A stretch of 40,920 bases of DNA from the IMG/VR virus record IMGVR_UViG_3300027798_000093, positions 1 to 40,920 of that record; one strand, written 5' to 3'. A program made the translations under genes and the position numbers. Shown piece by piece: positions 1 to 40,920 of this stretch. Under the pieces are notes generated by a model. That model was not told where the DNA came from and did no database searches. It worked only from the letters and a program-made list of their open reading frames with translations. How positions within the stretch are numbered: position 1 is the first letter of the stretch; the number at the start of each line of letters is the position of its first letter. Source of the DNA: a virus (Duplodnaviria > Caudoviricetes).

Positions 1-101
1 GCGTGGTAGCCATCAAACGCCCATCTCGGGTCGCTTTGACAGCAAAGAGGCCGCTTTGGCACACCTTCGTAAACGCAATCCTTTACACACTGGAGTCTAA
101 T

Positions 102-749
102 ATGCCTAATTGGTGCAACAACTATCTGGAACTAGAACACGATGATCCAGTAATGATTACCCGGGCCCGTAAGGCCTTTGCTGAGGGCAAGCTCTTAGAA
201 GAGTTTTGCCCAGTGCCGGCAAGCCTACATATCGTATCAGGTCGCGTTGGTAGCGATGAGGATGCTGAACAGAAGAAGCTCGAAGAAGATACTGAACGAA
301 ACATTAAGGAGCATGGATATGGAAACTGGTACGACTACTGCGTCAACGAATGGGGAACGAAGTGGGATGTGGGTGGCGATGGTTATGAAGCGTCCGACAC
401 TAGCCCTAACGCCACGTCTATGGCTTTTGACAGTGCTTGGGCTCCTCCTACTGGTGCAATGGACAAGTTCATGGACCTAGGCTTCAAGGTCAAGTTGATC
501 TATTGGGAATCAGGCATGTGCTTCTGCGGTATCTACGATGAGAACGGTGATGACTACATGGACTACAGTGATATGAGTGCTGATGAAGTAGAAGCCAATA
601 TCAATTCCGAAGTAGACGAGTGTATGTGCATCGTAGAGAACCTGCGTGAGTGGGAAGAAGAGAACTCGGAAGACGAGGAAAACATCGACATCGATCTTGA
701 TGGCGGGTTGAGTGCAATTAACGAACAGGGACAAGATGAAAACAAATAA
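102..749 (+). CDS. DUF1281/YubB-like ferredoxin-domain protein
   Basis: MPNWCNN N-terminus, WYDYCVNEWGTKWD and FDSAWAPP motifs; start moved to ATG 102 after GGAG at 92-95. Confidence 0.7.
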   Translation: MPNWCNNYLELEHDDPVMITRARKAFAEGKLLEEFCPVPASLHIVSGRVGSDEDAEQKKLEEDTERNIKEHGYGNWYDYCVNEWGTKWDVGGDGYEASDTSPNATSMAFDSAWAPPTGAMDKFMDLGFKVKLIYWESGMCFCGIYDENGDDYMDYSDMSADEVEANINSEVDECMCIVENLREWEEENSEDEENIDIDLDGGLSAINEQGQDENK

Positions 750-867
750 AGAAAAGAACGTCGAACACGATGCAAGGATGCAGGAACGGGTGCGTCCCAA
801 ACAGCCTGAATACAATTGGCGACCATTGGAGGCTGTGATCCGGCAGTGGATCCTGAACAGTAAATGA
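736..867 (+). CDS. small hypothetical protein (43 aa, not in ORF track)
   Basis: Hand translation MKTNKEKNVEHDARMQERVRPKQPEYNWRPLEAVIRQWILNSK; fills the gap and has an ATGA overlap with the ORF at 864. Confidence 0.6.
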   Translation: MKTNKEKNVEHDARMQERVRPKQPEYNWRPLEAVIRQWILNSK

Positions 868-1118
868 GCGTCTTAGAACTTAGCGGTCGGCCGTATGTAG
901 TATTCAATCCTGCAGACAAACTGCATCGATCTTACTATCATAATTTCGTTCTAACAAAGACTTGGGGTATGTGTCCAGTTCGATTCGTAGTCCCAGAGGA
1001 TCACGGCGATTTGATCACAATGATCCAACGAAGTTTGGTTAAGTTCTATGTCGAGCGCGAGTTCAAGCATGTGGCACAAAAGCCACAAGTTTTGATTCGC
1101 CAAAAGAGGAAGAAATAG
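864..1118 (+). CDS. hypothetical protein
   Basis: 84-aa ORF in the + strand early run, ending just before a promoter. Confidence 0.7.
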   Translation: MSVLELSGRPYVVFNPADKLHRSYYHNFVLTKTWGMCPVRFVVPEDHGDLITMIQRSLVKFYVEREFKHVAQKPQVLIRQKRKK

Positions 1119-1119
1119 G

Positions 1120-1148
1120 TTGACAACTAACCAAAGTAGTTGTATAAT
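1120..1148 (+). promoter_or_regulatory. sigma70-type early promoter
   Basis: TTGACA(1120-1125)-N17-TATAAT(1143-1148). Confidence 0.9.
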
Positions 1149-1213
1149 TAGGACATGCAGAAGAGATTGGCTCGGATGCATTAATTTTAAACACACACAG
1201 AAAGAGGCACATC

Positions 1214-1576
1214 ATGGCTACAGATAAAACATTTAAGGTATTTGGCGTTTCTAAACTCGATGGTGAGTACAAGGTTCGCTTTGCAAATGATATCATGCGT
1301 ATCAAAGTACTTGCTAAACACGGTCACGAAGACATTCGATTGGCTGAAGTTGACACGGCTTTGACCAAGTACGAAGGTATTCTAGCTATCCAGTCTATGG
1401 AAGACTTCCAAGACGCGGCAGCTCAGTCAGCTATTGCTGAGTACCTTGAGGAAAAGGCACCTAAGGCTAAGGCAACTAAGCCAGTGGCTAAGGCAGCTCC
1501 TGCTCCTAAAGCCAAAGCAACTAAGGCTCCTGCAAAGGCAGTCAAGGTTACAGAAGACGAAGACGCACCGTTCTAA
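1214..1576 (+). CDS. hypothetical protein with Lys/Ala/Pro-rich histone-H1-like tail
   Basis: KAPKAKATKPVAKAAPAPKAKATKAPAKAVK followed by an acidic tip EDEDAPF; GAGG RBS; own promoter. Confidence 0.75.
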   Translation: MATDKTFKVFGVSKLDGEYKVRFANDIMRIKVLAKHGHEDIRLAEVDTALTKYEGILAIQSMEDFQDAAAQSAIAEYLEEKAPKAKATKPVAKAAPAPKAKATKAPAKAVKVTEDEDAPF

Positions 1577-1761
1577 TGCGTTATGCACCCTCGCTCAGTA
1601 CAGACTACAGCCCACATAGGGTTGTAGTCAGAGACTTCAAAACGGAGCCTCCTGGGCGGGTGCTACTAATCATAGCTAGAGACAATCAACACGAAGCTGA
1701 ACAGATAGCAGTTACCATCTGCGATCTACTCAATAAACAAGAAACCGACACAACAACATGA
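1576..1761 (+). CDS. hypothetical protein
   Basis: 61 aa; TAATG overlap with the upstream gene. Confidence 0.65.
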   Translation: MRYAPSLSTDYSPHRVVVRDFKTEPPGRVLLIIARDNQHEAEQIAVTICDLLNKQETDTTT

Positions 1762-1946
1762 ACTGGGAACTATATGAGGTTTGGTCCGTTGATATAGACG
1801 GGCACGAGGAACTCATTGACACCACAAAGAGTCTTAAGGAAGCCAAGCAGATTGCAGAGATTAACATCACCGACTACTACGTCGAGTGCATAATCTACGC
1901 AGAGGATCCAGAAGGCGACCTTGTAGAGCTAGAGCGAGTTAAGTAA
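1758..1946 (+). CDS. hypothetical acidic protein
   Basis: 62 aa; ATGA overlap with the upstream gene. Confidence 0.7.
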   Translation: MNWELYEVWSVDIDGHEELIDTTKSLKEAKQIAEINITDYYVECIIYAEDPEGDLVELERVK

Positions 1947-1952
1947 AGAGTA

Positions 1953-2029
1953 GGGCCTCTAGCTCATTCGGTTAGAGCAGAGGACTCATAATCCTTTGGT
2001 GCGGAGTTCGAATCTCCGGGGGCCCACCA
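1953..2029 (+). tRNA. tRNA with CAT anticodon, most likely tRNA-Ile2 (lysidine)
   Basis: Acceptor GGGCCTC/GGGGCCC, discriminator A, encoded CCA; anticodon arm GAGGA-CTCATAA-TCCTT; T arm CGGAG-TTCGAAT-CTCCG; paired 1:72 and C4-G69/C5-G68 favour Ile2 over fMet/Met. Confidence 0.92.
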
Positions 2030-2036
2030 GATCAGG

Positions 2037-2069
2037 GCTGTTGTTTTTACGCAACAGCTCTTTTCTTTT
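2037..2069 (+). terminator. possible intrinsic terminator after the tRNA (overlaps a palindromic motif)
   Basis: GCTGTTG-N8-CAACAGC followed by TCTTTTCTTTT. Confidence 0.5.
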
Positions 2070-2071
2070 GG

Positions 2072-2100
2072 TTGACAGTTCGGGCTTGAATTGCTATAAT
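2072..2100 (+). promoter_or_regulatory. sigma70-type early promoter
   Basis: TTGACA(2072-2077)-N17-TATAAT(2095-2100). Confidence 0.9.
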
Positions 2101-2126
2101 ACACACATAGACAATAAGGAGCAAAG

Positions 2127-2414
2127 ATGGACAAGAGCGTACACATTCCCGGAGCACCAGAGTACATAGCAACTCCAATCACTCCCCAAGCCATGGTGGC
2201 ACACGGCCTTATGATTTTGAACAGACAGCACGGCGGATGCTATGATAGAGGCTCAGCAGACAGCTACTACCGTCGTCCCCCAAGCCCACACAAGTACCCT
2301 ATGGGCACTTACAATGGTGACCCTGTAACAGAGCTCACAGCTGACGAAGTAGCGGCCTATATGAAGGGCTACATGGACAACGAACAGAGCGGCGACTTCA
2401 AAGACTGGGGTTGA
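2127..2414 (+). CDS. hypothetical protein
   Basis: 95 aa; AAGGAGC RBS; own promoter; stop TGA lies inside the next -35 box. Confidence 0.8.
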   Translation: MDKSVHIPGAPEYIATPITPQAMVAHGLMILNRQHGGCYDRGSADSYYRRPPSPHKYPMGTYNGDPVTELTADEVAAYMKGYMDNEQSGDFKDWG

Positions 2415-2439
2415 CACTCTGGGTCCAAACTGCTATAAT
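2411..2439 (+). promoter_or_regulatory. sigma70-type early promoter
   Basis: TTGACA(2411-2416)-N17-TATAAT(2434-2439). Confidence 0.9.
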
Positions 2440-2472
2440 TAGGACATGAACAGCAACACACAGGAGCACAAG

Positions 2473-2655
2473 ATGAAAGTTACCGTTGACATCCCAAAGA
2501 GCATCATAGACAACATCAAGCGATCCGCCGAGTCCAACGGTGTGACCCCCACTAAGGCCCAAATCCAAGAGTTCCTGGAATGGCATGTAGAGGGCGTCTA
2601 TGCCGACTTCCACACAGAAGATCTGGACGATATTACAGCTGATAATTTCGGTTGA
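2473..2655 (+). CDS. hypothetical protein
   Basis: Start moved to ATG 2473 after AGGAGC at 2462-2467; stop TGA inside the next -35 box. Confidence 0.75.
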   Translation: MKVTVDIPKSIIDNIKRSAESNGVTPTKAQIQEFLEWHVEGVYADFHTEDLDDITADNFG

Positions 2656-2680
2656 CACTTCGAGCTCGATCTAGTATAAT
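2652..2680 (+). promoter_or_regulatory. sigma70-type early promoter
   Basis: TTGACA(2652-2657)-N17-TATAAT(2675-2680). Confidence 0.9.
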
Positions 2681-2713
2681 ACACACATACACAGCAAATA
2701 AGGAGCGAAACTT

Positions 2714-3058
2714 ATGCAACTACTAATCACAACACAAACCCAAGAGAACTACGGTGCCCATGATTGGGACGGCGAAGGTGAGTGCCCACAGTACTGGAAG
2801 TTCAAAGGCGGTCAGGATTACAAATATGACCTGGCAGGCTTCCGCTTCGAAAGCGAGTTCTGCGACAAGAACCTGCGCATGATCGTGGACGGCCTGAGAG
2901 ATCAGATTGAAGAGAACAACGACTACTATCGTAACAACATCATCGGCTATCAAGTAGTAGAAGACAACTACCTCACTGAGTTCGAGCAGAGCCAGTTGGA
3001 TTACGAAGGCCGTATCACATATCCCGCAACCCGTTTAGAAATGAAGGAGCCTGTATAA
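2714..3058 (+). CDS. hypothetical phage protein
   Basis: 114 aa with ENYGAHDWDG..CPQYWKFKGG; RBS AGGAGCGAA. Confidence 0.85.
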   Translation: MQLLITTQTQENYGAHDWDGEGECPQYWKFKGGQDYKYDLAGFRFESEFCDKNLRMIVDGLRDQIEENNDYYRNNIIGYQVVEDNYLTEFEQSQLDYEGRITYPATRLEMKEPV

Positions 3059-3255
3059 TGTACAACATCGTTAAGAACCCTATTCCACGCTCAGGACTTT
3101 GGGCAACTCCAACCCTAGAGCAGATCCAAACACAGATCGAAGGCTTCCCGCCCGAGATCCGTGCCCAGATGCATCACGTGATGATGCTGACCCTCAATGC
3201 CTGCAACAAGCTGGTAGAGGACGAGATCCTATCTAAAGAGATCTTTGCACAATGA
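3058..3255 (+). CDS. hypothetical protein
   Basis: 65 aa; TAATG overlap; AAGGAGC RBS. Confidence 0.75.
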   Translation: MYNIVKNPIPRSGLWATPTLEQIQTQIEGFPPEIRAQMHHVMMLTLNACNKLVEDEILSKEIFAQ

Positions 3256-3353
3256 ACGACATCCTGTATGCGTTCTATATGACCATGGAGCTGTGGATTT
3301 TTTGCGGAATCCTGTTGACAGCTTTGGTGATTGAAGCTATAATTACTACTTAA
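3252..3353 (+). CDS. small single-pass membrane peptide (33 aa, not in ORF track)
   Basis: Hand translation MNDILYAFYMTMELWIFCGILLTALVIEAIITT; ATGA overlap with the upstream stop. Confidence 0.45.
   Translation: MNDILYAFYMTMELWIFCGILLTALVIEAIITT
3315..3343 (+). promoter_or_regulatory. sigma70-type early promoter
   Basis: TTGACA(3315-3320)-N17-TATAAT(3338-3343). Confidence 0.9.
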
Positions 3354-3375
3354 ACAGCACACAGGAGCGAACCTA

Positions 3376-3576
3376 ATGCGTACACAAACAAACAAGCTAC
3401 TAGAGATGATGGACGAAGGTGTCATCAGCGCCCAATCTATTGCAGAGATGGCTCTGTCTTACATGTCAGAAGATGACGTGGCAGACATGATGCGAGCCAA
3501 CGATATCCTGGAAGAAGAGGATGATGGACAACCCGACGAAGCTCAGGAATGGGCGGACTTTGACGCAGACTGCTAA
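3376..3576 (+). CDS. hypothetical acidic protein
   Basis: 66 aa ending DGQPDEAQEWADFDADC; RBS AGGAGCGAA. Confidence 0.8.
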   Translation: MRTQTNKLLEMMDEGVISAQSIAEMALSYMSEDDVADMMRANDILEEEDDGQPDEAQEWADFDADC

Positions 3577-3582
3577 TAGCAG

Positions 3583-3611
3583 TTGACAGGCCAACTAAAA
3601 GATAGTATAAT
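3583..3611 (+). promoter_or_regulatory. sigma70-type early promoter
   Basis: TTGACA(3583-3588)-N17-TATAAT(3606-3611). Confidence 0.9.
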
Positions 3612-3643
3612 TAAGACTTAAACAGCAACAAGGAGCGACCCAA

Positions 3644-4027
3644 ATGGCTAAATTAAATTATGACAAGTTCGCAAGCTTCGACCTTAACGAAGCCTGTGAC
3701 CACTTTGACTGTACCGATCAACGGGCCTGGAAGAAGATCCGCCCTTTCATCGTAGCAGACGGTGAAGAGTACGCAGAGGTCATGCTTAAAGAGTTTGACT
3801 ACGATGAAGTCCATGACGGCGAGTACCAGACATTTGAAGCAGGCGTTAAATATGCACTAACTAAGATGAACTTGGCATTTGAGAAGGCAGGAGTGGACCT
3901 CCAGATCTGCGAGGTAGACTTGGTAGAGAGCATGGGCTTTATGTTAGTACGTTGCGATGACGAGCCCGAGGACTTTGTAAAACGGGTCTTGAAGAAGCCC
4001 GTCATGATGGTGGACAGCTGGGTCTAA
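3644..4027 (+). CDS. hypothetical protein
   Basis: 127 aa; RBS AGGAGCGA; own promoter. Confidence 0.8.
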   Translation: MAKLNYDKFASFDLNEACDHFDCTDQRAWKKIRPFIVADGEEYAEVMLKEFDYDEVHDGEYQTFEAGVKYALTKMNLAFEKAGVDLQICEVDLVESMGFMLVRCDDEPEDFVKRVLKKPVMMVDSWV

Positions 4028-4087
4028 AGAGTTGCCAAAGAGTCAGCCTACCACTAGACCCTGCAACACGCCTGGGCACTTCGTAGG

Positions 4088-4116
4088 TTGACACTGAGGC
4101 ACTTTGACAGTATAAT
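4088..4116 (+). promoter_or_regulatory. sigma70-type early promoter
   Basis: TTGACA(4088-4093)-N17-TATAAT(4111-4116). Confidence 0.9.
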
Positions 4117-4150
4117 TAACACTTACACAAACACAATGGAGCGAAACATT

Positions 4151-4474
4151 ATGGTAACAGCAGAACAGATCCAAAAGGGCCTTCCACTAGCAATCCAAGC
4201 TAGCCAGGACATGTACACCAAAATTGGCGGCGACAGGTTTGCCTGTGGCTTTGCTTGGGTAGACGTGTTCGTGGATCGTACCAACAGCAAACAAGCCAAA
4301 GAGCTGATCGCCGCTGGCTTTAAGAAAGACTACAAGCCCAAGTGCTTGAGCTTTTGGAACCCAGGTGGACTTGGTGTGCAGAACGTAGACATCAAAGAAG
4401 CGGGTGCAGATGCCCTGGCCACATACCTCCGTGCATTGGGTTTGAATGCATACAGTGGTAGCAGATTGGATTAA
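4151..4474 (+). CDS. hypothetical phage protein
   Basis: CGFAWV and C-terminal SRLD motifs; start moved to ATG 4151 after GGAGCGAA at 4138-4145. Confidence 0.8.
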   Translation: MVTAEQIQKGLPLAIQASQDMYTKIGGDRFACGFAWVDVFVDRTNSKQAKELIAAGFKKDYKPKCLSFWNPGGLGVQNVDIKEAGADALATYLRALGLNAYSGSRLD

Positions 4475-4491
4475 TTGCATACCAAAGGGCG

Positions 4492-4520
4492 TTGACTAAC
4501 AGCGCCCTTGAGTGTACAAT
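4492..4520 (+). promoter_or_regulatory. sigma70-type promoter of the AAA ATPase, overlapped by an inverted repeat
   Basis: TTGACT(4492-4497)-N17-TACAAT(4515-4520); AAGGGCG...CGCCCTT flanks the -35 box. Confidence 0.8.
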
Positions 4521-4550
4521 TACAACTTCAACAGCGTAAAAGGAGCGATT

Positions 4551-5426
4551 ATGGCGAAGGTTATTACTAGTAAGATGCTTATGGCATTGCAGGATGCAGA
4601 CACATTCAAGGTAGTTGAGACTGTTAAAGATCTCACTAATGAAACAGACGAAGAGATCATGGAACGTATTGGCGCACGTTTCGACATTCTAGAAGACATG
4701 ACCCGTGCGGTTAAGAAGGGTGATGTTAAGAGCATGATCGTTACTGGCCCTCCAGGCGTTGGTAAGAGCTACGGCGTAGAGAAGGTACTGAGCAAGCATG
4801 ACGTGTTTGCTACAGTAGCACAGGACGAGAAGCTGAAGAAGTACGAAGTAGTCAAGGGCGCAATGAGTGCGATTGGCTTGTACTCAAAGCTGTATGAGTT
4901 CTCAGACAAGAAGTGCATACTGGTGTTCGATGACTGTGACTCAGTACTGCAAGACGAGCTGAGCCTTAACATTCTCAAAGCCGCATTGGATTCGGGCAAG
5001 AAGCGCATGATCCATTGGAACACAGACAGCAGACTGCTACGCTCAGAAGGTGTGCCCAACAGCTTTGAATTCAAAGGCGGCGCGATCTTCATCACCAACA
5101 TCAAGTTCGAGAATGTGCGCTCAAAGAAGCTGAAGGATCACTTGGAAGCACTTGAGTCACGCTGTCACTACTTGGACTTGACCATTGACACTGAGCGTGA
5201 GAAGCTCCTGCGCATCCGTCAGGTAGTACGTGACACAGGCATGCTGGACGAGTACGAGATCGAAGACTGGGCCAAGCAAGAGGTAGTGGACTTCATCAGC
5301 ACCAATGCCAAACGTATGCGTGAGCTCAGCTTGCGTATGGTGCTGAAGGTAGCAGACATCCGAGTCAGCATGCCACACAACTGGAAGGCAGTAGTAGAGG
5401 TTACATGTATGCGCAACGCTCGCTAA
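4551..5426 (+). CDS. AAA+ family P-loop ATPase
   Basis: Walker A GPPGVGKS, Walker B ILVFDD, sensor IFITN, arginine finger ALESRC; start moved to ATG 4551 after AGGAGCGA. Confidence 0.88.
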   Translation: MAKVITSKMLMALQDADTFKVVETVKDLTNETDEEIMERIGARFDILEDMTRAVKKGDVKSMIVTGPPGVGKSYGVEKVLSKHDVFATVAQDEKLKKYEVVKGAMSAIGLYSKLYEFSDKKCILVFDDCDSVLQDELSLNILKAALDSGKKRMIHWNTDSRLLRSEGVPNSFEFKGGAIFITNIKFENVRSKKLKDHLEALESRCHYLDLTIDTEREKLLRIRQVVRDTGMLDEYEIEDWAKQEVVDFISTNAKRMRELSLRMVLKVADIRVSMPHNWKAVVEVTCMRNAR

Positions 5427-5435
5427 GGGCTAGCG

Positions 5436-5604
5436 TGTACAGCTACAGCATAGTGCCGCAGAGTGCTAGCTGTAGTGCAGTAGGACAGCCCAACGATTCG
5501 CTCCCGGCAAGCTGTCCATGTAGGAAGAACTAACGCCAACAAGGCAATGGTTCTTGATCCCCACCCGTAAATCCGATTCGCTCCCGGTAGGTGGGGATTT
5601 TTTT
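5436..5604 (+). ncRNA. candidate four-hairpin regulatory RNA with two anti-RBS loops
   Basis: Stems TACAGCTA/TAGCTGTA, GGACAGC/GCTGTCC, AAGAAC/GTTCTT, ATCCCCACC/GGTGGGGAT+T-run; CGATTCGCTCCCGG at 5494-5507 and 5574-5587. Confidence 0.65.
5557..5604 (+). terminator. intrinsic terminator closing the early region
   Basis: 9-bp stem ATCCCCACC(5557-5565)/GGTGGGGAT(5590-5598) followed by a T-run to 5604. Confidence 0.8.
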
Positions 5605-5727
5605 GGCTCGACATTCAGAGGCGGGTCGGCATAGATAATATCTTTTTGGGTGGGGTGGCCGGACATGCATTTATAAACTTTGTTGCTTTTACGCAACAGC
5701 GCATGCCTATTTTTTCATGGCATATAG

Positions 5728-5813
5728 GTGCAAAATCACCAGGGTGAATCTGTAAGTACTTCACCATAATTTTTTACGAGCAAGAAAAATAAGAGCAAAA
5801 GACCCATTCAGGG
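5728..5813 (+). repeat. imperfect direct repeat, copy 1 (copy 2 at 6405-6491)
   Basis: Shared blocks GTGYAAAATCACCAG, TAAGTACT, AATTTTTTACG, GACCCATT in the same order. Confidence 0.7.
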
Positions 5814-5823
5814 TAAATATTTC

Positions 5824-6405
5824 ATGCAACTAACTGCCACATCAAAGCCTCTACTATACTCAGCTAGCATGCCAATCACGGGTGACTTACAGTTAGATCA
5901 CCTTCCCTGGCAGTCTGTAGCACAGCCACCTCCGGGATTCGAATATAGAAACATACTGCAAAACTTTGACGCTTGCAACCCAATACTAACCACAGTTATC
6001 AATCACATAAGAAACTGTCAATATACACTGCTAGACACCTTGTGGACCAATGACTACTTTAAACAGCATTTATGGGGCTGTGCCACATTGGATCAACTCA
6101 AAAGCATTGTTAGTCCATATATAGAGCTGACTAGAGATCAACCAGGTTATTACTGTGTGCGTCATGTGGACAATCTCAGAGCCATTACTACAGGTATGAT
6201 ATTCTTCAATGATCAGCATTCTCCACGCAGTAGCACAAGATTCTATACTAAACAGTACAGTCTACGATCATTAACTATGCCATCGGGCATGGGACAAGGT
6301 TGGTACACAGCCAATTGGCACGACTGCTGGCACAGTGGCGCCAATCGTACAAGTACTGTGCGCTACAGTGTTAAATTTGGATTAAACCTTACATTGCCTG
6401 ACTAG
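5824..6405 (+). CDS. 2OG-Fe(II) oxygenase-like protein
   Basis: HxD (RHVDN), distal His (WHSG) and R-Y-S; TAAATA 4 nt before the ATG. Confidence 0.65.
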   Translation: MQLTATSKPLLYSASMPITGDLQLDHLPWQSVAQPPPGFEYRNILQNFDACNPILTTVINHIRNCQYTLLDTLWTNDYFKQHLWGCATLDQLKSIVSPYIELTRDQPGYYCVRHVDNLRAITTGMIFFNDQHSPRSSTRFYTKQYSLRSLTMPSGMGQGWYTANWHDCWHSGANRTSTVRYSVKFGLNLTLPD

Positions 6406-6491
6406 TGTAAAATCACCAGACCCGGACTGTTAAGTACTGTGTCAAATTTTTTACGCAACTATTTTTTCAAGTCGCAAGGACCCATTTCGGG
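6405..6491 (+). repeat. imperfect direct repeat, copy 2
   Basis: Same four blocks as 5728-5813. Confidence 0.7.
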
Positions 6492-6495
6492 CCTT

Positions 6496-6915
6496 TTATC
6501 TTGACGGTAACTTCCAAGCTGGTGCTATCGGGCCTTCATCCGGTATGGTAAAAGCACCAGCTTGCTTATCTCCAGGCCGATATGCTTTATGTGCTTGATC
6601 CTGTTGTTGATCCATATGCTGTCTTTGTTTGATTCGATCCTGTACCCATTTTGGCAAGCTGACTATGGGCAACTGCTTGTTCACAGCACGTATGATCTGA
6701 TCCATATTGGGATTTTCCACCTGTACCAAAGGCTTCACAGCTTGTGCTATACGATCGTATATGCCTTTGTACTGCTTGTAAGCACTTGTAGCTGTGTAAG
6801 GACTGTTGGTTTGTATCAGTTCCACAACGTCCATGCCCATGTAGTGTCTAATCACTTCAGTCATACGAGCGTCTGTTAGTATGGGATCTACAGAGGTTAT
6901 TTCGTACAAGCGCAT
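6496..6915 (-). CDS. hypothetical protein
   Basis: Start moved to ATG 6915 (MRLYEI), 4 nt downstream of TATAAATA. Confidence 0.7.
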   Translation of the reverse strand: MRLYEITSVDPILTDARMTEVIRHYMGMDVVELIQTNSPYTATSAYKQYKGIYDRIAQAVKPLVQVENPNMDQIIRAVNKQLPIVSLPKWVQDRIKQRQHMDQQQDQAHKAYRPGDKQAGAFTIPDEGPIAPAWKLPSR

Positions 6916-6919
6916 GGAA

Positions 6920-6927
6920 TATTTATA
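6920..6927 (-). promoter_or_regulatory. T4-type late promoter
   Basis: Exact TATAAATA on the - strand. Confidence 0.7.
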
Positions 6928-7222
6928 CAGGAATTCCCCATGCTGAACTACTGTTCTCACCCACGGCTATTACACAGGCTGTTATACTAGTGTATTCAAC
7001 CAATGTCCACGAGCCAGTAGTCAAGTTAACTGTGAGTACTACGCTGGTACCTTGTTGCGGGTTTTGACCTCGCCATTGCGGAGTTTCTTTAAATTCTTCA
7101 ACTAGGGTTCTAAACACTGTGGCCGTTGCATCACACACAACTGGCTTGTTCAGTGTGCGTGATTGCGCTGACACTGTGGAGATCACAGCAAACAGCGCCA
7201 GGCAAGTTAAAAACTTCTTCAT
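6923..7222 (-). CDS. secreted/periplasmic hypothetical protein
   Basis: Signal peptide MKKFLTCLALFAVISTVSA; two Cys in the mature part; TAAATA 4 nt upstream. Confidence 0.75.
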   Translation of the reverse strand: MKKFLTCLALFAVISTVSAQSRTLNKPVVCDATATVFRTLVEEFKETPQWRGQNPQQGTSVVLTVNLTTGSWTLVEYTSITACVIAVGENSSSAWGIPV

Positions 7223-7357
7223 ATGGTATTTAAGTATCTAGTGGATTTTTTTACCGCTCAGCTACTTCGTAGCTATAAAAATTTTTGCGCTGGCGCTTCG
7301 CGATAAGTACATGATGCGCTGCCGCGGATAAATATTACATATTGAGGACATTACAAA

Positions 7358-7540
7358 ATGGCAACATACACCTTTCGAGCAACATCAACAACAGCAAGCG
7401 GAGTTACTACTTTAGACCACATTGGAGAGTATGACACGCTGGAACTTGCACAAGCATATATTACAGAATGGTCCACAGCACTTAATTCAGCTAGTTATGG
7501 CGGTGGCACGTGGACAGTTGGTATTGTAAACCCGGAATAA
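7358..7540 (+). CDS. small hypothetical protein (paralogue family, member 1)
   Basis: TAAATA and GAGGA upstream; pattern shared with 7853-8113 and 8212-8409. Confidence 0.7.
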   Translation: MATYTFRATSTTASGVTTLDHIGEYDTLELAQAYITEWSTALNSASYGGGTWTVGIVNPE

Positions 7541-7560
7541 TATATTTGCGTTAGACGGGT

Positions 7561-7821
7561 CTATGCCCACTGTAATAAGAATAAGGTTTTATAGCGTTCA
7601 CGTTTGAAAGCTATGCAGGCCTGCCAGTAGTCCGCACTAGTACCATTATGATAGGCCCATTCTGAGTAATGACTGCCTATATATTGGTTCAGCCACAATT
7701 CCATCATGTCCACAGCAGTGATCCAATCCAGTTGATTGTGCTGGGTGAATATCATAGGCCAGTGAGCCGTGGCTATATGCTCAAAATTGTGTAGATCTGG
7801 TAAGTAGTAACTTCTCGGCAT
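7561..7821 (-). CDS. hypothetical protein
   Basis: 86 aa, Trp-rich, ending FKRERYKTLFLLQWA. Confidence 0.7.
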   Translation of the reverse strand: MPRSYYLPDLHNFEHIATAHWPMIFTQHNQLDWITAVDMMELWLNQYIGSHYSEWAYHNGTSADYWQACIAFKRERYKTLFLLQWA

Positions 7822-7852
7822 TGAAGTTTACGGGTGCGTTTATCTGGTTTGT

Positions 7853-8113
7853 TTAGCCCGGAACACCGCGTCGTTTGACCACTGCATTTTTGCGATCGTA
7901 AGGGCTTGTGCTTTTAAGTGATGCAATGCTGGTAGTTTCATCGTAGTATTCAACATAGCCAGTCCATGGTCCGCCAGACCCCCTTGTTTCGGCAAACAGC
8001 TCTGCTATCTGTTGCGCATTTGCTCTGTCAGTAATAACTTGAGCATTGGGATTCTGATCTATACGGGTCACTGAGTTACCTTGTTTGTTACGTGCTTTTA
8101 TTCTGTATGGCAT
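7853..8113 (-). CDS. small hypothetical protein (paralogue family, member 2)
   Basis: TAAATA(8138-8133) and GAGGA RBS. Confidence 0.75.
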   Translation of the reverse strand: MPYRIKARNKQGNSVTRIDQNPNAQVITDRANAQQIAELFAETRGSGGPWTGYVEYYDETTSIASLKSTSPYDRKNAVVKRRGVPG

Positions 8114-8211
8114 GATTTGATCCTCTATTGAGTATTTATTAGTCTAGGCACTGCTGTCAGAACTTGTATTAGCCGGGATCATCTAAATAAATACACAATA
8201 GAGGATATCAT

Positions 8212-8409
8212 ATGCCACGTTTTTCAATCCAAGCAACAAGTCCCACAGCAGGATACACTGTTAATCGTTACTCTACACCCGACGGTACTGACACTGTGTT
8301 TAAGAATCAATTGGCTGCGGAACAGGCGGCCGCCATATGGGTCGCTACCTTGAACGAAGCTAAATTCAGCGAAACTGATGATTGGGCTGTTGTTGTAGCC
8401 CGGGGCTAG
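8212..8409 (+). CDS. small hypothetical protein (paralogue family, member 3)
   Basis: TAAATA and GAGGA RBS; leader is an inverted near-copy of the 8113 gene leader. Confidence 0.75.
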   Translation: MPRFSIQATSPTAGYTVNRYSTPDGTDTVFKNQLAAEQAAAIWVATLNEAKFSETDDWAVVVARG

Positions 8410-8414
8410 AGTTA

Positions 8415-9887
8415 TTACCAGCTGATAATGTAACTGTTGCCCGTTGCCCCGATAGACTCAGGGCCTGTGTACACAGGTATAGGTGGTACTAGATTACTGG
8501 CAGTTGTATCACCCACAACAGTCATGTAGCCAATTTCACTGGTGGTATCTATAGCATTGCCGCCCACAGTTTGACTGATAACAACATGGGTCGCATCGGG
8601 TACGCTGTGAATATAGTAAGTTTGCCCACTGCTGACTCCCCCGAATGTACCGCCGGCCTGCGCACTCATAACAACAGTAGAATCATCAGTCCACGTTTCA
8701 ACGGCGCCTCCGGAATTGTCGTTTCTCACAGTTAATATGCCGCCTGCGGCATTGGCCACATAGTAGGTCTTGTAGGGAGTAATTCCGCCTAGGCTTGATC
8801 CTAAAAACCGCACAGTCATTCCGGGATATAAACCATCAGTAGAATCAACAGCGATATTGCCATTGGTAAACGTTTGATATGCACGGGTTTCTGCTCTAGT
8901 ACCCGTAAAAGTTATTTTACCATTGGCCACCATACCTTGGCTGTTGCCCACAGTAAACCAAAAAGAACTTATGGTTCCGCTGGCAAATGATTGCGCATTA
9001 TTGACTTCATAGTATCCCACTCCACCGCTTTGACCGGTTGGTCGTACAGTGCCTGCCACAGTGGGCGCGGCGGGTGCGGTCCAAGTATTGTCGGGCGTAA
9101 CTTGGAATTGGGTAGCATCGATGGCTCCTGATATAACCCATGATCTATTGTAATGACCGTCAGGTTGCCCTGATATGACCACTGTCATTCCCTTGGTATA
9201 GCCGCCAGTGGCCGCGGTGTATACTGTAAATATTGGAAAAGTAACATTGGTTGGGCCAGTGCCGTTGGCGGTCAAACTCATAGTAATGGTTGCGGCATCT
9301 ACATTAAAGTCCGATACTATTGCTCCCACTCGTACATTAGTGCCGGTTAATTTTGCACCTACAGCCACATTGTCAAAATTATCCACACTTGTAAGAATAT
9401 AACTGCCCGTAGTGGCAGTGGCGCCGAACTGTTTAGTCTGTACAGTTCCACCGGTGATATTAACTGAATAAGAAGGTGTTATGCTAGTTATATAAGTGCC
9501 AGCACTTATACCGGAGCCTGTAATAGGAATTCCCTGTGATAGACCAAGATCAGCGGCCACAGTTACAATTAATAAATTTCCACTGCCGCTTGACCCATTA
9601 CCAATTGATCCAGTTACTGTTATACCTGTTGAGTTGGTCGCATACGTTTCGACACTGGTTGGCAGTGCTGGACTAATGCCAAATCCTTGATCTTGTACGA
9701 TTGGCGAAAACTCTTCGAATTGAGTATCGAGTAATTGAACATTTAAATAAAATAAGCCATTCCCAGCTGCCGCCCATATTTTGTCAAATATTACTGCATA
9801 CTTGTCTAAAATTTGAGGTGTTGTTAACGGTACGGGTTGATTTGCCAATGCCCGTGTGTGTGAATCTGCGGCGGTACGTGTTGTCAT
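8415..9887 (-). CDS. putative virion structural/fibre protein
   Basis: 490 aa, Gly/Thr/Ser-rich; repeated GGITPYKTYYV / GGVSSGQTYYI modules; TAAATA at 9910-9905. Confidence 0.65.
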   Translation of the reverse strand: MTTRTAADSHTRALANQPVPLTTPQILDKYAVIFDKIWAAAGNGLFYLNVQLLDTQFEEFSPIVQDQGFGISPALPTSVETYATNSTGITVTGSIGNGSSGSGNLLIVTVAADLGLSQGIPITGSGISAGTYITSITPSYSVNITGGTVQTKQFGATATTGSYILTSVDNFDNVAVGAKLTGTNVRVGAIVSDFNVDAATITMSLTANGTGPTNVTFPIFTVYTAATGGYTKGMTVVISGQPDGHYNRSWVISGAIDATQFQVTPDNTWTAPAAPTVAGTVRPTGQSGGVGYYEVNNAQSFASGTISSFWFTVGNSQGMVANGKITFTGTRAETRAYQTFTNGNIAVDSTDGLYPGMTVRFLGSSLGGITPYKTYYVANAAGGILTVRNDNSGGAVETWTDDSTVVMSAQAGGTFGGVSSGQTYYIHSVPDATHVVISQTVGGNAIDTTSEIGYMTVVGDTTASNLVPPIPVYTGPESIGATGNSYIISW

Positions 9888-9933
9888 GTTTCAATCCTTT
9901 AGGGTATTTATCTCGGATTTAACACCGGCAAAA

Positions 9934-10380
9934 TTACTCGGGCTTGCTATAATATTTGTAGTTCACGCTGTCAGTATTTTCTCTATGTACGCTGGCGCCG
10001 TTCTTCAAGTGGAACTTACGTGCCATTTCTGTTTGGGGACTTAGTGTAACGATAGCTTTTAAATCTTTAAACTCGCTCTTTAACCACTTGGCCGCTTCTT
10101 GTAACAAACTTGCGCCAGCACCTGGGCTATAACTCCAAATGGTATAGAATACAGCTACATCTTTAGTGTGTCCCATTTCAACTAGGTCGTTTTCGTTTTC
10201 GGGAATCTCACTTAGCCATTGCATACATGTGGCGGCCAGTATTTCTTCACCGGCTTTGAGAATTAGTATTTCTGCGGCATCATTAATTCGTTGATCTAAT
10301 GGAATGTGCGGACGAACGGGATCATCCTTGATAACTCTAACTAGGGGATCTGTGATGTCCCTGATGTGATGCAATTCCAT
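9934..10380 (-). CDS. GNAT-fold protein (acetyltransferase / malonyl-CoA decarboxylase-like)
   Basis: AVFYTIWSYSPGAGASLL, IVTLSP, ARKFHLKNG match the GNAT motif A/B layout. Confidence 0.55.
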   Translation of the reverse strand: MELHHIRDITDPLVRVIKDDPVRPHIPLDQRINDAAEILILKAGEEILAATCMQWLSEIPENENDLVEMGHTKDVAVFYTIWSYSPGAGASLLQEAAKWLKSEFKDLKAIVTLSPQTEMARKFHLKNGASVHRENTDSVNYKYYSKPE

Positions 10381-10443
10381 TTTTTAATGTTCCTATAATA
10401 TACGTACTTATCATTTTATTAAAAAAGTAGTATTACACTACGA

Positions 10444-11871
10444 TTAAATATCATCGCCTGGTAAATTATTCAGCAGTTCTCTTAATTTACTGCTTTCAAC
10501 TTTTGCCTGAACCTTTGGAACTGCGATACCCGATGTTGGATTTATTTCTCCGGTATTCGGATCTACAGTTTGTCTAGCTTTAATACTGTTGAGCAGGGTG
10601 CTACCTGCACTTTGACTACCACTGCCATAACTGTCTTCTTCTGCAAGATCAGTAATACGCAAACTGTCAATGTTAAATTCTAGATCAATCTTCATACCAA
10701 CACCGCTTGAGCTACGTGTTTTCATCAACTGGATTTGATAGCGACCACGTTCACGCATAGCACGACTGGTAAAGATACCGAACACGTTATCTGCTGTTTG
10801 GATCTTAGATAGTCCGCCTGAAATATGACTGTGATCAAACTCTACCTCTTCTACAGCACCACGATTCAACTGTGCGGCAGTAACGAATACACAGTTCTTT
10901 TCCATAGCCAAGTTACGCAGTTCTTCTGACACATATTTGTCTTTGACAAACAAGTTTTCTGCTGAAATCTTCTTGCCCATTGGCATTAACAAGTCCAAAT
11001 AGTCAACTAGCAATACGTCAACTTTACGTCCTAGTTTGATTTCATACTCTTTCAAATATGCACGAATGTCGTTGGTAGTCTTACCACTTGGCATGTACTT
11101 GATCTGATATGTACCAGACTTCTTACCAACCATCTTAACTTTCATTTCTACGTCATCTAAGTTTTTAAACACATCCTTAGTTGCCATTCCTGTTACCATT
11201 GCATCCATACGCATGGCAACAAGTTCTTCACTAAGTTCTAATGTTAAGTATACTACATTCATCCCCACTTGTGCAAAGTTAATACCTAAGTTAGCCAAGA
11301 ATAACGACTTACCTGCTCCTGATCCGCCTGCAAAAATATTAAGCTCGCCTCTGTTAAATCCACCAAACAATTTGTCGTCGACTGACTTCCATCCAGTAGA
11401 TACTTGTCCGTTTTTATCTTTAATCTTCATCAGTCGAGCACGTGGATCTAACCAATAGTCAGTGCCTAAGTCACGTTGCAATCCTACTTGTACTGCTTGT
11501 TTAATCTTTTCTTCTACTGATCCATACTCGCCTTTTTCCAGCAAGTCTGCACTTTCAAGAATGGCTTTTTCTAAACCTTTGTGGCGGGTAAAAGTTTCAA
11601 AGTCATTGAGCAACCAATCAAAGTGCTCTTCACGTAAGTCATGTGGAACTTTAAGATTTGTTCCAGTCGCCGCATTGATAATTTCTTCTGTAGGAACAAC
11701 TGAATGTTCCTCAATATACTGACTCATAAACTCAGCCGCAGTCTGTAGTTTACGATCAAATAATGTGTGATCAAATATACCTTGGCATCTACTAAATGTT
11801 GCGGCATCTGCCAGCATCATTTCTAAATAAACTTTTTGTATGTCGTAACCGTAATCTGTATTTTGTTTCAT
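10444..11871 (-). CDS. gp41: DnaB-like replicative helicase (T4 gp41-like)
   Basis: GGSGAGKS, LTLELSE, LLVDYLDL, TAAQLNR, MKTR. Confidence 0.93.
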   Translation of the reverse strand: MKQNTDYGYDIQKVYLEMMLADAATFSRCQGIFDHTLFDRKLQTAAEFMSQYIEEHSVVPTEEIINAATGTNLKVPHDLREEHFDWLLNDFETFTRHKGLEKAILESADLLEKGEYGSVEEKIKQAVQVGLQRDLGTDYWLDPRARLMKIKDKNGQVSTGWKSVDDKLFGGFNRGELNIFAGGSGAGKSLFLANLGINFAQVGMNVVYLTLELSEELVAMRMDAMVTGMATKDVFKNLDDVEMKVKMVGKKSGTYQIKYMPSGKTTNDIRAYLKEYEIKLGRKVDVLLVDYLDLLMPMGKKISAENLFVKDKYVSEELRNLAMEKNCVFVTAAQLNRGAVEEVEFDHSHISGGLSKIQTADNVFGIFTSRAMRERGRYQIQLMKTRSSSGVGMKIDLEFNIDSLRITDLAEEDSYGSGSQSAGSTLLNSIKARQTVDPNTGEINPTSGIAVPKVQAKVESSKLRELLNNLPGDDI

Positions 11872-11888
11872 ATAGTCTATTATAACAC

Positions 11889-13373
11889 CTAGTTAAACAC
11901 TTTAACACCGTATTGATGTTCAAAGTTTTTTGCATCTGCATGATCATTTACCATCGGCTTTCCTTTAATATTTAAACTAGTATTAAGTAACATTGGACAT
12001 CCTGTTTCTTTATACCATTCTTCTAAGAGCAGTCTAAACGGACTTCCATCGTCCGGTACAGTTTGTACACGGCTAGTTCCATCACGATGAATGATAGCAG
12101 GATAGTGGTTAGGATGTCTGCAACGAGCAATGACCTGCATATATCTACTAGTATCCCAACCATTAGGCATATCAAAGTACATGTCAACATGCTCTTCGAG
12201 TATTGCCGGAGCAAATGGTCTAAATTGTTGTCGTTGTTTAATTGCATTTACGGTATCCTTGATATCTTCACCGCGTGGGTCTGCTAGTAAACTTCTATTA
12301 CCCAATGCACGTGGGCCAAACTCTGCAGGCCCTCTTGCTAGTCCACAAATCTTATCTGTTACTAGATAATTAACAATTTCTGCGTTAGTTGACTTTGATC
12401 CCATATCATAACCTAAATACGGAGTAAACTCTTTAGGATCAATAGCCCAGCTTGGATTCTTTGCCAATACTGCACCGATAGCACTACCAGCATCGCCGGG
12501 GTTAGGCATGATCCATGTAGTATCAAAATACTTGCCAGTTAGTCTATTAGCACTACAATTTAACGCACACCCGCCCATTAGAACTAGCTTGCGTGAGCCG
12601 GTTAAACTTACTGCTTGTTGTAGTACACGTTCGAAAGCCATTTCATATACTACCTGTGTAGCGGCCGCTATATCAAATGTGTCATTGACTATCAAGTCTG
12701 GGCGCCAGTCAGTGCATCCTCGATGCAAGTTCTTCTTAATTCTAAATGGGTGTTGATAATCATCGTTGGGTAAATGTACAAAGTCATCGAGTATATCTCT
12801 AGTGAGTTTGTCAGCATTGCCGTAGGCCGCCATCCCCATTAGAATGTATTCATCTTCGTTAGGTTTTAAGTGGCAACGCTGGGTCATTGCACTATAAAAT
12901 AATCCTAAACTATTTGGATATTCTAACGTAGTTAGTTTTCTTAATACTTTTCCGTTGCCTTCCCAAACACTATATGTTGTAAATTCTCCAATAGCATCTA
13001 ATACTACTACACACGCATTATCGAATCCACTGGTGTAATAACCTGCTGCCGCATGACTCTTATGATGGTCTACATAAGTTATTGGTGCAACAATATTCCA
13101 ACGTTGAAGATATTCTTTGATATTATTATCTTTCCATTTCCATCCTTGGCCAGCAAATAACTGCCGAGCAGTTTTAAAATATGGATTTTCATACCAATAT
13201 ATTTGATCAGGATGTCCCCATTTGCCTGCATAACTTACTAGTTCATTGCACAAGTCACGATCATTCTTTTTTCCGCTGAACCGCTCACTATGACTGGCAA
13301 ATACTAATTTGCCATCATCAAATACTGCCAGCGCCGCATCATGGCTGTTTGCCGATATTCCCCAAGTGATCAT
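11889..13373 (-). CDS. carbamoyltransferase, NodU/CmcH family
   Basis: HDAALA, SERFS, HHKSHAA, DAIGE, GGCALN, PGDAGSAIGA, EFGPRALGNRS, FRPFAP, LLNTSLN. Confidence 0.93.
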   Translation of the reverse strand: MITWGISANSHDAALAVFDDGKLVFASHSERFSGKKNDRDLCNELVSYAGKWGHPDQIYWYENPYFKTARQLFAGQGWKWKDNNIKEYLQRWNIVAPITYVDHHKSHAAAGYYTSGFDNACVVVLDAIGEFTTYSVWEGNGKVLRKLTTLEYPNSLGLFYSAMTQRCHLKPNEDEYILMGMAAYGNADKLTRDILDDFVHLPNDDYQHPFRIKKNLHRGCTDWRPDLIVNDTFDIAAATQVVYEMAFERVLQQAVSLTGSRKLVLMGGCALNCSANRLTGKYFDTTWIMPNPGDAGSAIGAVLAKNPSWAIDPKEFTPYLGYDMGSKSTNAEIVNYLVTDKICGLARGPAEFGPRALGNRSLLADPRGEDIKDTVNAIKQRQQFRPFAPAILEEHVDMYFDMPNGWDTSRYMQVIARCRHPNHYPAIIHRDGTSRVQTVPDDGSPFRLLLEEWYKETGCPMLLNTSLNIKGKPMVNDHADAKNFEHQYGVKVFN

Positions 13374-13483
13374 TTGTAGATAAATGGATCACGTTTGCGT
13401 AATTCTTCAAGACGCTTTTTATAAGCTCTGTGTTCTTGCCATTTAGTGTATGGCCATAATATAAAATCAATTATTTTTTTCAT
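13370..13483 (-). CDS. small basic protein (37 aa, not in ORF track)
   Basis: Hand translation MKKIIDFILWPYTKWQEHRAYKKRLEELRKRDPFIYK; ATGA overlaps with both primase and carbamoyltransferase. Confidence 0.75.
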   Translation of the reverse strand: MKKIIDFILWPYTKWQEHRAYKKRLEELRKRDPFIYK

Positions 13484-14448
13484 TCTATTTCCTTAAACCA
13501 TTGTTTAGCTCTAAGTCTTATTTTTAATGCATTTGATTCTTTCGCATTTATAATTAGGTATAGTGTTGCTAGTCTACCTAACTTTACTACAGCATCATTT
13601 ACATCCTTAACCCCCGCAGGCCAATCAGGCATACTAATTGACCAACCGAACTCGATTGCTTGTTCTACAGTTTTAGGGCCTTCATGATCTTTATCTGGTA
13701 CTAGTACCAGTTCTTTTCCTAGTTGCTTGAGTAGCCAGTTTTGACTGTCTTTAATCTCAGCGCCTAACAATGCACAAGCATCAATACTTATCGCATCAAA
13801 AGGTCCTTCACAAACGATTGCGAATTCTCTATTGCGTTGATTATCTAAATTAAACACATAGCCAGGTTGTTGCTCAGATATGTATTTAGGTTTAGCATCG
13901 TTAATAGCTCTAGCGGTGTATCCCACACAGGCTCCGTCTTTATAAAACGGCACTATTACACGATTACTAAATCCAACTTTTGGAGTCCAATAGAACGGAT
14001 AGTCTTCTAATGATAAGTTTCTTCCTACTAGATATTCTAATACAGGCATTAGTTTTTCCGGTGGATTATCTAAGTAACTAGTAATTAATTCACTGTCTAT
14101 TGGTAATGCTCTTTCATCAAACTTTGGTATAATACTTTGTATTACTACGTTTGAGTTGTCATTTAGCCTTAATGCTTCTAAACGTATTTGACTGATAACA
14201 TCATCAGGCATGTTTAGGTCACGCATGAACTTTGACATCTTTTGACTTATGGGTCTGCCGGGTTGCCATGAACATTTAAATTGGCAATTAAAACAGTGAT
14301 AGCTAACAGCATCGCCTGCATTAACTATGAACCCGCCACGCTGTCTTTTATCGTCACAGCAGGGCGCATTAAAACTTATCCAACCACTCGGAGTATGTTT
14401 TCGTTTCGAAGGTAGATATTGTAGTAATGTATCGGCTATGAGACTCAT
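13480..14448 (-). CDS. gp61: DNA primase (T4 gp61-like)
   Basis: N-terminal Zn ribbon (APCC..HCFNC), GYTAR, PKY, TOPRIM VCEGPFDA, PDKD, KDVND. Confidence 0.9.
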   Translation of the reverse strand: MSLIADTLLQYLPSKRKHTPSGWISFNAPCCDDKRQRGGFIVNAGDAVSYHCFNCQFKCSWQPGRPISQKMSKFMRDLNMPDDVISQIRLEALRLNDNSNVVIQSIIPKFDERALPIDSELITSYLDNPPEKLMPVLEYLVGRNLSLEDYPFYWTPKVGFSNRVIVPFYKDGACVGYTARAINDAKPKYISEQQPGYVFNLDNQRNREFAIVCEGPFDAISIDACALLGAEIKDSQNWLLKQLGKELVLVPDKDHEGPKTVEQAIEFGWSISMPDWPAGVKDVNDAVVKLGRLATLYLIINAKESNALKIRLRAKQWFKEIE

Positions 14449-14454
14449 AGCACT

Positions 14455-14484
14455 ATTATACTTAACTTACTATGATGCTGTCAA
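14455..14484 (-). promoter_or_regulatory. sigma70-type promoter of primase
   Basis: TTGACA(14484-14479)-N18-TATAAT(14460-14455), 6 nt before the ATG. Confidence 0.7.
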
Positions 14485-15544
14485 CCGTTCCGGTATAATT
14501 AGTTCCAGTAACTATGTAAGTGTGTGAACCAACGGCAGAAACTCCGGATCCAACTACACCGATTACCGAACTAATAGCATAACTAGATGCGCCGCCACCT
14601 TGATTGTCCAATTGATTCACGGTGATGCGTAAATCATTTATTCCATCAGTGCCGCCCAATAAGCTGCCTAACACAACTATTTGGCTACCAACAGCATAGC
14701 CAGTACCGCCCGATCTTACCCCAACAATATAACTGCCTTCGTTTTGTGTAACTGAAAAACTAGCACCAGCACCATTAGACAATGGTGTAGTATACGATAC
14801 TCTAAAATATTTAGAGTTGCCTATTACGTTATCTAGGCTTTGCCATGAACCTGTAAAATTTTCAAAAGAATAGGAATCTACATAAGGTCCTTTTTTCCAT
14901 GCTTCTACACTAATCGTACTTTGCTGTGTAGATTCAACCCATACACTTCCAGTAAAACCTTTTAGTACAACTTCAAATGATAATGTTTCTGTTGGAGTTG
15001 CTTCATAAAATGTAGCAGGAATCGCACTTGAATGGTATGTTGGATGTCCTTTAAGATCGATCTCGGCAGTAAAATCAGTGTATACCCTGTCGTCACGGAA
15101 CACCGGCATAGCGTTGCCGACTAGTTCCATTTTGCCCACTGCTCCGAATCTACTATCACCGTACAGAATAACATCGTTGCCATCTTTGTTTGCTGTAACG
15201 CTATAATTTAAATACTGACTTGATAATTCAACTAAATCTTCTTGTGGAATGGTAACTGTTGCTAAACCTTTGAGGGATGTTTGATTTAGTGGAGTAATTA
15301 TGTAAGGGCTGTTCAATAACCCGTGACCGCTTGCATCCATAAGATTAAGCTCGATATTAGAAAGCGTATTTAAATCAATACGTTTTTGATCGGCGTTCTT
15401 AATATCAAACTCTATAGTGTTATCTATACCGTTGTAAATTTTTATTGTTCTCTGATACACGTTTGTATACTCCGTTGTAAATCCTGCCAGATCGGCTAAC
15501 AGTTCAATCCTATTTGGATATAAATAACTTGAAATTTTTTGCAT
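14462..15544 (-). CDS. putative virion structural protein
   Basis: Start moved to ATG 15544 (MQKISSY) after TAAATA and AAAGGA; beta-rich with GGTGYAVG..LGGTDG. Confidence 0.65.
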   Translation of the reverse strand: MQKISSYLYPNRIELLADLAGFTTEYTNVYQRTIKIYNGIDNTIEFDIKNADQKRIDLNTLSNIELNLMDASGHGLLNSPYIITPLNQTSLKGLATVTIPQEDLVELSSQYLNYSVTANKDGNDVILYGDSRFGAVGKMELVGNAMPVFRDDRVYTDFTAEIDLKGHPTYHSSAIPATFYEATPTETLSFEVVLKGFTGSVWVESTQQSTISVEAWKKGPYVDSYSFENFTGSWQSLDNVIGNSKYFRVSYTTPLSNGAGASFSVTQNEGSYIVGVRSGGTGYAVGSQIVVLGSLLGGTDGINDLRITVNQLDNQGGGASSYAISSVIGVVGSGVSAVGSHTYIVTGTNYTGTVDSIIVS

Positions 15545-15569
15545 CGACAAGGATCCTTTAATAGTATTT

Positions 15570-15944
15570 ATGGCAAAACTAAGAGACAATATAGAACAAA
15601 ATTTACCCTTTATCAGCGTGATTAATTACGGTGTAGAAGAATACGTTGGTATCATTATAAATCAAGATCAGTTTGTAACTAGTTTTTATGATTTAAATGC
15701 TATTAAAACTTCAGACGAGCGGACTCTATTTTTAGAAATAGGAGAAACTTGGTGGTGGGAAAGCAACCGTCAATTCCCCATTAACATATTTTGTCGTGAA
15801 CAAATATCACCCTTTCATTATGCCATTAGAACATTTAACAGTAAAGATGTCCGTGTTATTCTTGGACCTGTGGTTAATTTAATGAACTTAACCTTAAAAC
15901 GTGTCAAACGTAAAAGTGTACAGTTAGTACGAAAAACCCGTTAG
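15570..15944 (+). CDS. hypothetical protein
   Basis: 124 aa with WWWESNR and a basic C-terminus; TATAAATA at 15519-15526. Confidence 0.75.
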   Translation: MAKLRDNIEQNLPFISVINYGVEEYVGIIINQDQFVTSFYDLNAIKTSDERTLFLEIGETWWWESNRQFPINIFCREQISPFHYAIRTFNSKDVRVILGPVVNLMNLTLKRVKRKSVQLVRKTR

Positions 15945-16519
15945 GTATAACCGTAACTAACACCTTCACAAATTAAATTCATCTGCACCACAATAACATG
16001 GGCATAAGCAACAGCATGTGCCTTCTTAAAGTAATACTCGTCATTCTCCGGTTTCGTCCAAACTTCCGTCATCACCGTAGTCCAATCTTTCCCAATCAGA
16101 TAACGTTTGGCTGGGCGTATCATTGCCAAAACTGCCGCTAATTCTTCTATAGACTTTGGTTCCATTTGTCTCAGAATAGATCCATGCCCATTCACATGGA
16201 ACAATAAGTTCACGAAGTCGTCCTGTAACAGTAAATCCCATAGTGGTTCAGTCTCCATTAATTCAAGTAAATGTTTTCTGTCTTTTACTCCTTCATAGAC
16301 TCCTACATTTAAGAAATCTATTTTAAAATACCCTCTACGTTCTGCTTGTTTATACTCTATCGTACTTATTCCTGTAATTGGATTGTACGGGATAGCAGTA
16401 CAATATATTCCAGTATTGTGCTTTTTAAAAGTGCCATTGTCGTCAATAGCCGCTGTGACTGTTTTAAACACATCTAGTGCTCGTGTTCTATCTGCAAAGT
16501 CAATATCAATATCAGGCAT
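15941..16519 (-). CDS. miniature DNA polymerase III alpha (DnaE)-like protein, 192 aa
   Basis: PDIDIDF, HNTGIY, KIDFLNV, LAMIRP, YYFKKAHAVAY match DnaE motifs in order; start moved to ATG 16519. Confidence 0.8.
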   Translation of the reverse strand: MPDIDIDFADRTRALDVFKTVTAAIDDNGTFKKHNTGIYCTAIPYNPITGISTIEYKQAERRGYFKIDFLNVGVYEGVKDRKHLLELMETEPLWDLLLQDDFVNLLFHVNGHGSILRQMEPKSIEELAAVLAMIRPAKRYLIGKDWTTVMTEVWTKPENDEYYFKKAHAVAYAHVIVVQMNLICEGVSYGYT

Positions 16520-16706
16520 CGTTACCGTCCTTGTCCCATGTTGCAATTTTCTTCCATTGAAGATTTCCTGGAGTAGTATATGGAACATACACTTCACCGG
16601 TTTCTTTATCAGCCAACAACCATTTACCCGGACATTTAGTTGTTATATTCAATGTTATTGGCTCAGCTAATTCCTCAACTTCTGTATCATCTAACAGCTT
16701 TCTCAT
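16512..16706 (-). CDS. hypothetical protein
   Basis: 64 aa; overlaps both neighbours in the operon. Confidence 0.7.
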   Translation of the reverse strand: MRKLLDDTEVEELAEPITLNITTKCPGKWLLADKETGEVYVPYTTPGNLQWKKIATWDKDGNDA

Positions 16707-17383
16707 ATATTCGATTCCTTGACTACCTGCCGAACTAGCTCAGTATCAGTGGATAATCTTTTAAATTTGTTTAGCCAGAACGGCAAATCCATAATAGCTC
16801 CAACTGCCGTTAACTGTTCATCATTGAACTTTTTTAGCATGTCTTTACCGTTCTTACTATTTAAAATAAGCCAAGGGCTTACTTTCCCGTCTCTAACATC
16901 AAATACAGCCCTGCTCAAACTGACGTATAAAAAGTAATGATTCCATTGGGCTTGATTATTTTCTCCCCATTCCATCATATGTTTAATGCTTCGCTCAAGA
17001 GCTGTTTCTACATTCTCAGTTCTAATTAAATCTATAACATACTTGTCATAAAGTTCATCTCTACACCAGTGATCTAACTTAACGCCACTAGTAACAACAT
17101 AATTAATAAATTTGTCCGGATATAACGGATTTACGTTGCTAACAAAACTACCAAACTTTACAAACGCATTGTAGTAAGAGCTTCTTGCAAAGTCATCGTA
17201 ATTTTTATCTTGTTTTGAATTTTGTGTAAGCCTATAAAATTTATTATACGTGTCAAAGCCCAACACCACATGTCTCTCAGTCCTAGCCATGTGTCTGCGT
17301 TTTTGTTCGCATACATGAACAGCTAGAGTTTTTTCTTTTGTAAAAGTACTTTTACAATGTTGGCAAATATATTCTGACATCAC
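16703..17383 (-). CDS. zinc-finger-containing hypothetical protein
   Basis: N-terminal CQHC-x12-HVC. Confidence 0.7.
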   Translation of the reverse strand: MMSEYICQHCKSTFTKEKTLAVHVCEQKRRHMARTERHVVLGFDTYNKFYRLTQNSKQDKNYDDFARSSYYNAFVKFGSFVSNVNPLYPDKFINYVVTSGVKLDHWCRDELYDKYVIDLIRTENVETALERSIKHMMEWGENNQAQWNHYFLYVSLSRAVFDVRDGKVSPWLILNSKNGKDMLKKFNDEQLTAVGAIMDLPFWLNKFKRLSTDTELVRQVVKESNI

Positions 17384-17892
17384 TTTAGTTTCTTGGCAAT
17401 AACACTATCTTCCATTCCGTAAGTTTTTGCTAACGCTTTAAGCTCTTTATCAGTAGTTAAGTCGGCTAACATTTCAATCTCATCCATTTTACGGTTAGGA
17501 TATATTTCAGCTAAGAATTTAACTTTCTTACTGTTACTACCTTCTTTTTTCTTAGGTGTAATATATTGATGGAAGAATTCAGTTTTCCCATCATAGCTAC
17601 ACATACACAACAATATCCACATGAGCTTAGGATGTTTCTGCGCTAACAAAAACCAATTCTTATTGAACAAATTATTAACCATTGTAACAAAATGTTTCTG
17701 TTCTTCAGTAGTAGGTGTCTTGCCTTTTTGCCAATGCTTATCGGGTTTTGCCGCACAGCTAATGTAACGGTTAAGAATGAATAACTCTTGTTTAAGTGAC
17801 TTTTGTTGATCAGCATCCATGGCATCCCATAGCTCACGGACATTTTGATCAACGGCTGTTAGCTTTTCACTTAACTCTACTTTTTCACTCAC
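17380..17892 (-). CDS. hypothetical protein, possibly clamp-loader small subunit (gp62-like)
   Basis: FILNRYIS, helical, basic PKKK segment; size and replication context. Confidence 0.45.
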   Translation of the reverse strand: MSEKVELSEKLTAVDQNVRELWDAMDADQQKSLKQELFILNRYISCAAKPDKHWQKGKTPTTEEQKHFVTMVNNLFNKNWFLLAQKHPKLMWILLCMCSYDGKTEFFHQYITPKKKEGSNSKKVKFLAEIYPNRKMDEIEMLADLTTDKELKALAKTYGMEDSVIAKKLK

Positions 17893-18160
17893 GGATTTTA
17901 TCCTTACTTAACTTGTATATCATTATAGCACGATCCAAGGCCTTTTGTAAAGTGGGATTGGTTTTCGCCTCTCGATGAATTTCACCCCACATCTTACTGT
18001 CCATTATGTGATCGTGCAACGGCCGGCCGTCACTAGTTCGAGTATCATAGTTATATCCAATCTCTTTCCTAGTGCTAGGATCAGCACCAAATTCTCGGGC
18101 ATAAACAGTTCCCTTATCTCGCTCGTATATGTATGTTGCACCAGGTTTAAGACTTCCCAT
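17885..18160 (-). CDS. hypothetical protein
   Basis: Start moved to ATG 18160 (MGSLKPG), directly after the upstream stop. Confidence 0.7.
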   Translation of the reverse strand: MGSLKPGATYIYERDKGTVYAREFGADPSTRKEIGYNYDTRTSDGRPLHDHIMDSKMWGEIHREAKTNPTLQKALDRAIMIYKLSKDKIRE

Positions 18161-18161
18161 A

Positions 18162-18668
18162 TTACAATATCTTATCCAATTGTATAATTTCACTTTGTCT
18201 TGATATTTCTTTGACAAAGTAAGCACAGTTAGGCTTATGTCCAAATGCTGTTGGTACAGCAAGTAACTGGCCATTTTTCATCTTTGGAAAGTACCATTTA
18301 ACATCGCTGTAAAAATTTACAATTTCAATCTTTTTAAACTCTACTCTAAACGAACTTAGTGGATTAAAAATTAATGCTTCAAATCCTCTATCATTTAAAC
18401 TAGTAAGCGGAAGAATTTCAATGTCACTAGCGCATGAACTATCTCCGACAGCAATACACCAATCGATAGGCATTGTGACTTCATCATTACCAATCCTTAA
18501 TACCATTGCGGGTGCATTGAAACTTTCTAGAAAAATCAACGGCATAAAGAAAAAGTCCGGCTCGTTTGGAGAAGAGTTATCTAATACTGCAAACCTAGTA
18601 TTGTCGTCTACTTCATCTGGTAAATTACTTAATGAAAATGTTTCATTGTCTAATGTTAATATCTGCAT
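18162..18668 (-). CDS. hypothetical protein
   Basis: 168 aa, beta-rich; AAAGGA RBS. Confidence 0.8.
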   Translation of the reverse strand: MQILTLDNETFSLSNLPDEVDDNTRFAVLDNSSPNEPDFFFMPLIFLESFNAPAMVLRIGNDEVTMPIDWCIAVGDSSCASDIEILPLTSLNDRGFEALIFNPLSSFRVEFKKIEIVNFYSDVKWYFPKMKNGQLLAVPTAFGHKPNCAYFVKEISRQSEIIQLDKIL

Positions 18669-18675
18669 AATTCCT

Positions 18676-20145
18676 TTATTTTTGCCAATCTATCTTTTCA
18701 ATCGTGAACGGATACTTGGCATCCTTGTAAAATTTCTTCCTCGTAGTGAGGTGACGCTTGGCGAACTTGCAGGTCGAAGTGACATCCCAGATTTGTACAA
18801 AGTCTTTGTCTTCTGCTTTTCTAATGCCTCGCCCAATACTTTGTATAACGCGGACAAAGCTCTTTCCGGGTTCAAGAAGAACCAGATTAAAAATCCTTGG
18901 GATATTAATACCAACAGCGGCCACACCGTAAGTCGCCACAGTAATCTTGTTATCATTTGTCGCATGGTCTTTGTACTCTTCTTGTCGTTTCGTGCCCTTT
19001 ACTTCACCCGAAATAAAAACAGCGTCGTCCAATAAATCTATTAATTGTTTGCCTGAATCAATTCTATTAACTAGAACTAATGTATTGCCTGTTTCCGATA
19101 AGCCTTTTACTAATTTTGCAATGTATGCTATCCTGTCAGGGTTTGTAACAAGATATTTCAATTCTTCTGCATATGACTTAAACTCTGGTAAGTCAATGAG
19201 TTGTGTAATATTAACGTGAAGATTACTTAGTATCCCCATCTCTTGTAATTGGTGAGCTTTAATGCCGCCAACTACTGGTCCAATACTAGCGTATATAGGT
19301 TGTGCTTCAAAATCGTCTTTAGGCACTGTACCCGTTAACCCCCAACGTATAGGAGCATTACATAGGTTAATTGTAAGCAGATTTTTTAATACTTCTGCTT
19401 TTGCCATATGTACTTCGTCAACAATAACTGTCTTAACCCCGTCAAGGAATTCTGCTAGTGTTAATGCATTTTCCAAGTCCCAATTTTTACTTTTCTTATC
19501 TAACACGTTAAGACTTTGCCATGTACATATAGTGTGTGTTTTACCAAGATCCTTTCGATCACCGAAATAAACACCAACGTCAAGTCCAACATTGATATAA
19601 TCTTCTTCTGTTTGTGTAACTAGATCTTTATTAGGAACAATTACAATAGTTCTTCCGTATTTTTCTGCACAGTGACTTAGTGTAGCAGTCATAATAGTTT
19701 TTCCGGCGCCTGTCGCTACTTCTTGCAAGGCCTGCGTATTGGTAAAGAACCGGTTAACTACTTCGACTTGGTCGTCACGTAGTGTAATCGGTTGTCCAGC
19801 AAATCGATGTCCCGCGGGCCATACTTTACCCATATCTGCCCAATAGGTATTTGTAATTTCTTTAAATTCAATTTGGCCAGTAGTGCGTAAGTCTTCAACT
19901 TCTTCAATATGGACACGTATACTTGCAAGGATTTCTAGACACTTTTCTAATTGACTCAAGTAGCCATTACCACCTAGACCAAACATACTAACCATGCCGT
20001 CCCATCGTCCTAATTTATACGCAGGTTGATATCGTGCAGTTGGGTTTTCATACTTAAACGAGTTAGACAATTTTTTTCGAGCATCTAACGGAAGATTCTC
20101 AAATTTAATATTAACTTCGTCTTTAATGACTAATTTTATTCCCAT
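18676..20145 (-). CDS. uvsW: SF2 DNA helicase (UvsW-like)
   Basis: ATGAGKT, DEVH, GLTGT, GINIP, QSIGRGIR. Confidence 0.9.
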   Translation of the reverse strand: MGIKLVIKDEVNIKFENLPLDARKKLSNSFKYENPTARYQPAYKLGRWDGMVSMFGLGGNGYLSQLEKCLEILASIRVHIEEVEDLRTTGQIEFKEITNTYWADMGKVWPAGHRFAGQPITLRDDQVEVVNRFFTNTQALQEVATGAGKTIMTATLSHCAEKYGRTIVIVPNKDLVTQTEEDYINVGLDVGVYFGDRKDLGKTHTICTWQSLNVLDKKSKNWDLENALTLAEFLDGVKTVIVDEVHMAKAEVLKNLLTINLCNAPIRWGLTGTVPKDDFEAQPIYASIGPVVGGIKAHQLQEMGILSNLHVNITQLIDLPEFKSYAEELKYLVTNPDRIAYIAKLVKGLSETGNTLVLVNRIDSGKQLIDLLDDAVFISGEVKGTKRQEEYKDHATNDNKITVATYGVAAVGINIPRIFNLVLLEPGKSFVRVIQSIGRGIRKAEDKDFVQIWDVTSTCKFAKRHLTTRKKFYKDAKYPFTIEKIDWQK

Positions 20146-21326
20146 TTTAATACAGTTTCCATAATTGGTTCTACATCAGTATATGATATAATTAAGTCAC
20201 AACAGTTTGCATATACCGCAGTTTTACTATGTCTTAAGGGTGCGCCAAGGCTTATGACACTCATAGGTTTCCAGTCAGTTTTTAATAAAAACTTTGGAAT
20301 CTTTCCGCTTTGTACTCCGACTACTTGTGTAGCTGAATCAAGTTGACAATTGTAACTATTGTTGGCAATACATTGATTAAATTCTTTTCCGTTGTCAGTA
20401 TTATCTAATCTAAAGTAAATGCCAACGTTATCGTAAATTCCAAAATCTTTTAAATTTTCCGATAAAATTGTTAGTTCTTCTAGACATTTCTTAGGAGTGT
20501 AGGAATCAAACACAACTAGCAGTGGAAACCTTTTAAGGTTAATTAATGATTCAATAACTTGATTAACTGTATACGTATTCTTATCAATCCATACTTTTGA
20601 AGTTTTTCTTGCGGCAATAATCTCAGTTAATGTTTCCGGAGTTTTACTACTTTTTTCATAGTAATACTGATATCGAATACTGCGATCAATAATAACACTT
20701 TCGTCTATCGCAGTGTCAATGCCTAAGTCAGCAGTTATTTGTTTTTGGAAGTTAGGATATACAATGTTAGTTATTAAAAACTGTTTTTGAACTTCTTCTG
20801 CCGCCCACGATTTTATAGTTTTGTAATGAGTTAGTATCCTTTCATCAACTATAAAATCATACTGCTCAAGCTCTTCAACTAGTATAACAATGTTTTTTTC
20901 CGTAAGATCAGCAGTATAAATTTTGCCAGTTAATAGTTGTGTTAGATTTGAAACTTTCTTAGAAAGAGACTGTAGTGTCTTTCTTATAGGGCTAGAAAAT
21001 GTAAATTCTATACTAATACAAGGATCGGTATCGGCTTGGTTTAAAATATATAATTTTTTTACTACTTCAATTTGCCTAAACAACTTTGACCAAATAGGTG
21101 TTGTTAAACTCTGTTTCATCTCTTCAGATAAAACTGGTATTTTTTCTTGGTTGTCGCGAATAATTTTTAAAAGCAATCGGCCTTGATTTTCAGTGATGAA
21201 TGTTGTATTTGAAATAATGCCAGCTAAACTTCGTAAGACTTTAGCATCTCTTTTTAAGAGATATTCTTCAACTGTGGGATTTGTTTTATTTACAATATCC
21301 AATAAAATCTGATCAATTGTCATCAT
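20136..21326 (-). CDS. hypothetical protein
   Basis: Long ORF upstream of uvsW; start moved to ATG 21326 because the longer start overlaps a promoter and terminator. Confidence 0.75.
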   Translation of the reverse strand: MMTIDQILLDIVNKTNPTVEEYLLKRDAKVLRSLAGIISNTTFITENQGRLLLKIIRDNQEKIPVLSEEMKQSLTTPIWSKLFRQIEVVKKLYILNQADTDPCISIEFTFSSPIRKTLQSLSKKVSNLTQLLTGKIYTADLTEKNIVILVEELEQYDFIVDERILTHYKTIKSWAAEEVQKQFLITNIVYPNFQKQITADLGIDTAIDESVIIDRSIRYQYYYEKSSKTPETLTEIIAARKTSKVWIDKNTYTVNQVIESLINLKRFPLLVVFDSYTPKKCLEELTILSENLKDFGIYDNVGIYFRLDNTDNGKEFNQCIANNSYNCQLDSATQVVGVQSGKIPKFLLKTDWKPMSVISLGAPLRHSKTAVYANCCDLIISYTDVEPIMETVLKWE

Positions 21327-21332
21327 ACATTT

Positions 21333-21361
21333 ATTATACATACCTTTGTTAGCAAAGTCAA
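21333..21361 (-). promoter_or_regulatory. sigma70-type promoter
   Basis: TTGACT(21361-21356)-N17-TATAAT(21338-21333), 6 nt before the ATG. Confidence 0.8.
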
Positions 21362-21372
21362 GCCTTTTAGTG

Positions 21373-21406
21373 AAAAAAATAGGCCTCAATATTATTTAAG
21401 GCCTAT
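21373..21406 (-). terminator. intrinsic terminator after uvsY
   Basis: ATAGGCCT/AGGCCTAT stem followed by a T-run on the - strand. Confidence 0.7.
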
Positions 21407-21429
21407 AGTCTGCCGTTTGGGCAAATTGA

Positions 21430-21882
21430 TTAAATGCTTGCGTCTTCCATACCAGCAACACGGAGTTTTACAATGTTTGTAATTTGCCATTGTTTTTGGT
21501 CTAATGCCTTGGTAATGCCTAACCATCTGTTGCGTAGCAAAGCAAACTCGTTGATAATTTTTTCAAAGTCAACAACGTCTGCTTCACCCTCGACAAATTT
21601 TTCACAGTCACGACTACTAAGAGCACGTTGATAGTTTTCTAAGTATTTGCGAAAGTGTTGACTTTTGAGTCTACGGAGTTCTATATTAAGATATTCTAAG
21701 ATTGCTTCAATTTCTTGTAATTGAGTAAAACGTTGTTCAACGATTCCGGGCATTGCTGCCGAGGCTCGTTCAACATTCCCACTAATACGGCACTCACTTC
21801 GTGCTTCATCGAGTTCAGCATTAAAGTAATCTACAGCATCAGGTATATAAGAAATATCCTTTGCAATCTTAGTATACCACAT
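21430..21882 (-). CDS. uvsY: recombination mediator (UvsY-like)
   Basis: 150-aa helical protein ending KQWQITNIVKLRVAG, downstream of uvsX. Confidence 0.75.
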   Translation of the reverse strand: MWYTKIAKDISYIPDAVDYFNAELDEARSECRISGNVERASAAMPGIVEQRFTQLQEIEAILEYLNIELRRLKSQHFRKYLENYQRALSSRDCEKFVEGEADVVDFEKIINEFALLRNRWLGITKALDQKQWQITNIVKLRVAGMEDASI

Positions 21883-22133
21883 TAAAAATCCAATTCTTTA
21901 AAGTCATTTTCTTCATCATCGCCGGCATCTTCTTCTTCCGGTTCATCAAGATAGTAATCAATTGCCGCATCAAGTACATTATCTACACCTGTGGCGTTTT
22001 GTAAAACCTTATCACTGATCCCGTAATCTGCTAGGAGATCGATATATCTCTCAGCGACTACTTCTACTTGTTTTTTATCTATATAGTCTGCAAAAAGCAT
22101 CCAGATATCACCAATTTGACTTTCATTCAACAT
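21882..22133 (-). CDS. small acidic hypothetical protein
   Basis: 83 aa between uvsX and uvsY, overlapping both. Confidence 0.75.
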   Translation of the reverse strand: MLNESQIGDIWMLFADYIDKKQVEVVAERYIDLLADYGISDKVLQNATGVDNVLDAAIDYYLDEPEEEDAGDDEENDFKELDF

Positions 22134-23181
22134 TCTCGTCTATCTCCTCAGGAATGGTAGTTGTTGTTAAAGGTTTGATATGAAATTTTGCCATTAACAT
22201 ATCTAATTTATCATCTTTCCATTCTTTTCGGTAGAATTTGAATTCCTCACCTGTCTCCGGATCAACCCATTTGAGCCTATTACCTTCTTGTTTTAACAAG
22301 CCGGCTTTTTCGCACATATCAACCATTCCGCTATAAGGATTCATACCTGTTTCATATGGAATTTTAATTTGTACAGTTTCAAAAGGCTTACTGTAACGAG
22401 TCTTCATGATCTTACAACTAGCACGAATACCCATTACATCTGATACTTTATTACCGTCCTCATCCTCTTTGAGTTTGAGTTTTTTCATAGCAACAACAAT
22501 ACTAGACGCATAGACAAAGCCTTGTCCACCACTAATTTTGTCGTCTGGATCAAACATGTCTTGACTTGCGTATGTATGGTTTGTACAAACCATACCCACG
22601 TTATAACTACCAAACATATTAACACAATTACGAACAAGGCTTGTTAGTGCTTTAGGTTTACGGCCCATGTCTCCCTTCATGTCACCAGCTTGGAACTGAT
22701 TAATGTCAGTAGGGGTAAGTAACATACCCAATGAGTCTATGACAAATAAGACTTTAGGACGCTCTGCCATTTCTTTGTACTCTTTCATGAATTCATGAAT
22801 GGTTTTAGCCACGTCATCAATCATTGCCATGTTGAGCTTAAGAAGTTTGTCTTCGGCTGTGTCTACACCAAGTGCGTGTAACCATTTTTCATCTAGCGCA
22901 TTTTCAGTATCAATCAAGATTACATAAATGCCCTGTGCTTGTGCATTACGTACTAGATTACCTGAACAGATAAAACTCTTACCTGCGCCAGATTCGCCAG
23001 CAAACACAGTAACCTTACCCAAAGGAATACCTTTGTTAAAATCACCGCTGATTAGATAGTTAAGCGTATAATTGCCGGTACTAATCCAATCTGTTGGATC
23101 ATTAAATCCAACGCCGAGACCGTCAATTGACTTAGTCAAGGTTTTTCTAAATTTCGATAAATCGAAGGCTTTTGTAGCCAT
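22123..23181 (-). CDS. uvsX: RecA-like recombinase (UvsX)
   Basis: GESGAGKS, IDTENA, VIDSLG, NHTY, SGGQG, KTR; AGGAGA RBS. Confidence 0.93.
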   Translation of the reverse strand: MATKAFDLSKFRKTLTKSIDGLGVGFNDPTDWISTGNYTLNYLISGDFNKGIPLGKVTVFAGESGAGKSFICSGNLVRNAQAQGIYVILIDTENALDEKWLHALGVDTAEDKLLKLNMAMIDDVAKTIHEFMKEYKEMAERPKVLFVIDSLGMLLTPTDINQFQAGDMKGDMGRKPKALTSLVRNCVNMFGSYNVGMVCTNHTYASQDMFDPDDKISGGQGFVYASSIVVAMKKLKLKEDEDGNKVSDVMGIRASCKIMKTRYSKPFETVQIKIPYETGMNPYSGMVDMCEKAGLLKQEGNRLKWVDPETGEEFKFYRKEWKDDKLDMLMAKFHIKPLTTTTIPEEIDENVE

Positions 23182-23205
23182 AAGTTAATTCTCCTATGAT
23201 GATGT

Positions 23206-23225
23206 AAGGGGACCGAAGTCCCCTT
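23206..23225 (-). promoter_or_regulatory. C(UUCG)G tetraloop hairpin between gp32 and uvsX
   Basis: AAGGGGAC-TTCG-GTCCCCTT on the - strand, no long U-run. Confidence 0.75.
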
Positions 23226-23231
23226 GGCTTT

Positions 23232-24209
23232 TTACTTCTGACGATTGCGAATCATTGCCAAGATATCTTGGGCACGTGAGTCGCCACCTTCTGCCGCAGG
23301 GGCCGCTGTAGGAGCCGGAGCTGCCTTAGCTACTGGAGCAGGTGTGTCATCTTCATCATGTGATGCCGCTGGAGCAGGTGCGGCTTTCGGAGTTGATGCT
23401 TTTTGTGGATCACCAGTGTTCTGGCTCATGCCAGCTGGTTTGAAGTATTGTCCCCAACGTTCCATGTCATACGGTTCGCCGTCAACTGAGGCTTCAAACA
23501 TTTCCTTCATAACTTTCAACTCAACGTCTGTTGGTTTCTTAGGTAGGAAGTCTGACAAGTTAAACAAGCCATGTGTCTTAATGGCTGCTTGTTCAGTATC
23601 ATTCAATGGACGCTCACGACGTGCCCAACTTGAAGTTGAGTAGTCAGCATAACCGCCTTTTGAACCTTTCTTCATACGATAGTCTAAGCCATGTACAAAG
23701 TCTGTTGGCAAGTCTTCCAACTCTGGATCAACAAGTGCCGCACGGATTGATGTAAAAATCTGTGGGCCGATGATGAATCTACGGATTGGATTTTCTGGTG
23801 TTTCTTTTTCTTTCAAACCATCTTCAGCAACAAAGCCTTGGAAAATATAACTGCGTTTCTTCCAATACTTACGACCCATATCTTCTAGTGCCGGGTCTTT
23901 AAACCATGCACGTACTTCAGATAGGATTGGGCAAGTGTCCCCATACATTTCTACGCACGGAACTTGTACGATTGTTTGTTTGCTTTCGGATTCGCCTTTG
24001 ATACCTGCAAAGGGAAGTTTGATCATTGCACGTTCAACCCAGAAAAATGTGTTATCTGTGTTGCCGTCTGGTAAAAAGCGTAGTAGTGCTTCTTCACCTT
24101 CTTTGAGATTCCAGAACGGATAAATTGAATTATCTCCGCCTGTTCGTTCTCCTGAACCTTTTGATTCAGATGCCTTAAGTTTTGCTCTAATTTCTGCCAA
24201 AGTTGCCAT
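23232..24209 (-). CDS. gp32: single-stranded DNA-binding protein (T4 gp32-like)
   Basis: LRFLP, C-x7-CP, YWKKRSY, GYADY; flexible C-terminal tail; AGGAGA RBS. Confidence 0.9.
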   Translation of the reverse strand: MATLAEIRAKLKASESKGSGERTGGDNSIYPFWNLKEGEEALLRFLPDGNTDNTFFWVERAMIKLPFAGIKGESESKQTIVQVPCVEMYGDTCPILSEVRAWFKDPALEDMGRKYWKKRSYIFQGFVAEDGLKEKETPENPIRRFIIGPQIFTSIRAALVDPELEDLPTDFVHGLDYRMKKGSKGGYADYSTSSWARRERPLNDTEQAAIKTHGLFNLSDFLPKKPTDVELKVMKEMFEASVDGEPYDMERWGQYFKPAGMSQNTGDPQKASTPKAAPAPAASHDEDDTPAPVAKAAPAPTAAPAAEGGDSRAQDILAMIRNRQK

Positions 24210-24299
24210 AATAGTTCTCCTTTATATAAGCCTTTGTTTACTTCATTTGCCTTAGTTTGTTTTACGGATCTACCTTAAAACAAAAAGCGCATACATGTT

Positions 24300-24328
24300 A
24301 TTGTATACGCTTTTATTTAGCTTTGCAA
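24300..24328 (-). promoter_or_regulatory. gp32 promoter (sigma70-type with nested TAAATA)
   Basis: TTGCAA(24328-24323)-N17-TACAAT(24305-24300); TAAATA inside the spacer. Confidence 0.6.
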
Positions 24329-24364
24329 GAGATTTCTTGCTTAAATGTGAGTATATTTCACCAA

Positions 24365-26662
24365 TTATCTAAAATGTACTAAACTAATAAGTCTTTGGAA
24401 CTCTTTATAGCCTTTTGACTCGTTTACATCTGCTAGCTGTGTTTCAAGTGTGGCTACATCAAAAGATGGCATAGATCCAGCTGTCGACGGAGCAGGATAA
24501 TTTTCAGCGTGTGCAACTTCATGAGAATGTCCAACACCTGCTAATCTTAAAACATGTGCTTGTTCTTGTCCATTTACATCACCGCTCGGATCTTTCATGT
24601 CGATAAATTTAATGACTTTCATTAGATCTTCGGGTTGGGCTTGGCCAAATTCACCATCTTCAAACGCTTTCTTAACTTTAATTTTTACCCGCATACCGCC
24701 TAATGGAAAGTTACCTTGTGCTGTATTATAGAACCCACTAATGTACTTTAACATTGCCGGTAATCCGCCTTCTTGATCGAATCCAGCATCTTGTGGTTTC
24801 ATCCCACAAGATTCTAACACTTCGGCAATCGTCATAACTTTATCACCGAAGTCCATTTGTGTTTCTAATGTTGCGCCAGTTTCTTTAGCTTTCTTAAGTG
24901 CAGATTGCAAACCTTGACGTGCTAAGTGACGTGCTTGGCTGTAACCTTGTCCGTGCTTGCCTGGAGTAGTTGGCTTAGATTTTTTATCTTTTGGATCAAC
25001 ATCCCATGGTGGGCTATTATCTTCATCTTTGGATTCTGCTACTGGGATTTCAGGTGCCGGTTCTGCTGCCATCGGTTCTGCCTCAGCTGGTTCTGCCTCA
25101 GCTGGCATTGGTTCTCCGTCGACATCTGCACCGCCAACAGTTTCGTCACCAATGTCTAATTGTGCCGCAACATCTGGATCACGTTGTTGTAAAAATTGTT
25201 GGACTAATGGACGAACATCTAAGTCTGGATTAATATCACGTAGACTGTTTATAAATTCTGGATCATCGATAAGTCCTTTAAGGCTTTCAATAGCATTAAT
25301 GCCTTCTGGGCCACCTTTGATTTCAGCACTCATTAAATCATTTAATTTGTCAATAGCTGAACGACTTGCATCTGGGTTAGGACTAAACACTTCGTCTTTA
25401 TCTTCACGGACGATATCATTCATGAAGTTTTCGTATGCTAGTTCAGGATCTATGGATTCACGCTCCATACGATCGCTGTAATCGTTAGCCATACGTTCTT
25501 TTTTATCTTTTAATGCTTGTAACCTCTTCTTAGCTGACTCGTCTCCGTCCTCTGCTTTCTTCTTCAAGCTGTCCTCATGTGATTTTTCTAAACCACGACG
25601 ATGTTCGGCACTTACTGAGTTAGGGTTGTATGCATCGCTTAGTAATTCGTCAACACCAATTTCTAATACGTCTAATTGTGACTCATCAACAAATTTGTAA
25701 ATGTATGGGAATACTGCTTTAAGTTCTTCGTTAAATGTACGGATAGTCAAACGATCAATTAGGTCGTTTTGAATTTCTTCTGGGATCATTTGCTCTTCTT
25801 GTTCTTCAAATGATTCTACAAATGCTTCGTAATATGCTGGGCGTTGTAGTTTATGGATTGTTTCTTTGATTACATCAATACGCTCTAGTACACGATCAGT
25901 TACACTACCCATCGCTTCACTAACTTGATCCTGGCGGCTAACATAGCCTTTAAATTTACGTAGGCTTGCTAATTCTTCACTCAGACTACAGATATGTTTG
26001 CCAATAGCATCATAAGGATTGCCACCGTGCTTGATATGCTCTGCTAAAGCTCGGGCACCATTTAGATGTTTGTAAGGATAACGGAAACGTTCGCCTTGTG
26101 CATTTTCAATGTAAATTGCATCGATATGCTGTGTACGTCCAGCGGCCATTTCTAAGTTGATAGGTTGTGTGTGCTTGACTACTAGTCTCGCTTCGCCTAA
26201 ATCTTGATAACTCATTCTAGCGTTACCGTACATTTTGTTTTCCATCACAGGTTGCTGTGCCATAACTGGTTCTTCCTTGCGTTTTGCTTGAAACGTATAG
26301 TCTCGTTTGTCTAAATTACTTTTGCCGATATTCTGTATATCAAAATTTAGTAAACGATCTTTAGAAAATTGTCTAAATGATCTGATAAATTTGTATGCGC
26401 CGTGCCGTGTAGTACTGTCTCTATCATCTACTAAATCGCCACTAATTTGTACAACAATACCGTCGTCTGCATCTAGAGTAATAGCAATAGTTCCCAATGG
26501 CTCTCCGTCTTCTTCGTATTCAAACTCAAAGAAGCGGGCTTTAGGAATATCTTCCTTTTTACTTAAAACTTCGGCGTGCTCATCTCCGATTTTAATATCA
26601 GAAAATCGAGTTTGTATTTTGCCGTATAATTCTTGTGCAATTTTATCGAGATTAGCGTTCAT
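24365..26662 (-). CDS. large acidic late protein, probably head-associated
   Basis: 765 aa next to terminase; TAAATA 4 nt before the ATG. Confidence 0.7.
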   Translation of the reverse strand: MNANLDKIAQELYGKIQTRFSDIKIGDEHAEVLSKKEDIPKARFFEFEYEEDGEPLGTIAITLDADDGIVVQISGDLVDDRDSTTRHGAYKFIRSFRQFSKDRLLNFDIQNIGKSNLDKRDYTFQAKRKEEPVMAQQPVMENKMYGNARMSYQDLGEARLVVKHTQPINLEMAAGRTQHIDAIYIENAQGERFRYPYKHLNGARALAEHIKHGGNPYDAIGKHICSLSEELASLRKFKGYVSRQDQVSEAMGSVTDRVLERIDVIKETIHKLQRPAYYEAFVESFEEQEEQMIPEEIQNDLIDRLTIRTFNEELKAVFPYIYKFVDESQLDVLEIGVDELLSDAYNPNSVSAEHRRGLEKSHEDSLKKKAEDGDESAKKRLQALKDKKERMANDYSDRMERESIDPELAYENFMNDIVREDKDEVFSPNPDASRSAIDKLNDLMSAEIKGGPEGINAIESLKGLIDDPEFINSLRDINPDLDVRPLVQQFLQQRDPDVAAQLDIGDETVGGADVDGEPMPAEAEPAEAEPMAAEPAPEIPVAESKDEDNSPPWDVDPKDKKSKPTTPGKHGQGYSQARHLARQGLQSALKKAKETGATLETQMDFGDKVMTIAEVLESCGMKPQDAGFDQEGGLPAMLKYISGFYNTAQGNFPLGGMRVKIKVKKAFEDGEFGQAQPEDLMKVIKFIDMKDPSGDVNGQEQAHVLRLAGVGHSHEVAHAENYPAPSTAGSMPSFDVATLETQLADVNESKGYKEFQRLISLVHFR

Positions 26663-26676
26663 GTTATATTTATGCT

Positions 26677-28269
26677 TTAGTTACTGGAAATGAATATGGG
26701 TAATGGAGCTTCCCAATCGTCGTCTAGTGTGCCTTCAATACTGAGTTTATCAAATACTGCTGGATCCCATTCCGCTAAAATAACAGTCATGCGGATAATT
26801 AGCAGTAAGGCGCTGACTAGATCATCGTGTTGCCCGTCTTTAGCTCTAAATGTTACACCCGAGGCAATGAATGTTTTAAGCTCACTTATTAGCGTTTTGC
26901 TGTAAATTGTCATTTTGTTTTCTTCAACAAAGTACTTTAAACGACTACATGCTGATATTTTATTACCGTGAGTTGTGTTGAATCCTTTGCGGAATTTACG
27001 AACATGTCCTTTACGCACTGGCTCACTTAAGAATAATCCTGGGAACGTTTCCTCACCCAGGTTAGCAATAACAACTAATGCCGCTTCTCCTAGGGTATTG
27101 TTTTCCACGCTCCAGTAAATGCTGTTACGATAATCTTCGCCAATTTCGCTCTGTATATATTTGATCACATCTCGAAATATTTTAACTTGATCTTGCACAA
27201 TAGTTAAGTTATGTTGCCATTCAGCGCATTGTGTCATGCTGGGTAATTCAAATACTTGTATACCTGCAAAATCGCCACCTGTGCCTAAGCTAGGATCTAG
27301 TCCCACAAGATATGTGTTGCCCGGAGTGGGTTTTTTATACCAACGTATTTGTCCCATTTTAAACTGAGGTTCTCTACCAACCATGTCTGTAAGTTTAAGG
27401 GCACTGATAAGCGTTTCATCGTAAATTAAGAATTCACAGCCATACTCACGGCGAAAGCGTTCTTCTCCAATACGTCCTAATTCAACTTTCTTCCATTCGT
27501 CGTCACGATCCGGATGTTCGTGCCATTCAGCTCTAAAGCCGTGGAAGCCGTTGCGGCCTAATCCGTCATCGCGTTCATCGCCATACTCGTTAAACGAATC
27601 CTGACTTTCCTTCCAAATGTTAGCAAATGTATCTTCGTCACTGTTAGGTGTTGAAGTGATAATTGCCTTACCACCAGTTGCTAGTGTTGGGCTTATTGAA
27701 GTCCAAAACTCTTCTGCAATGTTTGGTTGCACGAATGCAAACTCATCACAATATAGTAAGGATATTGACATACCGCGGCCAGTGTTGCCAGTAGTAGTTG
27801 CACTAACGATTCTTGATCCATTTTCAAACTCCATTGATCCTTTGTTGTAGTTAACAACTCCGGCTCTTATATAATCTTCGCAAAGTTCATATCCATAACG
27901 GATACGTTGCATAATTTCCTGTGCGCCCGTATATTTGTGTGCGGCAACTAGAATAGTTTGGTCTGGATGGAACATGGCGTACCATAACAAGTAACCTGCC
28001 GCACAGGTTGTTTTACCACTTTGACGTGGCATCATGTTTACATTAAATCGATAATCGTGATAACTGTGTAGCAACCGTTCTTGATATTCATAAGGTTCAA
28101 ACTTAACCTTTCCTCTAGTTGGGTGCTGTATATGAAAGAAGTTTTTAACAAAATGCATGTACCCCTCAACAGGGTCAGCACAATGCAACAAGTGCTGGAC
28201 TTGTGATTCTGTAAATCTTTCTCTTGTGTGGGCTTTCTTTGTTAAGACGCCGTCTAAACTTTTACTCAT
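26677..28269 (-). CDS. terL: terminase large subunit (T4 gp17-like)
   Basis: YQ adenine motif, PRQSGKT, YCDEFAF, TSTPN, nuclease GLDPS and HDDLV. Confidence 0.95.
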   Translation of the reverse strand: MSKSLDGVLTKKAHTRERFTESQVQHLLHCADPVEGYMHFVKNFFHIQHPTRGKVKFEPYEYQERLLHSYHDYRFNVNMMPRQSGKTTCAAGYLLWYAMFHPDQTILVAAHKYTGAQEIMQRIRYGYELCEDYIRAGVVNYNKGSMEFENGSRIVSATTTGNTGRGMSISLLYCDEFAFVQPNIAEEFWTSISPTLATGGKAIITSTPNSDEDTFANIWKESQDSFNEYGDERDDGLGRNGFHGFRAEWHEHPDRDDEWKKVELGRIGEERFRREYGCEFLIYDETLISALKLTDMVGREPQFKMGQIRWYKKPTPGNTYLVGLDPSLGTGGDFAGIQVFELPSMTQCAEWQHNLTIVQDQVKIFRDVIKYIQSEIGEDYRNSIYWSVENNTLGEAALVVIANLGEETFPGLFLSEPVRKGHVRKFRKGFNTTHGNKISACSRLKYFVEENKMTIYSKTLISELKTFIASGVTFRAKDGQHDDLVSALLLIIRMTVILAEWDPAVFDKLSIEGTLDDDWEAPLPIFISSN

Positions 28270-28283
28270 AACTTTATTTACAC

Positions 28284-28310
28284 AAAAAAAGGGCTCCTAA
28301 GAGCCCTTTT
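28284..28310 (-). terminator. intrinsic terminator
   Basis: GGGCTC-N4-GAGCCC flanked by A7 and T4. Confidence 0.8.
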
Positions 28311-28326
28311 GATACTGCTGACGAAA

Positions 28327-29151
28327 TTATCTTCCTCGTGCTAACTGGACTATACGAGCTAATGCTTGATCTTCGTTATATGTAACTGACTCTGCTTTAT
28401 AATATATTTTACCATCCAACCCTCTATACGTTTCTTTCTTTGGTGCAGGAGCTGGTGCCGCCGCTACTGGGGGCGCAGGAGCTGGTGCCGCCGGCGCTCT
28501 TGGTGCGGGCGCTCTTGGTTGAATTTGATTTATCGCTGACGGTGCCGCTGGTACAGGCGACGGAGCTCTCGATGTGTAAGACCCCATGGTGCCTGCTTTA
28601 GTACCAGTCACTGGTACTGCTGGAGCCATTTGAACTGCGTATTTTTTGCCCTTCCAAGGAAATTGTTTTTCACCTTTTACTCTAGCATCAGCAAATGCCT
28701 GGTTAAATGACATATTATCGCGGTTGATCGGACCAGATGTTTCTGGTTCGTTGGATGCTGGTGCCGCTACTGATTGTAGTGCTGTTGCCGCTACTGGTAC
28801 AGGTGCCGCTACTGATTGTAGTGCTGTTGCCGCTACTGGTACAGGTGCCGCTACTGATTGTGGTGCTGTTGCCGCTACTGGTACAGGTGCTGTTGCCGCT
28901 ACTGGTACAGGTGCCGCTACTACAGGTGCCGCTGCCGCTGCCGCAGGTGCAACTTGAGTCATTGCTGACGGTTGGACCGCTACTTGTGGAGTAACTACTG
29001 CTGATCCGGCGCCAGCTGGTTGTGGTGCGGCGTCTTCATCGTCTTCATCGTCTTCATCGTCTTCATCGTCTTCTTCTTCTACGATAGTTGACGGATTAAT
29101 AGATTCTAATTTAGCAACTAGTATGCGATATTGTTCTGCGGCTGTTAACAT
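28327..29151 (-). CDS. low-complexity Ala/Pro-rich late protein
   Basis: Acidic run, tandem VAAPVPVAATALQS repeats, small SFNQAFADAR..F.WKGKKY domain. Confidence 0.75.
   Translation of the reverse strand: MLTAAEQYRILVAKLESINPSTIVEEEDDEDDEDDEDDEDAAPQPAGAGSAVVTPQVAVQPSAMTQVAPAAAAAAPVVAAPVPVAATAPVPVAATAPQSVAAPVPVAATALQSVAAPVPVAATALQSVAAPASNEPETSGPINRDNMSFNQAFADARVKGEKQFPWKGKKYAVQMAPAVPVTGTKAGTMGSYTSRAPSPVPAAPSAINQIQPRAPAPRAPAAPAPAPPVAAAPAPAPKKETYRGLDGKIYYKAESVTYNEDQALARIVQLARGR
28760..28909. repeat. in-frame 42-bp tandem repeat (3 copies plus a 24-bp partial)
   Basis: GGTGCCGCTACTGATTGTRGTGCTGTTGCCGCTACTGGTACA at 28760, 28802, 28844. Confidence 0.9.
29032..29067. repeat. 9-bp tandem repeat x4 encoding (DED)4
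   Basis: GTCTTCATC four times. Confidence 0.9.
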
Positions 29152-29153
29152 GC

Positions 29154-29756
29154 TTATCTCAATTTCACTTCTTGATACAAGTTGGCTAAATGATTAACTA
29201 ATGATTCACTAACTGCCATAGCATTGTCGCCGTCTTGCGCTTTTGCATATTGTTGTTTTTCTCTATTCAAGTCACCACCGTTATGTGTCATTGCGCTAAT
29301 ATCACTAATTGTTGTGTCAGGTTCTGTGGAAGCTGACTGGAATCCACCGTCACCCTGCTCTTCACCAACACCAATAATCATAGCATCTGCGCCACCAGAC
29401 ATATCATGTGAATGTTCGCCGCTATTTTCTAAGTTGCGTAAGATATCCATCAAGTCACGGATGCCACCTGCACCGCTACCATTCATGCTGATATTCATAG
29501 TAACACTGTCTGGTTGTTTTGGAGCACTTGTGCCCATCATACCGCTTGGCATATTAGCCATTCCTGGCATTCCGCATTCTCCCATATCCTTCTCACCGAT
29601 CAGTAATTGATCTGTTGGAGTTTTTCCCATCGGTGAGTCGCCGCATTCTTCCATATCATCAGCGGACATTTCTGGATTTTCTGCTGACGCCATATCCGGG
29701 TCGCCGTTGGCTTCATCTATTTGTTTCATTCTTGCTAGTAGCTCTTGGAAATTCAT
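29154..29756 (-). CDS. acidic Met/Gly-rich late protein, possibly prohead core-associated
   Basis: 200 aa in the head/packaging cluster. Confidence 0.7.
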   Translation of the reverse strand: MNFQELLARMKQIDEANGDPDMASAENPEMSADDMEECGDSPMGKTPTDQLLIGEKDMGECGMPGMANMPSGMMGTSAPKQPDSVTMNISMNGSGAGGIRDLMDILRNLENSGEHSHDMSGGADAMIIGVGEEQGDGGFQSASTEPDTTISDISAMTHNGGDLNREKQQYAKAQDGDNAMAVSESLVNHLANLYQEVKLR

Positions 29757-29757
29757 A

Positions 29758-30369
29758 TTATCGTCCTCCGACAGTTGGTAAAGTTACTTTCCTGCTGCCT
29801 ACAGGACTTTTAGTATTAATTGATACTTTTTGTTTATCTGCTTTTTCGCTAGGCACTTTCTTCGCTAAAATCTTTTCATTAACACCTTTATACTGCTCAA
29901 GTGTTTTTCTATTTTTAGTTAAGTCTTTTAACATACTCATTGTATGCTTGTCGCCTACTAGATTTTGTCCGTTGTCACCTTCTAAAGGCTTTTCTAGCAA
30001 TGATTCCCCGCTTACTTCATCGTTAGCGTGATTTAATTCTTCTTCAGCTAATTCTTTTTCATTGCGTACTTTAACACAACTTACTGGAACGCCTGCGTGT
30101 TCTGCGATTAATGTTAAAACTTCTGCGCTAGTAGCTGGATATGTTGTTGTAACATCAAAAACAGTTACACCAACATTTTTAAGGCTTGGAAAATCTGTTT
30201 GTGTTTCTTGAATAGGTGTGCTTTTTCCGCTAGTGCAATTTTCAACTTGGAATTTAGACAATCCGCGTTTGATAAGCATAGCACAATCTTTAGGGCATTC
30301 CCCTGCAATTTTAACTTTAAATTCGTAGACTTGTTTACTTTCTACTAGGTAATCTTTGAATGATTTCAT
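29758..30369 (-). CDS. late protein with capsid-targeting-like N-terminus
   Basis: MKSFKDYLVES start; TAAATA at 30393-30388. Confidence 0.75.
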   Translation of the reverse strand: MKSFKDYLVESKQVYEFKVKIAGECPKDCAMLIKRGLSKFQVENCTSGKSTPIQETQTDFPSLKNVGVTVFDVTTTYPATSAEVLTLIAEHAGVPVSCVKVRNEKELAEEELNHANDEVSGESLLEKPLEGDNGQNLVGDKHTMSMLKDLTKNRKTLEQYKGVNEKILAKKVPSEKADKQKVSINTKSPVGSRKVTLPTVGGR

Positions 30370-30390
30370 GTTGTAATCCCGATATTATAT

Positions 30391-30879
30391 TTATTTCATT
30401 TGCTTGAGTTTTTCAAGCAAACTATTACGATCTGAAATAATAACACCGTCGCCTGCTAGATTAACACTGTTATCTTCTTGGTTAGCATCTTGATCTAACT
30501 TTTGTTTTTTAAGCTGTAGTTCAATCATCTTGAGTTTTTTGTCAATTTTTGCGGCTTTAGCATCGATGGCATTTTTAAGCATGCCGCCAGCGACTTCGAA
30601 AATACGTCCAGAATACCTAGCTTCTACATTCATACCCAAGTCCATTAAATCGTCATATGCATCTGTAGCACGTTGTGCCAGTGCATCAAATTCTGCATCG
30701 CTAGCATCGCCTAGTCCTTTTACTGCGGGCAATGCTGATGCAATCTTATCAAACTCGCTGATATCCCGTAACAAAGGTTGGCTCTGTGCAGCCATGTCTT
30801 TTTGCTTTTTCTTTTCTTCTTGCTTGATAACTTCTTTACTAGCAGGAAGATTTAATAGTTCTTCAAGTTTTTTAGTCAT
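30391..30879 (-). CDS. terminase small subunit (gp16-like), putative
   Basis: Helical RIFEVAGGMLKNAIDAK..KLKMIELQLKK resembles the gp16 core; size and context fit. Confidence 0.55.
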   Translation of the reverse strand: MTKKLEELLNLPASKEVIKQEEKKKQKDMAAQSQPLLRDISEFDKIASALPAVKGLGDASDAEFDALAQRATDAYDDLMDLGMNVEARYSGRIFEVAGGMLKNAIDAKAAKIDKKLKMIELQLKKQKLDQDANQEDNSVNLAGDGVIISDRNSLLEKLKQMK

Positions 30880-30886
30880 ACTTTAC

Positions 30887-31327
30887 TTATGCTATGCCGC
30901 CCTGGTGGAATAAATCATTTTCATTAACAATACGGAATCTAATTCCTTGCTGTTTACACCATATATTAGCACTGGCCCATTTGGCTTGATTTTTAATAAA
31001 TTGTGCTTGGTTGTACTTATTCTTGCCAACACGCTCTAATATGCTTTGGCTAGCAGGTTTAATCTCAATTAACTCAACATGCATCTTCATATTTTTATCA
31101 ACATACTGTACAAAGAAATCCGGAACATATACTGTTTGTTTGCCAGTTAACGGATCTCTATAAGGTATTTGTACAGCTTCGCTAGCCCATTTTTGTACAG
31201 CTGGGTTAGTATCACAAAACTTCATGAAACTCCATTCCCAGCTTGATCTATATGTTGGCATTTTTGTACCTACATATTTTGCTGGTTGGGTCATGGTGAA
31301 CTTGCCACGTGCAAATTTGCTAGACAT
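30887..31327 (-). CDS. gp4: head completion nuclease (T4 gp4-like)
   Basis: YRSSWE, WASE, YVPDF, IEIKP, NQAKW. Confidence 0.9.
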   Translation of the reverse strand: MSSKFARGKFTMTQPAKYVGTKMPTYRSSWEWSFMKFCDTNPAVQKWASEAVQIPYRDPLTGKQTVYVPDFFVQYVDKNMKMHVELIEIKPASQSILERVGKNKYNQAQFIKNQAKWASANIWCKQQGIRFRIVNENDLFHQGGIA

Positions 31328-31328
31328 A

Positions 31329-31694
31329 TTAAACTAGAATGTTTCTAACTTCGTATGTGTCAACTAGAGGAGCAATTCTATATCCTAACATACTAGTTTT
31401 TTCTCTGTATGCATTTAAAATCTCTGCTACCACTTGGCTAAGTTGTACATCATTTAATGTTTTAAGTGTATCTATTAATTGAAATACATTTACGTTGTCT
31501 GTTTTAGCTTGATTTAACAAAACCATTGCTGTATTGTTTGCACTTTCTTGATCAAACCCGTTTGATATAAAAAATCCTACAACAGCGTCTATTTGATTTA
31601 CTGGAAAATTAATCTTGTTAGCAAAGAACTTATCAAAAAATTGCCTCACGTTTGTAGAACTATCTTGTGTAGACTGTGTTGATAAATTGCTCAT
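31329..31694 (-). CDS. hypothetical late protein
   Basis: Start moved to ATG 31694 (MSNLST), directly after the upstream stop. Confidence 0.7.
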   Translation of the reverse strand: MSNLSTQSTQDSSTNVRQFFDKFFANKINFPVNQIDAVVGFFISNGFDQESANNTAMVLLNQAKTDNVNVFQLIDTLKTLNDVQLSQVVAEILNAYREKTSMLGYRIAPLVDTYEVRNILV

Positions 31695-31695
31695 A

Positions 31696-32691
31696 TTATG
31701 TACCTGATTTTCTCGGTTGTGCAACTGTAGTATCAGTAGTGGCTGACGGGAATGTGAAACCTTGTAAGCCTGTAATAGAAGATACAGATGTTTTGTTAGG
31801 ATTTGTAATAATACTTGTGAGTCCTGTGCCTGATTTAAATGGCGTATTTTGATAACCATTAACAGTCTTAGACACGTTCTCTAAAATACTAGTAGAGTTA
31901 ATAGTTGTATTACTGTTACCAAATGTTGGTTGTGCTGTTGTAATAGAACCAGAATCTCCTACTTGCAGTGGGCTAGGGGATAAGTCATAATGTTCTAATC
32001 CAAATCCTTCCGGATCACCTTGAGTTATTTCACCTGTATTATACGATACTGCTTCGTATGCTAGTTGCATCTGATTATCGTGTACAGCAGTTTGTCCGTA
32101 GTCAACTTTGTTATGATTCCAATTAGTGATAATTGGGTTGTGTAATTTATAACTTACATACTCATGCCGAGCCATTTGATAAATTGTAATATAATTAAAA
32201 AATGGATTCAAACTGCCGTTGTCTAGACCATAGCTATTGTTAACAAAACTATAATTCTTCGTAGCATTTCTTCTGTAGGCATTAGTATCTTCTGCTGAGA
32301 TTGGATCAGCATAGTAATATTTGTAATAGTTTTGCCACAGCTGATTAATAATTCCCATGTTGTCATCGTGGAAGTTAATCTCAACTGGATTATGTTTGTG
32401 CGTTGTTTGTACGTTTTTCTTTCTGTTATATTGATTAAGCGTTTCTGCAGTTATTGAAAACTGAGGTAAACTACAACTCTTAACTAACATGTTAATTTCA
32501 TTTCTGTGTCTTTGTACTAGATCAATGTTTCTCAATGCACCAATGTTAATATTAAATGCCACATGAAATAAGAATTTATGCTTTGGTGCTAGTCTAAATT
32601 GATCATCAACAAATACCCGTGCGGCATGTTGCTGATCTCGCATCAAAACATTGCTGTTATTATTTAAAAATTGATTAGGTGTAAATGCCAT
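31696..32691 (-). CDS. tail-tube-fold protein (gp19/gp48/gp54-like)
   Basis: KSCSLP, NQYNRK, PVEINFHDD, LAYE; adjacent to the tail tube. Confidence 0.7.
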   Translation of the reverse strand: MAFTPNQFLNNNSNVLMRDQQHAARVFVDDQFRLAPKHKFLFHVAFNINIGALRNIDLVQRHRNEINMLVKSCSLPQFSITAETLNQYNRKKNVQTTHKHNPVEINFHDDNMGIINQLWQNYYKYYYADPISAEDTNAYRRNATKNYSFVNNSYGLDNGSLNPFFNYITIYQMARHEYVSYKLHNPIITNWNHNKVDYGQTAVHDNQMQLAYEAVSYNTGEITQGDPEGFGLEHYDLSPSPLQVGDSGSITTAQPTFGNSNTTINSTSILENVSKTVNGYQNTPFKSGTGLTSIITNPNKTSVSSITGLQGFTFPSATTDTTVAQPRKSGT

Positions 32692-32738
32692 ACTAATATT
32701 TATCGAAGAAATTAACTACGTAGTTAATGATTAGCTAT

Positions 32739-32760
32739 AAAAAAGCTCACCTAAGTGAGC
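32739..32760 (-). terminator. intrinsic terminator after tail tube
   Basis: GCTCAC-N4-GTGAGC followed by T6 on the - strand. Confidence 0.8.
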
Positions 32761-32767
32761 CTTTCTA

Positions 32768-33391
32768 TTAACGTGCGCCAGCCGCTGTAGCCGCTGTGCC
32801 AACATTTCTACCCAATGGAGCTGTTGCGCCGCCGGATGTTTGTATACAGTTATCTGGTTGGATTGCTAAATCAATAGTTAACAATTCTTGTCCACCGTAA
32901 CCTAATGCATTGTAGTTAGCACCTTGTACATAGCAACCATAACATTCCCATGTTTCAAGAACGTTTGGTGCGTGTGCGCCGTTGCCGCCGTCTAACATTT
33001 CAATACGCATTAAAAACTTATAGTCTCCACCTGAAGCCGCACTACTTTGTTCAAAGAAGTCAAACTGCTTCTGCATCTGTTCGCCAACTAGCTTAGATAC
33101 AGATCCAGTTACGTCATCACGTAGTTTAACTGTGATAGCCGCCCACTTTGGACGTCCAGCATAGTGAATCGTCGAGTTGTAAACTGCAATAGTCTGATCA
33201 TCAAACGTAACGTTTGGACGAGCAGCCTCACTTACCTGTTTAGTTAACTCTGTTGTTGGTGTTGATGTACCAAAGTTTTCAAACATCACTCTAAAGCGAA
33301 ACTTGAGCTTTGGCATCAACATGCCCTGTGCGCTAGCCGATTGATCCGATGCTAGCGGTACTGTAAATCTAGATAAACTTGCGATTGCCAT
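32768..33391 (-). CDS. gp19: tail tube protein (gp19-like)
   Basis: RFRV.F, YAGRPKW..ITVKLRDD, W..YGCY; follows the sheath. Confidence 0.85.
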   Translation of the reverse strand: MAIASLSRFTVPLASDQSASAQGMLMPKLKFRFRVMFENFGTSTPTTELTKQVSEAARPNVTFDDQTIAVYNSTIHYAGRPKWAAITVKLRDDVTGSVSKLVGEQMQKQFDFFEQSSAASGGDYKFLMRIEMLDGGNGAHAPNVLETWECYGCYVQGANYNALGYGGQELLTIDLAIQPDNCIQTSGGATAPLGRNVGTAATAAGAR

Positions 33392-33407
33392 TTGTCTGCT
33401 CCGTTAA

Positions 33408-36400
33408 TTAGTTGCCTAGGGCTTTGATCTCACCAGTGTTCTTCAAGCGTAATGGAATGTAAATAAATTCCACTGACTTAACTGGTTCAATCGCTACGTC
33501 TAGATATAGTTCATTACGATCAATACGTGCAGGTGTATTGTTTGATGTATCGCAAACTACGATATAGTCATACAATGCACGTTGTCCTACTAGTTCTAAT
33601 AGTAGACTTTCTGCCGCACCTTTGAGTTCATCGCGGGTGATTTTGTCGTTTGGTTCAAATACGTATGGTTTAGATAATTGTGCAAACTGTCTACGTAAGT
33701 AAACTACTAAACGTGCTACGTTGATACGATCTAATGCGCTGGCACCTTTAGCACGAGTATATTGACCGTAGTTAACAAGACCTGTACCTGTGATGAATGT
33801 GATTGGATTAACTTTAACTGCCGCTAATGTATCACGCTGTCCGGTATTCAATGCTACTGACTGGAATTCGCCTGTTAATGCATTAACATATCCCACAGCA
33901 CTTGCGTTACTAACACCACCTCGGCGGGTGCCAGCTGGTGCAAACCATGGATAAGAAACATTATCGCTTAATGCAAAAGTGCGTAGCATCATGTGGCTTG
34001 GCGGAACAACAATATTGTTACCTAAATTATCACTTGAGAAGCCCCATGGATAAAATACACCTAAGTATTCATCGCTAGTAACTAAACCGTTATCGCCATC
34101 TTCTAATGCACCAGCTAGGTTATTACCCCAGTTAGTTAGTGTAGTAGAATCACTTGCTAAACGTGCTGGTGCATCGCCTAGTACAAATCCTGTCAATCCG
34201 CGATCGATATTTAAATTAACAAGTTCGTTAATTAGTTCAGGATAACCTGGGCAAGCTAACAAGTTAAACACACGACTTTCTTCGTCACGTATTACTTGAT
34301 TGCTGTTAACAAGGGCTTGCAGAGCTTGTACAACAACTTTACGCTGTGCTTTACGACCAAATGTACCAGCGCCGTTTTCTTGATTAGCGGCTTCACTAAC
34401 CCAACGATGTGGATAATAGCCCGCCATGTCTTCGCCTTCGCCAGCGCCAAAGCGTGGGTTTTTAGCATTGAGATCGATAGCATCTAATACAAAACGTTTA
34501 ACGTTAAAACCACTTCTACGCAAGTTCCATAGCAACATGCCTTTTGGATATAGTGCAGGATCCGGAGCATCTGGATCTAAGAAATCTTCTACTAACAACT
34601 CATCAATAGCTGATGGTAATGCAGATGATCCGTCAATGTTCCAACGTGCGTCTGCAAACAAAATACCATTTTCAGTTGTTTGATCAGCGGCATCAACTAG
34701 AATCCACTTACCACCGATACCGGTACCTGTTCTCTTGTATAACCTTGGATAGTTTTCCAAATCACTTGTATCAACCCACAAATCACCAGGAAGTAATGAG
34801 CCACCATCTGGATTCTTAGTTGGTTTAGATGCACTTACGATTGGACCGCCGATCCATGGTGATCCTGCGGTATGTGTATAATTTTGATAGCCAACCCATG
34901 TTGTGCCATCGTGTATCATAATATCAACTTCATCAACTAATGAATTGTACCATAAACGGCTATCAGCTGGAATGCTAGAGGGTGCATTATCGCTTGATAC
35001 CGCGCCAAGGTCTGTTCCGTTTAAATCACCTGACCATAAAGAAGCAATTAGTTTAGCTGGACCGCTAGCGTATTCTGGATCAAAGAATAAGTTAGCTGTG
35101 GTAATTACTGGAAATAAATCTTCAAGTAATCCGTCTGTATCGGTAAATTTAATATCACCAGCTTCTTTGTGTATAATATTAAGTCTGTTTAATGTGTCTA
35201 ATTCAACTGTTACATTGTCAAACCCTGCTTGTGCAAATGCTGTTACAAATCTCTGTGCATTTGCAATATCACCAGTGGCGCTTGCAGTTAAAGTACAACC
35301 TACATTAGGGCTAAAAGAGCTAAGGCCTTTATTTGTTCTAGCAACACCAAATTCAAAGACGCTACTGCCCGTTCCAAATACTGAAGTACCAGTGGTTAAT
35401 GCGATTGATGTAATTTTTGTTGTTGCGCCGGCAATACGTTTGTAAATTTTAAATGTTGCATATGGGGCATTATTAACAGCACCGTATTCACCTTCATCAT
35501 TTGCTTTGACATACAATGCGCCTGCTGATAAATTAACGCCGCCGCCTGTTGTATCTAGTGCGGCAAGTGCGGCTGCTGAGTTTATATACATAGGAGCTTT
35601 AATTAACTGCCATGCTTGGGCGGCTGCACTGTATTTCTTAACAATCCAATCAGCACCTACGTTAGGTGTTGTTGTTTTAATCCAGATACTGCCTGTAGGA
35701 TAACCGTTAGCAACCACCGATTGATCGAAGTCTACTTTCTTAAACAACGGTACTTGGAAGTGTGGTTTGATATTAACTGTCGGAGCATAATATGTCTTTG
35801 ACTGTAGACCAAGATTTGCAACGTTGTCGCCGGATAGTGTAATAGCCACTCCAGTTGAGTAAATTTCTAAAGCGCCAGTAACAAGATTTTTACTAGCCTT
35901 AACTCCGGCAGTATTCAAAGTTGAGTTGGCATTTATTGCCGTGGCTAATTCGTCAATCGTGTCAATATTGTTGCCTGTGAACGTTTGATTGTTTACCACA
36001 AACTCTTCAAGTAGTGCAACTGTACCAGTTCCAACTACTGTTGGCCAGCTTGCAGTCCATTCTGGACTACCAACTTGCACCCATGTACCCGCGGCTGTGT
36101 TGGTTGCTGGTTTTTTGTAATATACTCTGGCTACTGACTCTGTTGCAACAACAGCATAGTCACCAATTGATCCAACTGCGCTGAAAGGTGCACCGCTTGA
36201 TACACCGCCTGCTAATTTGCTAACATCGGTGATAACTGTTGGAGTTTTAACGCCAAAACTTTGTCCGCCGGGTGTAGTCGAAGCCGCGCTATTCCATTGG
36301 AAAATGCCAAATAGTGTGTTGGCAGTATCGAACCAAATAGTACCGTCAGCTGGTGCGCCAGTTGGTGCTGTTGGAGTTGCTGTTAACTGATCTAAGTCCA

Positions 36401-36743
36401 TATCAGCACGTACAACATAAGCACGATTACTTACGCCTAAATAACTGTATGCGGCTTGCAATCCATATTCATTCTGTTCTCCAGCATGAATTGGGTTGTT
36501 GTTAGCGTCAGTTTTAAATATTGGTGTACCAAAATTGTCTGCCAAGTCTTTCTGACTTGATAGTAAATATACCTGTCCAGCATTGGCTTTCAACGTGCCT
36601 GATGCTGTTCCTGTACTTGAACCGTTCTGTTTATTTTCAGCAGAAGCAATAACAATTAGTGGTGTTGTTCCCGGTGCAGCCGGTGTATAAAAACTTTCGT
36701 CTATTACCGTTACGCTTACGCCTGGTGAGTTTAATGTAGCCAT
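33408..36743 (-). CDS. gp18: tail sheath protein (gp18-like) with large insertion
   Basis: SPGVSVTVIDES, PWFAPAGTRRG, VNPI, RINVARL, FEPND, CDTSNNTP, EFIYI. Confidence 0.95.
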   Translation of the reverse strand: MATLNSPGVSVTVIDESFYTPAAPGTTPLIVIASAENKQNGSSTGTASGTLKANAGQVYLLSSQKDLADNFGTPIFKTDANNNPIHAGEQNEYGLQAAYSYLGVSNRAYVVRADMDLDQLTATPTAPTGAPADGTIWFDTANTLFGIFQWNSAASTTPGGQSFGVKTPTVITDVSKLAGGVSSGAPFSAVGSIGDYAVVATESVARVYYKKPATNTAAGTWVQVGSPEWTASWPTVVGTGTVALLEEFVVNNQTFTGNNIDTIDELATAINANSTLNTAGVKASKNLVTGALEIYSTGVAITLSGDNVANLGLQSKTYYAPTVNIKPHFQVPLFKKVDFDQSVVANGYPTGSIWIKTTTPNVGADWIVKKYSAAAQAWQLIKAPMYINSAAALAALDTTGGGVNLSAGALYVKANDEGEYGAVNNAPYATFKIYKRIAGATTKITSIALTTGTSVFGTGSSVFEFGVARTNKGLSSFSPNVGCTLTASATGDIANAQRFVTAFAQAGFDNVTVELDTLNRLNIIHKEAGDIKFTDTDGLLEDLFPVITTANLFFDPEYASGPAKLIASLWSGDLNGTDLGAVSSDNAPSSIPADSRLWYNSLVDEVDIMIHDGTTWVGYQNYTHTAGSPWIGGPIVSASKPTKNPDGGSLLPGDLWVDTSDLENYPRLYKRTGTGIGGKWILVDAADQTTENGILFADARWNIDGSSALPSAIDELLVEDFLDPDAPDPALYPKGMLLWNLRRSGFNVKRFVLDAIDLNAKNPRFGAGEGEDMAGYYPHRWVSEAANQENGAGTFGRKAQRKVVVQALQALVNSNQVIRDEESRVFNLLACPGYPELINELVNLNIDRGLTGFVLGDAPARLASDSTTLTNWGNNLAGALEDGDNGLVTSDEYLGVFYPWGFSSDNLGNNIVVPPSHMMLRTFALSDNVSYPWFAPAGTRRGGVSNASAVGYVNALTGEFQSVALNTGQRDTLAAVKVNPITFITGTGLVNYGQYTRAKGASALDRINVARLVVYLRRQFAQLSKPYVFEPNDKITRDELKGAAESLLLELVGQRALYDYIVVCDTSNNTPARIDRNELYLDVAIEPVKSVEFIYIPLRLKNTGEIKALGN

Positions 36744-36840
36744 TCTATGATCTCCATGAATACGAATTCTACATGTATTTAGTGGTTTTTAACTTTTTGG
36801 TACTCATATACGCCTAAAAAAGGGCAGTGAAAAGGGCGGT

Positions 36841-36848
36841 TATAAATA
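36841..36848 (+). promoter_or_regulatory. T4-type late promoter
   Basis: Exact TATAAATA, 5 nt before ATG 36854; the divergent TAAATA for the sheath is at 36781-36776. Confidence 0.7.
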
Positions 36849-36853
36849 TGTAT

Positions 36854-37189
36854 ATGCGATCTTTATGCAAAACCTGTGGCGAACGCCCGTGTGCTGTAAA
36901 CTATTACAAAGAAGGACGACCTTTTTATCGTTCTAAGTGTGATACCTGTAGTCGCGGTGGTACAGCCAAGAAGCCACGATGGAGTCAGCTAGGATACAAA
37001 AAGAAAGATGGTTGTGAAAAGTGCGGATACCGTAGCAAGCATCCTGAGCAGTTTAATGTGTTTCATGTGGACGGCAATCTTAACAACTGCCGTCCTGCAA
37101 ATCTTAAAACTATATGTGCTAATTGCCAGCGGCTACTGCATCAAGAAGGAGTTCGTTGGAAACAAGGTGATTTGATACCAGACCTTTGA
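36854..37189 (+). CDS. Zn-binding HNH-like protein
   Basis: CKTC, CDTC, CEKC, HVDGNLNN, NLKTICANC. Confidence 0.8.
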   Translation: MRSLCKTCGERPCAVNYYKEGRPFYRSKCDTCSRGGTAKKPRWSQLGYKKKDGCEKCGYRSKHPEQFNVFHVDGNLNNCRPANLKTICANCQRLLHQEGVRWKQGDLIPDL

Positions 37190-37802
37190 CCTGTGCAAAT
37201 AGATCGTCGATGCTAGTATTGTTGTCTAGCACAGCATCAAAGTCTGTGCCTACCCAAGCAGTTTCGCTAGCGTGTATACCAGCTTTTTCAAGTTTTGTTT
37301 TACTAGTAGCCCAAGTAAAATTACCACGATCGCCTGAATTTGCACTTACTGCCCAATCGTACCATTCGGGCTCTGGGCCACGAACCACACGTACTACAAT
37401 ACCACCAGCAGACTTGATTGATTTAATTTCGTTAGGAAAACGACAGTCTGATATGACTACATCGTCAGTACTATTACGTAGTTTGTTTTCTAATGACGCA
37501 ATCCAGATATCATCGTGAAATGCTTTTCTGCATACTTCTGTGCCCCAATACTGTAACACCCAACGTGGTGTTAAGTTGGGCATGTTCAAGCGTTCACTCC
37601 ACCATGGATCTACTTGTTCGCGCCATTCACGGGCTTGTTTAGTACGGCCTTCTAGCATTGTTCTGTCCCAACCAAAGACATAACTTACTGCATCTTTGAG
37701 GGTGTTGGCGAAGCTTTCTCGTCGGAAACCATGAAAGTTAGTTAGATAATCTGCAATGGTATCTTTACCAGAACCAATGAATCCGCATACACCAATAATC
37801 AT
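37119..37802 (-). CDS. gp1: deoxynucleoside monophosphate kinase (T4 gp1-like)
   Basis: GFIGSGKDT, SFANTLK, TPRWVLQYWGTE, SDCRFPNE, HASE. Confidence 0.92.
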   Translation of the reverse strand: MIIGVCGFIGSGKDTIADYLTNFHGFRRESFANTLKDAVSYVFGWDRTMLEGRTKQAREWREQVDPWWSERLNMPNLTPRWVLQYWGTEVCRKAFHDDIWIASLENKLRNSTDDVVISDCRFPNEIKSIKSAGGIVVRVVRGPEPEWYDWAVSANSGDRGNFTWATSKTKLEKAGIHASETAWVGTDFDAVLDNNTSIDDLFAQVKGLVSNHLVSNELLLDAVAAGN

Positions 37803-37824
37803 AGAAGTCTCCTAATGAACTACT

Positions 37825-37853
37825 AGTATATAACAGTTTTATTACAGAGTCAA
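37825..37853 (-). promoter_or_regulatory. sigma70-type promoter of dNMP kinase
   Basis: TTGACT(37853-37848)-N17-TATACT(37830-37825); AGGAGA RBS. Confidence 0.75.
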
Positions 37854-38050
37854 ATATTTTTCTGCCATTCTTCGTAAGCTCGCTGATCTGATTCTAGTTG
37901 TGCTAATACTTCAGACCACTCTGGTGGTTGGCTATTATTTGGACAGGCCCATTGGGTAAAACGTGTGCCTTCTAGTTGAAAGTTTGCGCCGGGGCGTAAT
38001 TTTTTAACAGCTACATCCACGCCAAACAGTAATTCATACGGTACTTGCAT
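37850..38050 (-). CDS. small tail-fibre-associated protein (XkdW-like)
   Basis: AVKKLRPGA..W..PPEWSEV; follows the fibre gene; AGGAGG RBS. Confidence 0.6.
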   Translation of the reverse strand: MQVPYELLFGVDVAVKKLRPGANFQLEGTRFTQWACPNNSQPPEWSEVLAQLESDQRAYEEWQKNI

Positions 38051-38077
38051 ACTGCCTCCTAAATAGATATTTAAGAA

Positions 38078-40918
38078 TTAACGTGCAGTACCGTTGACAT
38101 TTCCGAATGGGCTTCCGGCAAATGCCATGTAGATATATGTCGCCGCGCTTGTGTTATTATTTGAGCCAGCTGATCTAATTTTAATCCCGTTTGAAAGAAA
38201 ATCAACCCCAGTAGTAGAATCACCAAGATTTCCAACATTGTTTTCTTCATCTGCTACATTAGCACCTAACTTTTGACCGTTAAGGTTGTAGGTACTTCGT
38301 TTGTTATCATACATGATCCAAGCATTGGATGTTGCGGATGTACATTTAGCCATATAGAAAGCAGGTTTAAATCCGGTATATATAAAAGGACCATCAGTGG
38401 CAGATCCATTACCAGTATAAGTGCCAAATTTGCTAAATCCAGGAACTTCCGCCCAACAATAAGCTACATAAGTACCAGTATCAGTATTCATATCATTTGT
38501 ACCAATACCAAATACAGAAGTTGTTGGTGCAGAATTCCATACTGACGAATCTGCTGCCGCGCCGCCGGTATCAAAGTTAATATAAGTTGTATAGCTAAGG
38601 CTAGTATGATAAACACGCCAATTCCCTATAACATTTCTACGTTTACAGATATACATACTAGGAGCAACTCCTAATCCGTGTCCTACAGTAGCATTTACAC
38701 CTGTACCAGTATAAGTCACTACACTAAATCCACTTGCGGTATTAGCACTAACTTGGCTTGCTATTGTTCCAGCAGTATTTGAAACTGCGGCACCACCTGC
38801 CTTCCACTGCCAACCAACATAAGTGTAGGTGTTAGTTACAGTATTTGCGCTTGATGGTGTAAACCCGTTAGAGTTAAATGTTATCCAAGTAGACCCTGTT
38901 GATTCTACGCCAGTACCATTTGAACGTAATAAGCCAGTTGTTCCTCTTACGCTGTCCATTAGATAATGATTTTGTGAATTAGATCGTGATTTAATCCATA
39001 CTAAATCTGGTTGGAATCCGCCTGCGTTGGTTATAGCAACATCAGTTGCTCCTTGTGTCCAAGTTGACACATCAAAATACTGATTAGGATTAGCGGCAGG
39101 AGTACCTGCTGTTAAACGTGCAAAGTTCTTAGTTGTTAAGGCATTGAATCCCGCTGGAGGAGCGTATGCCCAAGGTCGTTGCCCGGCATTTAATGAAACT
39201 TGATCTCCACTGGCTCTTGTCCATACCGCAGGGAGTAACACTGTGCTCGAGGTAATTCCATAGGCCAATGCAACATTATAAACTTGTGATCCATTTTTAT
39301 AAAGAGTTAAGGTATTTCCTATCCTATCAATGGCAAAACCTAAAATATCACCTGTAGCAAATCCTGGACTATTATTAACATTATAAGATCCATCACCTAT
39401 GTACACCGATCCGTTTACTGTGACGCCAAAATATGCGCCGAGGGATGCAACGTCAGAAAATCCAATCCATCCATTACCGGTACTAGTATATGAGTTTATA
39501 GTATATTCGATATATGTTTTTGCATTAGCTGGAACTCCGATACTTCCGTACGCCCAACTAAATTGACTGCCAAAACTTGCTGTTAAATTTCCATTAGATA
39601 AAGTTGATTTATAGCTTACTCCGTCACCATAGTTCACAACTGGTAGTGGACTCCAAGTACAATAGTTACCCACAACTTCGCCACCATTACCGTAATCGTG
39701 TCCGTACTGTGTCGGACTGTCAACTAGGTGGTCTGTTGTGGAGTCACTGGTGTTGCCTACCGCTGTGGTTGTATAACGAATTAGAACAATACCTGAACCG
39801 CCAGCACCACCCGTGCCACCAGCACCGCCACCGCCACCACCAGTATTTGCACCACCAGCACCACCAGCACCACCAGTAACCCCAGTGGCTCCTGAATTTA
39901 ATGCAGATCCACCTCCAGCAGAGCTGGTTGATGTGTTGCTTGCGCCACCACCTCCACCGCCAATGCCACCCACGCCCGCAGTTACAAAATAACTGCCACC
40001 ACCGCCACCACCAGCAAAATAATATGGTGTTCCTAAAATACCAAAAGGCAATCCAGCACCACCTGCTCCTGGATTTGGGTTGGTTGCGTTTCCGCCTGCG
40101 GCGCCTGCTCCACCTCCACCTCCACCGATATGGCCGTTACCGCTTGCCACTGTAGAACTTCCACCATTAAATCCTTGTCCAGCTACACCAGCACCACCAG
40201 CACCAGTAGTTGTAGATAGCCAGTTGCTTGCACCGCCGCCTGATCCTCCAGGTCGGCCAGCACCATAACTATCTGAAGTAGGTGATGATACAATCATGCT
40301 TGCGCCACCACCACCGCCAGATGCAATTAAGTTTCCAAATTGACTATTGCCGCCTGTTGCTCCAAAAAAGTAACTGCTAGGGCTCGTTCCCCTAGTACCA
40401 TTGCCTGCGCCCCCAGCACCTACTACCACTGTATAGGTTTGTCCCGGAGTAACAGCATATTGATTATTGTAAATTACGCCACCGGCACCACCACCACCAC
40501 CGGCTTGATCACCACCTCCACCACCCCCGCCAGCCACTACAAGTACTTCAACACTTGTGACATCACTAGGTGCTGTCCATGCGGTTGTTCCTGTAGTGGT
40601 AAATCGCTGTACTACGCCAGCATTAACGTTGTTAGTAACAAATGATTTGCCACCCGTTTCTGGTAATGCTCTTGCGGGTGGGGTGAAGTCTGCTTGATAT
40701 CGTGCAACACCGTTAGTAACACGTAAATCATCAATTTGTCCATTCCACCGGCCTTGTGTAGTATTATATGCGCCAACCCATGGGCGTGGATTACCGCTGT
40801 TAGGAGCAATAGATGTATTATACGAACTAATTGCTTCTTGTCTTCCGTTTACGAACAATCTTAACGTAGTTCCAACCCTTGTTGCCGCTATATGAAACCA
40901 TGCTCCTGTACTGATGTT
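38078..40918 (-). CDS. tail fibre / adhesin, 5' partial (LamG-like, Gly-rich and SPRY-like domains)
   Basis: Frame is open to the window edge (WFHIAATRVGTTLRLFVNG..IDDLRV); VVAGGGGG..GGSGIVLIRY domain; GDILGFAID..YKNG; PDLVWIKSR and GFSVVTYTG modules. Confidence 0.85.
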   Translation of the reverse strand, partial: NISTGAWFHIAATRVGTTLRLFVNGRQEAISSYNTSIAPNSGNPRPWVGAYNTTQGRWNGQIDDLRVTNGVARYQADFTPPARALPETGGKSFVTNNVNAGVVQRFTTTGTTAWTAPSDVTSVEVLVVAGGGGGGGDQAGGGGGAGGVIYNNQYAVTPGQTYTVVVGAGGAGNGTRGTSPSSYFFGATGGNSQFGNLIASGGGGGASMIVSSPTSDSYGAGRPGGSGGGASNWLSTTTGAGGAGVAGQGFNGGSSTVASGNGHIGGGGGGAGAAGGNATNPNPGAGGAGLPFGILGTPYYFAGGGGGGSYFVTAGVGGIGGGGGGASNTSTSSAGGGSALNSGATGVTGGAGGAGGANTGGGGGGAGGTGGAGGSGIVLIRYTTTAVGNTSDSTTDHLVDSPTQYGHDYGNGGEVVGNYCTWSPLPVVNYGDGVSYKSTLSNGNLTASFGSQFSWAYGSIGVPANAKTYIEYTINSYTSTGNGWIGFSDVASLGAYFGVTVNGSVYIGDGSYNVNNSPGFATGDILGFAIDRIGNTLTLYKNGSQVYNVALAYGITSSTVLLPAVWTRASGDQVSLNAGQRPWAYAPPAGFNALTTKNFARLTAGTPAANPNQYFDVSTWTQGATDVAITNAGGFQPDLVWIKSRSNSQNHYLMDSVRGTTGLLRSNGTGVESTGSTWITFNSNGFTPSSANTVTNTYTYVGWQWKAGGAAVSNTAGTIASQVSANTASGFSVVTYTGTGVNATVGHGLGVAPSMYICKRRNVIGNWRVYHTSLSYTTYINFDTGGAAADSSVWNSAPTTSVFGIGTNDMNTDTGTYVAYCWAEVPGFSKFGTYTGNGSATDGPFIYTGFKPAFYMAKCTSATSNAWIMYDNKRSTYNLNGQKLGANVADEENNVGNLGDSTTGVDFLSNGIKIRSAGSNNNTSAATYIYMAFAGSPFGNVNGTAR

Positions 40919-40920
40919 AG

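What the first reader, a model, noticed from the sequence alone, without database searches (positions are those of the whole stretch)
5436..5604. Candidate phage sRNA whose loops are antisense to the shared early-gene RBS
Seen: the non-coding DNA after the last early gene folds into four hairpins and ends in a + strand terminator. The 14-mer CGATTCGCTCCCGG occurs twice, 80 bp apart (5494-5507, 5574-5587), both times in a loop region, the second inside the terminator hairpin. Its core TTCGCTCC is the reverse complement of GGAGCGAA, found at the RBS of genes 2714, 3376 and 4151 (8 nt at 2702, 3364, 4138). Genes 3644 and 4551 match 7 nt (GGAGCGA at 3632, 4542), and genes 2127, 2473 and 3058 match only GGAGC. 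Known: CU-rich loop seeds that occlude Shine-Dalgarno sites are an established sRNA mechanism (e.g. RNAIII). Inference: a 3'UTR-derived RNA silences a whole tagged class of phage early mRNAs, including its own ATPase mRNA, and acts as a timer. An activating or adaptor role cannot be excluded. I do not recognise this as a described family.
Basis: partly seen in the sequence, partly recalled or inferred. Interest (0 to 1): 0.92.

Follow-up and report, generated by a model that had tools for sequence, protein, structure and literature searches.

The report
Phage RNA reads private start barcodes
A group of uncultured giant phages marks the ribosome-landing sites of its early genes and a few late membrane genes with a short private tag and carries, behind an early gene, conserved hairpins whose predicted open loops are the tag's exact complement; tag and loop switch together between two phage groups, so one RNA likely turns down translation of the whole tagged gene set.

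Summary
The DNA behind the early NrdC.10-like ATPase (about 5415-5604) folds into hairpins, two of which show a 9-nt loop, AUUCGCUCC, complementary to the GGAGCGA(A) tag at five early ribosome-binding sites. 59 of 64 ATPase loci carry the loop, and the stems co-vary. A sister clade has loop UGCCCUC and tag GAGGGCA: 196/318 early starts carry tag A and none tag B in loop-A loci, against 155/261 tag B and none tag A in loop-B loci (repeated). This is one independent swap. Four of seven metatranscriptomes hold a stand-alone 165-169-nt contig over the element, a weak hint without strand. Best reading (0.62): a 3'UTR-derived antisense RNA that blocks tagged ribosome sites in trans. Repression and timing are untested. 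No Rfam or literature match was found. This scan noted the same system earlier on other DNA.

The parts
5415..5604 (+). Predicted 3'UTR-derived structured RNA (five hairpins, two seed loops, intrinsic terminator)
   Evidence: Fold; exact stand-alone RNA contigs 5421-5585, 5414-5582, 5418-5584, 5416-5580 in 4 of 7 runs laid
5416..5436 (+). Hairpin 0 over the ATPase stop codon; likely 5' boundary
   Evidence: Fold; contig starts at 5414-5421
5442..5476 (+). Hairpin 1, long stem without seed
   Evidence: an optional CAGC-loop-GCUG module sits at this place in 9 of 50 type-A and 3 of 36 type-B loci
5483..5517 (+). Hairpin 2 with seed loop 1 (5496-5504, AUUCGCUCC)
   Evidence: 86 both-side changes over 10 pairs in 35 aligned copies, 0 of 500 shuffles as high, slid controls 16-34
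5525..5555 (+). Hairpin 3, variable spacer
5556..5604 (+). Terminator hairpin with seed loop 2 (5576-5584) and U-tract
   Evidence: U-tract behind the last loop in 49 of 50 type-A loci; one RNA contig runs into adapter after 5597
4551..5426 (+). AAA ATPase, homologue of T4 NrdC.10 (phrog_1250); host gene of the 3'UTR, itself tagged
4542..4548 (+). RBS tag GGAGCGA of the ATPase gene
   Evidence: -13.2 kcal/mol with the loop
4138..4145 (+). RBS tag GGAGCGAA of gene 4151
3632..3638 (+). RBS tag GGAGCGA of gene 3644
3364..3371 (+). RBS tag GGAGCGAA of gene 3376
2702..2709 (+). RBS tag GGAGCGAA of gene 2714
2118..2122 (+). Partial tag GGAGC of gene 2127 (also 2463-2467 for gene 2473 and 3046-3050 for gene 3058)
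   Evidence: -9.2 to -9.6 kcal/mol; weak
2072..4520 (+). Seven sigma70-type promoters (2072, 2411, 2652, 3315, 3583, 4088, 4492; six 12/12) with no strong terminator before 5604, so their transcripts are predicted to share this 3' end
   Evidence: one weak 5-bp hit at 4233, inside an ORF

Best explanation
The element is a conserved multi-hairpin sequence whose predicted loops are complementary to a private tag in the phage's ribosome-binding sites, and it likely acts as a 3'UTR-derived antisense RNA that pairs in trans with tagged mRNAs and blocks ribosome loading. Shown: loop-tag complementarity, conservation, stem covariation, and the joint swap of loop and tag between clades, in early genes and in csgF. 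Inferred: (1) transcripts from the seven early promoters all end at the 5604 terminator, and decay leaves a stable fragment of about 190 nt, so the RNA would build up in step with total early transcription; (2) its 7-9 bp pairing with early leaders covers the Shine-Dalgarno core and would damp early translation, its own ATPase included, as negative feedback; (3) the longer 12-15 bp sites at late envelope genes (csgF operon, a 91-93 aa membrane protein) would hold these off until late mRNA exceeds the RNA, and late mRNA may then soak it up. Steps 2 and 3 give a translational timer and threshold; both are untested.
For: 59 of 64 ATPase loci carry the seed within 330 nt of the stop, 55 with two copies; 93 of 98 copies read GATTCGCTCCC; mean unpaired probability 0.87. 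Stem covariation. Swap: loop-A loci 196/318 promoter-proximal starts with GGAGCG and 0 with GAGGGC; loop-B loci 155/261 with GAGGGC and 0 with GGAGCG; further loci 62/108 vs 0 and 245/333 vs 3 (the 3 come from one type-A locus misfiled by coding-sequence hits). csgF sites: CCGGGAGCGAA in 3 of 3 type-A records, GGAGGGCA in 2 of 2 type-B records that hold the gene. The same loop sits before terminators of two other early genes (31 and 9 of 120 hits), so it is tied to early 3' ends and not to one gene. Tagged genes without a loop in their own transcript exist (three early genes behind the last loop terminator in G003; all csgF genes), which points to action in trans. Early leaders fold weakly (-1.7 to -4.5 kcal/mol), so there is little structure to open, and for the five fully tagged genes the loop duplex (-13 to -14) beats the canonical anti-SD duplex (-5.6 to -9.9). 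Stand-alone RNA contigs in 4 of 7 runs, with no cover beyond 5614 in the four runs. Outgroup loci L604, L609, L615, L616 show neither loop nor full tag in the stretch held.
Against: No experiment shows repression. The swap is one evolutionary event (B is one clade), so the large counts are not independent. Strand is not measured: a plain G-U count in folded structures favoured the minus strand (280 vs 181 in A, 170 vs 120 in B); a strand-symmetric helix test favoured plus in B (18 G-U vs 2 A-C) but was neutral in A (7 vs 7). RNA support is contigs only; X1, X4 and X5 showed no such contig among the pieces listed. Only a minority of promoter-proximal early genes genome-wide carry the full tag (6/33 in G006, 8/43 in G003). 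The long late complement is not conserved: CCGGGAGCGA in 12 of 59 distinct csgF leaders and 2 of 59 membrane-protein leaders. L174 keeps two loops but has the 6-nt tag at 1 of 10 starts. L704 and L705 have a B-like tag with no loop in 1.5 kb. 7-8 bp pairing may need a chaperone, and no phage Hfq was found in 5 records.
Confidence: 0.62

Rival explanations
1. The tag is a binding site for a phage protein (on RNA or double-stranded DNA), and the hairpin copies are decoys on a minus-strand RNA, CsrB-like, or operators; the A/B swap reflects a change in that protein's specificity.
For: Repeated identical loops on variable stems are also the architecture of protein-titrating RNAs (recalled). Plain G-U counts favoured the minus strand. 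Some late leaders hold the whole reverse-complement mini-hairpin, and some type-B leaders carry two tags in tandem.
Against: U-tracts follow the last loop on the plus strand in 49/50 and 27/36 loci; the symmetric test favours plus in clade B; no minus-strand promoter-like site lies within 590 nt downstream of the element; a DNA site would not need co-varying stems.
Confidence: 0.12
2. The RNA pairs with the tag but the main outcome is nuclease recruitment and decay of tagged mRNA, an RNA-guided counterpart of T4 RegB, or its main targets are host mRNAs.
For: T4 RegB cuts GGAG in early Shine-Dalgarno sites to end early expression (PMC3014915, passages). The seed includes CUCC or CCUC, which would also pair with host SD sites (inference).
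Against: The seed extension beyond the SD core tracks the phage's own tag. The RegB consensus GGAGRAYARAA does not match GGAGCGAA. The host is unknown, so host targets were not tested.
Confidence: 0.1
3. Pairing is in cis: each early transcript folds its 3'UTR loops back onto its own tagged 5' end, as in S. aureus icaR, with no separate small RNA.
For: All seven early promoters in the window are predicted to share this 3' end; icaR precedent (PMC3868564, abstract).
Against: Tagged genes lie outside any loop-bearing transcript; stand-alone contigs over the element in four studies.
Confidence: 0.08
4. The RNA is an adaptor or activator: its loop serves as a substitute anti-SD that helps ribosomes load on tagged phage mRNAs.
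For: The loop resembles the 16S tail at both ends (GAU...CUCC; the 16S tail is recalled); tags sit on promoter-proximal genes with strong promoters.
Against: No second conserved element that could bind the ribosome was seen; the window's tail sheath, tail tube and terminase genes lack the tag; pairing over the SD core blocks initiation in the known cases (c4 passage; icaR abstract).
Confidence: 0.07

Closest known systems
Cuckoo / RSs0680 (CcsR) sRNAs of Alphaproteobacteria (PMC4615179, abstract and section 6 read)
   Same: 2-4 adjacent hairpins with variable stems, the same anti-SD-like motif in each loop, co-transcribed with an upstream gene, terminator behind.
   Different: Loop is CCUCCUCCC, close to the generic anti-SD; bacterial. 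Here the loop extends into a phage-private tag that differs between clades and is matched by the phage's own genes.
c4 antisense RNA of phages P1/P7 (PMC12197685, one passage read)
   Same: Phage RNA pairing in trans through loop sequences around a ribosome-binding site; specificity differs between related phages.
   Different: One target (ant mRNA), temperate immunity region; no Rfam match here. This RNA has about 8-15 predicted targets per genome in T4-like phages.
Start-associated sequences (SAS) of cluster K mycobacteriophages (PMC3203893, passages read)
   Same: Conserved asymmetric extension of the SD a few nt before start codons, with positions that cannot pair with 16S rRNA; four of those genomes carry one copy in the opposite orientation away from any start; the authors left open whether an RNA or a protein binds.
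   Different: Different sequence and phage group; SAS is limited to non-structural genes; no cognate RNA was proposed there.
T4 RegB and RegA (PMC3014915, passages read)
   Same: Post-transcriptional shut-off of many early mRNAs at their initiation regions, with self-control.
   Different: Proteins, not an RNA; different consensus; neither family was detected in five related records (inconclusive searches).
icaR 5'-3' UTR pairing, S. aureus (PMC3868564, abstract read)
   Same: C-rich 3'UTR motif pairing with an SD region.
   Different: One mRNA, in cis; here many targets, several without a loop in cis.

Membership tests
Cuckoo sRNA | 2-4 adjacent hairpins with variable stems and a repeated loop motif | tested here: met
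   (1-5 seed copies per locus)
Cuckoo sRNA | Loop motif CCUCCUCCC | tested here: not met
   Loops are AUUCGCUCC or (U)GCCCUC
Cuckoo sRNA | Match to an Rfam model | tested here: not met
   No hit at gathering score or at E up to 10; five type-B loci gave tRNAs only
Cuckoo sRNA | Hfq binding, stress induction | not testable with these tools
   No phage Hfq in 5 records; host unknown
c4 antisense RNA | Loop sequences complementary to the target RBS region | tested here: met
   (predicted pairing)
c4 antisense RNA | Rfam match and antirepressor target in a temperate immunity region | tested here: not met
   context is a T4-like early array
SAS of cluster K mycobacteriophages | Repeated asymmetric SD extension a few nt before ATG, with rare opposite-orientation copies away from starts | tested here: met
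SAS of cluster K mycobacteriophages | 13-bp SAS consensus; limited to non-structural genes | tested here: not met
   Tags differ from the consensus given; late csgF and holin genes are tagged
T4 RegB/RegA control | regB or regA gene in the phage | tested here: inconclusive
   0 of 5 records, but no control genome rang
T4 RegB/RegA control | RegB site consensus GGAGRAYARAA | tested here: not met
   Tag is GGAGCGA(A)
SD-occluding trans-acting sRNA (functional class) | Discrete RNA that lowers translation of paired mRNAs | not testable with these tools
   Only contig-level RNA evidence

The most novel reading that the evidence does not exclude
The phage runs a private translation channel: the RNA loop acts as a substitute, phage-specific anti-Shine-Dalgarno that selects barcoded phage mRNAs for ribosomes, a natural orthogonal-translation adaptor. 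A less extreme reading, at about 0.3, is a bistable early-to-late switch in which late envelope mRNAs with 12-15 nt sites are first locked by the RNA and then sponge it.
Probability: 0.07. Interest if true: 0.97.

Novelty: new variant of a known kind. Interest (0 to 1): 0.8.

Why it matters
T4 ends early translation with proteins (RegB, RegA). This would be an RNA doing a similar job across a phage genome through a barcode written into ribosome-binding sites, with binding strength graded from 5 to 15 nt. It suggests an answer to the question left open in 2011 for mycobacteriophage start-associated sequences (does an RNA or a protein read them?) and makes it directly testable. The two natural, mutually exclusive loop/tag pairs supply the compensatory-mutation control ready-made and could serve as orthogonal translation switches.

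Tried and rejected
Known RNA family: no Rfam hit. Cultured relatives: no meaningful blastn hit among 50,697 phage records (4 records, E 2-7); the nearest cultured ATPase (PA5oct/Paride group, 47%) has neither seed nor tag in the 20.8 kb read. Host with a variant 16S tail matching the loop: 0 of 120 pattern hits lay in 16S context, but only 12 of 64 parts of the collection were scanned. Third loop/tag type: none found with three further queries. Consensus fold of 40 of 51 terminator copies recovered only the 3-bp mini-stem because outer stems are out of register, so it was not used as covariation evidence. Plain G-U counting is biased by the A/C-rich loops of the plus strand and was followed by a symmetric test; both results are reported. 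Holin as a swapped target: tagged in three type-A records (one as GGAGCGG), but in G009 the 11-nt complement precedes an inner ATG 61 codons into the open frame, so it is ambiguous. RegA/RegB searches had no positive control. No function for ORF 1214 or a solved relative of the ATPase was found. Literature searches with no describing paper. The alignment files of Fremin et al. 2023 (PMC10690425) could not be searched and may hold this motif as an unnamed candidate.

Full report
Setting. The window is a 40.9 kb piece of a T4-like phage (tail sheath, terminase, recA-like, helicase read from the ORFs); nothing more of this genome is held. Complete relatives are 353-383 kb (G003, G006, G009). The early array holds seven sigma70-type promoters between a tRNA terminator at 2061 and the terminator at 5604. 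Its last gene is an AAA ATPase of phrog_1250, a homologue of T4 NrdC.10; the nearest cultured match is the PA5oct/Paride group at 47%.

Observation. The fold is more stable than shuffles (z -2.86). The exposed part is a 9-nt loop, AUUCGCUCC, closed by a short stem. A fifth hairpin covers the ATPase stop codon.

Conservation. Of 63 ATPase loci plus the window, 55 have two seed copies within 330 nt of the stop, 4 have one and 5 none; in 51 distinct regions 93 of 98 copies read GATTCGCTCCC, 69 are fully unpaired in the best fold and the mean unpaired probability is 0.87. I aligned 35 of 47 first-hairpin copies, leaving out 12 (one near-duplicate and 11 that overlap the stop codon or differ in layout): 73% of cells pair, with 86 both-side changes against 36 in shuffles (0 of 500 as high) and 16-34 in slid controls. 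These controls do not fully remove relatedness. A scan of viral contigs for the 14-mer returned 120 loci: 18 lie at the 3' end of the ATPase, 31 behind a winged-helix gene, 9 behind homologues of window ORF 1214, 9 are reverse-orientation copies directly before the ATG of a gene with a TAAATA box, and 53 are other or chance.

Covariation of loop and tag. L182 showed a different loop (UGUGCCCUCG) and a different early tag (GAGGGCA); its relatives were fetched. In 96 distinct loci of 115, the 50 loop-A loci have 318 promoter-proximal starts, 196 with GGAGCG and none with GAGGGC; the 36 loop-B loci have 261 starts, 155 with GAGGGC and none with GGAGCG; 10 loci without a nearby loop have 41 starts with 5 and 5, which come from two loci whose loops lie further downstream. 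A second set, 91 distinct of 116 loci, gave 62/108 vs 0 for A and 245/333 vs 3 for B, the 3 from one misfiled type-A locus; 11 loci were unresolved, 9 with A tags and 2 with a B-like tag and no loop within 1.5 kb. The two hexamers differ at four of six positions. On a quick ATPase tree the main A group (49 rows, support 98) and the B group (37 rows, support 98) are separate, with a second small A branch. This is one independent swap. No third type was found.

Targets. In G006 the two best duplexes among 472 called genes are a late csgF gene (-25.0 kcal/mol) and a late 91-aa membrane-protein gene (phrog_18771; -23.7); in G003 the best of 480 is csgF (-29.7), and the membrane-protein gene, missed by my gene caller, has a 12-nt complement; tagged early genes give -13 to -17. 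The 7-nt tag is at 6/33 early, 2/58 late and 4/381 other starts in G006, and 8/43, 3/63, 3/374 in G003. In a survey not selected by motif, 26 of 59 distinct csgF leaders have GGAGCGA and 12 the longer form; for the membrane protein 10 and 2 of 59 (80 loci each, five without a start found; clade not assigned). Of 34 records with a known loop type, 5 hold csgF: the three type-A records have CCGGGAGCGAA and the two type-B records GGAGGGCA. In type-B G009, GAGGGCA precedes 7 early, 1 late and 3 other starts and GGAGCGA only 1; type-A G006 and G003 have GAGGGCA at 1 and 0 starts.

Is it an RNA, and on which strand? Twenty RNA runs hold part of 3500-5800; seven were laid. Four, from four studies, have an exact stand-alone contig over the element (5421-5585, 5414-5582, 5418-5584, 5416-5580); in X8 it is the only contig on 5000-6200, and one X2 contig runs into adapter after 5597. 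X1, X4 and X5 showed none among the pieces listed. Contigs give no strand, end or level, so this is a weak hint. For strand, a U-tract follows the last loop on the plus strand in 49/50 A and 27/36 B loci; plain G-U counts favoured minus; a symmetric helix test gave 18 G-U to 2 A-C in B and 7 to 7 in A.

Mechanism. Pairing covers the SD core, early leaders are nearly unstructured, and the loop duplex is 3-8 kcal/mol stronger than the canonical anti-SD duplex at the five fully tagged genes; among 256 loop variants that keep the CUCC core the real loop ranks second on the eight early leaders. Tagged genes without a loop in cis exist. I therefore read the element as a trans-acting, SD-occluding antisense RNA (0.62). 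That it counts early transcription, feeds back on early genes and sets a threshold for late envelope genes is inference. Rivals are a protein site with decoy hairpins (0.12), RNA-guided decay or host targets (0.10), cis pairing (0.08) and an adaptor (0.07).

Known systems. It works like cuckoo sRNAs in architecture (PMC4615179, abstract and section 6) and like c4 RNA in logic (PMC12197685, passage) but fails membership of both. The tag resembles the start-associated sequences of cluster K mycobacteriophages, whose reader was left open (PMC3203893, passages). T4 does early shut-off with RegB and RegA (PMC3014915, passages). The lambda PreS preprint (10.1101/2024.10.31.621285, passages) describes a phage sRNA with mainly host targets. 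Passages of PMC5737381 and PMC7318152 describe no such motif; icaR was read as abstract. RNAIII and CsrB are recalled, not read. Seven searches found no paper on this element (listings only); the Fremin 2023 alignments could not be searched.

Earlier notes of this scan. A search by sequence gave nothing, but searches by words and by place showed the same system on other DNA, including the GAGGGCA type, and similar loop/tag pairs in unrelated phages. They are unchecked AI notes and not support. I had found the swap before reading them; they supplied the SAS, cuckoo, c4 and icaR comparisons. The short texts shown do not mention the late targets or the RNA contigs.

Verdict. Real, conserved, not found in Rfam or in the papers searched, with good comparative support for pairing and no direct test of effect. 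New variant of a known kind; interest 0.8.

Noticed in passing
   Followed up: no
window 1214-1576 and 1577-1640: Homologues of this ORF end in a seed loop plus terminator in 9 of 120 hits; the window's copy has only CCCTCGCTC at about 1587 and a hairpin without a U-tract, perhaps a decayed copy.
   Followed up: partly
L552 (G011) early leaders: This type-B-clade phage has largely dropped the tag (1 of 7 starts) and instead carries leader hairpins and an ACTCC...GGAG pair that could hide the SD in cis.
   Followed up: no
L219:305-9814 (G003): A csgF, csgG-like, curlin-like, FecR-like, adenylate-cyclase-like gene run faces a convergent run of small membrane-protein genes; the first gene of each follows a TAAATA box and has a 12-15 nt complement to the loop. 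Only CsgF was confirmed by Pfam in this record; the other labels are read from the sequence.
   Followed up: partly
L639 (G009 holin, PF11351): Two possible starts 61 codons apart, each with a tag-like site; a dual-start arrangement is possible.
   Followed up: no
3'UTRs of L121-L158 and L520, L531, L554: An optional CAGC-loop-GCUG hairpin is shared by 9 of 50 type-A and 3 of 36 type-B elements, a hint that both types come from one scaffold.
   Followed up: partly
window 1953-2026: A tRNA gene followed by a terminator (2034-2061) bounds the early array on the left.
   Followed up: no
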